A DNA stretch of 64,000 nt from an uncultured Lentisphaeraceae bacterium (lineage in GTDB: Bacteria > Verrucomicrobiota > Kiritimatiellia > RFP12 > DVOR01). A model generated the notes under the pieces. That model did not search any database and had not been told where the DNA came from. It saw nothing but the letters and a program-made list of their open reading frames with translations. Position numbers and translations under genes: made by a program. Below, one piece after another: positions 1-64,000 of the stretch (positions are counted from its first letter, which is position 1; each line of letters starts with the position of its first letter). The stretch is taken from NCBI GenBank assembly GCA_949288955.1, contig CASEMS010000002.1, positions 6,490-70,489 on the forward strand, given 5' to 3'.

Positions 1-195
1 GTAACGGAAGGGCATGGGGCGCTCCTTAGGCAAGCAGGTCGCACGCGACGGCGGCGGCCCAGAGGAGGGTGAAAAGAACCCGGACGGCGCGGCACCGCTC
101 CGGGTCGTGAATCTCGATGAAGTGTCCGCGCACGCTGCGCAGGATGTCGACGAGCCCGTCGAAGGCTTGGCAGGGGAGTGCGCGCAGGCGACCGC

Positions 196-1230
196 TCACT
201 TGGCCTCCAACGCCCTCACCTTGGCCTCCAAATCGGCGACCTTCTTCTTGAGCTTCTCAAGGATACGCGGGAAGAGGAGCGTCTCGGCGAACTTGCGTTT
301 GGGGATGGCGGGCGTGCCGGCGACGTACTCACCGGAGGGGACATCCTCCTTGACGCCGGCCTGGGGGGCCACCTGCGCGCGTTCGTGGACGGTGAGATGC
401 CCGGAGACGCCAGCCTGCGACCAGATGAGCGCGCCGGTCTCGATCTTCGCGCTCCCGGCGATGCCCGCTTGGGCGATAATGCCGACGAAGGGCGCAATCT
501 GCACGTTGTGGCCGATCTGGACAAGGTTGTCGATCTTCACGCAGTCGCCAATGCGGGTGCGACCGAAACGGGCGCGGTCGACACAGGTATTGGAACCGAT
601 CTCGACGTCATTCCCGATCTCGACGATGCCGACCTGCGGGACCTTGGTGATGACCGGCCCTGTGGGGCCGATCTCCACCGTGTAGCCATACCCATCCGTG
701 CCAATCTTAACACCGGCGTGCAAGATGACGCGATCGCCAAGCACGCAGGACTCGCGGATGTTCACCTGCGGATAGAGATGGCAGCCGCGGCCGATCTTGA
801 CGTGCTGGGCGATGAAGACCTGACCGTCGATGACCGTGTCGTCGCCGATGGAGGCGCCATCCTCGATGACCGTGTAGGGCCCGATGTAGAGATTCTTGCC
901 GAGGGTCACGCCCTCACCGATGACGGCGGTGGCGTGGATGCCCGGTTCGCGGACGACAGGCTTGGGCCCGAAGATGGGCGCAAGGGAGGCGAACGCCTTG
1001 TTGGGGTCGTCCACGCGGATAAGAGTGGCAGGGCACTCACCCTCGTAATCGCGGGCAACGAGGACGGCGGTGGCCTTGGTGTCACGCATCTGCGGGGCGT
1101 ACTTCTGGTTGGCCAGGAAGGAGACATCCCCCTCGCGCGCCTCCAAGAGGCTCGCCATCGCGTGGATCTCTGTCTCGCCGTCGCCCTCAAAGGTGCCATT
1201 GACGGCCTTTGCGACCTTACTGAGCTTCAT
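196..1230 (-). CDS. lpxD: UDP-3-O-(3-hydroxyacyl)glucosamine N-acyltransferase LpxD
   Basis: 344 aa; left-handed beta-helix hexapeptide repeats (IGxxxxIG...), LpxD-type N-terminal domain, C-terminal coiled tail; start overlaps upstream gene stop. Confidence 0.9.
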   Translation of the reverse strand: MKLSKVAKAVNGTFEGDGETEIHAMASLLEAREGDVSFLANQKYAPQMRDTKATAVLVARDYEGECPATLIRVDDPNKAFASLAPIFGPKPVVREPGIHATAVIGEGVTLGKNLYIGPYTVIEDGASIGDDTVIDGQVFIAQHVKIGRGCHLYPQVNIRESCVLGDRVILHAGVKIGTDGYGYTVEIGPTGPVITKVPQVGIVEIGNDVEIGSNTCVDRARFGRTRIGDCVKIDNLVQIGHNVQIAPFVGIIAQAGIAGSAKIETGALIWSQAGVSGHLTVHERAQVAPQAGVKEDVPSGEYVAGTPAIPKRKFAETLLFPRILEKLKKKVADLEAKVRALEAK

Positions 1231-2962
1231 CGGGCGCTCCTTCGGGCACAGGCTCTTGCACGGGCGCGTGGGGCTCCGACTCGGCGGGAGCGGCTTCCGG
1301 CGCAGGCTCGGGGGGCACCTCGGCGACCGGTTCCGCAGGGGCGGCCTCTGGCGCGGGGGGCTCGACCGACTGCCCCGCGGGCGTCTCGTCCTCCGGCGCG
1401 GGCGCGGGCACTTCCTCCGCGGGCGCGGGTGCTTCCTCCGCGGGCTTGGCCTCGGCCTCGTCGGCCGCGCGTTCGCGCTTCATCTCCTCGGGGAGCTTGC
1501 GGAACTTGGGGTTGTCCTCGGGAAGGGCCAGGACGCCATTGTAATACTCGATGATGTGCCCCTTCTGGAAGAGGAAGGCGATCTGCCGGGCGACGACGGC
1601 GATGTCCATGTCCGCCAGCTCCGTCTTGAGCGCGGCGAGCAACTCGGCACGGGTGCAGAGCGGATGGGCGGTGACATAGTCCAACGCCGCCTTGATCTCG
1701 CGCACGGCGTGCTCGGCGGTGAAAGGCGCGGGCACCATGTTGGCGACGAACTCCGGGCCACGCGCATCGTTGCCGCGGAAGAGCGTGAACTTGCGGTGGC
1801 GGAAGGCGCCGCGCAGGGCGAAGAAGAGCGAGCGCGGGTAGCGTTGCTCGTCGCGAAGCGTGTACTTCAACAGAAGGCGAAGCGGCAGGGAGGGGGAGGT
1901 CTGCGCCAGGGAGACGGGCAAGCAGACGTGCTTGGCCTTGGCGACGAGCGTGGGGAGGATGTCGCGGCGGAAGATGGCCTCGGCCTGATCGCGGTTGTAG
2001 GCAGGGCGGGTCTCGGCAGGCGTCTCCTCGGCGGGGGCCTCCGGCGCGGGTTCGGCGGGGGCCTCGGCGCCCTCGGCGGCGGAGGCGGGCTCCGGCGCGG
2101 CGGGCGTCTCGGCGGGCTTGGCCTTCAGGCGATAGACGGTCTGCTTGGTGACGGACTGCTTCCAGGCCTCGATGGACTCGGGGTCGGTGTGCATCTCAAG
2201 GGTGCGCAAGTAATCCCGCTCGGGCATCCCGGCGCGGGCGGCGAGTTCGGCCACGCGATGACGGTAGCTGTGGTGGTTGGGCGCGCCGACCCATTCGCCG
2301 GTGAGCGTGCATTTGGCCACGCGCGGGAAGGTGCCGGATGGCGGGTCGCACGGTTCCTCGGCCACATCGAAGAAATCCTCCAGATGGTGCGCAAGGGCGT
2401 GTTGGACGACCTCGGCCTCGCTGAGGGCCACCAAGCCGCACGTCTTGCACGACCAGAACTGGACTTCCGTCTCGGGCTTGGCCTCGAAGCGCACAAGGCA
2501 GGCCTGCGGATTCTCCAGGAAGAGATTGACGAACTTCTTGACCGGGAAGGCGACGTGCGTGCCCTGAAGGGTCTTGATGATGACGCCCAGGTTCTTCTGG
2601 TTGGGAAGGATGCGGATCTCGGCGTCGAGCGGCTTGACAGGCTCGCGGCGCTCAAAGGGGCGCCCACCTTCGCGGCGCGGCGCACGGGGACGCTCCCCCT
2701 CGGCACCCTCACGGCGCGGACGGCGCTCGCCCTCGGGGCCTTCGCGGCGGGGACGGCGGGGCGGACGGCCCTCGGCGTCGCGGTCGCGGCGGGGGCGACG
2801 GTCGCGGGAATCGCCGCCCTCACGGCGGGGACGCTCCTCGCGGCCGGTGCGCTCATCGTAACTCTTGGCCTGGTATCGGCTGACATACTCGTCGGCGGAC
2901 TTACGGGCCCAAGCGGGGGCGAAGTCGAAACCGAGGCTCTCGGGGGTGTCTGCGTCGCTCAT
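1217..2962 (-). CDS. hypothetical protein with Arg/Gly-rich N-terminal region, C2H2-like zinc-finger motif and Pro/Ala/Glu-rich tail
   Basis: 581 aa ORF, codon usage consistent; motif C-x2-C-x12-H-x3-H (SCKTCGLVALSEAEVVQHALAHH); RPRREG repeats at N-term; PAE-rich low complexity at both ends; 3' end overlaps lpxD start by 14 nt. Confidence 0.6.
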   Translation of the reverse strand: MSDADTPESLGFDFAPAWARKSADEYVSRYQAKSYDERTGREERPRREGGDSRDRRPRRDRDAEGRPPRRPRREGPEGERRPRREGAEGERPRAPRREGGRPFERREPVKPLDAEIRILPNQKNLGVIIKTLQGTHVAFPVKKFVNLFLENPQACLVRFEAKPETEVQFWSCKTCGLVALSEAEVVQHALAHHLEDFFDVAEEPCDPPSGTFPRVAKCTLTGEWVGAPNHHSYRHRVAELAARAGMPERDYLRTLEMHTDPESIEAWKQSVTKQTVYRLKAKPAETPAAPEPASAAEGAEAPAEPAPEAPAEETPAETRPAYNRDQAEAIFRRDILPTLVAKAKHVCLPVSLAQTSPSLPLRLLLKYTLRDEQRYPRSLFFALRGAFRHRKFTLFRGNDARGPEFVANMVPAPFTAEHAVREIKAALDYVTAHPLCTRAELLAALKTELADMDIAVVARQIAFLFQKGHIIEYYNGVLALPEDNPKFRKLPEEMKRERAADEAEAKPAEEAPAPAEEVPAPAPEDETPAGQSVEPPAPEAAPAEPVAEVPPEPAPEAAPAESEPHAPVQEPVPEGAPDEAQ

Positions 2963-2974
2963 GTGCGCGCTCCT

Positions 2975-4927
2975 TTAGGCCTGCCCTTGGGCGACGGCGG
3001 CCAAAAGGCCACCGGCAAGGAGAAGGCGTTTCTGACGGTCGGACAGGTCGGTCACGACGTCGAACGTGGTGTTGTTGGAAAGGTCGGTGACGGTGGCGCG
3101 CCCATCTCCGGCGATGGCGGCGCGAAGCCCCTCGATGCGCAACGGCGCGCCTTGCGACACGCGGTCGTAATCCGCCGGATCGGCAAAGACGAAGGGGACG
3201 ATGCCAAAGTTGATGAGGTTGGCGCGATGGATGCGCTCGATGCCTTTCGCGATGACGGCGCGGACGCCCAGGAACATGGGGCAGAGCGCGGCGTGCTCGC
3301 GGGAGGAACCTTGACCGTAGCTCTCGCCGGCGAGGATGACGTTGGCCTTGCCGGCGTCGCGGTTGGCCACGGCGGCGGCGTAGAAGCCGGAATCGGTGTG
3401 CTCGAAGACGTACTTGGCGTACTCGGGGATGTTGGAACGGTATTTCAGGCGCGCGCCGGCGGGCATGATGTGGTCGGTGGTGATTTTGTCGCCCACCTTG
3501 ATGACGGCCACGCCGTCAAGCGTCTCGGGCAGGGGCTGGCCGGGGGGCACCTGACCGATGTTGGGGCCACGGCGGATCTCGGTGCCGGGGACGCCCTGTC
3601 CGGCGGTGTCGCGGTAGAGGAACATCCCGTCGTCGATGGTGAAGCGCTCCGGCATCGGCACGGCGGGAACCCCAAGGGCGCGCGGATCGGCGAAAGCCCC
3701 GGCGAGCGCGCTGGCGGCGGCGGTCTCGGGGGAGACGAGATAGACCTTGGCGGACTGCGTGCCGGAGCGCCCCTCGAAGTTACGGTTGCTCGTGCGCAGG
3801 CAGACGGCGTCGGTGCTCGGGCTCATGTGCGCGCCGATGCAGAACCCGCAGGCATTCTCAAGGATCCGGCACCCGGCGGCGATGAGGTCGCCCAAGAGCC
3901 CCTCATCGGCGAGCATCCGCACCACCTGCTTGGAGCCGCAGGCAATACCGACCTCGACGTCGGGGTGGACCTGCTTGCCCTTCAGCAGGAGGGCGACGGT
4001 CTTGATGTCCCGATACGAGGAGTTGGTGCAGGAGCCAATCATGATCTGGTTCACGCGCTGGCCCACGTGCTCGGCGATGGTCTCGATGTTGCCGGGATTG
4101 TGGGGGGCGGCGGCGAGCGGCTCAAGCGTGGAGAGATCCAACTCCCACGTCTCGTCGTAATCCTCGCCATCGGCCTCAAGCGGCACCCAATCCTGCTCGC
4201 GGCCCTGGGCCTTGAGGAAGGCGCGGGTGACGGCGTCGGAGGGGAAGACGGAGGTTGTGACACCGAGCTCCGCGCCCATGTTGGCGATGGTGGCGCGGCT
4301 GGGCACGTCCAGATCGGCCAAGGCGGGGCCGTAGTACTCGAAGATCTTGCCGACGTTGCCCTTGGAACCGAAGCGACGGAGGACGGCCAGGATGACATCC
4401 TTCGCCGAGACGCCGGGGGTCAGACGGCCGGTGAGGCGGATGCCCACCACCTTGGGCCAGGCGATGTAGTAGGGCCCGCCGCCCATCGCCACCGCCACAT
4501 CGATGCCACCCGCGCCGATGGCCACCATGCCCAGGCCGCCACCCGTGGGCGTGTGGGAGTCGGAGCCGATGAGCGTCTTGCCCGGCTTGCCGAAGCGCTC
4601 CAAGTGGAGCTGATGGCAGATCCCGTTGCCGGGCTTGGAGTAGACAACGCCATATTTCTTGGCGACGCTCTGGAGATAGTCATGGTCGTCGGCGTTCTCG
4701 AAGCCGATCTGCACGGTGTTGTGATCCACGTAGCTGACGGAAAGCTCGGTCTTCACCCGGTCGATGCCCATGCTCTCGAACTGGAGATAGGCCATCGTGC
4801 CGGTGGCGTCCTGCGTCAGGGTCTGGTCGATGCGGAGGCCGACCTCCCGCCCCACGACGGGCTCGCCGGAGACCAAATGCGCACGGAGGATCTTTTCGGT
4901 GACGTTCATAAGGGGAAAGGACTCCAA
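2975..4927 (-). CDS. aconitate hydratase (short mitochondrial/Bacteroidetes-type aconitase family)
   Basis: 650 aa; aconitase catalytic motifs IGSCTNSSY, CGFCIG, swivel-domain GQGSSREHAAL. Confidence 0.85.
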   Translation of the reverse strand: MESFPLMNVTEKILRAHLVSGEPVVGREVGLRIDQTLTQDATGTMAYLQFESMGIDRVKTELSVSYVDHNTVQIGFENADDHDYLQSVAKKYGVVYSKPGNGICHQLHLERFGKPGKTLIGSDSHTPTGGGLGMVAIGAGGIDVAVAMGGGPYYIAWPKVVGIRLTGRLTPGVSAKDVILAVLRRFGSKGNVGKIFEYYGPALADLDVPSRATIANMGAELGVTTSVFPSDAVTRAFLKAQGREQDWVPLEADGEDYDETWELDLSTLEPLAAAPHNPGNIETIAEHVGQRVNQIMIGSCTNSSYRDIKTVALLLKGKQVHPDVEVGIACGSKQVVRMLADEGLLGDLIAAGCRILENACGFCIGAHMSPSTDAVCLRTSNRNFEGRSGTQSAKVYLVSPETAAASALAGAFADPRALGVPAVPMPERFTIDDGMFLYRDTAGQGVPGTEIRRGPNIGQVPPGQPLPETLDGVAVIKVGDKITTDHIMPAGARLKYRSNIPEYAKYVFEHTDSGFYAAAVANRDAGKANVILAGESYGQGSSREHAALCPMFLGVRAVIAKGIERIHRANLINFGIVPFVFADPADYDRVSQGAPLRIEGLRAAIAGDGRATVTDLSNNTTFDVVTDLSDRQKRLLLAGGLLAAVAQGQA

Positions 4928-5749
4928 TCAGGCGGCTTTGCGTGCCAGCCAACGACGCTTCAGGGCAAACCAGAAAGGCGCCACGTAAACGAAGAAGAGG
5001 GTCATGGGAACCAGATAGCAACAGCAGACCACCGCCGTCTTCGGCCCAACGAAGAGCCCAAGGAAGGCAAGCACCCCGATGAACTGCCCAAGCGGCGTGT
5101 TCGTCGGCTTCGGGTACTTGAAGGGCGACACCTGCAAGAGAAGGCAAATCACGCAGTTCGCGTACATCACCCACGAGAGCCACCCGCCGTCCTGCAACGT
5201 CAGCCACCCCGGCAACGGATGGTCCAGCCCATAGCCGCGCTTCCACGCCTCGATGAGCAGGACGATGCCCGCCAGGCAGAGCGCGTTCACCGTGATGGGC
5301 ATCCCCGTGTAGCCGCTCATGCCGTGGTCCTCGTCCACCACCTTGAAACGCGCCAGGCGGATGGCCCCGGAGAGGACGATTGCGATGGACAGGAGGGCCC
5401 CCACCGGATGGAGCGTCGGCGCCGGTGCCGAGAAGTCGTGGAAGAGATAAAAGTACATCAGCATCGCCGGCGCGATGCCGAAGGCCGTGATGTCCACGAA
5501 GGTGTCGAACTCCGCACCGAAGGCCGTCGAGGCCTTCAGCATCCGCGCCATCGTGCCGTCGATGCCATCGAGGATCATCGCGCCGAGGATGAGGAGCGCG
5601 CCCCAGTAGAAGTCGCCCATCGCGGAGCAGAGCACGCTCATCAGACCGCAGACCAAGGCGCCCGAGGTGATGGAGTTCACGAACCCCACCCGATTGGCAT
5701 GGGCCGAGGGCCGCTTGATATGGAGAATCTTCCGCATGGCGCGCCTCAT
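4928..5749 (-). CDS. pssA: CDP-diacylglycerol--serine O-phosphatidyltransferase (CDP-alcohol phosphatidyltransferase family)
   Basis: 273 aa multi-TM; DG(x2)AR...G...D(x3)D CDP-OH-P-transferase motif (DGIDGTMARM...GAEFDTFVD); immediately downstream of psd. Confidence 0.8.
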   Translation of the reverse strand: MRRAMRKILHIKRPSAHANRVGFVNSITSGALVCGLMSVLCSAMGDFYWGALLILGAMILDGIDGTMARMLKASTAFGAEFDTFVDITAFGIAPAMLMYFYLFHDFSAPAPTLHPVGALLSIAIVLSGAIRLARFKVVDEDHGMSGYTGMPITVNALCLAGIVLLIEAWKRGYGLDHPLPGWLTLQDGGWLSWVMYANCVICLLLQVSPFKYPKPTNTPLGQFIGVLAFLGLFVGPKTAVVCCCYLVPMTLFFVYVAPFWFALKRRWLARKAA

Positions 5750-6465
5750 TTCCGCTTGGCGATGACCGTCTCACCCGCGCGCACCGGGTCGCCCGGCTTC
5801 ACGCAGACCTCCACGCGGTCGGCCGGCAGCCAGATGTCCATGCGGCTGCCGAACTTCATCATGCCAAGGATGCCGCCGCGCTTCACCGGCTGCCCCTGCT
5901 CCAACCAATAGATCACGCGCCGGACGATCGGCCCCGTGATTTGCTTGTGCAGGCAGCGCAACCCATCCTTGTCCTCCACCACCACGATGGAATGCTGGTT
6001 ATAGAGGCTCGAACGCTCATCCATCGTCAGCAAATGCTTCCCGTGACGGTACTCGCATTGCTTCACCGTGCCGCCGATGGAAAGACGGTTCACGTGCACA
6101 TGGAGCGGCGAGAGGAAGGTGGAGATGCGCACCGCGCGCTGACCGGGGAAGAACTCCTTGACCACCGCGCTCGCCGGCGAGCCGTCATCCTCCGTCACAT
6201 ACTGCACCGAGCGCACCGTGCCCTCCGCGCCCGAGACGATGTTCTCCTCGCCCTCCGGCGGCGTCCGCTTCGGATTGCGGAAGAACCACGCCATGAAGGC
6301 CGCGAAGACCAGGCACACCGCCAGCCACGCCGTCGCCACCCACGGCAACCCAAAGACCGGGCACAGCACGCACCCGCCGCCGACGCCCAACACCAAAGGC
6401 ACGACAATCAGCGGCCATCCGTTGCGGATAATCGCCTCCCGCTCACGTCTCTCGTTCTCGTACAT
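5746..6465 (-). CDS. psd: phosphatidylserine decarboxylase proenzyme (short archaeal-type Psd)
   Basis: 239 aa; N-terminal TM, Psd-related fold, FGS(R) self-cleavage-type motif; 4-nt overlap with pssA start. Confidence 0.75.
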   Translation of the reverse strand: MYENERREREAIIRNGWPLIVVPLVLGVGGGCVLCPVFGLPWVATAWLAVCLVFAAFMAWFFRNPKRTPPEGEENIVSGAEGTVRSVQYVTEDDGSPASAVVKEFFPGQRAVRISTFLSPLHVHVNRLSIGGTVKQCEYRHGKHLLTMDERSSLYNQHSIVVVEDKDGLRCLHKQITGPIVRRVIYWLEQGQPVKRGGILGMMKFGSRMDIWLPADRVEVCVKPGDPVRAGETVIAKRK

Positions 6466-6620
6466 CTCAAATCCGTCCTTCGCTCAGGTTGCGGGCCTCC
6501 GCCCACTTCGCCTAGCATTGTAGCAAACTCCCTCCGCCCGTGCACAAACGCCAGCCCCACTCAATGGCCCCCGGGGAGAAGGAAGACTAAGACGACCGCG
6601 CCCAAGGCGGACGCCCCACC

Positions 6621-6715
6621 CGCCGACGCTCGGTGGATCAGCCGCCGACGCAAGGAGACTTAGCCGCCGACGCTCGGTAGATCAGCCGCTGACGCTCGGT
6701 GGATCGGCGGCTGAT
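6621..6715. repeat. 22-bp minisatellite family (GGATCRGCSGCTGAYSCGAGGW-like), ~4 units
   Basis: tandem units cggtggatcagccgccgacg / gtagatcagccgctgacgctcg / gtggatcggcggctgatgg; same family at 16153, 33363, 39326, 49242, 59222. Confidence 0.7.
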
Positions 6716-6731
6716 GGTTGGGGCGTGCGCG

Positions 6732-6766
6732 ACCAAGCCTCCAAGCCTCCAACCTTCCAAACTTCC
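6732..6766. repeat. (CCAAGCCTC/CCAAACTTC)n 9-mer microsatellite
   Basis: ccaagcctccaagcctccaaccttccaaacttcc; same motif at 15981-16056 and 29225-29290. Confidence 0.7.
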
Positions 6767-6771
6767 GTTTG

Positions 6772-6850
6772 CGCGGGAGGCGAGGGCGGTAGGGAGCGGT
6801 CAGCGGGCGTCAGCCCGCAGAGCGACCGGCGGAGCCCGCAAGCCCTCCCG
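6772..6850. repeat. 77-nt palindromic module C (copy 1), 9-bp terminal inverted repeats GCGGGAGGC...GCC(C)TCCCG
   Basis: near-identical copies at 15897-15973 and 33257-33333; internal hairpin GCGGGC-loop-GCCCGC. Confidence 0.7.
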
Positions 6851-6872
6851 TTGCGTCTTCGCGGTCAAAACC

Positions 6873-9611
6873 TCAGACGCCGAGGGCGGCGTGGAGGGCG
6901 AGGGCGTTGGGGGCCATCACGCGGGCGGCGCGCCAGGGGCCGAAGTCGTGGAGTTTGGTGACGGCGGCGCACCAACGTTTCAGGGCGAAGTGTTTGTCCC
7001 GGGCGGAGGGGTCGTCCTGTCCCTTCACCTCCAGCACGACGGTCTCGCCCGAGGCGAGGCGCACGATGAAGTCGGGGATGTAGGTGTGGGCGAGGCCTTG
7101 GGAGACGTAGCGGATGCGCAGGCCGACGTGACGGTCGTTGCGGACGTAGGCCGACACCGCGTCCGCCTCCGCGAGCCAGGCGGCGACGGAGCGTTCCCAC
7201 GCGCTGTCGTAGACGGCGGCGGCGATCTGGCTTTTGGGGCCGGTGGGGGTGGGTTCCTTGGTGGTGTGCCAGGTGCGCATCCGGGCGGTGGAGAGGGTGG
7301 GCTGGCGGCTGTCGCGCACGATGGCGAGGTCTTGGCGTTCCTTGGGGGTCAGGTGGTCGAGCAGATGGCGGACGACCTGGCCCATCTGATAGGCGTAGGC
7401 CAGGCGGGCCTCGGGGGAGCCGAGGGCGGCCGTCTGCCAGAAGAGGTTCTCCTGCCAGTGGCATTTGCCGGAATCGATGAAGTCGGCGGCCAGGCGCACG
7501 AGTGCGGCGAAGAGGCGGGGCACGGCCATCTCGCGCCGTTTCCGGGCGAAGGCCGCGCTCTCCAGGAGGGCTTTGGCCATGGTGAAGAGGAGGGTCTGCC
7601 GGCGCGGCGCGGCCTGGGCGATGTCAAGGGTGTAGAGGTCGGCGCGCTCCACCTTCATCCACTCGCCGAGGGTCTGGGCCATCTGGGCGGAGACGGTGAG
7701 GGTCGGCTCCAGAATCAGCTCCGGGACGTCCTTGAGGGAGAGTTCCGGCGCGGCGACGTCGTCGATGCGGAGGATGTTGGGCCAGGCGATCTCGGCGGTC
7801 TCGCGGCCCGGCGCCACGGCGATGGGATAAGTCGGGGCGGGGGGCTCGCCGCCGCCGGCCCCTTCCGTGGGGAGGAAGCGGAAGGGAACGCCAAAGACCT
7901 GCACGTATTCCGGGCGGAGGAGGCCCGTCTCGGGGTCGACGTCGTAACTCACGCGGCGGAGGCCTCGGCCGATGACCTGCTCGCAGAGGAGCTGGCTGGT
8001 GAAGGCGCGCAGGCCGAGGATGTGGGTGACGGTGCGGGCGTCCCACCCCTCCGAGAGCATGGCCACGGAGATGAGGTTGGCGACCGCCGCGCCCGGCTGG
8101 CCTTCCTTGCCCACGGTGGCGACGCGCCTGCGGAGGGCCTCCCCCGCCGCGCCGCTCTTCTCAAGCACTTTGGAATCGATGCGCAGGACGCGCTCGGGCT
8201 CGCACAACGTCTCCGCGCCGCCCAGGGTGGCCCCGCCGCCGGAGAGGAAGTGGCGTTCGACGCGCGCGGCGGTGGTGGTGTTGTTCACCACGCTGATGAG
8301 CACGGGCGGGACGGGGACGCGGCACGCCCGCCAGAGGTCGGCGGTCTTGCGCCAGTCGGCGGCGAGGAGGGAGTAGGCGTTGGCCAGCGCGGGGGGCAGG
8401 GGGGCGGCGGGGTCGGCCGCCTCGTCGATGGCCTCCTTGATGCCCGGCGCCTCGTAGAGGTCGTAGAGGTCGGGGAGGTTCGTCTCGGGGTTGATGGGGC
8501 CGGCGGCGTCGCAGGGCATACGGGGGGTCTTGACCAGTCCGGCCTCGATGCCGTCGTTCAGGCCGAAGTCGCTGACCACCCAGCCGAAGAGGAAGTCCTC
8601 CTTGCTCATCTTGCCCGAGGGGATGAAGGGGGTGGCGGAGAAGTCGTGGCAGCGCAGGATGGGGGCCACGCGGTGGATACGGTCGAGGCCGCCCACCCAG
8701 ACGGTGTGCTCGTCCTTCTCCTCGCCCACGCCGCGGTAGTCGCCGGCCTTGGCCTTGGGCGGGAGGCGCCAGGCGTGGTGGGCCTCGTCGTTGAGGACGA
8801 GGATGCGAGGGGCCTTGGCCAGCTCCGTCCCCAGCACGGCACGGGCGTAGGCGCGGTCGCCCAACGGCCCGCGCTTGTCCACGCCCCGCCGTTTGCGCAC
8901 CTTCTCGGCGTCCTCCCACTGCATGGCCTGCCAATTGAGGATGCGCACGCGCGCCTGCGCCAGGCCCAACTGGAGCGACTCCGGCACCAGGCCGCCGCCA
9001 TACTCCGCGCCGCCCGCGGCGGGATCCAGCCCCGACAGGCGGTCGCGCACCGTGAGGTTGGGCGCCACGACGAGGACATCGCGGCAGAAGCGTTTGTCCT
9101 GGGGGTGGGCGACTTTGTTGCAGGCGTGCCAAGCGATGAGCATGGCCATCACCTTCGTCTTGCCGCCGCCCGTGCAGAGTTTGGTGCAGACGCGCTCGAA
9201 GGGGCCGCCGTCGCCGCGCAGACGCCCCTCGCCCTCGCCCCACAGCCCCTGACGCTCCGCCTCCGGCCCCTCCGTCAGCCAGATGAGCGTCTCGATGGCC
9301 TCCAACTGGCAGAAAAAGGGGCGCGGCTCCATCAACCCCTCCTCCTCCCCCACCCCATGCCACCGCCCCAGCAACTGGCGTGTGACAGGCGTGACGCCCG
9401 GCCAGCCGGCCTCGCGCCAGGCCCGCACCCGCCCGCGGATGACCTCCACCGCGCCGAGGGGCACGAACTCGCCGTCGCCCCGGCTCTTGGTGTTGAACTT
9501 GGTGTAGCCCGGCGCCCGGCGGCCCTCCGTCCTCGTCAGCGAGAGCGTCCCCGGGCGATGCTCCCAGTGCCAGGCCGGCTCGGCGTAGGGACTGTTCAGG
9601 ATCAGGCTCAT
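6873..9611 (-). CDS. res: Type III restriction enzyme Res subunit (SF2 helicase + PD-(D/E)xK endonuclease)
   Basis: 912 aa from MSLILNSPYAEP (GGGAGG SD 8 nt upstream; the ORF track extends further upstream in-frame); Walker A LCTGGGKT, DEAH box LNDEAHH, helicase motif VI, C-terminal PD...EVK nuclease motif (YIPDF...LEVKG); ATGA overlap with mod stop. Confidence 0.9.
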   Translation of the reverse strand: MSLILNSPYAEPAWHWEHRPGTLSLTRTEGRRAPGYTKFNTKSRGDGEFVPLGAVEVIRGRVRAWREAGWPGVTPVTRQLLGRWHGVGEEEGLMEPRPFFCQLEAIETLIWLTEGPEAERQGLWGEGEGRLRGDGGPFERVCTKLCTGGGKTKVMAMLIAWHACNKVAHPQDKRFCRDVLVVAPNLTVRDRLSGLDPAAGGAEYGGGLVPESLQLGLAQARVRILNWQAMQWEDAEKVRKRRGVDKRGPLGDRAYARAVLGTELAKAPRILVLNDEAHHAWRLPPKAKAGDYRGVGEEKDEHTVWVGGLDRIHRVAPILRCHDFSATPFIPSGKMSKEDFLFGWVVSDFGLNDGIEAGLVKTPRMPCDAAGPINPETNLPDLYDLYEAPGIKEAIDEAADPAAPLPPALANAYSLLAADWRKTADLWRACRVPVPPVLISVVNNTTTAARVERHFLSGGGATLGGAETLCEPERVLRIDSKVLEKSGAAGEALRRRVATVGKEGQPGAAVANLISVAMLSEGWDARTVTHILGLRAFTSQLLCEQVIGRGLRRVSYDVDPETGLLRPEYVQVFGVPFRFLPTEGAGGGEPPAPTYPIAVAPGRETAEIAWPNILRIDDVAAPELSLKDVPELILEPTLTVSAQMAQTLGEWMKVERADLYTLDIAQAAPRRQTLLFTMAKALLESAAFARKRREMAVPRLFAALVRLAADFIDSGKCHWQENLFWQTAALGSPEARLAYAYQMGQVVRHLLDHLTPKERQDLAIVRDSRQPTLSTARMRTWHTTKEPTPTGPKSQIAAAVYDSAWERSVAAWLAEADAVSAYVRNDRHVGLRIRYVSQGLAHTYIPDFIVRLASGETVVLEVKGQDDPSARDKHFALKRWCAAVTKLHDFGPWRAARVMAPNALALHAALGV

Positions 9612-12148
9612 CGCGCGGCCTCCCGGGGCGCCCCGTCCTCCGTCAGCGCGAAGACGCGGAGGCTCTCGAAGCCCTTGTCGTCGATGATCTTCACCGCCAC
9701 CTTCCGGTTCTCCCCCGGCCTGAAGGGCAGGCTCTTCGTCCCCTGATAGGCCCGCAGACGCTCCGGCGCGATCGTCCCCCGCAGGGTCGCCTCCAGCCGC
9801 CGCCAGACATCCGCGCCGGGGAAGAGGCACTGCTCCGGGTTCACGCACCGCCCATCGTAGTTGCCATCGACCATCCACATGGCGATGTTCGCCGCGCCGC
9901 GCGAGGTCATCGTCTGCCGCACCGGGTCGTAATAGTCGAAGCCCAGCACCTCCGCCGTCAGCATCCCCTCCGCGTCACGCACCAAGGCCACGTCCGGCTG
10001 CCCCACCAACGTGAAGCTTTGGTTGCGGAACTGCCGCTTCAGCAGGTCGGTCATCTGCAGATCCGTGTTCATCTGCACGGTCAGGACGCGTGCGTAGCCC
10101 ACCTTGCTGCGTGCGAGCGCCTCCGAGGCCTCGGCCGTGAACTGGAAGGCCGCGAAGACGAGCAGGGCCGGGCGGGGGCGCACGTCGTCCGCCTCGTCCA
10201 GCGCGTTGTGCACCACCGCCAGGCTCATCGGCGCCGACGCGCTCCCCAGGCAGACCAACGCCTCCTGCCCCTCCTCCGTCACCCCCCGCGCATGGAACCA
10301 CGTGTGCGCCCCCGAGACCTCCAGCGACCGGAAGCGCAGCCGCTCCTCCCCCGACCCCGTCCGGATCCCCGAGGCCCGCAGCTCCGCCACCCACTCCTCC
10401 AGATTCCGCCCCGCCGCCATCCCCTCCTCCGGCCGCGCCTCCAGCAACGGCTCGATCACCGGCTCCGGCAGCGCCTCCACCGTGAAGGGGCCCGTAACAC
10501 GCACCCGACCCTTCTCGACGATCGGCCGGTCCCACAGCGTCTCCTCCCGCGACGGCACGCCATTGGCGATGTCGCCCAACATCACGTGCGGCACCGTCTT
10601 GTAGACCAGCCCGCCGTCCACACCCCGCCCCTCGTCCGCCAGCTTGTACCAATCGTAAGCCTGCGTAATCAGCCGCCGCTTCGCCAACGCCAAGGCCACC
10701 CGACTCGTGTCGATCGTGATCCAACGCCGCCCCCACTCCTCCGCCACCACCGCCGTCGTCCCACTCCCGCACGTCGGGTCCAACACCAAGTCCCCCGGAT
10801 CCGTCGTCATCAGGATGCAACGTTGGATGACCTCACGCGATGTCTGGACAACATAGACTTTGGAGTCCGCCCGACTCTGTATGCCGCCGACATCATCCCA
10901 GAGGTTCGAGATACTCATCCAGTTGAAATCGTCCAAGTAACGGACATAGTTTAATGTGTTCGCACTGGCTTCCAAACGATTGGCTGCGGCCAACCGTTGC
11001 AATCCTTCCAATGTCGTCTTAAAGGTGCCATTGCCAGGCGAATATTTCCGCCCCCCAAACTCAAACTCGCGCACATCTCCGTTCCCCGCAGAACGGCGAG
11101 ACGTCAAATTGTCTAACCGATACACTCGGCTTCCCGTTGGCCTATCTTCATAAACGAACTTACTCCCTGTTCGTCTCTCCCACTCACTGATTGGCATACG
11201 CTCCCCAGACTCTAATTCTATGTTACGGTACTTACTCGCCCCCTCTCCCCCGAAAGTCTTCTCCTTGAAGAGCTCGTGATACTTTACCTTTTCCCGGTCC
11301 TTCGCATACCAAAGGAGATAGTCTCCTGCACGATCAAGCGTACCAGACTCGTTTCCACTCGTCGTGGTATAGGAAATCATGGAGACGCAATTGTCGGGGC
11401 CGAAGACCTCATCGAGGAGGCAACGGACGCGGTGGACGTTCTCCATCGAGATTTGGACGAAGATGGAGCCGGTGGGGGCGAGGAGGTCGCGCATGAGGAT
11501 GAGGCGGTCGCGGAGGTAGGAAAGGTAACTGTGGACACCCCATTTCCAGGTATCGCGGAAGGCCGTGACCATCTCCGGCTCGGCGGTGAGGTCCTCGTCC
11601 TTGCCGTCCTTCACGTCGCGCTTGTGGATGGAGGGCATGAAGTTGGAGCCGAACTTGATGCCGTAGGGCGGGTCCATGTAGATGCACTGCACCTGGCCCG
11701 CCAGGCGCTCATGGCGGAGCAGGGCGTTCATCACCAGCAGGGAATCGCCCGCGATCAGGCGGTTGGTCCACTGCATGGTGTGGTTGTAGGCATAGATCTC
11801 CTCCGTGCGCAGACGGCGGCGGTCGGCCTCCGGCAGGCCGAAGAGGTCCAGCTGCACCGGGTCCCGGTCTTGGTCGGCGAAGGTGGCTTTGAGGATGCGC
11901 AGGGGATTGACGGCCTCGTGCTGGTGGATGGTGAAGGTCGGCACCTCCACCGCGTCCTCGCCCTTCTGGAACCACACCAGGCGCGGGATGTCGTGCGCGT
12001 CGATTTCATAGACCTCCGGGGACCCCGTCTCACGGACGCCGCCTGTCTCGTTCGCCGCCGGGAGCACGGCGCGTTTGTGCTCCGGGTGCAGATACGTATC
12101 CGCCGCGTCGCCCTGCGGTTCATCGACACCGTGTCTCTTGCCAGCCAT
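9608..12148 (-). CDS. mod: Type III restriction-modification Mod subunit, beta-class N6-adenine DNA methyltransferase with extended C-terminal domain
   Basis: 846 aa from MAGKRHG (GGAGGG SD upstream; ORF track start at 12241 is an upstream in-frame extension); motif IV DPPYG precedes motif I TCGSGTT (beta order); ~280 aa beyond the typical Mod C-terminus. Confidence 0.9.
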   Translation of the reverse strand: MAGKRHGVDEPQGDAADTYLHPEHKRAVLPAANETGGVRETGSPEVYEIDAHDIPRLVWFQKGEDAVEVPTFTIHQHEAVNPLRILKATFADQDRDPVQLDLFGLPEADRRRLRTEEIYAYNHTMQWTNRLIAGDSLLVMNALLRHERLAGQVQCIYMDPPYGIKFGSNFMPSIHKRDVKDGKDEDLTAEPEMVTAFRDTWKWGVHSYLSYLRDRLILMRDLLAPTGSIFVQISMENVHRVRCLLDEVFGPDNCVSMISYTTTSGNESGTLDRAGDYLLWYAKDREKVKYHELFKEKTFGGEGASKYRNIELESGERMPISEWERRTGSKFVYEDRPTGSRVYRLDNLTSRRSAGNGDVREFEFGGRKYSPGNGTFKTTLEGLQRLAAANRLEASANTLNYVRYLDDFNWMSISNLWDDVGGIQSRADSKVYVVQTSREVIQRCILMTTDPGDLVLDPTCGSGTTAVVAEEWGRRWITIDTSRVALALAKRRLITQAYDWYKLADEGRGVDGGLVYKTVPHVMLGDIANGVPSREETLWDRPIVEKGRVRVTGPFTVEALPEPVIEPLLEARPEEGMAAGRNLEEWVAELRASGIRTGSGEERLRFRSLEVSGAHTWFHARGVTEEGQEALVCLGSASAPMSLAVVHNALDEADDVRPRPALLVFAAFQFTAEASEALARSKVGYARVLTVQMNTDLQMTDLLKRQFRNQSFTLVGQPDVALVRDAEGMLTAEVLGFDYYDPVRQTMTSRGAANIAMWMVDGNYDGRCVNPEQCLFPGADVWRRLEATLRGTIAPERLRAYQGTKSLPFRPGENRKVAVKIIDDKGFESLRVFALTEDGAPREAAR

Positions 12149-12347
12149 AAAGGCGCCCTCCACGTCTGTTCCGGATCGGGCGTCCGCTAAGAGCCGTGAG
12201 AGAAACAGACGGGAGGGCATACGCACCACGGCGCATGCCACACCCGAACGTTTGCTCTCTCAATGTTTAGCGGACTTTGATCCGAGCAAATCATTCGTGC
12301 GTGCTGCACGTTGACCCCTGCGGCTACTCCCGCAGGCGATGTATTGT

Positions 12348-12376
12348 AGTGTACCTTCCCCGACTCTCGCCGTCAA
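12348..12376 (-). promoter_or_regulatory. sigma70-like promoter for mod-res (TTGACG-17-TACACT)
   Basis: read on minus strand: TTGACGgcgagagtcggggaaggTACACT ~195 nt upstream of mod ATG; a GC hairpin sits in the leader. Confidence 0.5.
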
Positions 12377-12500
12377 GCCTCCCCTTTTCTTCCCCTCCCT
12401 TGCTGCACCTTGCATAATGTTATGGGTTGCGCAAAAAGAGCCGGGGATGCGCGGCGAGCCGCCATCCCCGGATGGATGTTGGGCGATTGGCGCCCCGACC

Positions 12501-14966
12501 CTAGCGTGTCGCGCGCGGGGTGACGGTGAGGATGCCGGCCGAACGGTTCCCGCCGTCGCCCTCGCCCTCCACGCGCAGCGTGTACGAGGAGAGGTCCGTC
12601 CGGAAATCCGGCAGGCGCAGCGTGTACACATTATCCTTGCGGCGGATCCCCGCATAGCCGGGATGGACGTCCTCCGCGACAAGGCGGTCGCCCTCGTAGA
12701 GGGCCACGCGGGCGATGCGCAAGGCATTGGGGCCGCTCGTCCAGCGGAACTCGACGTCATAGACGCCCGCCCGGTCGATTTGGTCGGAGACGTCCACGGC
12801 CATCACCCCCGCGGCAAGATCCCACGCGATGCCGCGTGAATAGGCGAAGGCCTCGGGCCAACGGGCATGGCAGGCACGCGCGAAGGTCAGCGCGGCGGCG
12901 ACGTCCTCCACCAACGTCCCTTTGGGCGCGGCGATGGCGGCGCCCTCCGCCTCGAAGGCACGGTCAATCTCGGCAAGCGCGGGGCCGAGGGCCTTTGGGT
13001 CGGGGTTGGCGAAGAAGGCCTCCCAACGCTTCCGGTAATAGCCGCCCATAAGGCCCGCGAGCTGACGATGGGCGTAATCGTTGAGCGAGCCGCGGGGGCG
13101 ACCCGTCCACGTGGAGACCATGCGCCGCCACGCGCGCACCCCCGCCTCGCCGCCACCGCGTCGGGCCCGGGCCTCATACCAATCCAACCGCCAACGCGGC
13201 TCATGGGCAAGGACGGTCTCCGTGCGGGCGATGGCCTCCAAGAAGGCCGTGCGCGCGTCGGCGTCCTCCTTCGCGCGGGAAAGCAGGGGCCGCCCCAAAT
13301 CGGCAAGCGCCTGCCGGGTCACGTCGGCGAGGTCGTAGCGGAAGGTGGCCTCCCCGAGCAACGCCGGCGTCTCGCGGGCCGCCCGCAGCAGCGCCTCGGC
13401 GGCGCGAAGCGTGGCGATGGGCGCATAGTAAGGCTCGCCACTCGTCCAAGACGAGACCTTCCGGGCCGTCCACGAAGGCCGGGCGCAGAGGATATTCTCG
13501 AAGGAGCCATCCTGCTCGCGGTTGAAGGTATGGGCGGAGTCGAGCAACGCGGCCAGCCCCTGAAGGACGGCCGGGGTGCAGAGCCCGTAGCGGCGGGTGG
13601 CGTAACGCGCCAGCCAATCGCCCAAGTCCGCGCGGTCCATCACCTTGTCCGCCGGCATGAAGAAGCGCTCGGCGAAGAGCTCATAGGCCATCGGGCTGGT
13701 CTCCAGCCCCTCGGAGAGAAAACCGAAGCCCGCCAACGTCTTGGCCCCGGGCGTCCGCGTCAGGCGCCCCAGGCGGCCCAACATCGGCAAGCCCCCGTTG
13801 AAGCCGTTGCGCCCGCCGAAGTTGAAGAGCTCGCACCACAGCCACGGGATCTCCCCGAAGGTGCGCGCGTAGTCGCAGCCCCCCGACTGATCGCGCACAA
13901 GCGCCTCGATAAGCGTGTGCCGGGGGTCGACGCCCCGCAGCAGCTCCGGCCGCGGGTTCGCCTGCCACGCCTGGATCACCCACTTCGCGCCCGGGCACGC
14001 CGCCTGTTGGGCGGCCTGCACCGCCCGCGCGCACGCCGTCACATCCAAGCCGCCCGTGCGCCCACCCTCATGGAAGAGATCGCCCGCGAACGCCTCCGCC
14101 CGCTCGATCCCATAGACCGCCAGCAGATTGCGGTACCACACCGCCGCCACGTCGCGGAACGCCCGCGTGGTCGGATCCAGCACGATGGGCCGCACAAAGC
14201 CGTCGCACCACGTCCCCTGCGGCACGAAGCGCGCATCCGGGAAGCGCCCCTTGTCAAGCCATTCCGGCGCGTCGTGCGGCATCAACCCCACGAAGCCATG
14301 CAGGATCGGCTCCATCCCCAACGCCCGCGCCTCCCGCACGATGAAGCGCCCCACCTCCGCGTTACGGTCAATCGCCTCCTGCGGCAAAGGCCCCCCCAGC
14401 CCCTCCAGGTTCCCCATGTTCCACCACGCCGCGGCCGCCTCATCCGGCAGGAACGCCGCGATGCTCGCCTCCGGGCAGCCCAGCTCGCGCAGCGTCAGCT
14501 GCCACACCTTCTGCAACCCCGCCTGCACCAACAGCCGCCGCACCCCGAAAAGCGCCAGCCGGTCCAGCTCCTCCCGCCACGCCCCCTCATCCCAGAACGC
14601 CATCGTGTACGACAGCGTGCAGTAATTGTACGCCACCGAGTCCGGATACGCCGGCTTGAACGAGAGCGTCCGATCCGGCGCCGGCCACGGCCCCTCCAGA
14701 CGCTCCCCGCACCACGACCAATGCGCGTCCGCCACCTCCCGCAGATAAAGGCCCAGCCCAGCCGCCGCCAACCGCGTCTCCGGCGCCGCGATCGCGATCC
14801 CCTCCTCCCCCACCCGCGCGATGCGGATCTCCCCCATCCCCGGATCCACCCGGAACGCCACCCGCCCCGCCAGCGCGAGATCCACCCGCCCCGCCAAATC
14901 CTCCAACGGCCCCGCCGAACCCACCGCCGCCGCAAACCCGGCCACCGCCATCAGCAATCCACGCAT
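12501..14966 (-). CDS. alpha-N-acetylglucosaminidase (GH89, NAGLU family)
   Basis: 821 aa from MRGLLMAVAGFAAAVGSA (signal peptide); NAGLU N-terminal, TIM-barrel and C-terminal domains recognisable (WWNMGN..., ELFNFGG...). Confidence 0.85.
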   Translation of the reverse strand: MRGLLMAVAGFAAAVGSAGPLEDLAGRVDLALAGRVAFRVDPGMGEIRIARVGEEGIAIAAPETRLAAAGLGLYLREVADAHWSWCGERLEGPWPAPDRTLSFKPAYPDSVAYNYCTLSYTMAFWDEGAWREELDRLALFGVRRLLVQAGLQKVWQLTLRELGCPEASIAAFLPDEAAAAWWNMGNLEGLGGPLPQEAIDRNAEVGRFIVREARALGMEPILHGFVGLMPHDAPEWLDKGRFPDARFVPQGTWCDGFVRPIVLDPTTRAFRDVAAVWYRNLLAVYGIERAEAFAGDLFHEGGRTGGLDVTACARAVQAAQQAACPGAKWVIQAWQANPRPELLRGVDPRHTLIEALVRDQSGGCDYARTFGEIPWLWCELFNFGGRNGFNGGLPMLGRLGRLTRTPGAKTLAGFGFLSEGLETSPMAYELFAERFFMPADKVMDRADLGDWLARYATRRYGLCTPAVLQGLAALLDSAHTFNREQDGSFENILCARPSWTARKVSSWTSGEPYYAPIATLRAAEALLRAARETPALLGEATFRYDLADVTRQALADLGRPLLSRAKEDADARTAFLEAIARTETVLAHEPRWRLDWYEARARRGGGEAGVRAWRRMVSTWTGRPRGSLNDYAHRQLAGLMGGYYRKRWEAFFANPDPKALGPALAEIDRAFEAEGAAIAAPKGTLVEDVAAALTFARACHARWPEAFAYSRGIAWDLAAGVMAVDVSDQIDRAGVYDVEFRWTSGPNALRIARVALYEGDRLVAEDVHPGYAGIRRKDNVYTLRLPDFRTDLSSYTLRVEGEGDGGNRSAGILTVTPRATR

Positions 14967-15092
14967 CGCGCAATCCTTTCGCTTCGCTCTCAAGAGATGA
15001 CCACTATTATAAGGCAACCATCGCGCCGCGCCACGCACGCCAAGCGCCCAATCCTCCCCCCATCACTGCGGAACGCACCCCACCCCACGGCA

Positions 15093-15128
15093 CAAAAAAA
15101 CCGCCGCAAGCCCTTCGCTTGCGGCGGC
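15093..15128 (-). terminator. Rho-independent terminator of the tRNA-Met/tRNA-Asn unit
   Basis: minus strand: hairpin CCGCCGCAAGCGAAGGGCTTGCGGCGG followed by TTTTTTTG. Confidence 0.7.
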
Positions 15129-15133
15129 CAAGA

Positions 15134-15208
15134 TGGCTCCGAAGGCAGGATTCGAACCTGCGACCAAGTGATTAACAGTCACCTGCGCTACCACTGCGCC
15201 ACTTCGGA
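15134..15208 (-). tRNA. tRNA-Asn (anticodon GTT)
   Basis: 75 nt; cloverleaf TCCGAAG acceptor, anticodon loop CTGTTAA, T-loop GGTTCGAATCC, encoded CCA. Confidence 0.9.
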
Positions 15209-15228
15209 TCGTGGTTGTTTCCCCTCGA

Positions 15229-15304
15229 TGGTAGCGGGTGAGGGGATCGAACCCCCGACACGCGGATTATGATTCCGCTGCTCTACCGACTGAGCTAACC
15301 CGCC
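15229..15304 (-). tRNA. tRNA-Met (anticodon CAT; elongator Met or lysidine-modified Ile2 cannot be distinguished here)
   Basis: 76 nt; acceptor GGCGGGT/ACCCGCT (G1-U72), anticodon loop ATCATAA, T-loop GGTTCGATCC, encoded CCA. Confidence 0.85.
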
Positions 15305-15404
15305 ATGTCGGGAAAACGCCGCATAGAATAGCACATGCCGTCCCCCTCTGCAAGCACTTTTTTTCGTTTTGTGAGAGACCCGAAGCACGACGGGGGGGGG
15401 GAAA

Positions 15405-15850
15405 AACCGCAGATTGCGCGGATTGAGGCGGATTTGGGGGTCGGCTACCGCCGACAGGACTGCCAGGGGGGAGACCACCAAGGACACGAAGGGGTGCACA
15501 GAGGAACACGAAGCACGACGGGGGACACAATCACAAAGGACACAACGGACACAAAGGGGAGCGCGGGCATGGCCCGCGCAGGACGGCCAGGAGGGAACCG
15601 CAGATTGCGCGGATTGAGGCGGATTTTGGGGTCGGCTACCGCCGACAGGACTGCCAGGGGGGAAAGACCACCAAGGGCACGAAGGAGGGCACAGAGGGAC
15701 ACGAAGCACGACGGGGGGACACAATCACAAAGAACACAACGGACACAAAGGGGAGCGCGGGCATGGCCCGCGCAGGACGGCGAGGGAGGAACCGCAGATT
15801 GCGCGGATTGAAGCGGATTTGGGGTCGGCTACCGCCGACAGGACTGCCAG
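15405..15850. repeat. composite tandem repeat, ~191-194 bp unit x2.3 (module A + module B)
   Basis: unit starts at 15405, 15596, 15790 (aaccgcagattgcgcggattgaRgcggattt...); module A has hairpin GTCGGC-TACC-GCCGAC and GCGGATT direct repeats; module B is T-free, purine/C-rich (cacgaag, cacaa motifs), ends in palindrome GCGCGGGC-ATG-GCCCGCGC. Confidence 0.85.
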
Positions 15851-15896
15851 AATGCCTGACAAGTACAGCACGGCGAGAGGGACTCACTTGGGCAGC

Positions 15897-15973
15897 GCGG
15901 GAGGCGAGGGCGGTAGGGAGCGGTCAGCGGGCGAAGCCCGCAGAGCGACCGGCGGAGCCCGCAAGCCTCCCGC
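15897..15973. repeat. 77-nt palindromic module C (copy 2)
   Basis: GCGGGAGGC...GCCTCCCGC terminal inverted repeats; internal GCGGGC-GAA-GCCCGC hairpin. Confidence 0.8.
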
Positions 15974-15980
15974 GCAACGG

Positions 15981-16056
15981 TCAAATCCCCCCAAGCCTCC
16001 AAACCTCCAAACCTCCAAACCTCCAAACTTCCAAACTTCCAAACTTCCAAACTTCC
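15981..16056. repeat. (CCAAACCTC/CCAAACTTC)n 9-mer microsatellite, ~8.5 units
   Basis: ccaagcctcc aaacctcc(aaacctcc)x2 (aaacttcc)x4. Confidence 0.85.
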
Positions 16057-16152
16057 AAACTTCCCGCGCCCCCTTGCGTCTTTGCGGTTCCTTCTAGGAT
16101 AGCACGAACGAGAGACGGGGCACGGCGTTTTTCCTCTGGGGGCTGGCCCTCG

Positions 16153-16220
16153 GAGGATCGGCGGCTGATCCACCCCGGGGCGGCGGCTGATCCACCTTGG
16201 ATTGGCCGCCGATCCAAAGT
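16153..16220. repeat. 22-bp minisatellite family, ~3 units
   Basis: ggaggatcggcggctgatccacccc ggggcggcggctgatccacctt ggattggccgccgatccaaag. Confidence 0.7.
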
Positions 16221-16365
16221 TATCAACAACCCCACCCTCCCGGCGGCCCCCGCGGAAAGCGTTTCGACAAGCGCGCGAGGCGCACATCGGGGGCCTTCGC
16301 GCGCTCCCCTCGCCGGCTGGGCGCGCAGGAGGTTTTCCCCGAAGAGGCCCGGCACGTTCGAGATT

Positions 16366-16394
16366 TTGCGCACGAGGGGCTTTTTTGTTATAGT
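16366..16394 (+). promoter_or_regulatory. sigma70-like promoter TTGCGC-17-TATAGT, predicts leaderless folP mRNA
   Basis: -10 ends 9 nt before the folP ATG at 16404, so the transcript start would be within ~3 nt of the ATG; no SD present. Confidence 0.5.
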
Positions 16395-16403
16395 CTTCTG
16401 CAA

Positions 16404-17252
16404 ATGCAGAAGCGAGCGCCAACGATTTGGGATTGCCGGGGGCGGGCCTTGGAGTTTGGCCCTCCCTTGGTGATGGGCATTCTCAACGTCACGTCGGACT
16501 CCTTCTTCGCGGACAGCCGCGTGGAGGGGGTGCGCGCGGTCGTGGCGCGTGGGGAGGCCTTGCTCGCGGCGGGGGCGGGGATCCTTGACGTGGGGGGGGA
16601 GTCGACGCGCCCGGGGGCCGCGCCGGTCTCGCCGGAGGAGGAGGCGGCGCGGGTGGTGCCGGCGATCCGCGCGTTGGCGGCGGCCTTCCCGGAGGCCGTG
16701 CTTTCGGTGGACACGCGGCACACGGCGGTGGCGCGGGCGGCGGTGGCGGCGGGGGCGCACATCGTGAACGACGTGGCCGGCTGCGCGCCGGAGCCGGGGA
16801 TGTGGGAGTTGGTGGCGGAGACGGGGGCGGGCTACGTGATGACCCATGCGCGCGGGACGCCCGAGACGATGGACGCGCTCACGGACTACGCGGACGTGGT
16901 GGGCGAGGTGGAGGCGGCGCTGCGGGAGGCGACGGCGCGCCTGGTGGCGCTGGGCGCGCGGCGGGGGCAGATCGCCTGGGATCCCGGACTGGGCTTCGCG
17001 AAGACGCACGCGGACTCGTGGCGGCTGTTGGGGGCGACGGCGCGCTTCGCGGCGTCGGGCCACGCGGTGGTGGTCGGGGCCTCGCGCAAACGTTTTCTGG
17101 GGGGGGAGACGCAGGGGCGCGGGCCGGCGAGCGTGGGGGCGGCGCTCTGGGCGGCCTCGCAGGGGGCGGCGGCGGTGCGCGTGCACGACGTGGCGGAGAC
17201 GGCGGAGGCCATGGGGGCCTTCCTCAAGGCAAGGGGGGCGGCGGATGTTTGA
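16404..17252 (+). CDS. folP: dihydropteroate synthase
   Basis: 282 aa from MQKRAPTIW; pterin-binding motifs GILNVTSDSFFADSR, DVGGESTRPGA, NDV; 8-nt overlap with cdaA. Confidence 0.9.
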   Translation: MQKRAPTIWDCRGRALEFGPPLVMGILNVTSDSFFADSRVEGVRAVVARGEALLAAGAGILDVGGESTRPGAAPVSPEEEAARVVPAIRALAAAFPEAVLSVDTRHTAVARAAVAAGAHIVNDVAGCAPEPGMWELVAETGAGYVMTHARGTPETMDALTDYADVVGEVEAALREATARLVALGARRGQIAWDPGLGFAKTHADSWRLLGATARFAASGHAVVVGASRKRFLGGETQGRGPASVGAALWAASQGAAAVRVHDVAETAEAMGAFLKARGAADV

Positions 17253-18096
17253 GTCGTGGTGGCCGAACCTGATGGATCTCTTCCAGATCGCCTTGCTGAC
17301 GGCGGGGGTCTATTATGCCTTCATGGTGCTGAAGGGGACGCGCGCGGCGCAGATGCTGATGGGCGTGGGCGCACTCTTCCTGGCGATCTTCCTGGTAACG
17401 TCCTTCCTGGATCTGGACGTGGTGAACGTGGTGCTGCGCTGGCTCTCGGTGATCCTCTTCCTGGCGCTGCTGGTGGTCTTCCAGCCGGAGCTGCGGCGGG
17501 CGCTGTCGCTCCTGGGGCGCAACACCTACGTGCAGCTCTTGCAGGGGCGCATCCCCGAGACGCCTGCGGAGCTGTTGGTGCGCGTGGCGCGGAGCCTGGC
17601 CACGCGCCGCCTGGGGGCGCTGCTAGTGGTGGAGCGGGCGCAGGCGCTGGATCAGTGGTGCGAGACGGGGACGCGCCTGGACGCGCTGACCAGCGAGGAG
17701 CTCCTCATCAGCATCTTCACCCCGCCCCTGCCGCTGCACGACGGCGCCGTCATCCTGCGGGGCGACCGCGTGCGCGCGGCGCGGTGCATCCTGCCCATCG
17801 ACAACGAGCTGCGCCTGGAGGGCGTGGGCACCCGCCATCGCGCGGCGGTTACCTTCTCGCAGGAGTGCGACGCGCTCATCCTCGTGGTGTCGGAGGAGCG
17901 CGGGCAGATCTCCGTGGCGCGCGAGGGCAACCTCATCCGCAACCTGAGCGACCGCCAGCTGGAGCGCCTGCTGCGCGCGGCCTCCGTGCCGCCGGAGCGC
18001 CAACACGACTTCTACCACGCCGTCTTCGGCGCGCGCCAGGAGGTGCCGTGGTTCCTCAAACCCTTCGCCCGCCGGGAGCCGAAAGGCCATGCGTAA
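17245..18096 (+). CDS. cdaA: diadenylate cyclase CdaA (c-di-AMP synthase, DAC domain, N-terminal TM helices)
   Basis: 283 aa; 3 N-terminal TM segments; DAC motifs DGAVIL and GTRHRAA. Confidence 0.9.
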   Translation: MFESWWPNLMDLFQIALLTAGVYYAFMVLKGTRAAQMLMGVGALFLAIFLVTSFLDLDVVNVVLRWLSVILFLALLVVFQPELRRALSLLGRNTYVQLLQGRIPETPAELLVRVARSLATRRLGALLVVERAQALDQWCETGTRLDALTSEELLISIFTPPLPLHDGAVILRGDRVRAARCILPIDNELRLEGVGTRHRAAVTFSQECDALILVVSEERGQISVAREGNLIRNLSDRQLERLLRAASVPPERQHDFYHAVFGARQEVPWFLKPFARREPKGHA

Positions 18097-19063
18097 CCCC
18101 ATCCCCACCCTCCGCAACAACTGGCCGTGGAAAGTCGCCGCCCTGGCCGTGGCGCTCATCGTCTTCTTCGGCGTGCGCCGCTCCGTCAGCTACACGCAGA
18201 CGCTGACGCTCTCGGTGGAGGCCGAGACGGTGGAGGGCACCCAGGCGCTGATGGGGGTGAGCCCCGGCGTGGTGAGCGTGACCTTCCGCGGCTCGGAGGC
18301 CGCCATCCGCCGCCTGTCCGTGCCGGGCGCCGAGCCGCCGATCGTCCGCCTGCGCCTGCGCCAGCCGCCCGAGGGCGCCTCCTCCGAGCGCATCCGCCTG
18401 ACGCGCCGCGACGTGCTGTGCGACGACGGGCTGCGCGTGGTCTCCATCGAGCCCTCGTCCGTGGTGGCGACCTTCGACACGCGCGCCACCCGGGTCTTCC
18501 AGGTCTCCGAGCCGATCGTCGTCGGCACCCCGACCTTCGGGGAGGTGCAGGTGAGCATCGAGCCCAAGACCGTCGAGGTGACCGGGTCGCGCGCGCTCTT
18601 GGAGGAGTTCGACGAGGCGCGCTCGCGCCTGGCGACCGCCACGCTTGACGTGGCCAACCGCTCCACCGGCTTCCAGACCGTCCTCAAGGTGCTCCCGCCC
18701 GACAGCCGCGCCGGCTGGGTGCTGCGCCCCGACAGCGTGCGCGCCGACGTGCGCATCGTCCGCGAGGATGGCTCGCGCGATTTCCACGAGGTGCCCGTGC
18801 GCGTGCTCCAATCGGCCTCCGGCCGGCGTTACCGCCCGGACTTCCCCACCGTCAAGGTCACCGCCTGGGGGGCGCGCCGCGAGTTGGCGACCATCGACCC
18901 CGCCGGCGTGGTCGCCTTGGTGGAGGAGCGGGAGGATGGCGAGGCCTCGGTGCCGATCGTCGTCCTCCCCTGCTCCAACCGCGTCAGCCGCGTGGAGATC
19001 GACCCGCCGCGGGTGTCCCTGACGCCGGAGCCCCCCGCGGGGCAGGAAGGAGGCGCGCGATGA
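18089..19063 (+). CDS. cdaR: CdaA regulatory protein CdaR (YbbR-like repeat protein)
   Basis: 324 aa; N-terminal TM then YbbR-like beta repeats; position directly after cdaA with 8-nt overlap. Confidence 0.8.
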   Translation: MRNPIPTLRNNWPWKVAALAVALIVFFGVRRSVSYTQTLTLSVEAETVEGTQALMGVSPGVVSVTFRGSEAAIRRLSVPGAEPPIVRLRLRQPPEGASSERIRLTRRDVLCDDGLRVVSIEPSSVVATFDTRATRVFQVSEPIVVGTPTFGEVQVSIEPKTVEVTGSRALLEEFDEARSRLATATLDVANRSTGFQTVLKVLPPDSRAGWVLRPDSVRADVRIVREDGSRDFHEVPVRVLQSASGRRYRPDFPTVKVTAWGARRELATIDPAGVVALVEEREDGEASVPIVVLPCSNRVSRVEIDPPRVSLTPEPPAGQEGGAR

Positions 19064-20445
19064 GGCTCACCGGTGGGCAATGGCGTTGGTTCCTCGGCGC
19101 GGGCCTGTGCGTCGCCCTCGCCGCCGTGGCCGCGGTGCTGGCGGACGCGCTGCTGGCGCGTCTGCGCCCGACGGTCGACCTGAGCGCGTGGGGCGTGGGG
19201 CCGACGCTTTCCGAGCGCGGGCGCGCCACGCTCACCGACACCTCCGGCCTCATCGCCGTGACCTGCGTCCTCCCCGCCGAATCCCCCGCCGCGCTCCCGG
19301 TCGGGCGGTTGCTGCGCGCCTTCGCCCAAGCCTCGCGCGACGCCGCGGGCGCCACCTTCGCCATCGACTACGTCGACCCCCGCATGGAGGTCGGCGCGGC
19401 CACGCGCCTGATGGCCCAAGGCGCCGAGGGCCCCGGCGTGCTTCTGCGCCAGGCGGGGCGCCACGCCTTCGTGCCCGAGAGCGCGCTGCTCTCCCCCCAG
19501 GGCGTCTACGACCCGGCCGAGGCCGAAAGCGCCGTCGCCGCCGCCATCGCCCGCCTCTCCCGCGCCGAAGGGCTGGAGGTGGGGTGGCTGACGGGCCACG
19601 GCGAGCCGGCCTTCGACGGCACCAACCCGCTCTCCGGCTTCTCCGGCCTGCGCCGCGCGTTGGAGAACGAAGGGTGCCGCCTCCGCCCTGTAACATTGGA
19701 CGTGGCGGCGGAGGATGGCGGCCTGCCCGCCTCCGTCGGCGCGCTGATGATCGTCGCCCCATGCTATCCCGTTACCTCCGCCGAGCGGGCCTTCCTGCTT
19801 GACTGGCTGGACCGCGGGGGGCGCCTCTTCTGCGCGCTCCCCGGCGCCGGCGACGCGGGGCTCGGGCCGCTTCTGGAACGGTGGGGCATCCGCTTCGGCA
19901 CGTGGCCGCGCGTCCCCGCCCACCGCATCGAGGGGGATGCGGGGCTCACCGACCTCTTGGCGGCCGACCATCCCGTCACGCGGGAGCTCGCGGGCAAGGC
20001 GCGGTTGGTCTTCGGCGCGCCCCGGGCGTTGGTGCCCGAGACCGTGCGCGGCGTCTCCGTCACCCCCCTCGTCCGGCTGGAGGCCGCGCCGATCCCCGGC
20101 GGCGCGCAGACGAACCAGACTGTGGCCGTGGCCGTGGCCGCCGAGCGCGGGGGCCGCGTGGGCGCGGATCTGGCGTTCCGCCCGGGCCGCGTGGTGGCCG
20201 TGGGCGAGGCGGCCTTCGCCGAGAACCGCTACGTGCTGAACCACGCCACCGCGAACCGCGACTTGGCGGTGAACGCGATCCGTTGGCTCACCGGCCTCTC
20301 CGGGAGCGGCGCGCGTACGGGCGCCGGCGTGCTCCGCGTGGGCGGGGACGCCCATGCCTGGAGGATGGACTTCCTGACGGTGGCGCTGGGCGTGCCGTTC
20401 GCGCTGTGCCTGGCGCTCTGGCTCTTGACACGGAGGCGTGGATGA
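19060..20445 (+). CDS. GldG-like ABC-transporter auxiliary component family protein
   Basis: 461 aa; N- and C-terminal TM anchors; GldG/ABC_transp_aux-like periplasmic domain (NxDLAVNAIRWL near C-term); ATGA overlap with cdaR stop. Confidence 0.65.
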   Translation: MRLTGGQWRWFLGAGLCVALAAVAAVLADALLARLRPTVDLSAWGVGPTLSERGRATLTDTSGLIAVTCVLPAESPAALPVGRLLRAFAQASRDAAGATFAIDYVDPRMEVGAATRLMAQGAEGPGVLLRQAGRHAFVPESALLSPQGVYDPAEAESAVAAAIARLSRAEGLEVGWLTGHGEPAFDGTNPLSGFSGLRRALENEGCRLRPVTLDVAAEDGGLPASVGALMIVAPCYPVTSAERAFLLDWLDRGGRLFCALPGAGDAGLGPLLERWGIRFGTWPRVPAHRIEGDAGLTDLLAADHPVTRELAGKARLVFGAPRALVPETVRGVSVTPLVRLEAAPIPGGAQTNQTVAVAVAAERGGRVGADLAFRPGRVVAVGEAAFAENRYVLNHATANRDLAVNAIRWLTGLSGSGARTGAGVLRVGGDAHAWRMDFLTVALGVPFALCLALWLLTRRRG

Positions 20446-22280
20446 GGTTCGTCCGGAACATCGTGGCGCTGCTGTGCCTGGTGGCGCTCCTCGCCGCCGG
20501 GTTGGTGGCGGAACGTTTCCTGGGGCGGGGGACGGCGTTCGCCGTCGGCGCCCCGCTGATCCCCGTCCCGCCCGAGACGGTCGTGGGGCTGTCGTGGGAC
20601 GTGGAGGCGCCCAACGGCGCGCTCCGCGAGATGACGCTCCGGCGCGAGGGGGAGTTCTGGCGGATGGGCCAGCCCTACCCCGAGACGCTCTGCGACGCCG
20701 CCGCCGTGGCCGACTTCCTGGACGCGCTTCAGGGGCTGCGCGTGCAGGCCCGCCTGGGCCCCGCCGAGGGGAGCGCCTTCCGCGCCGTGCGCAGGCTGGT
20801 CGTCCGCACGCCGGAGATGGCGTTCGCCCGCGGCTTCGGCGGCACGCAGCCGATGGCGTTGGCGCAGACGTTGGCCGAGGCGGATGGCACGTTGGTCTCC
20901 GTGGAGGCGGCGGCGGTGGCGCGTCTGCCGCGCACCGCCGCGACGCTGCGCGCGCAGGCCATCCTGCCCGTCAGCCCAGACCGCGTGGTGGCGTTGGAAT
21001 GGCGCGGGCCGGGGCGGCCTTTCGCCCGTGCGCAACGCCTCCCGGGCGGCAATTGGGAGGTCTCCCGCCCCATCCCCTTCGAGGTCGAGGCCCACGACGC
21101 CGAGCGTGCGCTGACCCTGCTGACACGGGCGGACACCATCAACGCCTACGTCCGCCCCGCGGACGACGCGCCCTTCGCGCCGGACCGCCCGCTCCCGGAG
21201 ACGGCGTTGGACGCCTATGGGTTGGACGAGGAGGCGGCCCTGCGCGTCTCCGTCTACGTGCGCGGGCTGGACGACCCGCTGACGCTGCGTTTCGGCGCCG
21301 CGGACCCCGCCCGCAAGGGGGCGGTCTTCTGCCTGCTCGACGATGGGCGCTCGGTGGTCTCCGTGTCGGCGTCGCTGCCGGATTGCCTGGGGGCGTCGGG
21401 GCCCTTCGTGGCGGAGTTCCAGGAGTTCATGGTGTTGGGCGAGGCGTTGGCGGCGGGGGCCGACCGCCTGACCGTCCGCCTGAGGGGGCAGGAGACGCCC
21501 GTGGAGCTGACCTGGGGGGGCGTGGGGCGCGCCCGGCTGACGCTGCCCACGGCCCTCCCCGCGGACGAGGCGATAACGCGCGACCTCTTCTTAGGGCTGA
21601 CCGCGTTCTCCGGGGAGGTGACCGGCCTGGAGCCGCCCGCCGGCGTGGAACCCCTCGGCTCCGTCACCGTGGCCCAGTCGGACGGCTCCACGCCGCCGGT
21701 CACGCTCGATTTCTATCCCGCGCAGGAGGCCGATCGCCTGTTGGCATGGCGCGCCGACCAAGGGCGGCTCTATCGCGTCGCCCGCGACCCGAAATTGGAG
21801 CTGTTGCTGTCGGAGGGGTTGCAGCATCGCCTGGCGGATCGCACGGTGCTCTCCGTGCCGGCGGGGCGGATCCGCCGCATCGCCGTCCTCCGGCGCGACG
21901 GCGCCCACTGTGCGGCCATCCGGCGCGGCGCCGCGCTGACGTGGGAGACCGAAAGCCCCGCGGGCACCTACGTGGCGACGGAGACCTTGGATGCGTGGCT
22001 GACGCGCTTCGCCGACCTCAAGGCGGGGCGGGTCCTGCGCGACGCGCCCGTCTCCCCCGCCGAATTGCGCCCCTATGGGCTGGATCGGCCGACGACGCGG
22101 CTGACCTTGGACTTGGATGGCGGGGCGGACGGCCTCCGGCGCGTGTTGCTCATCGGCGACCCCGACCCGAAGACCGGCGCGGCGCCCGCCTTGGTGCAGG
22201 GGCGCCCCGTGCTGTATGAGCTGGACGCCGAGACGGTGCGCCTGCTGTCGCGTTGGCCGATGCGGGAGGGCAAGGAATGA
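20442..22280 (+). CDS. DUF4340 domain protein (GldG-associated)
   Basis: 612 aa; N-terminal signal/TM; repeated beta-rich modules typical of DUF4340; conserved GldG–DUF4340 adjacency; ATGA overlap upstream. Confidence 0.6.
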   Translation: MRFVRNIVALLCLVALLAAGLVAERFLGRGTAFAVGAPLIPVPPETVVGLSWDVEAPNGALREMTLRREGEFWRMGQPYPETLCDAAAVADFLDALQGLRVQARLGPAEGSAFRAVRRLVVRTPEMAFARGFGGTQPMALAQTLAEADGTLVSVEAAAVARLPRTAATLRAQAILPVSPDRVVALEWRGPGRPFARAQRLPGGNWEVSRPIPFEVEAHDAERALTLLTRADTINAYVRPADDAPFAPDRPLPETALDAYGLDEEAALRVSVYVRGLDDPLTLRFGAADPARKGAVFCLLDDGRSVVSVSASLPDCLGASGPFVAEFQEFMVLGEALAAGADRLTVRLRGQETPVELTWGGVGRARLTLPTALPADEAITRDLFLGLTAFSGEVTGLEPPAGVEPLGSVTVAQSDGSTPPVTLDFYPAQEADRLLAWRADQGRLYRVARDPKLELLLSEGLQHRLADRTVLSVPAGRIRRIAVLRRDGAHCAAIRRGAALTWETESPAGTYVATETLDAWLTRFADLKAGRVLRDAPVSPAELRPYGLDRPTTRLTLDLDGGADGLRRVLLIGDPDPKTGAAPALVQGRPVLYELDAETVRLLSRWPMREGKE

Positions 22281-23707
22281 ATGGGAGTTGCGTGCCGTTG
22301 GAGGCGCTGAGCGAGGCGGCCTTCCTGACAGACGGGGATTTCCGCGTGGTGGACTGCAACGCGCGGGCGGTGGAACTGCTCCGCGCCCCCTCGCGCGAGG
22401 CCGTCATCGGCCGCGACGCCTCCGACATGCCCAACGACCACGACCTCGCCGCCGAGTTCCCCACCTATCTGCGCGAGCGCCTCACCGCCGTCCCCTTCGT
22501 CTCCTTGGAGAACCACGCCGCGCGCGACGACGGCACCACCTTCGTCGCCGAGGCCGTCCTCCACCGTCTCTCCGACGGCAACGTGCTCATCATGGTGCGC
22601 GACGTCACCGCCCGCGTCGAAAGCCTCCACCGCGCCGAGGAGGCCAACGAGCGTCTCCGCGCCGCCATCCGCGACCGCATGGAGTTCGTCTCCAACGTCT
22701 CGCACGAGCTCCGCACCCCGCTCACCTCGATGTCCTACGCGATCGGCAATATGCTCCGTGGCATTTGCGGCCCCCTCCCCCAGAAGGCGCAGGACTATCT
22801 TGGGCGCTTGCAGGTGGACGTCAAGCGCCTGATGACCACCGTCAACGACATCCTCGACCTCCGCCAGATGGAGAATGGCACCCTGACCCTCCGCAAAAGC
22901 CTCGTGCCCCTCGCCCACCTCCTCGCCGAATCGGCCGACGCCCTCCTCATCCAGGCCCAGGCCAAGCGCCAGACCCTCACCGTCGCCCCGGCCCCCAAGG
23001 AGATTTACGCGGAGGCCGACCGCCACAAAGTGGAGCGCGTCTTCTTCAACATCCTCTCCAACGCCGTCAAGTACACCCCCGAGGGCGGCACCATCCACGC
23101 CTCCATCCGCGCCGAGGGCAAGGACGCCCTCATCCAGGTGGACGACAACGGCATCGGCATCCCCCCCGAGGCCCTCCCCCGCGTCTCCCAGCGTTACTTC
23201 CGCGTGGGCGACCAAGTGGCCGGCACGGGCCTCGGCCTCTCCATCGTCCGCGAGATCGTCGAGCTCCACGGCGGCACGCTCACCATCCAATCGCCCGTGC
23301 CCGGTGACGACCGCGGCACGCGCGTCGCCGTCCGCCTCCCCGCCTGCCCAGGGCCGGAGGTGGTGGTGGTCTCCGGCGACGAGGCGCTCATCGCCGCGCT
23401 CACCCCCCCGCTCACGGATCTGGGGCTGCGCGTCCGCCCCGACCGCGAGGGGCTCGACCTCGCCAAGGGCGGCCAAACCTCCGCGCCCCCGGCCCGCTTC
23501 ATCCTTGACGGCGCCCTCCCCGACTGTTGCCTCAGCGAGCTGATCTGCCAGATCCGCGGCGACGCCCGCCTCGCGCAGACCCCCATCCTCGTGCTCTCCC
23601 CCTTCGCCATCGACGCCAGCCGCCGCGCCGAATACGCCCGGATGCGCGTCGACCTTCGCCCGTGGCCCCTTCCCATCGAGGAGCTCCGGCCCCTCTTCCA
23701 GGCCTGA
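22277..23707 (+). CDS. hybrid sensor histidine kinase (PAS – HisKA – HATPase_c – receiver-like domain)
   Basis: 476 aa from MNGSCVPL; H-box SHELRTPLTS, N/G boxes (NAVKYT, DNGIGI, GTGLGLSI); C-terminal ~120 aa receiver-like; ATGA overlap with upstream stop. Confidence 0.85.
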   Translation: MNGSCVPLEALSEAAFLTDGDFRVVDCNARAVELLRAPSREAVIGRDASDMPNDHDLAAEFPTYLRERLTAVPFVSLENHAARDDGTTFVAEAVLHRLSDGNVLIMVRDVTARVESLHRAEEANERLRAAIRDRMEFVSNVSHELRTPLTSMSYAIGNMLRGICGPLPQKAQDYLGRLQVDVKRLMTTVNDILDLRQMENGTLTLRKSLVPLAHLLAESADALLIQAQAKRQTLTVAPAPKEIYAEADRHKVERVFFNILSNAVKYTPEGGTIHASIRAEGKDALIQVDDNGIGIPPEALPRVSQRYFRVGDQVAGTGLGLSIVREIVELHGGTLTIQSPVPGDDRGTRVAVRLPACPGPEVVVVSGDEALIAALTPPLTDLGLRVRPDREGLDLAKGGQTSAPPARFILDGALPDCCLSELICQIRGDARLAQTPILVLSPFAIDASRRAEYARMRVDLRPWPLPIEELRPLFQA

Positions 23708-23731
23708 CCGCCCCCGCGAGAGACAAAAAAA

Positions 23732-23766
23732 GCCCCGCAAGGATTTCTCCTTGCGGGGCTTTTTGT
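23732..23766 (+). terminator. Rho-independent terminator
   Basis: GCCCCGCAAGGatttctCCTTGCGGGGC + TTTTTG. Confidence 0.75.
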
Positions 23767-23886
23767 CGCTTCGGCGCGGGGGGTTGTCGTCCCATCCCCC
23801 GAGCCTCGGTGCATTGTGGCGTAGGCAGGGGGACAGACAGGCGTTTGGGGATTTGCGGGTCGGGCGGGATGTGGTATTATGCGAGT

Positions 23887-25992
23887 ATGAGAACGTTTGC
23901 ACTTCTTTTGGCCGCCTGCGTGGCGGGCGGGTCGATTATGGCGGCTCCGGCGCGTCATCCCTCCTATGAGCCGAAGGCCCCTGGGGCCGTCGGGCCGGAG
24001 AATCTCTTCCGTGGCGCGAAGGCCACGGCGAAGGATCAGTGGAGCGACCGCGCGCCAGGGCTTGCGGTGAATGGGAACCGCAACCGCAACGACCATTGGG
24101 CGAGTGATTCGCTGCCGGCGTGGCACCAGCTCGATCTGGGGGAGGCAAAGACCTTCGCGTCGGTGCGGGTGGTGCCGTATTTCGGCGATGGGCGCGTCTA
24201 TGGCTTCAAGGTGGAGGGGTCTCTGGACGGGAAGACGTGGGCGATGATCGGGGATCGGACGGCGAACTCGATCGAGGGGGGGCCGGACGGCTTCCTGTTG
24301 GATTTGGACAAGCCGATGACGGCGCGTTACGTGCGGACGACCTTCACGCGGAACACGGCGAACAACGCGGGGCATCTGGTGGAGATCGAGGGGTACGCGG
24401 CGACGCAGGGAGGGGAGCCGCGCCTGATCCCGGTCTCGATGCGGCAGCGGTTCGGCCGGGACACGCTGAGCGGTCTGTCGGCGCCGGAGTCGCCGGAGGT
24501 GGCGTTGCGCGGGTGGCGCGGTGAGCGCGTGGCGGCGCAGGTGCTGGTGGAGGCGCCGGAGGGCTTCAAGGAGCTTCGCGCGGAGCCGTGCGTACTGCGG
24601 TCGGCGGATGGGCGGGAGGTGCCCGTCCGGGTGGATGTGGTGCGTTACACGCTGGGCAACGGGAAGTTGGTGGCGGACATCCTGGATGGGACGGCGCAGA
24701 CGCGCTTCGAGGGCGTGGTGCGGCCGTTCGTGCTGACGGTGGACATCCCGGCGGACGCGCCGGAGTCGGCGGAGGGAACCTTCGCGGTGCGGGTGAACGG
24801 AAAGCGCCTGGCGTGCGCGGTGCGTCTGCGGGCGGACGCGATGGTGCTGCCCCCGCCTTCGGAGTGGTCGGCGCACGTGGATCTGTGGCAGCATCCGGAC
24901 GCGGTGGCACGGTGGCATGACGTGCCGGCGTGGTCGGAGGAGCATTTCCGTCTGCTGAAGCCGTATATGGAGCGCTTGGCCTCGATGGGGCAGAAGACCA
25001 TCACCGCCACGCTCATCGACGAGGCGTGGAATGAGCAGACGTATGACCGTTTCCGCTCGATGGTTGGCATCTCGCGGAAGGCGGATGGCACGTGGGTTTA
25101 CGATTACTCGGTCTTCGACCGTTGGGTGACCTTCATGCGGGAGGAGATCGGGTTGCGCAATGCGACGATCTCGTGCTACAGCATGTTGCCGTGGTCGCTG
25201 ACCTTCCCTTATTATGATGAGGCGCAGGGGCGGACGGTGGCGCCGAAGCTGAATCCTGGGACGGCGGAGTACGAGGCGTTCTGGGGAAGCCTGCTGGAGG
25301 ACTTCGTGCGGCATGTGCGGGCGAAGGGTTGGGAGGGAATCACGCGCATCGCGATGGACGAGCGGCCGGATTACCTCTTCAAGCCGGCGTTGGCGGTGGC
25401 GCGCAAGCACGCGCCGTCGCTGAAGATCGTGGCGGCGTGCAACGCGCCCAGCAACATCACGGCGGACTTCGATGACTGCTCCTATGGCTTCCATATCTGC
25501 GAGCGGCTGGTGAAGTTGGCCGCCGAGCGCCGCGCGCAGGGGAAGCAGACGACCTTCTACGTCTGTTGTAGCCCGGCGCGCCCCAACACCTTCATGGCCT
25601 CCGGTTTGGCGGAGAGCGAGTGGCTCTTCCCGATGGCGGCGCATTACGGGCTGGATGGGATGCTGCGCTGGACCTTCCAGTCGTGGGTCGAGAATCCGCT
25701 CGTCTGCCAGGACTACACCACGTGGCCCAGCGGCGACACGTCGCTGATCTATCCCGGGAACCGCCCGAGCCTGCGTTGGGAGGGGCTGCGCAACGGAATC
25801 GAGACCTTCGAGAAGGTGCGGCTCCTGCGTGCGGCGGCCAAGGCCAAGGGGAAACCCGAGGCCATCGCCCCCGTGGAGGCGGCGCTCAAGGCCTTCACCG
25901 TCGCCCGTGGCGGCAAGGCGGGCAACCCTTACGAGGCGGATCTGATTGCGTTGGATCGGGCCTTGGAGGCGGCGACCGAGGCGCTCCGATGA
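23887..25992 (+). CDS. secreted glycoside hydrolase-like protein with N-terminal F5/8 type C (discoidin) domain and DUF4091/GH123-like catalytic region
   Basis: 701 aa; signal peptide MRTFALLLAACVAGG; discoidin motifs (WQ/HQLDLG...RYVR); the remainder resembles DUF4091-type hydrolases. Confidence 0.5.
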   Translation: MRTFALLLAACVAGGSIMAAPARHPSYEPKAPGAVGPENLFRGAKATAKDQWSDRAPGLAVNGNRNRNDHWASDSLPAWHQLDLGEAKTFASVRVVPYFGDGRVYGFKVEGSLDGKTWAMIGDRTANSIEGGPDGFLLDLDKPMTARYVRTTFTRNTANNAGHLVEIEGYAATQGGEPRLIPVSMRQRFGRDTLSGLSAPESPEVALRGWRGERVAAQVLVEAPEGFKELRAEPCVLRSADGREVPVRVDVVRYTLGNGKLVADILDGTAQTRFEGVVRPFVLTVDIPADAPESAEGTFAVRVNGKRLACAVRLRADAMVLPPPSEWSAHVDLWQHPDAVARWHDVPAWSEEHFRLLKPYMERLASMGQKTITATLIDEAWNEQTYDRFRSMVGISRKADGTWVYDYSVFDRWVTFMREEIGLRNATISCYSMLPWSLTFPYYDEAQGRTVAPKLNPGTAEYEAFWGSLLEDFVRHVRAKGWEGITRIAMDERPDYLFKPALAVARKHAPSLKIVAACNAPSNITADFDDCSYGFHICERLVKLAAERRAQGKQTTFYVCCSPARPNTFMASGLAESEWLFPMAAHYGLDGMLRWTFQSWVENPLVCQDYTTWPSGDTSLIYPGNRPSLRWEGLRNGIETFEKVRLLRAAAKAKGKPEAIAPVEAALKAFTVARGGKAGNPYEADLIALDRALEAATEALR

Positions 25993-26035
25993 GCGGCGGA
26001 CGCGGATTTCGTGTTGTTGAGAAAGGAACTCAGTC

Positions 26036-27136
26036 ATGGCAATTGTTGATGTGAAGCCGGCGGCCTCCTGCCGTTGGGACATCGTTTCCTTGGGCGAGGT
26101 GATGTTGCGCCTGGATCCCGGTGAGGGGCGCATCCACACCACCCGCCAATTCACCGTCTGGGAGGGTGGCGGCGAGTACAACGTCGCGCGCGGTCTGCGG
26201 CGGTGCTTCGGCATGCGGGCCTCGGTGGTCACGGCGTTGGCGGACAACCCGGTGGGCCGACTGGTCGAGGACTTCATCCTCCAAGGCGGGGTGGACACCT
26301 CGCACATCCGGTGGGCGCCCTATGACGGCGTGGGCTGGAACGTCCGCAACGGCCTGAACTTCACCGAGCGCGGCTTCGGCGCGCGCGGGGCGCGCGGTTG
26401 CTCCGACCGCGGCCACACCGCCATCGCGGCGCTTCGCGTGGGCGATGTCGACTGGGACGCGCTCTTCGGCGGCGAGGGCGTGCGCTGGTTCCACACCGGC
26501 GGCATCTTCGCGGGGCTCTCGGGCACCACCCCCGAGGTCGCCATCGAGGCCCTCAAGGCCGCCAAGCGCAACGGCGTCATCACCTCCTACGACCTCAATT
26601 ACCGTCCTTCCCTCTGGAAGGGCAACGGCGGCCAGGAGCACGCCCGCGCCGTCAACCGCGAGTTGGCGCAGTATGTGGACGTGATGATTGGCAACGAGGA
26701 GGACTTCACCGCGGCCCTCGGGCTGGAGGTGCCGGGTGTGGACAAGAACCTCACCGCGCTCCCCGTCGATGGCTTCAAGCGCATGATCGGCGAGGCCGTC
26801 AAGGCCTATCCCAACTTCAAGGTCGTGGCCACCACCCTCCGCGCCGTGAAGACCGCCACCGTCAACGACTGGGGCGCCATCTGCTGGGCCGATGGGCAGT
26901 TCCACGAGGCCACCCCGCGCCCCGGCCTGGAGATCCTCGACCGCGTGGGCGGCGGGGACAGCTTCGCCTCGGGTCTCATCTATGGCCTGATGGAGAAGGG
27001 CGACCCCGAGGCCGCCGTGAACTACGGCGCGGCGCATGGCGCGCTGGCCATGACCACGCCCGGCGACACCTCGATGGCCACGTTGGCCGAGGTGGAGAAG
27101 CTGGTGGGCGGCGGCTCCGCCCGCGTGGACCGTTGA
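26036..27136 (+). CDS. kdgK: PfkB-family sugar kinase, probable 2-dehydro-3-deoxygluconokinase
   Basis: 366 aa; ribokinase-fold motifs (GGxxxN, anion hole DRVGGGDSFASG); context with uxuA/uxaC/eda. Confidence 0.75.
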   Translation: MAIVDVKPAASCRWDIVSLGEVMLRLDPGEGRIHTTRQFTVWEGGGEYNVARGLRRCFGMRASVVTALADNPVGRLVEDFILQGGVDTSHIRWAPYDGVGWNVRNGLNFTERGFGARGARGCSDRGHTAIAALRVGDVDWDALFGGEGVRWFHTGGIFAGLSGTTPEVAIEALKAAKRNGVITSYDLNYRPSLWKGNGGQEHARAVNRELAQYVDVMIGNEEDFTAALGLEVPGVDKNLTALPVDGFKRMIGEAVKAYPNFKVVATTLRAVKTATVNDWGAICWADGQFHEATPRPGLEILDRVGGGDSFASGLIYGLMEKGDPEAAVNYGAAHGALAMTTPGDTSMATLAEVEKLVGGGSARVDR

Positions 27137-27158
27137 GCAAGGCAAGGAGCAGAGCGTC

Positions 27159-29138
27159 ATGAAGCAAGGTTGGCGTTGGTTCGGCACGCAGGACCCCATC
27201 TCGCTGAAGGAAATCCGCCAGGCGGGCGTCACCGACGTGGTGGCCGCCCTCTACGAGCGCAAGTGCGGCGAGGTGTGGCCCATCGAGGAAATCCGCGCGC
27301 GGCAGGAGGCCGTCCGCGCCGCGGGCATGGAGTGGTCGGTCATCGAGAGCGTGCCGGTGCATGAGAGCGTCAAGACGCGCACCGGCGACTTCCAGACCTA
27401 CATCGAGAACTACAAGCAGACCCTCCGCAACCTGGCCGCCTGCGGCATCAAGGTGGTCTGCTACAACTTCATGCCCATCCTCGATTGGACGCGCAGCCAG
27501 TTGGACTACGCCCTCCCCGACGGCTCCAGCGTGCTGAACTTCGATGAGGTGGCCGTCGCCGCCTTTGACCTCCACATCCTCAAGCGTCCCGGTGCCGAAA
27601 AGGATTATGACGACGCCCTCCGCGCCAAGGCCAAGGCTTGGTTCGAGGCCGCCGACCCCGCCCTCATCGAGAAGACCTCCAAGGGCATCCTCCTCGGCCT
27701 CCCCGGCACGGTCGACGATCTCACCGTCGAAGGCTTCCGCGACCTGCTCAAGACCTACGAAGGCATCGACGACGCCACGCTCCGCGCCAACCTCTACGCC
27801 TTCCTCAACGAGCTGGCCCCCCTCTGCGAGGAGCTCGGCGTGCGCATGGCCATCCACCCCGACGACCCCCCGCGCTCCCTCTTCGGTCTCCCCCGCATCC
27901 TCTCCGACGCCGACGACATCCGCGAGATGTGCGCCAAGGTGCCCAGCGAGAACATGGGCCTGACCCTCTGCACCGGCTCCCTCGGCGGCGGCCGCGCCAA
28001 CGATGAGGTCGCCATCTTCCGCGAGTTCGCCCGCCGCGTCCACTTCGTCCACTTCCGCAACGTCGTCTACGCCGACGGCGGCACCTTCCACGAGTCCGGC
28101 TGCCACCTTTGCGGCAAGGTTGATATGCCCCGCCTCATGCGCATTCTCCTCGATGAGGAGGCCCGCCGCGGCGAGCAGATCGTCGTCCGCCCCGACCACG
28201 GCCGCCTCATGGAGATCGACAAAGGCCGCACCTGCTACAGCGGTTACTCCTACGGCGGGCGCCTCGTCGGCCTCGCCGAGCTCCGCGGGCTTGAATATGG
28301 CCTCATCCACGGCAGCGACCTCGATGGCAAGGTCATCGTCGTCACCGGCGCCGCCGGCGTCCTCTGCTCCGTGATGACCGAGGATTTCCTCCGCCACGGC
28401 GCCAAGGTCGCCCTCCTTGACCTCCACGGCGAGAAGGCCGAGGCCTTCGCCGCCGCCCTCGCCGCCAAGGGCCTCACCGAGACCCTCCCCCTCGGCGCCA
28501 ACGTCCTCGACCGTGCCTCCCTTGAGGCCGCGCGCGACGCCGTCCTCGCCAAGTGGGGCCGCGTGGACATCCTCGTCAACGGCGCCGGCGGCAACCACCC
28601 CAAGGGCACCTGCGCCGCCGAGCAGATGACCCCCGACGCCAAGCTGGAGGAGACCTTCTTCGGCCTCGACATCGAGGGCTTCGAGTTCGTCAACCGCCTC
28701 AACTTCATCGGCACGCTGCTCCCCTCGCAGGTCTTCGCCAAGGAGATGCTCGCCACCGGCGGTTCCATCGTGAACATCTCCTCCATGGCCGCCACCCAGC
28801 CCCTCACCAAGGTCGCCGCCTACGCCGCCGCCAAGGCCTCCATCGAGAACTTCACCCGCTGGCTCGCCACCCACCTCGCGCCCATGGGCATCCGCGTCAA
28901 CGCCATCGCCCCCGGCTTCTTCATCACCAACCAGAACCGCTTCCTCATGCTGGAGCAGGACGGCAAGACCCTCACCCCCCGCGGACACAAGGTCATCGCC
29001 AAGACGCCCATGCGCAAGTTCGGCCAACCCAGCGACCTCTGCGGCGCCGTGCGCTACCTCGTCTCCGACGACGCCTCCTTCGTCACCGGCATTGTCATCC
29101 CGATCGACGGCGGGTTCCTGGCCTACTCCGGCGTCTGA
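27159..29138 (+). CDS. uxuA: fusion protein: mannonate dehydratase (UxuA) + short-chain dehydrogenase/reductase (UxuB-type D-mannonate oxidoreductase)
   Basis: 659 aa; N-terminal ~360 aa UxuA (MKQGWRWFG..., TIM-barrel xylose-isomerase-like); C-terminal SDR with TGAAGxxG Rossmann (VVTGAAGVLC), catalytic S...YxxxK (AAYAAAK). Confidence 0.85.
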   Translation: MKQGWRWFGTQDPISLKEIRQAGVTDVVAALYERKCGEVWPIEEIRARQEAVRAAGMEWSVIESVPVHESVKTRTGDFQTYIENYKQTLRNLAACGIKVVCYNFMPILDWTRSQLDYALPDGSSVLNFDEVAVAAFDLHILKRPGAEKDYDDALRAKAKAWFEAADPALIEKTSKGILLGLPGTVDDLTVEGFRDLLKTYEGIDDATLRANLYAFLNELAPLCEELGVRMAIHPDDPPRSLFGLPRILSDADDIREMCAKVPSENMGLTLCTGSLGGGRANDEVAIFREFARRVHFVHFRNVVYADGGTFHESGCHLCGKVDMPRLMRILLDEEARRGEQIVVRPDHGRLMEIDKGRTCYSGYSYGGRLVGLAELRGLEYGLIHGSDLDGKVIVVTGAAGVLCSVMTEDFLRHGAKVALLDLHGEKAEAFAAALAAKGLTETLPLGANVLDRASLEAARDAVLAKWGRVDILVNGAGGNHPKGTCAAEQMTPDAKLEETFFGLDIEGFEFVNRLNFIGTLLPSQVFAKEMLATGGSIVNISSMAATQPLTKVAAYAAAKASIENFTRWLATHLAPMGIRVNAIAPGFFITNQNRFLMLEQDGKTLTPRGHKVIAKTPMRKFGQPSDLCGAVRYLVSDDASFVTGIVIPIDGGFLAYSGV

Positions 29139-29170
29139 TGTGCGCACCGCGCACATCAGACGCGGAAGTT
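29139..29170. repeat. perfect 12-bp inverted repeat TCTGATGTGCGC-acc-GCGCACATCAGA at the uxuA stop
   Basis: hairpin without T-run; followed by inverted and direct copies of the CCAAAC 9-mer repeat. Confidence 0.7.
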
Positions 29171-29290
29171 TGGAGACTTGGATGCTTGGCCTGCGCTCCG
29201 CGCCCCCCGGCGTCCCGCAGGAGTTCCAAACAGCCAAGCCTCCAAACCTCCAAGCCTCCAAACTTCCAATCAGCCAAGCCCCCAAACTTC
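29160..29290. repeat. 9-mer (CCAAGCCTC/CCAAACTTC) repeat block with one inverted copy followed by direct copies
   Basis: ggaagtttggagacttggatgcttggc (inverted) ... ccaaacagccaagcctccaaacctccaagcctccaaacttccaatcagccaagcccccaaacttcc (direct). Confidence 0.7.
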
Positions 29291-29293
29291 CCC

Positions 29294-30640
29294 ATGCGCC
29301 CCTTCATCCATCCCGACTTCCTCCTCGATACGCCGCAGGCCCGCACGCTCTACCATGAGTATGCCGAGCCCTGCCCTGTCATCGACTACCACTGCCACCT
29401 CTCCCCCAAGGAGATCGCCGAGAACCGCCCCTTCGCCAACATCACCCAAGCCTGGCTCGGCGGCGACCACTACAAGTGGCGCGCCATGCGCACCGTGGGC
29501 GTCCCCGAACGCCTCATCACCGGCGACGCCGACGACCACGCCAAGTTCCTCGCTTGGTGCGACACCGTCCCCAAACTCCTCCGCAATCCCCTCTACCACT
29601 GGTCGCACCTCGAACTCGCCCGCGTCTTCGGCATCGCCGACCTCCTCCTCTCCCCCGCCACCGCCGAGACGGTTTGGGCCCGCGCCAACGCCCGCCTCGC
29701 CGAGCCCGGCAACGGCCCCCGCGACATCCTCCTCCGCCTTGGCGTCCGTCTCGTCTGCACCACCGACGACCCCGACGACGACCTCGCCGAGCACCGTGCG
29801 CAGAACGCCCGCGGCGACGGCCTCACCATGCGCCCCGCTTGGCGCCCCGGCCGTTACCTCGCCCTTCAGGCCCTCGACCGCCCCTTCGCGGAGACCCTCG
29901 CCCATCTCCGCGCGCGCCATGCCTTCTTCCACGACAACGGTTGCCGCCTCTCCGACTACTCCGTCGAATCCTTCGCCGAACCTTGCGCCGAGGCCGAGGC
30001 CGCCAAGATCCACGAGGCCGCCCGTGCCGGCAAGGCCCTCTCCCCCGCCGAGCGCACCGCCTACGCCGCTTGGATGCTCGATTGGTTCGCCCGTCTCGAC
30101 GCCGAGACCGGCTGGGTCCGCCAGCTCCACATCGGCGCCCTGCGCAACCCCAACGCCGCCATGTTCGCCAAACTCGGCCCCGACACCGGCTTCGACGCCA
30201 TTGCCGACTTCCCCTACGCCGAGCCCCTCGCCGCCCACCTCTCCGCCCTCGCCGCCGACGGTGCCCTCCCCCGCACCATCCTCTACAACCTCAACCCCAA
30301 AGACACCACCATGCTCGCCGTCCTCTGCGGGTCCTTCCAGGACGGCACCCCCGGCGGCCGCGTCAACCTCGGCCCCGCCTGGTGGTTCCTCGACCAGATG
30401 GACGGCATCGAGGAGAACCTTCGCGCCGTCTCCGCCCTCGGCTGCCTCGCCCAATTCCCCGGGATGCTCACCGACAGCCGCTCCGTCCTCTCCGTCCCCC
30501 GCCACGAGTACTTCCGCCGCATCCTCTGCCGGATGCTTGGCCGCGACCTCGCGGGCGGATTCCTCCCCGACGACCTCCCCGCCGTCGGCGCGATGGTCCG
30601 CGCCATCGCCTTCGGCAACCCCAACGCCCTCTTCGCCTAA
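29294..30640 (+). CDS. uxaC: glucuronate isomerase
   Basis: 448 aa from MRPFIHPDFLL; UxaC motifs DYHCHL, WLGGDHYKWR. Confidence 0.9.
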   Translation: MRPFIHPDFLLDTPQARTLYHEYAEPCPVIDYHCHLSPKEIAENRPFANITQAWLGGDHYKWRAMRTVGVPERLITGDADDHAKFLAWCDTVPKLLRNPLYHWSHLELARVFGIADLLLSPATAETVWARANARLAEPGNGPRDILLRLGVRLVCTTDDPDDDLAEHRAQNARGDGLTMRPAWRPGRYLALQALDRPFAETLAHLRARHAFFHDNGCRLSDYSVESFAEPCAEAEAAKIHEAARAGKALSPAERTAYAAWMLDWFARLDAETGWVRQLHIGALRNPNAAMFAKLGPDTGFDAIADFPYAEPLAAHLSALAADGALPRTILYNLNPKDTTMLAVLCGSFQDGTPGGRVNLGPAWWFLDQMDGIEENLRAVSALGCLAQFPGMLTDSRSVLSVPRHEYFRRILCRMLGRDLAGGFLPDDLPAVGAMVRAIAFGNPNALFA

Positions 30641-30652
30641 AGGAACACCGTC

Positions 30653-31231
30653 ATGCAAGACTACATCGAACGCTTCCGCGCCGCCCGTGTCGTCCCCGTC
30701 ATCGTCCTTGACGACCCCGCCCGCGCCGTCCCCCTCGCCAAAGCCCTCCTTGCCCAAGGCATCACCGCCGCCGAGGTCACCTTCCGCACCCCCGCCGCCG
30801 AGGAATCCATCCGCCGCATCGCCGCCGAGGTCCCCGACATTTTCGTCGGCGCCGGCACCGTCCTCACCGAGGACGAGCTCGCCCGCGCCCACGCCGCCGG
30901 CGCCCAATTCGCCGTCGCCCCCGGCCTCGACCCCGCCATCCTCGATGCCGCCGCCGAGCTCGGCCTCCCCTTCTGCCCCGGCGTCGCCACCGCCAGCGAG
31001 TTCATGGCCGCCATCCGCCTCGGCTGCCGGATGGTCAAGTTCTTCCCCGCCCGCGACGCCGGCGGCATCCCCCTCCTCAAGAGCATCCTCGCCGCCATCG
31101 GCCACACCGGCGTCCAGGTCATGCCCACCGGCGGCATCTCCCAGGCCTCCGCCGAGGAATGGCTCGCCATCCCGCAGGTCGTCTGCGTCGGCGGCTCCTG
31201 GATGGTCAAGCCCATCCTCGCCTCCCTCTGA
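30653..31231 (+). CDS. eda: 2-dehydro-3-deoxy-phosphogluconate aldolase
   Basis: 192 aa; KDPG aldolase fold, Schiff-base Lys region KFFPA. Confidence 0.85.
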   Translation: MQDYIERFRAARVVPVIVLDDPARAVPLAKALLAQGITAAEVTFRTPAAEESIRRIAAEVPDIFVGAGTVLTEDELARAHAAGAQFAVAPGLDPAILDAAAELGLPFCPGVATASEFMAAIRLGCRMVKFFPARDAGGIPLLKSILAAIGHTGVQVMPTGGISQASAEEWLAIPQVVCVGGSWMVKPILASL

Positions 31232-31250
31232 GGCCCTTCCCAAACGCAAC

Positions 31251-31287
31251 GCGCCCCCGAGCCTTTCGGCCGGGGGCGCTTTTTTGT
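31251..31287 (+). terminator. Rho-independent terminator after eda
   Basis: GCGCCCCCGAGCCtttcGGCCGGGGGCGC + TTTTTTG. Confidence 0.75.
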
Positions 31288-31318
31288 TTGGGGTGCGTTT
31301 ACGCGGCGCGGCGGCGGC

Positions 31319-31789
31319 TCACTCGAAGTCGAGGGCGATGGTGCCGTCCACGATGGCGATGTCGCGCAACGTGCCGCCGAGGGTGATGCCGCGCAGGCCG
31401 GCCAGGGTCTTGATGGCCACCGTGAGCGTGTTGCCCACCACCGAGAGCCCGGGCTTGCCGGCCACGGCGCTTGCCAGCTGGCCCATCAGCTGCCCGGCAA
31501 TCATGTCGCCGCCCATCATCGCCAGCGACACCTTCGCCAAGGTGATGTCCAGCGCCTCGCCGTTCTGCGCCGGCGTCAGGCGGATCTGCGCCTCCACCGG
31601 CACCGGCAGGATGCCCATCGAGGCCTTGCACTTGAAGATCAGCGTGCCGTTCTTCAGCGACACCCTCGGATCCTTCACCTTCTTCAAGGCCTCGCCCTGG
31701 GGGCCCTCGGCCATTTTCGCGAAGGCCGTCGCCAAACCCGTGTTGATGTCCTGCTCCGTAAGCGTGAGCGCCAACTTGCTGAGAATCAT
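31319..31789 (-). CDS. DUF2993 (LmeA-like) family protein
   Basis: 156 aa from MILSKLALTL; ORF track version has an unlikely N-terminal extension. Confidence 0.5.
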   Translation of the reverse strand: MILSKLALTLTEQDINTGLATAFAKMAEGPQGEALKKVKDPRVSLKNGTLIFKCKASMGILPVPVEAQIRLTPAQNGEALDITLAKVSLAMMGGDMIAGQLMGQLASAVAGKPGLSVVGNTLTVAIKTLAGLRGITLGGTLRDIAIVDGTIALDFE

Positions 31790-32000
31790 GTCTGCCGTTC
31801 CCGTACTGATTGCGATTATCGCTCTGCGCGGTGCCCGGAATGGGCTCGGAGGAGGGGGAGAGCCCCCCGCAATCGCCTGACGCCAATCAGGCGCGCACCC
31901 TTCTGAACCTTTCCGGCCTAGAAATCGGGATGAAGTGTAACATAACCTCCGCCGACACGTCAAAGCGCCATCGCCCGCTTTGCCGCCGCCGCGATTCGCC

Positions 32001-32035
32001 CCAAAAACAAGGCGCCCGCCGATTCGGCGGGCGCC
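32001..32035 (-). terminator. Rho-independent terminator of prepilin-type gene
   Basis: minus strand: GCGCCCGCCGAATCGGCGGGCGC + CTTGTTTTTGG. Confidence 0.7.
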
Positions 32036-32067
32036 TGTGCGTGTGGGTGGGATGTGTGCGGCGTCGC

Positions 32068-32829
32068 TTAGTTGGAGGAGCCGGTCTGCATGAACTCGAA
32101 GGCGTTGCCGTCGCCCTGCTCGAACTCGCTCAGGGTGGCGGTGCCGAGGCCCTCAAGCATCGCCTGGGGATAGACCTCGTCGGCGGCGAACTTCTTGCCG
32201 GAGCCATCCTTGCGGATGATGACGCACCCATCGCGGCCGAAGGGCTGCTGGGTGTTGAGGAGGGTTTCGACGTCGGTGGCGGTGTCATTGCCGGCGGCGC
32301 CGACGAGGGCGGTGCCGATGACGTTGCGGGTGCAGAAGACCGGCGCGATGGAGGGGGCCTCGCGGGTGTTCTTGGCGAGGATCCAGGCGCAGTTGTTGTC
32401 GTTGATGGTCTGGCCGGAGGCGGCGGGGACGCCCTGGCCGGCGATCATCGCGGGCTCGATGTCCTTGAGCACCTTCAGGCGGTTGCGCTTCTGCACGTCG
32501 TTCTCCTCGACGTAAAGAGCCTCTTGGAAGTAATCGGCGGTGGAGGAGAAGTCCTGGTACATATCAGGCCCGTTGAGGGTCTGGCCCTCGGGCTTGAGGT
32601 CCTGGTTCTCGGAGGCGGGCCAGGCGATGCTGGCGTAGCGGCCGGACATGTCGGCGGAGATGATGGCCTGGACGACCTTGCGGCCATTGCCCATCATGCC
32701 CGTCAGGTTACCCTGCAGGAGGAAGTTCGTCACCGGCCCGAAGAGGGAGGTGGCCAAGATGCCGATAATCACGATCACGACGAGCAGCTCGATCATCGTG
32801 AAGCCTTGCTTGCGGTTTGCCTTCATTTC
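32068..32829 (-). CDS. prepilin-type N-terminal cleavage/methylation domain protein (type II secretion/type IV pilin-like)
   Basis: 253 aa from MKANRKQGFTMIELLVVIVIIGILA (class III signal peptide with G-1, F+1, E+5). Confidence 0.8.
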   Translation of the reverse strand, partial: EMKANRKQGFTMIELLVVIVIIGILATSLFGPVTNFLLQGNLTGMMGNGRKVVQAIISADMSGRYASIAWPASENQDLKPEGQTLNGPDMYQDFSSTADYFQEALYVEENDVQKRNRLKVLKDIEPAMIAGQGVPAASGQTINDNNCAWILAKNTREAPSIAPVFCTRNVIGTALVGAAGNDTATDVETLLNTQQPFGRDGCVIIRKDGSGKKFAADEVYPQAMLEGLGTATLSEFEQGDGNAFEFMQTGSSN

Positions 32830-32974
32830 TGTCACTCCTTGGCTGTTGCGCTGGAAGACGCCATGTCCGCCCTTACGCACACCATGAATGCTAGCAAAGC
32901 CCGCCCCTCAAAGCAAGCCCTTTTTCCCGATTGTGGCCGGGGGAATAAAGAAAACGGGAAACACCAAGCACGCT

Positions 32975-33256
32975 TGGAACGGCGAGGGAGAGATCACAAA
33001 GGGCACGAAGGGGGACACGGAGGAGCACGAAGCACGACGGGGACACAATCACAACGGGCACAAAGAACACAAAGGGGGCGCGGGCGTGGCCCGCGCGGGA
33101 CGGGATGGACGGTGAGAGGAAACCGCGGATTGCGCGGATTGAAGCGGATTGGGGGTCGGCTACCGCCGACAGGACTGCCAGAGGAAAAGACCACAGAGGG
33201 CACGAAGGGGGACACGGAGGAGCACGAAGTATGGAGGGGGACTCACAACGGGCAGC
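32975..33256. repeat. module B + module A + partial B of the composite repeat (single copy)
   Basis: same modules as 15405-15850: cacgaag/cacaa-rich T-free block ending GCGCGGGCGTGGCCCGCGC, then aaccgcggattgcgcggattgaagcggatt...gtcggctaccgccgac. Confidence 0.8.
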
Positions 33257-33333
33257 GCGGGAGGCGAGGGCGGTAGGGAGCGATCAGCGGGCGAAGCCCG
33301 CAGAGCGACCGGCGGAGCCCGCAAGCCTCCCGC
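33257..33333. repeat. 77-nt palindromic module C (copy 3)
   Basis: differs from copy 2 by a single G>A. Confidence 0.8.
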
Positions 33334-33362
33334 GCAACCTTGCGTCTTTGCGGTTCCCCCAA

Positions 33363-33408
33363 GGAGGATCGGCCGCCGAGCCGAGGAGAATCGGCCGCCG
33401 AGCCGAGA
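33363..33408. repeat. 22-bp minisatellite family, 2 units
   Basis: ggaggatcggccgccgagccga ggagaatcggccgccgagccgag. Confidence 0.65.
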
Positions 33409-33504
33409 TTGCGTCGGCGGCGCCGATGGCGGCGGCGTGGGACTTGGCCTCCCGCTCATGGGCGGCGAGCCGCTCCCGAAGCGACTCCTGCGCCGCGCCA
33501 CCAC

Positions 33505-33819
33505 CGTCGCGTTCAGTTGGGCCAGCAGCTCCTTCGGCGCGGCAAGCAGGGCGGCGGAGTCATGGTTGCCCGCGATGAGGATCAGCCGGCCACACGCGCC
33601 GTCGTTCCGAAGGTCGGCGATGAATTGGTAGTAGCGGCGCTGCGCTGCGGGGGTCGGCTGGCGCACGTCGAAGACATCCCCCGCCACCACCAGCGCGTCC
33701 GGACGCTCCGCGCGGACGAGTCCGCGCAGGAAAGCGAGGAAGGCGTCGTGCTCCTCGCCGCGGTCTTGGTCATGGAGCCGTGCGCCAAGGTGCCAATCGG
33801 AGGTGTGGATGAGCTTCAT
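33505..33819 (-). pseudogene. sbcD: sbcD (Mre11-like nuclease) 5' remnant, ~105 codons, truncated at junction with repeat elements
   Basis: MKLIHTSDWHLG...DALVVAGDVFDV...LILIAGNHDS...LNATVVA matches SbcD phosphoesterase motifs I-III; the reading frame then runs into minisatellite/module C sequence; no sbcC nearby. Confidence 0.65.
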
Positions 33820-33904
33820 GCCACCAGTATAGCACAGCCACCCCCCGTGCCCGGGCACCCGGTGTGCAAGACATCCCGCACACCGCGAGACGCGACGGCG
33901 TGGG

Positions 33905-34363
33905 TCAGAAGACGAGGAACTTGGCGATGAAGTAGTTGAGGGCGATTTCGAGGAGGGTAACCACGAGGTTGATGATCTCGGGCCACCAGCCGTACTCGGC
34001 CTTGACGCGCGCCTTGTCGCGGAGATCCCAGCGGAGCCATTTGTCGATGAGCCACCACATGAGCAGGACGGTGAGGGCGGCGGTGGCGACGCGCGTGGCA
34101 TAGAAGACCCAGGCGGACTCCAACCAGCCGGTCTCGGTGCCGGGGAAGGCGAGGAGACGCATGAGGACGAAGGCGGTGGTGGCCGCCGCCGTCCACGAGA
34201 GCACCTTGCTCCACACGTTGCCCAAGCCCCACTTCCGGAAGCAGACGGAGTATCCCACGAAACTGACGGCGGTGGAGCACACGCCGGCGAAGAGATACCA
34301 GAAGAGCTCCCAGAAGAGGGCCGGGTCGATGAAGAGGGCGATGAGGTTATTGAGCGCTGACAA
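33905..34363 (-). CDS. GtrA-like small membrane protein
   Basis: 152 aa, 4 predicted TM helices, GtrA-family size and topology. Confidence 0.55.
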   Translation of the reverse strand: MSALNNLIALFIDPALFWELFWYLFAGVCSTAVSFVGYSVCFRKWGLGNVWSKVLSWTAAATTAFVLMRLLAFPGTETGWLESAWVFYATRVATAALTVLLMWWLIDKWLRWDLRDKARVKAEYGWWPEIINLVVTLLEIALNYFIAKFLVF

Positions 34364-35558
34364 GGTTCAGTGGCCCATCCTTGAGGAGTTCGCGGCAGAG
34401 CTGCCAGCACTCATATTGCATCCGCGGGACATGGAAGCAACCCTTGAAGAGATTGCCCTTGATGTCGGAGCAGACGCGGCCGTCGCGGGAGAGGTAGCCG
34501 AACCAATCGCCGTATTCCTTGTCGGGGAAATGGGCGTGGGTCCAGTCATGCGCCAAGGTGTGCATCTTGGCGTACTTCTCGGCGCCGGTGAGCTGGTAGG
34601 CCAGGAGGGTGGCGATGCAGACCTCGTTGTGGGGCCACCAGAACTTCATGTCCTGCCAGTACTCGCTGACGGGGTGGTTGTAGACGTCGCGGTAGTAGAG
34701 GATCCCGCCGTATTCCTTGTCCCAGCCGCGCTCCCAGGACCAGTCGAGCATATCCAGGCCGATGCGCATATAGTCGGTGCGGCCGCGGCGTTTGCCCTCC
34801 TTCATGATGAACCAGGCGCCCTCGATGGCGTGGCCGGGGTTGAGGGTGCGCTCGTCGATGTGGTCGATGATCTGACCGTCGGGGGCGACGGTCTCCATGA
34901 CGCAGCGGATCTCGGACTTGAGGTGGTACTTGACGATGTCGGCGATGGCCTGGTCGATGCGCGCCTCGGCCTCCTCGTAGCCGATGCTGTCGCGGAGGCG
35001 CTGGCAGGTGGAGATGTTGATCATCGGGTGGCCGAGGCCGCGGGTGGGGCGCACGCCGGTGAACTTGGGGGGCGTGTCCACGTGGTCGCCGTAGAGCTTA
35101 TAGGTCTTGCGGGCGAGCTCCGCGTACTCATCGGAACCGGTGAGGCGGGCGTATTCGCCGTAGGCGATACAGGCGAAGGACTCGGAGAAGGCGTAGCGGC
35201 GTTTGCGGATGGGGTCGCCCCGGCGGGTCATGTGGAAGTACATCCGGCCGTCGGCGGGGTCGTAGCAATACTTGCGCAGGAACTCAAGGGTGCCCTTGGC
35301 GGCGGCCTCCCACTCGGGGCGGCGCTCCACATGGTTGCAGAGGAAGCCGAGCATCCAGGCGAAACGCCCCTGCTGCCAGACGCCCTTGTCGTCGTCGATG
35401 CGGTTGCCCTTGCGGTCCACGCCGGTCATGATGCCGCCGTATTCCTTGTCGAGCCCGTGCTCCATCCAGAAGGGGACGGTGTCGCAGAGGAGACCGTCGT
35501 GGTAGACGGCCTCAAGCTGCTGGAGACGTTCGGTGCTGAGCATGGCGGGCTCCTTCAT
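34347..35558 (-). CDS. N-acylglucosamine 2-epimerase (AGE/renin-binding protein family)
   Basis: 403 aa from MKEPAMLST; alpha6/alpha6 barrel AGE motifs; ATGA overlap with nanA stop. Confidence 0.85.
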   Translation of the reverse strand: MKEPAMLSTERLQQLEAVYHDGLLCDTVPFWMEHGLDKEYGGIMTGVDRKGNRIDDDKGVWQQGRFAWMLGFLCNHVERRPEWEAAAKGTLEFLRKYCYDPADGRMYFHMTRRGDPIRKRRYAFSESFACIAYGEYARLTGSDEYAELARKTYKLYGDHVDTPPKFTGVRPTRGLGHPMINISTCQRLRDSIGYEEAEARIDQAIADIVKYHLKSEIRCVMETVAPDGQIIDHIDERTLNPGHAIEGAWFIMKEGKRRGRTDYMRIGLDMLDWSWERGWDKEYGGILYYRDVYNHPVSEYWQDMKFWWPHNEVCIATLLAYQLTGAEKYAKMHTLAHDWTHAHFPDKEYGDWFGYLSRDGRVCSDIKGNLFKGCFHVPRMQYECWQLCRELLKDGPLNLVSAQ

Positions 35559-36451
35559 TCGGCGAGGATGGCGGCGACGGTGTCGGCGCACTCCTTGCGC
35601 TGCTCGGGGGTGAGGTTGGTGAGGGGCGGGCGGACGGTCGGCATGTCCAGCCCATGGATGGCCATCATCGCCTTGCCGGCCACGACGCCGCCGTACTTGA
35701 CGAGCAGGTCGACGATCCGGCAGACCTTCGCCATCCCGCGGTCGATGGCCGCCTGGTCGCCCTGGCGGTAAGCCTCCCAGATACCGTAATAGAGCGGCGC
35801 GGCGTAGTTGTAGGTCGAGCCGATGGCCGACTTCGCGCCGAGCGCCAACGCCCCCGCGAACCACTCGTCGATGCCCCAGGTGATGTCATACTTCCCACCG
35901 CAGGCGCGCAGACACCGCTGGAACATGTAAAGGTCGGGGTAATTGAACTTGATGCCCGCCAACTGCGGGATGCGCCCATCGGCCTTCAGCAGGAACTGCT
36001 CCATGTCGAAGTTCACCCCGCTCATGCTCGTGTGGTAATAATAGAAGGGCAGCTCCGGCGCCGCCACGAGCACCGCGTTGATGTCGTCGATGAGCGCGTC
36101 GATGCTGCCGGGGCGGAAGAAGTTCGGCGGCACGATGGAGGTGGCGCTCACGCCCACCTCCTGCGCATAGGCCGCCAACTCGCGCGCGTCCGTCACCGAG
36201 AGCGCGCCCACGTGCGCGATGAGGAAGAGCCGTCCCTCCGCGGCCTCCACCCACGCCTTCATCACCTGCTTGCGCTCCTCCACCGAGCAGCAGATGCCCT
36301 CGCCGGTGGTGCCGCAGACATAGGCGCCGATGACCTTCTGCTTCAGCAGCGTCTCCACCTGCTTGGGGATGAGATCCAGGTTCACGCTGCCATCCGCGTT
36401 GAACGGCGTGTGGGGCGCGGCGATGAGGCCTTCGAGTTTCTTCATGTCCAT
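35555..36451 (-). CDS. nanA: N-acetylneuraminate lyase (DapA/NanA aldolase family)
   Basis: 298 aa; class I aldolase TIM barrel (GTTGEG, Schiff-base Lys in GIKF region); translationally coupled to the epimerase. Confidence 0.75.
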   Translation of the reverse strand: MDMKKLEGLIAAPHTPFNADGSVNLDLIPKQVETLLKQKVIGAYVCGTTGEGICCSVEERKQVMKAWVEAAEGRLFLIAHVGALSVTDARELAAYAQEVGVSATSIVPPNFFRPGSIDALIDDINAVLVAAPELPFYYYHTSMSGVNFDMEQFLLKADGRIPQLAGIKFNYPDLYMFQRCLRACGGKYDITWGIDEWFAGALALGAKSAIGSTYNYAAPLYYGIWEAYRQGDQAAIDRGMAKVCRIVDLLVKYGGVVAGKAMMAIHGLDMPTVRPPLTNLTPEQRKECADTVAAILAE

Positions 36452-36583
36452 TCCTCCGAAACTGGGGATTCAACCAATCAAACACCCTTATTATAGACGC
36501 TCCCCATGCCCCACGCAACCACCGCCGCCAAAGACCGGGGGCGATGCGGGGGTGGCAGCGGTTGGGCCGGCGCCGCCCGCGCG

Positions 36584-37462
36584 TCAGAGAAGGAGAAGGG
36601 AGAGGGCCATGATGGCCATGCCGGCGACGAGGCCGTAGAGGGAGTCGTGCCCCTTGCCGTAGGCGCGGGAGGCGGGGAGCAGCTCGTCGAGGCTGATGAA
36701 GACCATGATGCCGGCGACGGCCCCGGAGACGAGCCCCAGCAGGAGCGGGGGCGGCTCGAAGAAGAGCGCGCCGTTGGCGACGGCCAAGACGGCCCAGAGC
36801 GCCAACGCGCCGATGGGCTCGGCGAAGCCCGCCAGGCAGCTCCACACGAAGGCGCGGCGGCGGTTGCCGGTGGCGTAGTAGATGGGGACGGAGACGGAGA
36901 TGCCCTCGGGGATGTTGTGGAGGGCGATGGCGAAGGCGATGACCACGCCCAGGTGCGGATCGACCAACGCGGCGAGGAAAGTGGAGAGGCCTTCGGGGAA
37001 GTTGTGGATGGTGATGGCCAACGCGGTGAAGGCGCCCATGCGCAGGAGGTTGCGGCGGGTCTGGCGGGTCTTGCGCCGGAAGGCGCGGCGCTCGGCGGGG
37101 GAGGCATCCGCGTCGGGGGCGCGCAACTCGGCGTAGTCCTGCCGGGAGTGGGTCTCGTGGGGGTTCTCGGCGTCGGGCACGAGGCGGTCGATGAGGAAGA
37201 TGAGCGCGATGCCCGCGAAGAAACCCAGCGTGCCGAGCGCGGAGGCGGGGCGCTCGGCGAAGCCCGCCTCCGCCACCTGCCGGAAGGCCTCGGGGAGGAT
37301 CTCCATGAAGGAGACATAGAGCATCACGCCCGCGGAGAGCCCCGTGCAGACGGAGAGGAAGCGCGTGTTCGTGCGCGGCGCGAAGAAGGCGATGGCCGCC
37401 CCCACGCCGGTGGAGAGGCCCGCCAACAGGGTGAGGGCGAAGGCGACGAGGAACGGCGTCAT
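36584..37462 (-). CDS. zupT: ZIP-family divalent metal (zinc) transporter
   Basis: 292 aa; 8 TM; HNxPEG motifs twice ([18 protein letters not shown]). Confidence 0.85.
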
Positions 37463-37470
37463 GGGCGCGT

Positions 37471-39237
37471 TCAGGCGTTGACCGCCGCGTCGACCTTGGC
37501 GATGAGATCCTCCACGGAGATGCGCTCCTGGGCCATCGTGTCGCGGTCACGGAGGGTGACGGTGCCGTCCTTCTCCAGCGTGTCGAAGTCGACCGTGACG
37601 CAGAAGGGCGTGCCGATCTCGTCCTGACGGCGGTAGCGGCGGCCGATGGCGCCGGTCTCGTCCCAGAAGCAGTTCCAGCGCTTCCGCAGGCGGAGGTAGA
37701 TGTCGCGGGCGAGGGCGCGGAGCTCGGGGCGGTTCTTGACGAGCGGGAAGACGGCGACCTTCACGGGGGCGATGGCGGGGGCCAGGTGGAGCACGGTGCG
37801 GACGTCGGCCTTGCCCTTCTCGTCCACCAGGTGCTGCTCCTCGTAGGCGTTGCAGAGCATCGCCAGGGCCATGCGGTCGACGCCGGCGGAGGGCTCGATG
37901 ACGTGGGGGATGTACTTGCCCTCGAAGAGGCGGTCGAGGAAGGCGTTGGCGGCCTCGGCGGTCTTGCCGCGCCCCTGCCACTCGGCGACGACCTTGGCGC
38001 GGAAGGCGGCCTTCGCCTCCTCGGAGAGTTGCTTGACGGCGAGTTTGAGCGGCTCGTCGAAGACCTCCATGCTCTTGCCGGAGTGCTCCTGGTGGCGCGA
38101 GAGGTCAAAGTCGGAGCGGGCGGCGATGCCCTCCAGCTCCTGCGTGCCGAAGGGGAAGCGATACTCGATGTCCACGCAGGCGCGGGCATAGTGCGCCAGC
38201 TCGTCGGGCTGCTGCCAGTATTCCACGAAGGAGTCCTGCGGCAGGCCGTTGGCCACCAGCCACTGCTTGCGCTGCTCCACCCAATACTTGTGCCAACAGG
38301 CCCAGCCCCAGTCGGGCCGCGGCTCGGAGAGGTCGGTCTCCGGCGTGAGCGGCGCCACGTGGCCGCACAGCAGCTCCACCGCCTCGTCGGGCTTGATGAA
38401 GAACTCCAGCTCCATCTGCTCGAACTCGCGCGAGCGGAAGATGTAGTTGCGGGGGGTGACCTCGTTGCGGAAGGACTTGCCCACCTGCCCGATGCCGAAG
38501 GGCGGCGCCTGGCGGCTGGCGACCATCACGTTGGCGAAGTCCGCGAAGATGGCCTGCGCCGTCTCGGGGCGGAGGTAGGCCACGTTGTCGGGGTCGTCGA
38601 CGGGGCCGACGACGGTCTTGAACATCAGGTTGAAGGGGCGCGGCTCGGTCATCACGCCGCCGCAGTTCGGGCAGGGGAGGATCTCGCCCTCCGCCTCCGG
38701 GGGGGTGGCCAACAGGAGGAAGAGCGCCCGCACGTCCGCCACCGTCTTGAGGGCCTCGAAGATGGTTTCCAGATGCTCGGGGTGCTGCACGGTGTAGAGC
38801 CCCGGGGCGATGCCCTTGCCTTTGCCCTTGCACCAATTCGCCACCGCCCCGGCGTCCCCCACCAACGGGGCGAGGGCGGCCTTGATGGCGGAGTCCTCGA
38901 AGAGCTCCCACACCTGGTCGGAGCGCATCAGCTTGCGGCAGTTGCCCTTGCACATGCTCATGGGGTCGGAGAAGGTCTCAAGGTGGCCGGAAGCCTTCCA
39001 GATGGCCGGGTGCATGATGATGGAGGCGTCGAGGCCCTCCACGTCCTCGCGGTCGCGCACCATGAAGCGCCACCACCGCTCCTTGATGTTGCGCTTCAGC
39101 TCACACCCCAGCGGGCCGTAATCCCAGAACCCGGCGAACCCGCCGTAGACCTCCGAGCTTTGGAAGATGAACCCACGCCGCTTGCACAGCGAGACCAACG
39201 CATCCAACGAACTCTTCGGCGCTTCCTTCTTGTCCAT
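37471..39237 (-). CDS. glyS: glycine--tRNA ligase (class II, homodimeric GlyQS type)
   Basis: 588 aa from [10 protein letters not shown]; class II motifs, anticodon-binding C-terminal domain; the ORF track version carries a repeat-derived N-terminal extension. Confidence 0.9.
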
Positions 39238-39325
39238 GTCGCATTCCTTGTGAAAGTCGAAACGCGCATAGTATAGCACACGCCCCACGCCCTGACAGAC
39301 CCGGGCGGGCGAGTCCGGGGAGGTT

Positions 39326-39440
39326 CGGCGGCTCACCCAAGGAGGATCAGCCGCTGAGCCGAGGTGGATCAGCCGCTGAGTCAAAGTGGATCGGCCGCCG
39401 AGCCGAGGTGGATCAGCCGCTGAATCAAAGTGGATCGGCC
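39326..39440. repeat. 22-bp minisatellite family, ~5 units
   Basis: ggaggatcagccgctgagccgag gtggatcagccgctgagtcaaa gtggatcggccgccgagccgag gtggatcagccgctgaatcaaa gtggatcggcccc. Confidence 0.8.
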
Positions 39441-39527
39441 CCCGGCCGTCCGGGAGGGCGCGGGGCCTGCGGGTCCGGCCGGTTCCGACCGGGGTGCGCC
39501 GCCCATCTTCCGGCGCGCGAAAAAACG

Positions 39528-39536
39528 TGCTATAAT
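39528..39536 (+). promoter_or_regulatory. extended -10 promoter TGcTATAAT upstream of ruvB
   Basis: member of recurring GTGCTATAMT motif (also 45799, 52143, 54999). Confidence 0.45.
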
Positions 39537-39544
39537 GCGGAGGC

Positions 39545-40561
39545 ATGAGCACGGTGAGGCCATCGGATGAGATGAACCAACGGAACGCGTCCTTCGACAA
39601 TCGGCTGAGGCCGACGCGTTTCGCGGACTTTGTCGGCCAGCAAAAGGTGCGCGACCGCCTGATGTTGGCGGTGGAGGCCGCGTTGGGGCGCGGGGAGCAG
39701 CTCGACCACGTGCTCCTCTCCGGGCCGCCCGGGCTGGGCAAGACGACCCTCGCCTACATCCTGGGCGAGGCGATGGGCGTGCACGTGAAGGCCACGAGCG
39801 GCCCCGTCATCGACAAGCCCGCGGACCTGGCCGGCCTGCTGACCTCCTTGGAGCCCGGCGACATCGTCTTCATCGATGAGATCCACCGGATGCAGCGCAC
39901 GGTGGAGGAATATCTCTACTCGGCGATGGAGGACTTCGTCATCGACATCATGATCGACCAAGGGCCGAACGCGCGGAGCGTGCGCCTGGAGCTGCCGCGC
40001 TTCACGTTGGTGGGGGCGACGACGCGCATCGGCCTGATTTCCGCCCCCCTCCGTTCGCGCTTCGGCCTCCAAAACCGGCTGGATTACTACGCGCACGAGG
40101 AGCTGGCCGGCATCGTCACGAACAACGCCGCGAAGCTGGGCGTGGAGATCGACGCGCGGGGCGCGGCGGAGATCGCCGCGCGCAGCCGCGGCACCCCGCG
40201 CATCGCCAACAACCTCCTCCGCCGCGTGCGCGACTACGCCCAGGTGCGCGCGGGCAACCGCATCACCGGCGAGGTGGCCGACCAGGCCCTGGCACTCTTG
40301 GAGATCGACCCGCAGGGGTTGGACGAGATGGACATCCGCATCCTCGAAGCCATCGTGGCGAAGTTCGGCGGCGGCCCCGTGGGCGTGGGCACCATCGCCG
40401 TCGCCGTCGGCGAGGAGCCCGACACCGTCGAGGAGGTCTACGAGCCCTACCTCATCCAAGAAGGCTACATCGACCGCACGCCCAAGGGGCGCATCGCGTT
40501 GCCCAAAGCCTATGACCGCCTGGGGCTGAAGCCCGCGGCACGGCAGGACACACTCTTCTGA
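39545..40561 (+). CDS. ruvB: Holliday junction branch migration DNA helicase RuvB
   Basis: 338 aa; AAA+ Walker [10 protein letters not shown], Walker B DEIHR, sensor and winged-helix regions. Confidence 0.95.
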
Positions 40562-40571
40562 CGAGGCACGC

Positions 40572-41225
40572 ATGGCGGTCAACCTCTCCCATCCCCCCGA
40601 GCGGCCCGTGCGCGTCAAGCGCACCGAGCGCGTCCGCGGCCTGCGTTGGCGGAGCCAAGAGGAGCGGCGCGACGCCAAGCGGAAGATCGACGCCATCCGC
40701 CGCGACGCGGAGCGCCAACGCATCGAGGCCCTGCGCATCGACGTGCGCGCCTTCCACTCCCCCAAGGTGCTCCTGCTGATACTCGGCCTGATGGTGGTGG
40801 TCGGCGGCCTCCTCGCCCTCGTGGCGGGCAAACCGAAGCCCGAGCGGCCCGACGTGACGCCGCTCAACCAGACCCGCGCCCGCCGGAGCGTCAAGACCAT
40901 CGCCCTGGCGATGACCCTCCATCGCGTCCACACCGGCGCCTGGCCGCAACAGCGGCTGGGGCTCTTCGCCCTCGCCAAGGACTACGGCACGCCCGGCTGG
41001 AAGGGGCCCTACATCAACTGGGCCTACAAAGACCCCTGGGGCACGCACTACGTCTATCGGATGCCCGTCTCGCCCTTCGAGGCCCCCACCCTCTTTTCCT
41101 GCGGCCCCGACAAACTGCCCGACACCAACGACGACATCCGCGCCGTCCCCGAGGACTTCGTCTGCAAGGAGGGCGATTGGAGGCGGGCACCGACCGACGA
41201 CACCAAGGAGACACCGACGCCATGA
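40572..41225 (+). CDS. GspG-like pseudopilin-fold protein lacking a prepilin leader (N-terminal basic region + single TM)
   Basis: 217 aa; C-terminal motif DPWGTHYVYR as in T2SS GspG/type IV pilin globular domain; no G-F/M-T-L-x-E leader. Confidence 0.5.
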   Translation: MAVNLSHPPERPVRVKRTERVRGLRWRSQEERRDAKRKIDAIRRDAERQRIEALRIDVRAFHSPKVLLLILGLMVVVGGLLALVAGKPKPERPDVTPLNQTRARRSVKTIALAMTLHRVHTGAWPQQRLGLFALAKDYGTPGWKGPYINWAYKDPWGTHYVYRMPVSPFEAPTLFSCGPDKLPDTNDDIRAVPEDFVCKEGDWRRAPTDDTKETPTP

Positions 41226-44200
41226 ACCTCGTGAAGCGACTGTTGGCCAATCCCTACCTCTGGGGCGCGATCGCCCTCGCCACCCTGCTCCTCGGCCTCA
41301 CGCCCTGGGTCTACCCCGGCGAGGCGGCGACGCAAATGGCCCAATGGCTCGGCGTGTGGGAGACCGGCGCGGGCAACGCGCACCCGATGGCGCAGGGAGT
41401 CTTCCTCGGCATCGCGTGGATCGCCCCCTCGGTCGCGGCCTTCAACGTGGCCAACGCCCTCTTCGCGGCCCTCTGCGTGCTCTGCCTCTGCGCGCTCGTC
41501 CGTTGGCTGATCGTCCTGTTGACCCCCGAGCCCCGCACCGCGGCGCACCGGCTGACGGCCATCGCCGTCGGCGTGCCGCTGGCCGCGTTCGCGCTTCTCC
41601 TTTCCCCCGACTTCCTGCGCGCGGGCACGCACTTCCAATGGCAGCCCCTCGACCTCGCGCTGACCCTCGCCACGGCCGTCCACATCTGCGGGACGGCCTA
41701 CAACGGCCACCATCGGCGGATGTTCGTCGCGGCCTTCGCCATCGGCGTCATCGCCCTCTGCTCGCCGTGGCAGTTGCTGTTGGCGCCCCTCCTGACGGTC
41801 GCGCTGGGGCTGGGCTACTTCGCGGCGCACGACCGCGTGCGCATCCGCCCCTTCGTCACCTGCCTCCTCATCCCCCTGTTCCTGGGCATGGCGGTGGTGT
41901 CAGGCAGCGCGGTCTGCTTCGCGCTTGGCGCCGGCGCGTCGAGCGCCACCGGCGCGCTCAAGGTCTTTGTCCTCACGCAGGCGATCGGCACGCTCGAAGC
42001 GTTGCGCGGGCCGTGGCTGCTGATGGCGCTCTTCGGCGTCCTGCCGGGGCTTCTGGCGCCCTTCGTCCTCGGCGCGGTGGGCGCCAACCGCCGCACGCTG
42101 GCCGTGGTGGGCACCTACCTTTCGATGGCCGTGCTGGCGGCGGTAACCTTCCTGCCCCTCTCCGTCTCGCCGACGGCCCTCGCCGCCGAGTGGGGCGAGG
42201 CCTATCCCCTGCTCGCCGCCGCGCTCGTGGCCCTGGCCGTGGGCGTGACAGGCGGCGCGGGCGCGCTCCTCATCGCCGTGCGCACGCCCGCCGAGGGCGG
42301 CGCCGAACGCGGCGCGGTGCGCGCCTTGGGCCGCGCCGTGGCGTGGGTGGCCGTCCCCGGCACCGTGGTCTGCCTGGGCGTCGGCGCCTGGGGCGCCATC
42401 CAGGCCGTCCGCGCGGACGCCACCGCCGAGAATCTGCCCCGCGCCTACGCGGATGCCATCCTCGACCGTTGCCCCGAAGGCTGCTACCTCTTGGGCGACG
42501 GCGTGGCAGACCCCTACCTGGCCCTGCGTCTGGCCGAACGGCCCGGCGCCTTCCTGATTTCCCTGGCGGACGATTCCGAGCGCGGCCGAGACCGCATCCG
42601 CGACCATCTGAAGGCCGACCCCTACTTCGCGGACAAGCCGGAATTGCGCGACCGTCTGCGTCTCTCGCTCGACATCGGCCTCATCCCCTTCATCCAAGAC
42701 TGGCTCCGCGCGGACGAGGGCGCGTGCGCCCATTTCGCCACCCTCAGCCTGCCCGACCTCTGGTACACCGGCAACCGCCAACCCTTGCCCGACGGACTCC
42801 TTTACAGGGGCGCGCCGACGCGCGAGGCGCAAAGCGCGGCCCTCACGCCGCCCACCCATGTGGGCGACGTCCTGCCCGCGGCGGACGCCGAGATCCCGGA
42901 GAAAGCCGCCGCCAACGTCCGCGCCTTCGCGGGCTATGCGCGGCGGCAGGTCGGCTTCGTGGCCAACAACGTCGCCTTCTATCTCGCCGCGGACGACAAG
43001 AAGGACGCGGCCTACGACCTCTTCACCCAGGTCTACGCCTACGACCCCGACAACGTCTCCGCCCTCTTCAACATCTTCGAGCTCGTCAACGGCGGCCTCC
43101 ACCCCGAGAAGAAGGACTGGTGCGAGCAGGAGATGAACGCCCTCATCAAGCGCCTCGCCGGGCGTCGGATCCGCCTCTGGGCGCTCTCCCGCACCTACGG
43201 CTACATCCGCTCCCCGCAGCTCCTCAGCGCCATCGCCGGCAGCTGGGCCATGAGCGGGCAGACCGGTGCCGCCCTCTCCGGCATGGATCTGGCCATGGAG
43301 ATGCTCGGCGAAGGCCAGCAATCCGCACTCCAAAGCGCCGTCGCCGCCCTCTACGCCATGGCCCCCGGCCGCCGCGGCGAGGCCATCGCCCGCTACAAAG
43401 CCCTCCTCGCCCAATCCACCGACCCCGCCCAAAGCCTGGCCTACATCCGCGAGCTCATCCGCATGACCATCCTGGAGAACGACCTCGACGAGGCCCAAGC
43501 CCTCCTCGAACGCGCCGAGGCCGCCGGCGACCCCACCGCACTCGCCTACGAGCGCGCCCTCGTCCACGCCGCCGCCGGCGACCAAGCCAAGGCGTTGGAG
43601 TCCCTCAACCGTTTCCTCGACCGCTTCCCCAAAAACCTCGAGGCCAACGCCATGCTCGCCACCCTCCAGCTCCAGGCCGGCCAACTCGACGACCTCCGCA
43701 AACACACACGCCCCCGTCTGATCGCCGCCGCCGGCACCGAGGACAGCTACTTCGTCCAGATCATCGACGCCCAACTCGCCGAGCGCGAGGGCAACCTCCA
43801 GCGCGCCCGCGCCTGCTACCTCCGCGCGCTCACCCTCAAGCCCGAGGTCCAGGCCCTCCGCAACACCGTCCTGGCCCTCGACATCCGCCTCAACGACAAG
43901 GCCTCCGCCGCCCGCCACGCCCGCGACTTCCTCTACCAAGACCGCGCCCTCCCCCTCGCCAACTACGTCATGGGCTCCATCGCCCTCAGCGAGGGCGACC
44001 TCGACCGCGCCCTGGGCTACCTCACCTTCGCCACCAGCCCCGACGCCAACCCGCCCCTCCCCGAGGCCTTCAACGACCTCGCCGAGACCCACCGCCGCAT
44101 GGGCGACTGGGCCGCCGCCCTCGCCGCCGCGCAACGCGCCTGCGAACTGGCCCCCAAACTCCCCGTGGCCCACGAAACCGCCGCCGCCGCGCTCCTTGGC

Positions 44201-44464
44201 CTCAAGCGTTACGCCGAGGCCCACGCCGAGCTCGACACCGCCATCGACCTCGACCGCGAGCTCCGCCCCGGCCAACCCACCGACCCCCGCTTCTTCATCA
44301 CCCGCGCGCGCCTCCACGCCGCCGAGGGGCACCCCGACCTCGCGCGCGCCGCGCTCGCCGAGGCCCGCGCGCAATACGATATCCTGGACCCCGGAGCCAA
44401 GGCCGAGTTCGACGCGCTCGACGCGCAGCTCAAGGGAGAGGCGGCCCAAAATGGCGCGCTATGA
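41222..44464 (+). CDS. large polytopic membrane protein with C-terminal tetratricopeptide repeats
   Basis: 1080 aa; ~12 TM helices in first ~450 aa, then TPR-like helical repeats; ATGA overlap with upstream gene. Confidence 0.6.
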   Translation: MNLVKRLLANPYLWGAIALATLLLGLTPWVYPGEAATQMAQWLGVWETGAGNAHPMAQGVFLGIAWIAPSVAAFNVANALFAALCVLCLCALVRWLIVLLTPEPRTAAHRLTAIAVGVPLAAFALLLSPDFLRAGTHFQWQPLDLALTLATAVHICGTAYNGHHRRMFVAAFAIGVIALCSPWQLLLAPLLTVALGLGYFAAHDRVRIRPFVTCLLIPLFLGMAVVSGSAVCFALGAGASSATGALKVFVLTQAIGTLEALRGPWLLMALFGVLPGLLAPFVLGAVGANRRTLAVVGTYLSMAVLAAVTFLPLSVSPTALAAEWGEAYPLLAAALVALAVGVTGGAGALLIAVRTPAEGGAERGAVRALGRAVAWVAVPGTVVCLGVGAWGAIQAVRADATAENLPRAYADAILDRCPEGCYLLGDGVADPYLALRLAERPGAFLISLADDSERGRDRIRDHLKADPYFADKPELRDRLRLSLDIGLIPFIQDWLRADEGACAHFATLSLPDLWYTGNRQPLPDGLLYRGAPTREAQSAALTPPTHVGDVLPAADAEIPEKAAANVRAFAGYARRQVGFVANNVAFYLAADDKKDAAYDLFTQVYAYDPDNVSALFNIFELVNGGLHPEKKDWCEQEMNALIKRLAGRRIRLWALSRTYGYIRSPQLLSAIAGSWAMSGQTGAALSGMDLAMEMLGEGQQSALQSAVAALYAMAPGRRGEAIARYKALLAQSTDPAQSLAYIRELIRMTILENDLDEAQALLERAEAAGDPTALAYERALVHAAAGDQAKALESLNRFLDRFPKNLEANAMLATLQLQAGQLDDLRKHTRPRLIAAAGTEDSYFVQIIDAQLAEREGNLQRARACYLRALTLKPEVQALRNTVLALDIRLNDKASAARHARDFLYQDRALPLANYVMGSIALSEGDLDRALGYLTFATSPDANPPLPEAFNDLAETHRRMGDWAAALAAAQRACELAPKLPVAHETAAAALLGLKRYAEAHAELDTAIDLDRELRPGQPTDPRFFITRARLHAAEGHPDLARAALAEARAQYDILDPGAKAEFDALDAQLKGEAAQNGAL

Positions 44465-45806
44465 GCGCCGCAACGCCCTGATCCTCGGGGCGGGCCGAAG
44501 CGGGCGGGCCGCCGCGCGCCTCGCCTTGGAGACCGGCGGGCGCGCCTCCGTCGTCGACGAACGCTGGGCGCCCGACGCCCTCTCCGCCCTCGCCACCGAG
44601 GGCGTCTCCTGCCTCCATGCCGACCGCGCGCGCCTGCCCGACGGCGCCTACGACCTCGCCATCGTCTCCCCCTCCTTCCCGCCCGACCACCCGTGGGTCG
44701 TCGCCGCGCGCGACCGGGGCCTCTCCGTGATCTCCGAGCTGGAGTTCGGCGCCGCGCACTGGCGCGGCGACGCGATCGCCGTAACCGGAAGCAAAGGCAA
44801 AAGCTCCGTGGTCAAGTGCCTGGCCGACGCGCTGTGCGCCGCCGGCCGCCAGGCCGTCCCCGCCGGCAACTACGGCATCCCCCTCTCCGAGCGTGTGCTG
44901 GCCTGCCCCGACCGCGGCGCGGGCGTCATCGCCGTCACCGAGGTCTCCTCCTTCCAGCTAGAGCACACGCGCACCTTCGCGCCCCGCCTCGCCGCCATCC
45001 TCAACCTTCAGGCCGACCATCTCGACCGCCACGGCACCTTCGAGGCCTATGCCCGCCTCAAGCGGCGCATCTTCCAGGCCCAACGCCCCGAGGACGGCAC
45101 CCGCGCCTACCTGCCTTGGGGCCTCTCCCCCCTCGGCATCCGCGCCGACGTTCCCCTCGAACGCTTCGGGCGCGAGGCGTGGGTCGATTGGCGGCACGTC
45201 CCCGGCGCCATCCTCCACAAGGACCTGCGCATCCCCTTCTCCGGCTACTTCGACAACGCCGTCCTAGGCCCTGCCGCCGCCCTCATCGCCGCCATGCTCC
45301 ATGCCTGCGGGCTGACCGAGGGGCAGATCGCCGCCGGTCTCTCCGACTTCCAGCCCCTCCCCCACCGGATGCAGGCCATCGGCGAACGCGGCGGCGTCCG
45401 CTTCATCGACGACTCCAAAGGCACCTCCCTCGCCGCCACCCAGGCCGCCCTCCGCATGGTCGGCCGCAACGTGCGCCTCATCGCGGGCGGCCAGCTCAAG
45501 GAGACCGACCTCGACTTCCTGGACGAGGAGCTCGCCACCTGCGCCCGCAAGGCCTACCTCATCGGCCAGGCGCAGGAAGCCCTCCGCGATGCCTGGGCGG
45601 ACATCCTCCCCTGCCAGTGCTGCGGCGACATGGCCACCGCCGTCCGCGCCGCCTTCGCCGACGCCGCCCCCGGCGACACCATCCTCCTCTCCCCCGGCTG
45701 CGCCAGCTTCGACCAATATCCCGGCATGGCCGCCCGCGGCGACGACTTCCGTGCGCGCTTCCTGGCCCTCCCCACCCCTTCCGACGCCACGCCCCCTGTG
45801 CTATAA
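44451..45806 (+). CDS. murD: UDP-N-acetylmuramoylalanine--D-glutamate ligase
   Basis: 451 aa from MARYERRNALILGAG; Mur ligase P-loop GSKGKSS, DHLDRHG. Confidence 0.9.
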   Translation: MARYERRNALILGAGRSGRAAARLALETGGRASVVDERWAPDALSALATEGVSCLHADRARLPDGAYDLAIVSPSFPPDHPWVVAARDRGLSVISELEFGAAHWRGDAIAVTGSKGKSSVVKCLADALCAAGRQAVPAGNYGIPLSERVLACPDRGAGVIAVTEVSSFQLEHTRTFAPRLAAILNLQADHLDRHGTFEAYARLKRRIFQAQRPEDGTRAYLPWGLSPLGIRADVPLERFGREAWVDWRHVPGAILHKDLRIPFSGYFDNAVLGPAAALIAAMLHACGLTEGQIAAGLSDFQPLPHRMQAIGERGGVRFIDDSKGTSLAATQAALRMVGRNVRLIAGGQLKETDLDFLDEELATCARKAYLIGQAQEALRDAWADILPCQCCGDMATAVRAAFADAAPGDTILLSPGCASFDQYPGMAARGDDFRARFLALPTPSDATPPVL

Positions 45807-45807
45807 T
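45799..45807 (+). promoter_or_regulatory. extended -10 promoter TGcTATAAT overlapping murD stop codon
   Basis: followed by AGGAGG SD and ATG of the NERD gene. Confidence 0.45.
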
Positions 45808-45832
45808 AGCCTTCCCTAACACAGGAGGCCTC

Positions 45833-46702
45833 ATGAGCTGGTTTTGGATCTGCCTCATCGCGTTGGCAGCCCTCGCCGCCCTCGCGGCAGGCACGGCAAA
45901 GACGAAAAACAAGGCGCGTCGGCGGCGCGCCCCCGACGACGGCAAGCGCGCCGCCAAGGGCGCGATCGGCGAGGACGCCATCGTCCGCCTCCTCGAACGC
46001 GCCATCCCAGCCCCCAAACGCATCCTGCGCAACCTCTACCTCCCCAAACCCGACGGCTCGACCACCGAACTCGACGTCGTCATGATCCATGCCGCCGGGC
46101 TCTTCGTCTTCGAGAGCAAGAACTTCTCCGGGTGGGTCTTCGGCCACGCCGACGACCCCCACTGGACCCAATGCCTCCCCGGCCCGCGCGGGGAACCTGC
46201 CCAAAAAGAGCGCTTCTACAACCCCATCCGCCAGAACGACGCCCACCTTCGCCACCTCCGCGGCCTCCTCCCCCCGGACGTCCCCCCGCCCCCGCTCCGC
46301 TCCTTCATCGTCTTCTCCGACGGCTGCGCGCTCAAAGACGTTACACCCTTCGTCCCCGGCCATCTCGTAACCACCCTCGGCCACCTCGCCGCCGCCCTCC
46401 ACGCCACCCTCGCCATCTCCCCCGAGACGCTCCCCCCGCAAGCGATCGACCGCCTCGCCCAAATCCTGGGGCCCTACGCCCACCCCACCGACGCCCAGAA
46501 AGCCGCCCACGTCGCCACCCTCCAGGCGCCGGCCGCCACCCCCACCCAGTGCCCCCGCTGCGGCGCCCCGCTCGTCGCGCGCGTCGCCGCCAAGGGCGAC
46601 CACGCCGGCCAGACCTTCCTCGGCTGCTCCCGCTTCCCCAAATGCCACTACACCCACTTCCCCGACCCGCCGCCCCAAGAGGCCCCAGGCGCCAACGCCT
46701 GA
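45833..46702 (+). CDS. NERD domain protein with C-terminal topoisomerase-type C4 zinc finger
   Basis: 289 aa; N-terminal TM; NERD-like core; CPRCGAPLV...FLGCSRFPKC zinc ribbon. Confidence 0.6.
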   Translation: MSWFWICLIALAALAALAAGTAKTKNKARRRRAPDDGKRAAKGAIGEDAIVRLLERAIPAPKRILRNLYLPKPDGSTTELDVVMIHAAGLFVFESKNFSGWVFGHADDPHWTQCLPGPRGEPAQKERFYNPIRQNDAHLRHLRGLLPPDVPPPPLRSFIVFSDGCALKDVTPFVPGHLVTTLGHLAAALHATLAISPETLPPQAIDRLAQILGPYAHPTDAQKAAHVATLQAPAATPTQCPRCGAPLVARVAAKGDHAGQTFLGCSRFPKCHYTHFPDPPPQEAPGANA

Positions 46703-46738
46703 GCGACAGCCGCCGGATGCCCCCCGGGACGGCCGGGT

Positions 46739-46767
46739 TTGACAGGGGCGGCGCGATATGGTATCTT
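46739..46767 (+). promoter_or_regulatory. near-consensus sigma70 promoter TTGACA-17-TATCTT
   Basis: 43 nt upstream of a strong-SD small ORF. Confidence 0.55.
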
Positions 46768-46809
46768 GCGCGACATTTCGTATCCGCAACAGAGTTCGGA
46801 GGATTTGCA

Positions 46810-47013
46810 ATGGGAACTGGTCGTACACTCAATAAGAAGCCGGCGACGCGTCCGGTGAAGTCCGCGGGCGAGCGTCGCCGCCGCGACGCGGTGCAGCGCA
46901 AGCGCCTGGTGGCGTTGGGCCTGGATGAGGCCACGGTGGCGAAGCTGAACGCGGTGCAGATCCGCGATTACCTGCGCACGCCGGAGAAGACGCGCGCGGC
47001 GTTCGCGAAGTAA
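46810..47013 (+). CDS. small basic protein (67 aa) with possible SAP/Rho-N-like helix-hairpin motif
   Basis: GGAGGATTTGCA-ATG strong SD; Lys/Arg-rich; LDEATVAKLNAVQIRDYLRTPEK. Confidence 0.5.
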   Translation: MGTGRTLNKKPATRPVKSAGERRRRDAVQRKRLVALGLDEATVAKLNAVQIRDYLRTPEKTRAAFAK

Positions 47014-47109
47014 GCCACGGCGCGCCGGCGAGACGGCGCGCGGCAGAGACCGGGGGCACATCCGCGTGGCGGGTGTGCCTTTGGCATATCAGGGAGCGAG
47101 GAGGCGCGT

Positions 47110-48430
47110 GATGCGGGATTTCCTGGGGCGGTTGGCGGCACGGCGGCGTTTCGGCGTGCGCCCGGGGTTGGAGACGATGCGGACGCTGTGCGCGGCGTTG
47201 GGGAACCCCGAGCGGGAGCTGGCGGCGATCCATGTGGCGGGGACGAACGGCAAGGGAAGCGTGACGGCGATCTGCGAGGCGGCCTTGCGCACGATGGGCC
47301 TGCGCGTGGGACGCTACACCTCGCCGCACCTGGTGCGGGTGAACGAACGCTTCGTGCTGGATGGGCGGGAGGCGACGGACGAGGAGCTGGGCGCGGCGTT
47401 GGACGAGGTGGAGGCGGCGTGCGCGCGGGCGGGGGTGGAGCCGACCTTCTTCGAGGCGCTGACGGCGTGCGCCTTCGTGCTCTTCCGTCGGGCGGGAATC
47501 CGCCTGGCGGTGTTGGAGGTGGGGATGGGTGGGCGGTGGGACGCCACGAACGTGATCGAGGCGCCGTTGGTCTCGGTGATCACGCGCGTGGCCTTGGACC
47601 ATTGCGCGGTGCTGGGGGAGACGGTGGAGGCCATCGCCGCGGAGAAGGCGGGCATCGTCAAGCCGGGGCGCCCGGTGGTGATCGGGGCGATGGACCCGCG
47701 GGCGAAGGCGGCGATCGCGCGCCGGGCGGCGGAGCTGGGCGCGCCGCTGCACGACGCGGCGGAGGAGATCCGCGTGGAGGCGAGCCGCCGGACGGTGCAT
47801 GGGCAGACGCTGACGTGCGCGAGCCCGGCACGGGATTACCCGGCGGCGCTGACGCGCCTGGCGGGGAGTTACCAGGCGGAGAACGCGGCGACGGCGCTGT
47901 GCGCGTTGGAGCGGCTGGGGGAGCAGGGGCTGGAGGTGCCGCCAAAGGCCTTCGCCGAGGGGCTGCGGACGGTGTCGTGGCCGGGGCGCTGCCAACTGGT
48001 CGCGGCGGACCCGCCGACCTTCCTGGACGGCGGGCACAACCCGGACGCGCTGCGGGCGCTGCGCCAGGCCTTGCAGTCGATGCACGTGCGGCGGCGGGTG
48101 GCCCTGGTCTGCGGCTTCTGCGCGGACAAGGCGGTGGGGGACGCGCTGCGGGAGATCGCCCCGATCGTCTCGGCGGCGTGGGCGGTGCCCTTGGCGAACG
48201 AGCGGGGGCTGCCGCCGGAGGCCTTGGCGGAGACCCTGCGCCAGCGCGGCATCCGCCAGACGCACGTGGCGGCCACGGTGGCCGAGGGGTTGGAGGGCGC
48301 CACGGCCTGGGCGCAGGACAATCAGGGGACGGTGCTGGTCTGCGGCTCGCTCTTCCTGGTGGGGGAGGTGCTGGCGCTGGGGGAGGGCGCGGAGGGGATC
48401 GACCCGAGCGAGGCCCTGCGTGCGCATTGA
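47110..48430 (+). CDS. folC: bifunctional folylpolyglutamate synthase/dihydrofolate synthase
   Basis: 440 aa from MRDFLGRL (GTG alternative at 47066); Mur-ligase-family P-loop GTNGKGS. Confidence 0.85.
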
Positions 48431-49169
48431 CCCGCCGGTGGACAAGGACATCCGCTGGGTCTACGAGGACGCGCGGATGCTCGTGGTGGACAAACCGGCC
48501 GACCTGCCCGTCCACAGCAGCGGAAGCTACCGCCTGAACACCCTGGAGCGCCTCTTGCGCCTCTACCGCCCGGGCAACACCATCCACCTCGTCTCCCGTC
48601 TGGACCGCGAGACAAGCGGCTTGGTCCTGGTGGCGAAGGACCCGGAGATGGCGGCCATCCTGGGCAAGGCGCCGAAGCGGAAGGTCTACCACGTGCTGGT
48701 CGAGGGGCGTTTCCCCGAGGGGCGGCTCTGCGCCGCCGGCGCCATCCGCCGCACCAACGCCCCGCCGGTCTACTCCATGCGCGTGCTGGAAGGGGCCACC
48801 CTCACCCCCACCCTGCCGCCCCTCCCCGACGACCGCGGCGCGGCCACCTGGTTCGAGCGCCTCGGCGAAGGCCCGTGGCCGGGCACCAGCCTGCTCCGCG
48901 CGGAGTTGGTGACCGGCCGCACCCACCAAATCCGCGCCAGCCTGCGTTCCCTCGGCTTCCCCGTGGTGGGCGACAAGGTCTACGGCCCCGACCCCGAGAT
49001 CTTCCTGCGCTTCCGCGAGGACGCGCTGACGGCGGCCGACCGCCAAGCCCTCCGCCTGCCCAACCAAGCCCTCCGCGCCGTGGCGCTGGAGGTCCTCGGC
49101 CGCAGCTTCCGCACCGTCCGCCCCCCTTGGCGCGCGCAGGACGGGCGGGACTTCCGCGCACACGGCTGA
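48420..49169 (+). CDS. RluA-family pseudouridine synthase
   Basis: 249 aa, GTG start overlapping folC stop; catalytic motif HLVSRLDRETSGLVLVAK, RTHQIR. Confidence 0.8.
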   Translation: MRIDPPVDKDIRWVYEDARMLVVDKPADLPVHSSGSYRLNTLERLLRLYRPGNTIHLVSRLDRETSGLVLVAKDPEMAAILGKAPKRKVYHVLVEGRFPEGRLCAAGAIRRTNAPPVYSMRVLEGATLTPTLPPLPDDRGAATWFERLGEGPWPGTSLLRAELVTGRTHQIRASLRSLGFPVVGDKVYGPDPEIFLRFREDALTAADRQALRLPNQALRAVALEVLGRSFRTVRPPWRAQDGRDFRAHG

Positions 49170-49184
49170 ACCGGGCATAAAAAA

Positions 49185-49219
49185 GCCCCCGACCGAGCAA
49201 TCGGTCGGGGGCTTTTTTG
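49185..49219 (+). terminator. Rho-independent terminator
   Basis: GCCCCCGACCGagcaaTCGGTCGGGGGC + TTTTTTG. Confidence 0.75.
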
Positions 49220-49241
49220 TACCCTGCGGGCGGGCGTCTGG

Positions 49242-49305
49242 CGGATCGGCGGCTAACCCGAGGTGGATCAGCCGCTGACCCGAGGTGGATTGGCCGCCGA
49301 GCCGT
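49242..49305. repeat. 22-bp minisatellite family, 3 units
   Basis: ggcggatcggcggctaacccga ggtggatcagccgctgacccga ggtggattggccgccgagccg. Confidence 0.75.
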
Positions 49306-49359
49306 TTCGGGGTGGCGGCCCCAGGGCACCCCCACGGCCGCGCCGAAAAACGGTGGGGC

Positions 49360-49388
49360 TTGTGAGACGGCGGGGGATTTGGTACAAT
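49360..49388 (+). promoter_or_regulatory. sigma70 promoter TTGTGA-17-TACAAT for tRNA-Arg
   Basis: -10 ends 14 nt before the tRNA 5' end. Confidence 0.6.
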
Positions 49389-49402
49389 GCGTCCGTTTTC
49401 GT

Positions 49403-49479
49403 GCGATAGTAGCTCAATTGGATAGAGCGTTGGCCTCCGAAGCCAAAGGTTGCGGGTTCGATTCCCGCCTTTCGCACCA
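49403..49479 (+). tRNA. tRNA-Arg (anticodon CCG)
   Basis: 77 nt; anticodon loop CTCCGAA; T-arm GCGGGTTCGATTCCCGC; encoded CCA; one U-U mismatch in acceptor stem. Confidence 0.85.
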
Positions 49480-49506
49480 TTTCTTTTTCCCGGGAGAGCA
49501 AGCGTC

Positions 49507-50760
49507 ATGGCTGTGGATTTCAAGGCGGCATACAAGACGGTGATGGACGATCATTTCGCGCCGACGCTGGAGATTTCGTTCGTGGATGGGGGGCGCCGCC
49601 AGACGCTCGTCTACGAAAAGGTGGCGTGGACGATCGACGGGGTGCGCAAGGGCCTGCGCTACGGCGAGAACCCGGGGCAGGAGGCGGCGATGTACCGCCT
49701 GACGAACGGCAACCTGACGATCGGCGCGGTGGAGACGATCCTGCCGGGGCGGGCGTTGGTGACGGACGCGGAGCTGCTCCAGTTCGGCAAGCACCCGGGC
49801 AAGATCAATCTGACGGACGCGGACAACGCGCTGAACATCCTGCGCTTCCTCTCGGCCACGCCGTGCGCGGTGATCGTGAAGCACAACAACCCCTGCGGCG
49901 TGGCCAAGGGCGCCACCCTCGCCGAGGCCTACGACCGCGCGAACAAGGCGGACATCCTGGCGGCCTTCGGCGGCTGCATCGCGCTGAACCGCACGTGCGA
50001 CCGGGAGACGGCGGAGCTGATCACCCGCAATTACGCCGAGGTGGTGGTGGCGCCGGACTTCGAGGATGGCGCGCTGGCGCTCTTCGCGGCGAAGAAGAAC
50101 CTGCGCGTGATGCGCATCGGCGAGATGGCCCGCCTGGAGACCTACGCGGCGGAGCGCTTCGTGGACTTCAAGAGCCTGATGGATGGCGGCCTCATCGCCC
50201 AGCTGAGCTATCTGCCCGAGGCGCGGACGACGGACGCCTTCATCCTGCCCGAGGTGGTGGACAAGCAGGGGGTGACCCACACGATCGCACGCAAGCCGAC
50301 GGCCAAGGAGCTGGATGACCTGCTCTTCGGTTGGCTGGTGGAGAGCGGGGTGACCTCGAACTCGGTGCTCTTCGTGAAGGACGGGGTGACCGTGGGCATC
50401 GGCACCGGGGAGCAGGATCGCGTGGGGGTGGCGGAGATCGCCCGCGACAAGGCCTATCGCAAACTGGCCGACCGTTACGCGCGGGAGACCTACGGCACGC
50501 CCTACAACGAATTGGCCGACGCCTCCAAGCAGGCGGCGTGCGACGCCTTCGCCAAAGAGACGAACGGCGGCCTGAAGGGCGCGGCGATGGTCTCCGACGC
50601 CTTCTTCCCCTTCCGCGACGGCGTGGAGGTGGGCATCCGCGAGGGCGTCTCGGCGGTGGTGCAGCCCGGCGGCGCCATCCGCGACTGGGACATCATCGAT
50701 TGCTGCAACGAGCACGGCGTGGCGATGGTCTTCACGGGCCAGCGCAGCTTCCGCCACTGA
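49507..50760 (+). CDS. purH: AICAR transformylase domain protein (PurH C-terminal domain only; no IMP cyclohydrolase/MGS domain)
   Basis: 417 aa from MAVDFKAAYK; aligns to PurH from YGEN(P/S) through C-terminal SDAFFPFRDG...QPGG(A/S)IRD...HG(V/I)AM(V/L)FTG.R.FRH; N-terminal ~200-aa IMPCH domain absent. Confidence 0.75.
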   Translation: MAVDFKAAYKTVMDDHFAPTLEISFVDGGRRQTLVYEKVAWTIDGVRKGLRYGENPGQEAAMYRLTNGNLTIGAVETILPGRALVTDAELLQFGKHPGKINLTDADNALNILRFLSATPCAVIVKHNNPCGVAKGATLAEAYDRANKADILAAFGGCIALNRTCDRETAELITRNYAEVVVAPDFEDGALALFAAKKNLRVMRIGEMARLETYAAERFVDFKSLMDGGLIAQLSYLPEARTTDAFILPEVVDKQGVTHTIARKPTAKELDDLLFGWLVESGVTSNSVLFVKDGVTVGIGTGEQDRVGVAEIARDKAYRKLADRYARETYGTPYNELADASKQAACDAFAKETNGGLKGAAMVSDAFFPFRDGVEVGIREGVSAVVQPGGAIRDWDIIDCCNEHGVAMVFTGQRSFRH

Positions 50761-50770
50761 GGGCACGGCG

Positions 50771-51367
50771 ATGCGGCGGGCCTGCATGGCGTTGGGACTG
50801 GTTGGGGCGTGCCTGCTCTGCGGGTGCGCGGCCACGATGGAGCGGTACGCGAACCCGGACGCGCTCACGATGCGCAGCCCCGTGTCGAACGCGCGGTCGC
50901 TGGACATCCCCAAACGTTTCTTCGACGACGAGCTCCCGGCGCGCTTCCAGCACAAGGGCATCGGCATCATCAACGACCAGGAGACCTTCCTCCGCCTCTG
51001 GGCGGCCTACAACACCACGGACACGACGGCCCTGCCCCCCTCCATCGACTTCGAGAACTTCGTGGTGCTCTTCATCTATGACCCGGAGTATTACAACCGC
51101 ATCTTCATCCGCGGCCTGAATGTCTGGGAGGGCATCGCCAACCCCATCGTCGAGCGCACCAACTGGAAGCTCTCCATCGGCGGAGACCCCAAGATGCGCG
51201 AGATCCGCGAGAAGCAGGGCCTCTCCGTGCCCGAGCCCAAGGTGAACGTGGGGCTGTTGGAGCTGCTGCGCAACAAGCCCGGGCGCCCCGGCGTCACGGC
51301 GGTGTTGGTGGAAGGTGCGGAAGACCCCGCCGACAGCCTCGTCATCCCCGTCCCGGAGGCCCCCTGA
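50771..51367 (+). CDS. lipoprotein, function unknown
   Basis: 198 aa; signal peptide with lipobox LLCGCA. Confidence 0.6.
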   Translation: MRRACMALGLVGACLLCGCAATMERYANPDALTMRSPVSNARSLDIPKRFFDDELPARFQHKGIGIINDQETFLRLWAAYNTTDTTALPPSIDFENFVVLFIYDPEYYNRIFIRGLNVWEGIANPIVERTNWKLSIGGDPKMREIREKQGLSVPEPKVNVGLLELLRNKPGRPGVTAVLVEGAEDPADSLVIPVPEAP

Positions 51368-52086
51368 TGCACCGCCAGCTCACATTCCGCCAGGCCTGTG
51401 AGCGCCTCCGCATCCCCGAGCAGACCCTCCGCGACGCGGTGAAATACGGCGAGGTGCCCTGCCGCCGGCAAGGCGACGAGGTGGTCTTCGACGCCGACGA
51501 GCTGGCCGCCTGGGGATCCCGCCGCATCCTCGCCCTGCGCGAGCGCGACCTCCTCCCCGAGCACGCCGCCTCCACCCGCCTGGAGGCCCGCACCCCCGCC
51601 GAGGACACCCTCCTGCCGCAGCTCCTCAAGCCCACCTACGTCGACCTCGACTTCCGCGCCAAGACCCGGAAAAGCGTCATCCGCGACCTCGTGGACATGG
51701 CCGACGGCCTGGAGCTGCTCTGCGACCCCACCGACCTCCTCCGCCAGTTGGAGGAGCGCGAGGCCGTCTCCTCCACCGCCCTCCCCGGCGGCATCGCCCT
51801 CCCGCACCCCCACCATCCCGACCCCTACCTGATCATGGAGCCGTTCATGTTGGTGGCGCGCGCCCGCAAGCCCATCTGGTTCGGCGCGGACGACGATGCG
51901 CCGACCGACCTCTTCTGCCTCCTCTGCTGCGGCGAGAACATGCGCCACCTCCACGTCCTCGCCCGCCTCTGCATGATGATCCGCGAGACGGACTTCCTCG
52001 AAGCCGTCCGCGCCGCCGAGACCCCCGAGGCCGTGACCGAGGCCGCCTTCGCCGCCGAGCGCGCCGTCCTCGCCAAACTCCGCTGA
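51367..52086 (+). CDS. HTH (Xis/MerR-like) + PTS EIIA(Ntr)-type (PTS_EIIA_2) regulatory protein
   Basis: 239 aa; N-terminal helix-turn-helix; C-terminal EIIA fructose/Ntr family with phospho-His region GGIALPHPHH; TGATG overlap with upstream gene. Confidence 0.6.
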   Translation: MHRQLTFRQACERLRIPEQTLRDAVKYGEVPCRRQGDEVVFDADELAAWGSRRILALRERDLLPEHAASTRLEARTPAEDTLLPQLLKPTYVDLDFRAKTRKSVIRDLVDMADGLELLCDPTDLLRQLEEREAVSSTALPGGIALPHPHHPDPYLIMEPFMLVARARKPIWFGADDDAPTDLFCLLCCGENMRHLHVLARLCMMIRETDFLEAVRAAETPEAVTEAAFAAERAVLAKLR

Positions 52087-52142
52087 CACCCGCGGCCCGA
52101 CCGCACGACGCCCCGCACCGAGAGACAGGCCGGGGCGTAGTG

Positions 52143-52151
52143 TGCTATACT
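52143..52151 (+). promoter_or_regulatory. extended -10 promoter TGcTATACT; predicts leaderless kinase mRNA
   Basis: -10 ends 7 nt before ATG at 52159; no SD. Confidence 0.4.
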
Positions 52152-52158
52152 GTCCTTT

Positions 52159-54330
52159 ATGGCACACACGGACAGCGATGAGGCCCCTTGGGCGCTTGCC
52201 CCCGGCGAGCGGGTGGGCGACTGGCGCGTCGTGGCGCGCCTTGGCCGCGGCGGCATGGGCGAGGTCTACGCCGTCGAGGGCCAGGAACCCGGCCCCAAAC
52301 TGGCCCTCAAGCTGTTCACGGCCGAGGGGCGGGACGCGGCCTTCCTGCGCCAACGCTTCGGCGACATGGGCCGCGCCTTGCAGACGTTGGGGCACCCACG
52401 GGTGGTCAGGGTGTCGCAAACGGGCGAGCTGTGGGCGAAAGGGCGCCAATGGCCGTTCGTGCTCATGGCGTTGGTGGGAGTGACGCCCGAGGTGCGCGCG
52501 GAGGCGTTGCGCGCCCCCTCGGCCCTGCTCGACGCCCCCGAGCCGCCGCCCGAGGCCGAGTTGGTCTCCCTCACCGCCGCCGACCTGCTCGCCACCCCCG
52601 GCTCCCTCCCCGCGCCCCTCTTGGAGCGTCTGTGGGCGGACGCCGCCGGGGCGCTCCGTTGGCTCCACGCGCAGGGCATCGTCCACGGCGACATCAAACC
52701 CGCCAACCTGCTGCTCTCCGCCGGGGGCCATGCCACCTTGGCGGATTTCGGCTTGGCGCGCATCCAGGAGGAGGCCTCCCGGCCAGTGGGTTACGAGCCG
52801 ACCCTGCCCGATCTGCGCGAGGCCATCCGCGGCACCCCCGAGTATCTGGCGCCCGAGCTCCTCCGCGGCGGGGCGCCCACCCCGGCGGCCGACCTCTATG
52901 CGCTGGGGCTCACCTTCTTCCTCCTGCGCACCGGCGTCCCCTACGTCGATGGCCCCGTCACCCGCCTGCTGCTGGAGGGGGATCTCCCCCTCTCCTGGCG
53001 TGGGCGTTTCCAAGCCCTGCTCTGCCACGACCCCGCGGCCCGCCATTGGCCCGACACCTCGCGGTTCGTCTCCCGGCGCGTGGCCTTGGCCCTCGGCGGC
53101 GCGGCGTTGCTGGGCGCCTTCGGCGGCGGCGCGTGGGCGGCGTGGGCGGCGTGGCGCGCGCCCGCGCGCCGTTGGGCCAGAGGCGAGCCCCTGGCCCTTG
53201 GGATCGGCGAGCGCGCCTCGGTGGGGCAGCCCCTCGGCACCACGTTGCCCCCGCTGGTCCTTGGCAGAGGGGCGGGGCTCACCTTCGCGCTCGGCGGCGG
53301 CTCGTGGCGGTTGGGCGAGGCGAGCATCGACGAGACGGCCACCCTGACGCTCCGAGGGCCGGGCAGCCTCCTCTTCCCCCGGGGCGAGCGGCACGCCTTC
53401 CGCGGGCGCCTCCGTCTCACCGAGGGCGCCACCGCGCACTTCGAGAGCAAAAGCCAGGGCAAGCCCGCCGTCGCCGTCGAGCGTGGGGCGACCCTCTCCA
53501 TGAACACCGGGAACAACCGTTACGCCAGCGAACAGTTCCGCGAGATCGATCTCTCGCGCGGCGGGAGCTTCCGCTCCGACGGCCGCCGCCTCTACCTGGA
53601 TTACCGCCCGCCCCTCGCCGTCCGCCTCGGGCAGGGCGCACGGTTCGCGGGGGACATCGTGGCCTGCGGGGCGCGCGTCCATGCCGAGAGCGGCGACTGC
53701 CGGTTGGAGGGGCGCGGGCTTTATCTCTGGTCGGGGCTGGCGCTTTCCGCCGCCAAGGGCGCCACCCTCACCTTCGATGGCGGGCTCTTCATGTATGACT
53801 ACTGGAAGACGTGCAGCCTCGACGTCTCCGAGAACGCCGGGACGGTCATCCTCGCCTGCCCCACCTTCCGCCCCCTCTGCGCGGTGAACCTCCGCTCCGG
53901 GCGCACCGTGCTCCGCACCAAGGCCGCACAGGACGTCAAGGGCAATTGGTGCCGCAAGAAGACCTGCCAGGATTGGCACCTCGCCGCGGGCGCCACCCTC
54001 GCCGGCACGGGCGGCGTAACCTTTTCGCCCACCACGTGCCTGCGGGTGGCCTCGGGCGGCATCCTCGAAGGCGGCGAGGGCGACGCAGGCACGCTGACTC
54101 TCTCGCGCGCCCACCTGGCCTCCGGGGCGATCCTGGACTGCCGCGGCGGGCGTTTGGCCTTCGGCTGGCTGGCGGGCGAGGGCGTCGTCTCCCTCCGTTG
54201 CGGAGGCGCCGCGCCCGGCCCGCTCTTCACCTGGGAATCCGCCCTTGACCCCCTCCCCACCTTCCGGGCCGAGGATCTTCCCCCCGGCCATTCCCTGCGC
54301 GTGGGGGCAAACGCCGTGGAATTGGCATGA
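52159..54330 (+). CDS. serine/threonine protein kinase with C-terminal beta-rich (beta-helix-like) domain
   Basis: 723 aa; Hanks motifs GxGxxG(E)VY, ALK, HGDIKPANLLL, DFG, GTPEYLAPE; one internal hydrophobic segment; Gly/Thr/Leu-rich repeats in C-terminal half. Confidence 0.85.
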   Translation: MAHTDSDEAPWALAPGERVGDWRVVARLGRGGMGEVYAVEGQEPGPKLALKLFTAEGRDAAFLRQRFGDMGRALQTLGHPRVVRVSQTGELWAKGRQWPFVLMALVGVTPEVRAEALRAPSALLDAPEPPPEAELVSLTAADLLATPGSLPAPLLERLWADAAGALRWLHAQGIVHGDIKPANLLLSAGGHATLADFGLARIQEEASRPVGYEPTLPDLREAIRGTPEYLAPELLRGGAPTPAADLYALGLTFFLLRTGVPYVDGPVTRLLLEGDLPLSWRGRFQALLCHDPAARHWPDTSRFVSRRVALALGGAALLGAFGGGAWAAWAAWRAPARRWARGEPLALGIGERASVGQPLGTTLPPLVLGRGAGLTFALGGGSWRLGEASIDETATLTLRGPGSLLFPRGERHAFRGRLRLTEGATAHFESKSQGKPAVAVERGATLSMNTGNNRYASEQFREIDLSRGGSFRSDGRRLYLDYRPPLAVRLGQGARFAGDIVACGARVHAESGDCRLEGRGLYLWSGLALSAAKGATLTFDGGLFMYDYWKTCSLDVSENAGTVILACPTFRPLCAVNLRSGRTVLRTKAAQDVKGNWCRKKTCQDWHLAAGATLAGTGGVTFSPTTCLRVASGGILEGGEGDAGTLTLSRAHLASGAILDCRGGRLAFGWLAGEGVVSLRCGGAAPGPLFTWESALDPLPTFRAEDLPPGHSLRVGANAVELA

Positions 54331-54923
54331 TGAGACCCCCCGAGACCCCCAAGACCCTTCTGCGCAACCTCTCGGATCCCGCCGCGGAGGACCTCCACTG
54401 GTCGCGCCTCGTCGCCCTCTACACCCCCGTGGTCTCCGCCTGGCTGCGTCTGCGCGGGCTGCGGGACGACGCGTTGGAGGAGGGGACGCAGGATGTCTTC
54501 GTGCGCTTGGTGCGTGTGCTGCGCACCTCGCCGCACGACCCCGCCCGCGCACACTTCCGCACCTACCTGGGATGCGTCGTCGACAGCGTGGCCCGCGACC
54601 GTCTCCGCCGCCTCCGCGCCGACCGCGCCCGCCTGGCCGAGGCGTGGCATAACGGCGAGAGCGTGGTGCAACCCGAGCTCCCCATCGACGAACGCTTGGA
54701 CGCGCAATTCCGGCTGGCCGCTTACGAGGTGGTGGTGGGCCGCCTCCGCCGCTCGCCCGACCTCAGCCCCCTCCAACGCGAGGTGCTGGAATCCTGCATC
54801 CTCGGCTGCGAACGCCCCCGCGACGTCGCCAAGCGCCTTGGGCGCCTCGCCAACACCGTCGTCCAAACCCGACGCCGCCTGCTCCGCACCATCCGCGCGG
54901 AGGTCGACGCCCTGTGCGAATGA
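54327..54923 (+). CDS. ECF-family RNA polymerase sigma factor
   Basis: 198 aa; sigma70 region 2 and region 4 HTH; ATGA overlap with the kinase stop. Confidence 0.7.
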   Translation: MMRPPETPKTLLRNLSDPAAEDLHWSRLVALYTPVVSAWLRLRGLRDDALEEGTQDVFVRLVRVLRTSPHDPARAHFRTYLGCVVDSVARDRLRRLRADRARLAEAWHNGESVVQPELPIDERLDAQFRLAAYEVVVGRLRRSPDLSPLQREVLESCILGCERPRDVAKRLGRLANTVVQTRRRLLRTIRAEVDALCE

Positions 54924-54998
54924 GCCGCGCCACCGAACGCCCTCCCCATCCCGCCGATTGGCGAAAGGACAAAAGAGGCGACGCGCCTTGCCCGGATT

Positions 54999-55007
54999 TG
55001 CTATACT
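54999..55007 (+). promoter_or_regulatory. extended -10 promoter TGcTATACT for tRNA-Pro
   Basis: 17 nt upstream of the tRNA 5' end. Confidence 0.45.
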
Positions 55008-55024
55008 GCGCGCTAACCCTTTCA

Positions 55025-55101
55025 CGGAGCGTAGCGCAGCCTGGTAGCGCATCTGCTTTGGGAGCAGAGTGTCGGGGGTTCAAATCCCCCCGCTCCGACC
55101 A
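55025..55101 (+). tRNA. tRNA-Pro (anticodon TGG)
   Basis: 77 nt; acceptor CGGAGCG/CGCTCCG; anticodon loop TTTGGGA; T-loop GGTTCAAATCC; encoded CCA. Confidence 0.9.
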
Positions 55102-55255
55102 TTTCCCCTCGAACGCCGCGTGCCCAACGATCGCCTCTCCCAGATTGCCCGCCACCATGCGTCTTCCCGTGTGGCCGCCACGCCTGATTTTCGGGCAACG
55201 GTTGCACGGCGCGGACGAGCTTTGCTAAACTGTGCCCATAGCCAAGGAGGTTCCC

Positions 55256-55714
55256 ATGGAAGACGAGAAGTTGGATGAGAAGCTGAACGAGGCGCCCGTC
55301 ACGGACGAGGACGTCGAGATCATGCCCACGGACATCGTGTTCGACTGCCCGGTGTGCGGCCACAACCTGGTGGTGGACTATCGCGCGGCGGGCCTTCAGG
55401 TGCCTTGCTCGTCGTGCGGGAGCATCATCCAGGTGCCCATCCCCGAGAACATGCATTTGGAGGACTTGGACTGCGACCCCGGCGAACTGCTCCAGCAGCT
55501 GCTCCAGACGCGCCGGATGCTCGTCAAGGCCGAGGCCGCCGCCCAACAGGCCGGGGAGAAGGTGGTGGAGCTAACCCAGCAGCTGGCCGATTACCGCAAG
55601 ACGCTCCTGGCCGTCAAGGGCCGCGTGGAGACCTTGCAGGAGGCGGCCGACCTGGCGAACGCCACCCGCCAGGACGTGCTGGACATCATCGCCTCGGCCG
55701 GCGGGGGCAAATAA
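55256..55714 (+). CDS. zinc-ribbon protein with coiled-coil C-terminus
   Basis: 152 aa from MEDEKLDEK (AAGGAGG SD 5 nt upstream); CPVCGH...CSSCG. Confidence 0.55.
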   Translation: MEDEKLDEKLNEAPVTDEDVEIMPTDIVFDCPVCGHNLVVDYRAAGLQVPCSSCGSIIQVPIPENMHLEDLDCDPGELLQQLLQTRRMLVKAEAAAQQAGEKVVELTQQLADYRKTLLAVKGRVETLQEAADLANATRQDVLDIIASAGGGK

Positions 55715-55719
55715 GCCGC

Positions 55720-56655
55720 ATGAAGCCCAAGATTCGTTTCCGGCATCGCCTGGAATATGCGGGCCTGCGCACGGTGCAGGCCCTGCTGACGGCTTTCCCG
55801 ATCGCCTGGGTGGGGGCCGCCGCCAAGGGGATCCTGCGCGTGGTCTTCCGCCTGTGCTGGCCGGTGCGGGCGGAGACGGTATCGCGCGTGCGGGAGGTCT
55901 TCGGCCCGGAGACCCCGATCGCCGTCTGCCGGGAGATCGCGCGCACCTCCGTCTGGAACCTGCTGATGAACTTCGTGGAGATCTTCCACGCGGGGCGGAT
56001 GGACGCGGATTACCTGCGGGCGCACATGGAGGGCACCGACGCGGCCAAGGCCACGCTCCAGGCGCTCATCGACAAGCACGGGGGCGTGGTCATCGCCCTG
56101 CCGCACATGGGCAACTGGGATTTGGCGGGCGTGGCGTGCGCGCACTTCGGCATCCCGCTGATGGCGTTGGCGCGCGCCCAGAACAACCCCTTGGTGGAGG
56201 CGTGGCTGGTGCGCAACCGCCTGGGCAACTTCGAGGCCGTCGACCGCCGCTACCCCAGCTCCTTCGTGCGCATCGCCCACCATCTCAAGAGCGGCGGCGC
56301 CTTCGCCATCCTGCCCGACGTGCGGCACAACAAGCCCGGCGTGGGCGTCACCGTCTTCGGCAAGCCGGACGTCCAGCTCGGCAAGGGCATGGCCAAGTTC
56401 GCCCGCATGGCCAACGTGCCCATCGTCCCCTTCTTCATGGAGCGCCTCGACGCCTCGCACCATCGCCTCACCTTGGGCGACCCCATCCTCCCCGACCTGG
56501 AGGCCGACGCCGAGGCCGACGCCAAGCGCCTCACACAGGCGGTCTGGGATCTCTTCGAGCGGCGCATCCGAGCCAACCCGGGGCAATGGTTCTGGCACAA
56601 CCGCCGCTGGATCCTCACCCCGCTCTACACCCAGACCCGCCACAAACACGGATAA
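55720..56655 (+). CDS. lipid A biosynthesis lauroyl/myristoyl acyltransferase family (LpxL/HtrB-like)
   Basis: 311 aa from MKPKIRF; LPLAT-type HX4D-like region (LPHMGNWD) and overall LpxL architecture. Confidence 0.65.
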
Positions 56656-56659
56656 GACC

Positions 56660-57889
56660 ATGATCCTCGCCAACGAACACTACGGGAAGCTCCAAGCCTC
56701 CTATCTCTTCGCCAACATCGCCAAGCGCGTCAAGGCCTACCAAGAGGCCAACCCCGGCGCGGACGTCATCCGCCTGGGCATCGGCGACGTCACCCTCCCC
56801 CTCGCCCCCGCCTGCCTCGAAGCCATGCACAAGGCCGTCGACGAGCTCGGCCACGCCGCCACCTTCCGTGGCTACGGCCCCGAGCAAGGCTACGCCTTCC
56901 TCCGCGAGGCCATCGCCAAGAACGACTTCCAGGCCCGCGGCTGCGACATCCAGCCCGACGAGATCTTCGTCTCCGACGGCTCCAAGTGCGACTGCGCCAA
57001 CATCCAGGAGCTCTTCGCCGCCGAGGGGCTGCGCATCGCCATCCCCGACCCCGTCTACCCCGTCTACGTCGACACCAACGTCATGGCCGGGCGCACCGGC
57101 CCCGTGGCGGAGGGCCGCTACCAAGGCCTCCTCTACCTCGAAGGCACCGCCGCCAACGGGTTCGTCCCCGCGCCCCCCGCCGGCGCGCCCGCCGACCTCA
57201 TCTACCTCTGCTTCCCCAACAACCCCACCGGCGCCGTCGCCACCCGCGCGCAGCTCCAGGCCTGGGTGGACTACGCCCGCGCCAACAAGGCGCTCATCCT
57301 CTTCGACGCCGCCTACGAGGCCTTCATCCGCGACCCCGCCATCCCCCACTCCATCTACGAGATCCCCGGCGCGCGCGACTGCGCCATCGAGTTCCGCTCC
57401 TTCTCCAAGAAAGCCGGGTTCACCGGCGTGCGCTGCGCCTTCACCGTCGTCCCCAAGGGGCTGACCGCCTACGCCCAGGACGGCACGCCCATCCCCCTCC
57501 ACCCGATGTGGAACCGCCGCCACACCACCAAGTTCAACGGCGTCTCCTATCCCGTCCAGCGCGCCGCCGAGGCCGTCTACTCCCAGGACGGCGCCTGCCA
57601 GACCACCCAGCAGGTCGATTACTACCTCGGCAACGCCAAGCTCATCCGCGCCGGCATCCGCGCCCTCGGCCTCGACTGCGTGGGCGGCGACAACTCCCCC
57701 TATGTCTGGGTCGACGTCAAGGCCGACTCCTGGGACTTCTTCGACACCCTCCTCCACAAGGCCCAGGTCGTCACCACCCCCGGCGCGGGCTTCGGCAAAT
57801 GCGGCGAAGGCTACATCCGCATCTCCGCCTTCAACGACCGCGCCCGCGTCGAGGAGGCCATGGCCCGCATCGCCAAGGCCCTTCGCTGA
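56660..57889 (+). CDS. dapL: LL-diaminopimelate aminotransferase
   Basis: 409 aa; class I/II PLP aminotransferase with DapL-specific N-terminus ([13 protein letters not shown]), PLP-Lys in [10 protein letters not shown]. Confidence 0.85.
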
Positions 57890-57900
57890 ACCGTCCCAAC

Positions 57901-57928
57901 GCCCGCCGGCCCACGGCGGGCTTTTTTG
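57901..57928 (+). terminator. Rho-independent terminator after dapL
   Basis: GCCCGCCGGcccaCGGCGGGC + TTTTTTG. Confidence 0.7.
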
Positions 57929-57940
57929 TTGGAGAACACC

Positions 57941-59140
57941 ATGACCGGCAACATGCTCATCGCCCAAAGCGGCGGCCCCTCGATGGTCATCAACCAAAGC
58001 CTCGTCGGCGCCGTCCTCGCCGCCAAGGCCTCCTCCAAGATCGTCGAGATCTACGGCGCGCTCCACGGCATCCAAGGCATCCTCGACGAAGCCTTCGTGG
58101 ATCTCCGCGCCGAGCCCGAGGAAGTCCTCCTCCGCGTCGCCCAGACCCCCAGCTCCGCCCTCGGCTCCGTCCGCCGCAAACCCACCCCCGAGGACTGCCG
58201 CGCAATCTTCGCCGTCCTGGCCCGCCGCGACATCCGCTACTTCTTCTACATCGGCGGCAACGACTCCGCCGAGACCGCCAACATCATCGCCGAGGAGGCC
58301 GGGCGCCAAGGCTACGACCTGCGCTGCTTCCACATCCCCAAGACCATCGACAACGACCTGCTCTGCAACGACCACACCCCCGGCTACGGCTCCGCCGCGC
58401 GCTTCGTCGCCTGCGCCGTCCGCGGGGACGACCTGGACAACCGCGCCCTCGGCGGCGTGAAGATCGACGTGATCATGGGCCGCAACGCCGGCTTCCTCAC
58501 CGCCGCCGCCGCCCTCGCCCGCCAAGACCCCGACGACGGCCCCCACCTGCTCTACTTCCCCGAGCGCCCCTTCACCCTCGACCGCTTCGTCGCCGACGTC
58601 GCCGAGTGCATGAACCGCCACGGACGCTGCGTCGTCGCCGTCTCCGAAGGCATCCGCGGCCCCGACGGGCGCCCCATCGCCGAGGCCTTCTCCACCGAGG
58701 TCGACGCGCACGGCAACCGGCAGCTCACCACCGGCGCCCTCGGCGAACGCCTCGCCGCCGCCATCCGCCAGCGCCTCAACGTCCCCCGCGTCCGCGCCGA
58801 CACCTTCGGCTTCATCCAGCGCTGCTTCGTCGGCTGCGTCTCCGAGACCGACGCCAACGAGGCCCGCCTCGTCGGCTCCGTCGCCGTCCAGGCCGCCGTC
58901 GGCGGGAAATACCAGAACGGCACGGTGACCCTCACCCGCCTCCCCGGCGCCACCTACCAGATCGACTACGCCATCGCGCCCCTCCCCGCCGTCGCCCGGA
59001 ACACCCGCTCCCTCCCCGACCGCTACATCAACCCCGAGGGCAACAACGTAACCGGCCTCTTCCTCGACTACGCCCGCCCCCTCGTCGGCCCCCTCCCCGT
59101 CACCGCCCGCCTCAACGCCCTCCGCGGCCGCAACGCCTGA
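57941..59140 (+). CDS. pfk: 6-phosphofructokinase (PFK-A family; ATP- vs PPi-dependence not resolvable from sequence alone)
   Basis: 399 aa from MTGNM (GGAGA SD); motifs GGNDS, PKTIDNDL, IMGRNAG. Confidence 0.8.
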   Translation: MTGNMLIAQSGGPSMVINQSLVGAVLAAKASSKIVEIYGALHGIQGILDEAFVDLRAEPEEVLLRVAQTPSSALGSVRRKPTPEDCRAIFAVLARRDIRYFFYIGGNDSAETANIIAEEAGRQGYDLRCFHIPKTIDNDLLCNDHTPGYGSAARFVACAVRGDDLDNRALGGVKIDVIMGRNAGFLTAAAALARQDPDDGPHLLYFPERPFTLDRFVADVAECMNRHGRCVVAVSEGIRGPDGRPIAEAFSTEVDAHGNRQLTTGALGERLAAAIRQRLNVPRVRADTFGFIQRCFVGCVSETDANEARLVGSVAVQAAVGGKYQNGTVTLTRLPGATYQIDYAIAPLPAVARNTRSLPDRYINPEGNNVTGLFLDYARPLVGPLPVTARLNALRGRNA

Positions 59141-59164
59141 ACGCCCCGACGACGACATAAAAAA

Positions 59165-59196
59165 GCCCCCGCCATCAACGGCGGGGGCTTTTTTTG
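59165..59196 (+). terminator. Rho-independent terminator after pfk
   Basis: GCCCCCGCCatcaacGGCGGGGGC + TTTTTTTG. Confidence 0.75.
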
Positions 59197-59221
59197 TGCC
59201 CAAGCGCGGCCACCCCGAAAA

Positions 59222-59345
59222 GGATCGGCGGCCGAGACAAAGTGGATCAGCGGCTGACCCGAGGAGGATCGGCGGCCACCCCGAGGTGGATCGGCGGCTG
59301 ACCCGAGGAGGATCGGCGGCTGAGGCAAGGTGGATCAGGGGCCGA
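59222..59345. repeat. 22-bp minisatellite family, ~6 units
   Basis: ggatcggcggccgagacaaagt ggatcagcggctgacccgagga ggatcggcggccaccccgaggt ggatcggcggctgacccgagga ggatcggcggctgaggcaaggt ggatcaggggccgaccggg; the array extends into the 3' end of deoA. Confidence 0.85.
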
Positions 59346-60645
59346 CCGGGAAGGCGTCGGGGAGGGTCGCGGCCACCAACGTGCGGCGAGGGGGCGGGGC
59401 GTCCGCCAAGCGGAAGGCCTTGGCGGCCTCTTCCGCCAAAGCCGAGGCGCGGGCCTCGCCGTCGGCGCAGAGCACGCAGAGCGGCGCCCCCGCCTCGACG
59501 CGCTCGCCCTGCTGGAGGAGGCCATCCACGCCCGCGGCGGGGTCGGGGGTCTCGTCCACGGCCTGGCGGCCCGCGCCCAACGCCAACGCCACGCGGCCGA
59601 TGGCCTTGGCATCCACGTGCGCCACCCAGCCCGCGCACGGCGCGCGCACCGCCACCCGGGCGCGCGCCTCCGGCAGCGGCGCATCCGGGTCGCCCCCCTG
59701 CGCCAGCGTCATCCGGCGGAAGATCGCCGCGGCCTCGCCCGAATCCAAGGCGCGCGCGGCGGCTTGGCGGGCGGCGCCCAGATCCGAAAAGCGGCCCGCC
59801 GCGTGCGCCAGGTGGGCGGCCTCCTCGATGGTCAGCGCGCGGACGTCCCACGGGCCGGCGCCCGCGAGGGTCTCCCGCGCCTCGCGCACCTCCAGCGCGT
59901 TGCCGACGGCGCGCCCGAGGGGCTGATCCATGTCGGTGAGCAAGGCGCGGCAGGTCCTCCCCAAGCGGCGCCCGGTGGCGATCAGCGCCTCGGCGAGGCG
60001 TTTGGCCTGGGGGAGGGTGCCCATGAAGGCGCCGGAGCCGAACTTGACGTCGAAGAGCAGGGTGGAGGCTCCCTCCGCGAGTTTCTTGCTCATGATGGAG
60101 GCGACGATCAGCGGCACGCTCGGCACCGTCGCCGTCACGTCGCGCAAGGCGTAAAGGCGGCGGTCGGCGGGCGCCAGGTCGTCCGTCTGGCCGATCAGGC
60201 AGCAGCCCACCTCGGCCACGATCCGGCGGAAGTCCCCCACCCCCAGGCGCACGTTGAAGCCCGGGATGCTCTCCAGCTTGTCCAGCGTCCCACCCGTCAG
60301 GCCGAGGCCCCGGCCCGAGATCATCGGCACCGCGAGGCCCAACGCCGCGCAGACCGGCGCCAACGGCAGCGAGATCTTGTCCCCCACCCCGCCCGTCGAG
60401 TGCTTGTCGGCCGTCGGCCGGCCGATCCCGTCCCACGCGAGGCAGCGCCCCGAGCGCATCATCGCGTCCGTCAGCGTCGCCGTCTCCCGCGCCGTCATCC
60501 CATTCAGGTAGACGGCCATCAGCCAGGCCGCGATCTGATAATCCGGCAGCGTCCCCTCCGTCACCCCGCGCACCCAGGCGCGCAGGGCCTCGTCGGCGTG
60601 CTCCCGGCCGTCGCGCTTCTCCTCGATAAACCACTGTGGAACCAT
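59335..60645 (-). CDS. deoA: thymidine/pyrimidine-nucleoside phosphorylase
   Basis: 436 aa from MVPQWFIEEKRDG; motifs DKHSTGGVGDK, phosphate-binding and alpha/beta domain. Confidence 0.85.
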   Translation of the reverse strand: MVPQWFIEEKRDGREHADEALRAWVRGVTEGTLPDYQIAAWLMAVYLNGMTARETATLTDAMMRSGRCLAWDGIGRPTADKHSTGGVGDKISLPLAPVCAALGLAVPMISGRGLGLTGGTLDKLESIPGFNVRLGVGDFRRIVAEVGCCLIGQTDDLAPADRRLYALRDVTATVPSVPLIVASIMSKKLAEGASTLLFDVKFGSGAFMGTLPQAKRLAEALIATGRRLGRTCRALLTDMDQPLGRAVGNALEVREARETLAGAGPWDVRALTIEEAAHLAHAAGRFSDLGAARQAAARALDSGEAAAIFRRMTLAQGGDPDAPLPEARARVAVRAPCAGWVAHVDAKAIGRVALALGAGRQAVDETPDPAAGVDGLLQQGERVEAGAPLCVLCADGEARASALAEEAAKAFRLADAPPPRRTLVAATLPDAFPVGP

Positions 60646-60689
60646 GACTCCGCTCCTTTCCCGGCCCCGTCGGCCTAGCCCTATCATAA

Positions 60690-60728
60690 CAAAAAAGCCC
60701 CGCAAGTATTGCTACTTGCGGGGCTTTT
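60690..60728. terminator. bidirectional hairpin terminator (serves tRNA-Thr on minus strand)
   Basis: AAAAAA GCCCCGCAAGTAttgcTACTTGCGGGGC TTTT. Confidence 0.7.
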
Positions 60729-60732
60729 AAGA

Positions 60733-60809
60733 TGGAGCCAACTGACGGAATCGGACCGACGACCTGCGCATTACGAATGCGCTGCTCTACCTAGCTGAGC
60801 TAAGTTGGC
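60733..60809 (-). tRNA. tRNA-Thr (anticodon CGT)
   Basis: 77 nt; acceptor GCCAACT/AGTTGGC; anticodon loop TTCGTAA; T-loop GGTCCGATTCC; encoded CCA. Confidence 0.9.
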
Positions 60810-60956
60810 AGAACGGCGAATAGGATACCAAACGCCCGCCCGAAAGGCAATCCCCTTTTTTCGATCTGCCGCCGAATGTATTTTTTCGCTTGCCTTTTTC
60901 AGAGATTTTGAGATACTTATGCGCATTTACAAGTGCCATCGGAAGGACTGCCAAGG

Positions 60957-62654
60957 ATGATCAGGTGGAGCCAGACCCTGTTGAACACGCTGCGCGAGGC
61001 GCCGCAGGACGCCGAGATCGTCAGCCACAAGCTGATGATCCGCGCGGGCATGATGCGCAAACTCGGGGGCGGGCTGTACACCTACCTGCCGCTTGGGATG
61101 CGCGCATTGCGCAAGATCGAGGCCATCGTCCGCGAGGAGATGGACCGCGCCGGGGCGCAGGAGACGCTCTTCCCCATCCTCCAGCCCGCCGAGCTGTGGA
61201 AGCAGACGGGCCGCTGGGAGTCGATGGGCCCCGGGATGTTCCGCGTGCGGGACCGCAAGGAGGCGTGGTACGTCCTCGCCCCCACCGCCGAGGAGGCCTT
61301 CACCGCCCTGGCCAAGAGCGAGATCTCCTCCTACCGCCAGCTGCCGCGCACCATCTACCAGATGCAGGACAAGTTCCGCGACGAGATCCGCCCCCGCTTC
61401 GGCCTCATCCGCGGCAAAGAGTTCATCATGAAGGACGCCTACAGCTTCGACGCCGACGACGCGGGGGCCGACAAGAGCTACCGCGCGATGTACGAGGCCT
61501 ACGTGCGCATCTTCCGGCGCGTGGGGCTGGCGGCCAAGCCCGTCGAGGCCGACACCGGCGACATCGGCGGCAACTTCTCCCATGAGTTCATGGTCTTCGC
61601 CGCCAGCGGCGAGGATGGCATCCTCGACTGCCCCGCCTGCGGCTACGCGGCCAACCAGGAGCGCGCCGAGCGCCAAACCGCCCCCGTGCCCTACCGGGCG
61701 GAGGCCGGCGCCGCCGAGCCCGTCGCCACCCCCGGCCAGCACACCTGCGAGGAGGTGGCGCGCTTCCTCGGGCGGCCGCTCGACCAGATCGTCAAGAGCC
61801 TCGTCCTCCTCGTCGGCGGCAAGCCCGTCATGGCCCTGGTGCCCGGCGACCGCGAGCTGAGCGAGACGAAGCTGCGCCGCCTCTTCGGCGGGGCCAAGGT
61901 GGAGGAGGCCGACCCCGAGACCGTGGCGCGCCTGGCCGGCCCCGTCGGCTCCATCGGCCCCGTGGGCCTTGACCTCCCCCTCTACGCCGACCGCGCGCTC
62001 GAAGGCGCCGCCGACATGGTGGTGGGCGCGAACAAGGAAAGCTTCCACCTCATCCACGTCTCCCTGGCGCGCGACGCGAAGGTGACCGCCTACGAGGACC
62101 TGGCCACCGTCCGCGCGGGCGACCTTTGCCCGAAGTGCGGCAAGCCCCTGGAGATCCGCCGCGGCACCGAGGTGGGCCAGTGCTTCAAGCTGGGCACCAA
62201 ATACTCCGCCGCCATGGGCGCCACCTATCTGGACGAGCAGGGCACGGCCAAGCCCCTCGTGATGGGCTGCTACGGCATCGGCGTCAGCCGCACCTTGCAG
62301 GCCATCGTGGAGCAGAGCAACGACGAGCACGGCATCATCTGGCCCGCCGCCGTCGCCCCCTGCCAGGTGGCCCTGCTCATCCTCGACACGGACGTGCCCG
62401 AGGTCGTCGCCCAGGCCGAGGCCTTGGGCGCCGAATTGGAGAGGCTCGGCATCGACGTCTTCGTGGACGACCGCGCCGAGCGCCCCGGCGTGAAGTTCAA
62501 GGATGCCGACCTCATCGGCCTGCCCATCCGCGTCGTGGCCGGCGCCAAGGGCCTGGCCAAAGGCGGCTTCGAGATCCGCCGCCGCACGGAGCGCGACTCC
62601 GCCATCGTCCCCCCCGCCGAGGCCGCCCAGGCCATCGCCGGGATGCTGAACTGA
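60957..62654 (+). CDS. proS: proline--tRNA ligase (bacterial type with editing domain)
   Basis: 565 aa from MIRWSQTLL; class II motifs, INS editing domain, C-terminal anticodon-binding domain. Confidence 0.9.
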   Translation: MIRWSQTLLNTLREAPQDAEIVSHKLMIRAGMMRKLGGGLYTYLPLGMRALRKIEAIVREEMDRAGAQETLFPILQPAELWKQTGRWESMGPGMFRVRDRKEAWYVLAPTAEEAFTALAKSEISSYRQLPRTIYQMQDKFRDEIRPRFGLIRGKEFIMKDAYSFDADDAGADKSYRAMYEAYVRIFRRVGLAAKPVEADTGDIGGNFSHEFMVFAASGEDGILDCPACGYAANQERAERQTAPVPYRAEAGAAEPVATPGQHTCEEVARFLGRPLDQIVKSLVLLVGGKPVMALVPGDRELSETKLRRLFGGAKVEEADPETVARLAGPVGSIGPVGLDLPLYADRALEGAADMVVGANKESFHLIHVSLARDAKVTAYEDLATVRAGDLCPKCGKPLEIRRGTEVGQCFKLGTKYSAAMGATYLDEQGTAKPLVMGCYGIGVSRTLQAIVEQSNDEHGIIWPAAVAPCQVALLILDTDVPEVVAQAEALGAELERLGIDVFVDDRAERPGVKFKDADLIGLPIRVVAGAKGLAKGGFEIRRRTERDSAIVPPAEAAQAIAGMLN

Positions 62655-62696
62655 ACCGACACACGACAACCCGCTTAAAAAGACAAGGACATCGCC

Positions 62697-63047
62697 ATGA
62701 AGAACGCAGACACCAACCCCGCCGAGCGCATCCCCTCCACCAGCACGCGCCGTGACCTCTCGACGGTCATCGCCGCCACCCACAAGATCCCCCAGACGCT
62801 GGCCTACAAGATCATCGACACCACCTTCGAGGCCCTCCTCGCCAACCTCATCAAGAACGGGCACGTCGAGCTCCGCGGCTTCGGCGTCTTCGAGGTCGTC
62901 TCCCGCAAGGGGCGCCGCGGCCGCAACCCCAAGAAGCCCGAGCAGGAGGTCTGGATCGCCGAGCGCCGCTCCATCCGCTTCAAGCCCTCGCGCCTGCTGC
63001 GCAAGGACCTCGAGGATGCCACCCTGGCCCCGCGCCATCGCCGCTGA
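62697..63047 (+). CDS. hup: HU/IHF-family DNA-binding protein
   Basis: 116 aa; HU fold signature (GFGxF, RxGRNPxT arm). Confidence 0.8.
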   Translation: MKNADTNPAERIPSTSTRRDLSTVIAATHKIPQTLAYKIIDTTFEALLANLIKNGHVELRGFGVFEVVSRKGRRGRNPKKPEQEVWIAERRSIRFKPSRLLRKDLEDATLAPRHRR

Positions 63048-63134
63048 GTCCCGAACCCCGACCCCCCGGCGCGGCTCCCGCGGCACGGCGGGGCCGCGCC
63101 CTTCGTTTCATCCCTCCCACCCCGGATCGCACCC

Positions 63135-64000
63135 ATGAGCACCGTCACCTTCGACGCCCCGCGCGGCATGCGCGACTTCTACCCCGAGGACATGGCCTGG
63201 CGCAACCGCGTCTTCGACGCCTGGCGCGCCGCCGCCGAGCGCTTCGGCTTCCAGCCCTACGACGCCTGCGTCGTGGAATCCCTTGAGCTGCTCCAGCGCA
63301 AGAGCGGCGAGGAGGTCTCCGAGCAGATCTATGCCTTCCAGGACAAGTCCGGGCGCAACCTGGCCCTCCGCCCCGAGATGACCCCCACCCTCGCGCGCAT
63401 GGTCGCCGCCCGCCAAAGCCGCCTCCACTTCCCCATCAAATGGTCGGCCATCGCCCAATGCTTCCGCTACGAGCGCATGACCCGTGGCCGCAAGCGCGAG
63501 CACTACCAGCTGAACCTCGACATCGTCGGCACCGAGGACACCCTGGCCGAGGCCGAGCTCCTCGGCGCCGCCGCCACGGCCGTCCGCCTCATGGGCCTGC
63601 CCGACGAGGCTTGGCGCATCCACGTCTCCAGCCGCGCGCTCCTGGGCGAGCTCCTGGCCCAAAGTGGCATCCCCGCCGACCAGCACACCGCCGTCTTCAT
63701 GGCGCTCGACAAGCGCGGCAAAATCCCCGACGAGGAGATCGCCGCGATCCTCCGCGCGGGCGGCCTCTCCCAAGAGGCCGTCGACGCCGCCTTCCGCCTG
63801 CTGGCCGTGGACAGCCTGGAGGCCGCCGCCGCGCTCGTCGGCCCCGACTCCCCGGCCATCGCGGCTCTCCGCGCCCTCCACGCCCACGCCGCGCGCATGG
63901 GCTACGCGCACCTGCTCCAATTCGACATCGCCGTCATCCGCGGCCTCTCCTACTACACCGGCATCGTCTTCGAGGCCTTCGACGCCCAGCGGCGCTTCCG
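63135..64000 (+). CDS. hisS: histidine--tRNA ligase (5' partial, continues beyond window)
   Basis: N-terminal PRGMRDFYPED, class II motif 1/2, LRPEMTP. Confidence 0.85.
   Translation, partial: MSTVTFDAPRGMRDFYPEDMAWRNRVFDAWRAAAERFGFQPYDACVVESLELLQRKSGEEVSEQIYAFQDKSGRNLALRPEMTPTLARMVAARQSRLHFPIKWSAIAQCFRYERMTRGRKREHYQLNLDIVGTEDTLAEAELLGAAATAVRLMGLPDEAWRIHVSSRALLGELLAQSGIPADQHTAVFMALDKRGKIPDEEIAAILRAGGLSQEAVDAAFRLLAVDSLEAAAALVGPDSPAIAALRALHAHAARMGYAHLLQFDIAVIRGLSYYTGIVFEAFDAQRRF

What the first reader, a model, noticed from the sequence alone, without database searches (positions are those of the whole stretch)
59222..59345. 22-bp GGATCRGCSGCTGA-type minisatellite family at six loci, always immediately downstream of a terminator or gene end
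Arrays of 2-6 tandem 22-bp units (consensus approximately GGATCRGCGGCYGASCCGAGGW) occur at 6621, 16153, 33363, 39326, 49242 and 59222. Each unit contains a short hairpin, TCAGC-c-GCTGA or its complement. The period is not a multiple of 3. Every array sits in a 3' intergenic region: after psd/res, before folP, after the sbcD remnant, after glyS, after the rluA terminator, and after the pfk terminator. The last array runs into the 3' end of deoA. This pattern resembles REP/BIME-type elements, which act as mRNA stabilisers, DNA gyrase or IHF binding sites, or RAYT transposase substrates.
Basis: seen in the sequence. Interest (0 to 1): 0.55.

Follow-up and report, generated by a model that had tools for sequence, protein, structure and literature searches.

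The report
Dispersed 22-bp palindromic intergenic minisatellite
A gut bacterium of the Kiritimatiellia/Lentisphaerota group carries, about once every 10 kb and only between genes, head-to-tail arrays of a 22-bp unit built around a 17-bp palindrome; the arrays gain and lose units between strains. They resemble the selfish "REP-like" repeats of other bacteria but fail the defining REP tests, and they are not tied to gene ends as first thought.

Summary
The repeat family is real. Core GGATCRGCSGCYGA gives 30 matches against 0.87 expected. All strong matches lie in six arrays of 2-6.5 units with a 22-bp period.

The claimed 3'-end or terminator association is wrong. Array D (39322-39445) lies between the divergent glyQS and ruvB promoters, and array B lies between the 5' ends of tRNA-Met and folP. 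Arrays occupy convergent, divergent and co-directional gaps alike. All sit in the 7.9% of the window that is non-coding.

Each unit is a 17-bp near-palindrome with no loop (GGATCRGC-S-GCYGAKCC) plus a 5-bp linker. Single-unit hairpins are no better than shuffles, and there is no base-pair covariation.

Strains with 97-100% identical flanks differ by ±22 or 44 bp and in unit sequence, so these are true VNTRs.

- No singletons or inverted doublets were found.
- There is no GTAG/CGTC tag.
- No transposase or RAYT appears in about 100 kb sampled.
- There are no matches in GTDB representatives, JGI, IMG/VR, plasmids, phages or Rfam.

Best reading: a lineage-specific, REP-like but non-REP dispersed minisatellite, whose arrays change by slippage or unequal recombination. 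How it spreads is unknown.

Relatives carry different palindromic arrays with the same 22-23-bp period. This hints at a protein partner.

The parts
6613..6714 (+). Array A: 5 units (the first is degenerate). Linker variant is CGCTCGGT. It lies between the 3' end of a 1001-aa gene (-) and the 5' end of psd (-). An 8-bp repeat array and an 89-bp hairpin element follow it.
   Evidence: context; 4-6 units among strains
16153..16215 (-). Array B: 3 units in the opposite orientation to the other five. It lies in the 1.1-kb repeat-rich gap between the 5' end of tRNA-Met (-) and the 5' end of folP (+).
   Evidence: tRNAs; folP
33362..33407 (+). Array C: 2 units, directly downstream of a truncated sbcD pseudogene (-) and next to the 89-bp hairpin element. 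It is upstream of a prepilin-type gene (-).
   Evidence: strain alignment (2-3 units, nested deletions of sbcD)
39322..39445 (+). Array D: 6 units (the terminal ones are degenerate). It lies between the divergent glyQS (-) and ruvB (+) promoters, so it borders two 5' ends.
   Evidence: alleles of -22 bp (L011) and +44 bp (L014)
39270..39298 (-). Predicted sigma-70-type promoter of glyQS (CTGTCA-17-TATACT, with TG). Array D starts 24 bp upstream of its -35 hexamer.
49243..49300 (+). Array E: 3 units, between the rluA intrinsic terminator and the tRNA-Arg promoter. Three metagenome contigs end inside it.
49181..49220 (+). Bidirectional intrinsic terminator of rluA (A-tract, GC hairpin, T-tract). 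Array E begins about 23 bp after the T-run.
59206..59347 (+). Array F (the reported finding): 6.5 units in the convergent pfk (+) / deoA (-) gap. All central bases are G. The last unit overlaps deoA and provides its TGA stop (59335-59337).
59160..59197 (+). Bidirectional intrinsic terminator after pfk. On the minus strand it also ends the deoA transcript, so array F lies in the deoA 3' UTR but outside the pfk transcript.

Best explanation
This is a lineage-specific, non-coding, dispersed minisatellite (a multi-locus VNTR family). The 22-bp unit is a 17-bp near-palindrome with no loop, GGATCRGC-S-GCYGAKCC, plus a 5-bp linker.

Shown:
- Units occur only as head-to-tail arrays, and only in non-coding DNA, in intergenic gaps of every type.
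- Arrays change within the species by whole-unit gain and loss, block duplication and unit-sequence replacement, much faster than their flanks.
- Terminal units are degenerate and interior units are homogenised.

Inferred:
- Arrays expand and contract by slipped-strand mispairing or unequal recombination, helped by the ability of neighbouring palindromic units to pair with each other.
- New loci are seeded rarely by copying, because whole units including linkers are shared between loci. The enzyme responsible is unidentified.
- The family persists as selfish or near-neutral DNA in permissive gaps. It is not a terminator or a 3'-end device.
- Any host effect is more likely at the DNA level than through RNA hairpins. 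The likeliest form is a set of dimeric-protein binding sites phased about two helical turns apart.
For: - Statistical reality and restriction to arrays.
- All six arrays lie in the 7.9% of the window that is intergenic, with no bias by gap type. Two further loci of the same family lie outside the window: L003 19545-19668 in a convergent gap, and L045 4565-4735 (8 units) in a co-directional gap.
- VNTR behaviour is seen at several loci. Locus D alleles are 105, 127 and 171 bp, with flanks 179/180 and 175/180 identical while aligned array columns are only 96% and 89% identical. Loci A, C and G are also polymorphic.
- Three contigs break inside array E, which implies many copies.
- Degenerate end units and homogeneous central bases within an array: all C in D, all G in F.
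- Inter-unit pairing is predicted.
- Hairpin selection is not supported.
- The family was not found elsewhere. The tandem-unit pattern gave only 2 chance-like two-copy hits each in GTDB representatives and JGI metagenomes, and none in IMG/VR, plasmids or phages.
- A congener has no array in 15.8 kb, including between pfk and deoA.
Against: - The dispersal mechanism is not identified.
- Palindrome positions are far more conserved than linker positions. This implies a constraint, such as recognition by a protein or enzyme, that a purely neutral model does not explain.
- Relatives carry unrelated palindromic arrays with the same 22-23-bp period. This suggests a shared mechanism or partner protein rather than mere junk.
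- Only about 100 kb of the species was sampled, so a RAYT or other mobilising gene may lie elsewhere.
Confidence: 0.55

Rival explanations
1. The arrays are functional, phased binding sites for a dimeric dsDNA-binding protein, such as a nucleoid-associated or chromosome-organising factor or a domesticated transposase. Each 17-bp palindrome would be one dimer site. The 22-bp spacing (about two helical turns) would place the dimers on one face of the helix for cooperative binding. The protein and its site would co-evolve, so each species has its own palindrome.
For: - The palindromes run straight through the centre with a single central base (5-1-5, extended to 8-1-8), which suits dsDNA dimer recognition and not a hairpin.
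- The half-site variants TCAGC and TCGGC assort roughly independently, with no compensatory covariation.
- Palindrome positions are near-invariant while linkers vary.
- Relatives hold different palindromes at the same 22-23-bp period in intergenic DNA: L046 CGAAACCCTAAGGGTTTCG x3, L048 AAGGGTAGCTACCCT x4, L044 AATGTAAGTTACATT x3 and TTTGA[A/T]TCAAA x6.
- Array D sits just upstream of two promoters.
Against: - No candidate protein was identified.
- Copy number and unit sequence vary freely among near-identical strains, which argues against strong selection on any one array.
- Arrays lie in gaps of every type, including after terminators.
- The background frequency of such arrays in other bacteria could not be calibrated here.
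Confidence: 0.22
2. This is a genuine REP/REPIN-type family mobilised by a RAYT (an IS200/IS605-like HUH tyrosine transposase) encoded elsewhere in the genome. The enzyme would act on single-stranded hairpins formed by one unit or by two neighbouring units.
For: - The family is extragenic, abundant, palindromic and species-specific, like REPs (PMC3116915, PMC3733652).
- Adjacent units can pair into longer stems, as in a REPIN. Core variants c and c' are exact reverse complements.
- Tandem REP arrays exist in P. fluorescens SBW25.
Against: - There is no GTAG or CGTC tag (definition).
- There are no singletons or inverted (HH/TT) dimers. Only head-to-tail arrays occur, which are absent or rare in REP families.
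- The palindrome has no loop and single-unit folding is weak.
- There is no covariation.
- No Y1 transposase appears among all genes of the window or in the extra loci.
Confidence: 0.13
3. The arrays act at the RNA level as 3'-UTR hairpins that stabilise upstream mRNAs or support termination.
For: - Array F lies in the deoA 3' UTR, between the stop codon and the terminator.
- Arrays A and C follow gene ends.
- Whole array D folds better than shuffles, z = -3.5.
Against: - Arrays B and D are in 5'-5' gaps.
- E and F lie beyond the rluA and pfk terminators.
- Array orientation does not follow transcription: A and C are antisense to their flanking genes.
- Array F has z = -1.2, and single units are not better than shuffles.
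- There is no covariation and no T-runs.
- Rfam gave no match.
Confidence: 0.07

Closest known systems
REP / REPIN elements with RAYT transposases (Enterobacteria, Pseudomonas; GTAG- and CGTC-tagged REP superfamilies)
   Same: Short palindromic units that are strictly extragenic, at high density and species-specific. Copy number varies among strains, and higher-order tandem clusters exist.
   Different: - Units carry no GTAG or CGTC tag.
- The palindrome has no loop or bulge.
- Units are never single or in inverted doublets, only in head-to-tail arrays with a fixed 22-bp period.
- No RAYT was found in the DNA sampled.
- There is no covariation supporting a hairpin.
BIMEs of E. coli (mosaics of REPs with conserved linkers; IHF and gyrase sites)
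   Same: Arrays of palindromic units with conserved short linkers in intergenic DNA. They co-cluster with other short repeat motifs at loci A, B, C and L045.
   Different: BIME units alternate in orientation, with a period of about 100 bp for a pair. Here all units in an array point the same way, 22 bp apart. Protein binding was not tested.
SMAG repeats of Stenotrophomonas maltophilia (22-25-nt GTAG palindromes used for MLVA typing)
   Same: Similar unit size. Loci carry a variable number of palindromic units and can be used as strain markers (PMC2613905).
   Different: SMAGs carry GTAG. They occur mostly as singles or as head-to-head or tail-to-tail dimers, and they form genuine stem-loops.
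MIRU-type dispersed minisatellites (Mycobacterium) / bacterial VNTR loci
   Same: One repeat family is present as direct tandem arrays at many intergenic loci, with unit-number polymorphism between strains. Slippage-type dynamics apply.
   Different: As I recall, MIRUs are 40-100 bp, non-palindromic and lie inside operons, often in phase with the flanking ORFs. Here the unit is 22 bp and palindromic, and it occurs in any type of gap.
Iteron or centromere arrays (e.g. 22-bp plasmid iterons, lambda ori palindromic iterons, F sopC)
   Same: Direct arrays of protein-sized, partly palindromic sites phased at about two helical turns.
   Different: Those are single loci next to rep or par genes on plasmids or phages. 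Here at least 8 chromosomal loci lie among housekeeping genes, no rep or par gene is adjacent, and there is no sequence match to plasmids or phages.

Membership tests
REP (GTAG/CGTC-tagged repetitive extragenic palindromes) | A conserved GTAG or CGTC tetranucleotide at one end of the unit | tested here: not met
   The consensus GGTGGATCRGCSGCYGASCCGA contains no GTAG/CTAC or CGTC. GACG appears only in the linker variant of array A. Definition from PMC3733652.
REP (GTAG/CGTC-tagged repetitive extragenic palindromes) | A 20-40-bp imperfect palindrome that forms a stable stem-loop | tested here: not met
   The unit is a 17-bp near-palindrome with one central base. Unit folding gives -1.9 to -4.9 kcal/mol, with z between -1.3 and +0.2 against shuffles. 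Pairing shows no covariation: 76.3% paired against 76.5% in shuffles.
REP (GTAG/CGTC-tagged repetitive extragenic palindromes) | Abundant and confined to extragenic space | tested here: met
   The window holds 6 arrays in 64 kb, all within the 7.9% that is intergenic. There are 2-3 further loci outside the window.
REP / REPIN | Units occur as singletons or inverted doublets (REPINs; HH or TT dimers), with head-to-tail arrangement rare | tested here: not met
   There are no singletons. Every array is head-to-tail with a 22-bp spacing. Compare.
REP / REPIN | A cognate RAYT (Y1 HUH transposase) gene in the genome, flanked by the repeats | tested here: inconclusive
   No PF01797 or any transposase domain was found among the window ORFs or the annotated genes of loci L003-L038 and L045. 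The rest of the genome could not be searched.
BIME | REP units in alternating orientation separated by defined linker motifs, with IHF or gyrase binding | tested here: not met
   All units of an array share one orientation. Only the inner 7-11 bp of the core appears in either orientation. Protein binding cannot be tested here.
Dispersed minisatellite / multi-locus VNTR (MIRU-like) | The same unit in direct tandem arrays at several loci, with unit-number polymorphism between strains | tested here: met
   Among strains, locus D has 5, 6 or 8 units counting degenerate end units (105/127/171 bp), A has 4-6, C has 2-3 and G has 6-8 as counted. Flanks are 97-100% identical.
Intrinsic terminator / 3'-UTR stabiliser hairpin | A stable GC hairpin at transcript 3' ends (with a U-tract for terminators), oriented with the gene | tested here: not met
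   Arrays lack T-runs. E and F lie downstream of bona fide terminators. B and D are in 5'-5' gaps. Orientation is independent of the flanking genes.
Plasmid/phage iterons or partition centromeres | A single array adjacent to a rep or par gene on a mobile replicon | tested here: not met
   There are at least 8 chromosomal loci among housekeeping genes. No rep or par gene is adjacent. BLAST found no match in plasmids or phages.
CRISPR | Repeats separated by unique spacers of similar length, with cas genes nearby | tested here: not met
   The 'spacer' is a conserved 5-8-nt linker, and no cas genes are present.

The most novel reading that the evidence does not exclude
Kiritimatiellia-type bacteria may share an undescribed system in which a co-evolving DNA-binding or DNA-processing protein recognises loop-less palindromes. 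These would be laid out, or generated, as direct arrays with a fixed period of 22-23 bp (about two helical turns). Each species would have its own palindrome, and in this species the system has proliferated to about one array per 10 kb. The arrays would then be a new class of chromosomal protein-binding or mobile array, not REPs.
Probability: 0.15. Interest if true: 0.7.

Novelty: new variant of a known kind. Interest (0 to 1): 0.38.

Why it matters
As far as the full-text searches here showed, no interspersed repeat family has been described for Kiritimatiellia/Lentisphaerota. This one breaks the usual REP rules: it has no tag, no hairpin loop and no inverted pairs, and it occurs only in direct arrays.

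Practical consequences:
- The arrays break metagenome assemblies of this species.
- They offer ready-made MLVA markers for strain tracking in gut metagenomes.

Conceptually, relatives carry 22-23-bp palindromic arrays with different sequences. If that recurrence reflects a shared mechanism, it could reveal a new repeat-generating or repeat-binding system.

If not, this is one more lineage-specific selfish repeat. In that case it is useful to know, but ordinary.

Tried and rejected
- **Public collection scans.** The two-unit pattern was scanned against GTDB representatives, JGI metagenomes and IMG/VR. Only isolated two-copy duplications turned up in unrelated MAGs, which I judged to be chance.
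- **BLAST of array D against plasmids and phages.** No match.
- **Rfam.** At gathering and permissive thresholds, only tRNAs and terminator-driven sub-threshold hits appeared.
- **Search with translated arrays** for spurious ORFs. This gave two hits. One yielded a new locus, L045, but no transposase.
- **Empty-site comparison.** The contig L037 diverges inside the rluA terminator and looks like a rearrangement or chimera, so it was uninformative. Congeners L041, L046 and L047 have different gene orders at pfk-deoA and glyQS, so no precise empty site or target duplication could be defined.
- **GATC/Dam or SeqA idea.** GATC is not unusual in the window: 262 observed, against 181 expected from base composition and 371 from a Markov model. 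Dropped.
- **Resemblance to the DnaA box (GTGGAT) and the KorB operator (AGCSGCT).** These were recalled from memory. The matches are partial and were not pursued.
- **Orientation bias.** Six of 7 contiguous arrays share an orientation, which is not significant (two-sided p of about 0.13).
- **CRISPR, iteron and terminator readings.** Rejected (see the membership tests).

Full report
**Observation**

Tandem Repeats Finder reports arrays with a 22-bp period at five places:
- 6620-6705 (3.9 copies)
- 33362-33407 (2.1)
- 39337-39440 (4.7)
- 49243-49297 (2.5)
- 59206-59347 (6.5)

Reading the sequence shows a sixth array of 3 units at 16153-16215, in the opposite orientation.

The core GGATCRGCSGCYGA, with at most 1 mismatch, matches 30 times against 0.87 expected, and none of 100 shuffles comes near. 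A position-weight scan built from the units places every hit of 14 bits or more inside the six arrays. The one exception is a marginal 14.4-bit hit in coding DNA. The family therefore has no singletons and exists only as head-to-tail arrays.

**Anatomy of the unit**

Phased on GGATC, the unit is GGT-GGATC-RGC-S-GCY-GA-SCC-GA. This is a 17-bp near-palindrome, GGATCRGC-S-GCYGAKCC, with a single central base, followed by a 5-bp linker.

- Palindrome positions are nearly invariant, and linker positions vary more.
- Variation inside the palindrome is two-state: A/G at the left, C/G at the centre and T/C at the right.
- The asymmetric core TCAGCCGCCGA and its exact reverse complement TCGGCGGCTGA are both common. 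The other asymmetric combination is rare (38 against 2 units).
- The inner core therefore occurs in either orientation within a constant frame.
- The central base tends to be uniform within an array: all C in D and all G in F.

**Folding**

- Single units fold weakly, at -1.9 to -4.9 kcal/mol as DNA, no better than shuffles.
- Whole arrays fold through pairing between neighbouring units, with z = -3.5 for D and -1.2 for F.
- On 47 distinct units, the 7-pair hairpin is 76.3% paired against 76.5% in column shuffles.
- The one variable pair reads GU 17, GC 11, AU 10 and A·C 9.

The symmetry is thus a property of the consensus. There is no evidence that base pairing is maintained.

**Organism**

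Proteins of the window occur in NCBI and ENA chicken-gut-type assemblies. A member of the PFK cluster is named Candidatus Spyradenecus faecavium, which NCBI places in Lentisphaerota. Close homologues are labelled Kiritimatiellia. The window is 69% G+C.

**Context**

Pfam, tRNA, promoter and terminator scans, plus gene calls on orthologous contigs, give the following:

| Array | Position |
|---|---|
| A | Between the 3' end of a 1001-aa gene (-) and the 5' end of psd (-) |
| B | Between the 5' ends of tRNA-Met (-) and folP (+) |
| C | Just after a truncated sbcD pseudogene (-) and upstream of a prepilin-type gene (-) |
| D | Between the divergent glyQS (-, start 39237) and ruvB (+) genes, 24 bp upstream of the predicted glyQS -35 hexamer |
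| E | Between the rluA terminator and the tRNA-Arg promoter |
| F | In the convergent pfk/deoA gap, beyond the bidirectional pfk terminator and overlapping the deoA stop codon |

Intergenic DNA makes up 7.9% of the window and holds all six arrays. By gap type, arrays occupy 1 of 2 convergent, 2 of 3 divergent and 3 of 16 co-directional gaps of at least 60 bp. The claimed link to 3' ends or terminators is therefore refuted. Array orientation also does not follow the flanking genes.

**Population dynamics**

Orthologous contigs from many ENA samples carry arrays at the same loci but in different states.

- At locus D the alleles are 105, 127 and 171 bp. Flanks are 179/180 and 175/180 identical, while aligned array columns are 96% and 89% identical. 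The long allele contains a duplicated multi-unit block of different core types.
- Locus A has 4-6 units and locus C has 2-3.
- An array outside the window, between GH2 and MlaD (L003 19545-19668), shows 3-6 perfect units.
- Array F in L003 has the same length but a different unit order.
- Array E is invariant in the six contigs that span it, but three other contigs end inside it.
- A search with translated arrays found another locus, L045, with 8 units downstream of argG.

Terminal units are degenerate and interior units are homogeneous. This is the signature of slippage or unequal recombination.

**Distribution**

- A two-unit pattern scan of GTDB species representatives and JGI metagenomes returned only isolated two-copy duplications in unrelated MAGs. 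IMG/VR returned nothing.
- Plasmid and phage BLAST gave nothing, and Rfam gave nothing beyond tRNAs and terminator-driven noise.
- High-GC contigs from relatives carry no copy of the family in 13-16 kb each: L041 (PFK 90% identical), L046 (GlyRS 92%) and L047 (GlyRS 87%). The L041 pfk-deoA gap instead holds a radical-SAM gene.
- The family therefore appears restricted to this species-level lineage. The source genome itself seems absent from the searchable DNA collections.

**Mobilising genes**

No Y1 (RAYT) or other transposase domain is present in any window ORF tested. None appears in the annotated genes of about 40 kb of additional DNA from the species. The rest of the genome could not be searched.

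**Comparison with known families**

REPs are defined by four features (PMC3116915; PMC3733652):
- a stem-loop-forming palindrome of 20-40 bp
- a terminal GTAG or CGTC tag
- organisation as singletons or inverted dimers (REPINs), with head-to-tail dimers absent or rare
- association with RAYT genes

This family meets only the ecological criteria: it is abundant, extragenic and lineage-specific. It fails the tag, stem-loop and organisation criteria. The RAYT criterion is inconclusive.

It does meet the definition of a dispersed minisatellite or multi-locus VNTR. It differs from MIRUs, as I recall them, in unit size, palindromy and context. Iteron, centromere, CRISPR and terminator readings fail on context.

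**A lead beyond the finding**

Relatives carry different intergenic arrays with the same architecture:

| Locus | Unit | Copies | Period |
|---|---|---|---|
| L046 | CGAAACCCTAAGGGTTTCG | 3 | 22 bp |
| L048 | AAGGGTAGCTACCCT | 4 | 23 bp |
| L044 | AATGTAAGTTACATT | 3 | 22 bp |
| L044 | TTTGA[A/T]TCAAA | 6 | 23 bp |

In the last array the central base flips between units, as C/G does here.

In the relatives' loci, I looked at intergenic tandem repeats with periods of 16-30 bp that are not multiples of 3. All five had a period of 22 or 23 bp, and four of the five were palindromic. I could not calibrate this against unrelated genomes.

It suggests a clade-wide mechanism or a co-evolving protein partner. 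Loop-less palindromes phased at two helical turns fit dsDNA recognition by a dimer better than they fit hairpins.

**Verdict**

The best-supported reading, at about 0.55, is a lineage-specific, REP-like but non-REP dispersed minisatellite.

- Its arrays turn over by slippage or unequal recombination (shown).
- It spreads rarely by an unidentified copying mechanism (inferred).

The rivals are:
- a functional phased protein-binding array (0.22)
- a true RAYT-mobilised REP family (0.13)
- an RNA-level 3'-UTR element (0.07)

Novelty is a new variant of a known kind, and interest is moderate.

Noticed in passing
window 33420-33830 (-); L009-L014 orthologous regions: There is an sbcD pseudogene. The window keeps the SbcD N-terminus (MKLIHTSDWHLG...), but the gene is truncated at array C and the repeat cluster. 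Other strains carry nested deletions of it. SbcCD cleaves DNA hairpins, so its decay could be linked to tolerance of palindromic repeats. This is speculative.
   Followed up: partly
window 6766-6854, 15890-15978, 33250-33338: An 89-bp element occurs in three copies, two of them 99% identical. It folds into one long hairpin (-55.7 kcal/mol, z = -3.4). This MITE- or REPIN-like element lies next to 22-bp arrays A, B and C, and looks more REPIN-like than the 22-bp units themselves.
   Followed up: partly
window 6733-6766, 15991-16064, 29226-29291: Arrays of an 8-bp unit (CCAARCYT / TCCAAACT, up to 8.4 copies) occur in three intergenic gaps, two of them beside 22-bp arrays. They are reminiscent of cyanobacterial STRR heptamer arrays.
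   Followed up: no
window 15405-15850 and 32985-33240; L045 4770-5100: A repeat of about 194 bp (2.3 tandem copies at 15405) contains a GTCGGCTACCGCCGAC hairpin and CACAAAGGA-type low-complexity runs. It recurs next to arrays B, C and the L045 array, so several repeat families form mosaic intergenic islands.
   Followed up: no
L046 6746-6806; L048 544-627; L044 6689-6754 and 20815-20930: Relatives with 45-71% G+C carry unrelated intergenic arrays with a 22-23-bp period and loop-less palindromic cores. L046's island also has 7-, 9- and 11-bp arrays and long inverted AGAGAAC/GTTCTCT runs.
   Followed up: partly
window 59335-59360 (deoA 3' end): deoA is about 6 codons longer than its ortholog in L041, which is 78% identical. 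Its TGA stop lies in the last, degenerate array unit. More generally, A-type units carry TGA on both strands, and the 22-bp period rotates through all three frames. Three such units therefore place stops in all six frames of a 69% G+C genome.
   Followed up: partly
window 6873-12241 (-): An 877-aa N6/N4 DNA methyltransferase sits next to a 1001-aa protein with no Pfam hit. This may be a type III-like restriction-modification pair. The length of the second protein varies (912-968 aa) among strains.
   Followed up: no
L004 7544-8261 vs window 60646-60956: One strain has a glycogen phosphorylase/RRM/ankyrin block upstream of proS, in place of pfk-deoA-tRNA-Thr. This indicates a rearrangement breakpoint near the tRNA-Thr gene.
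   Followed up: no
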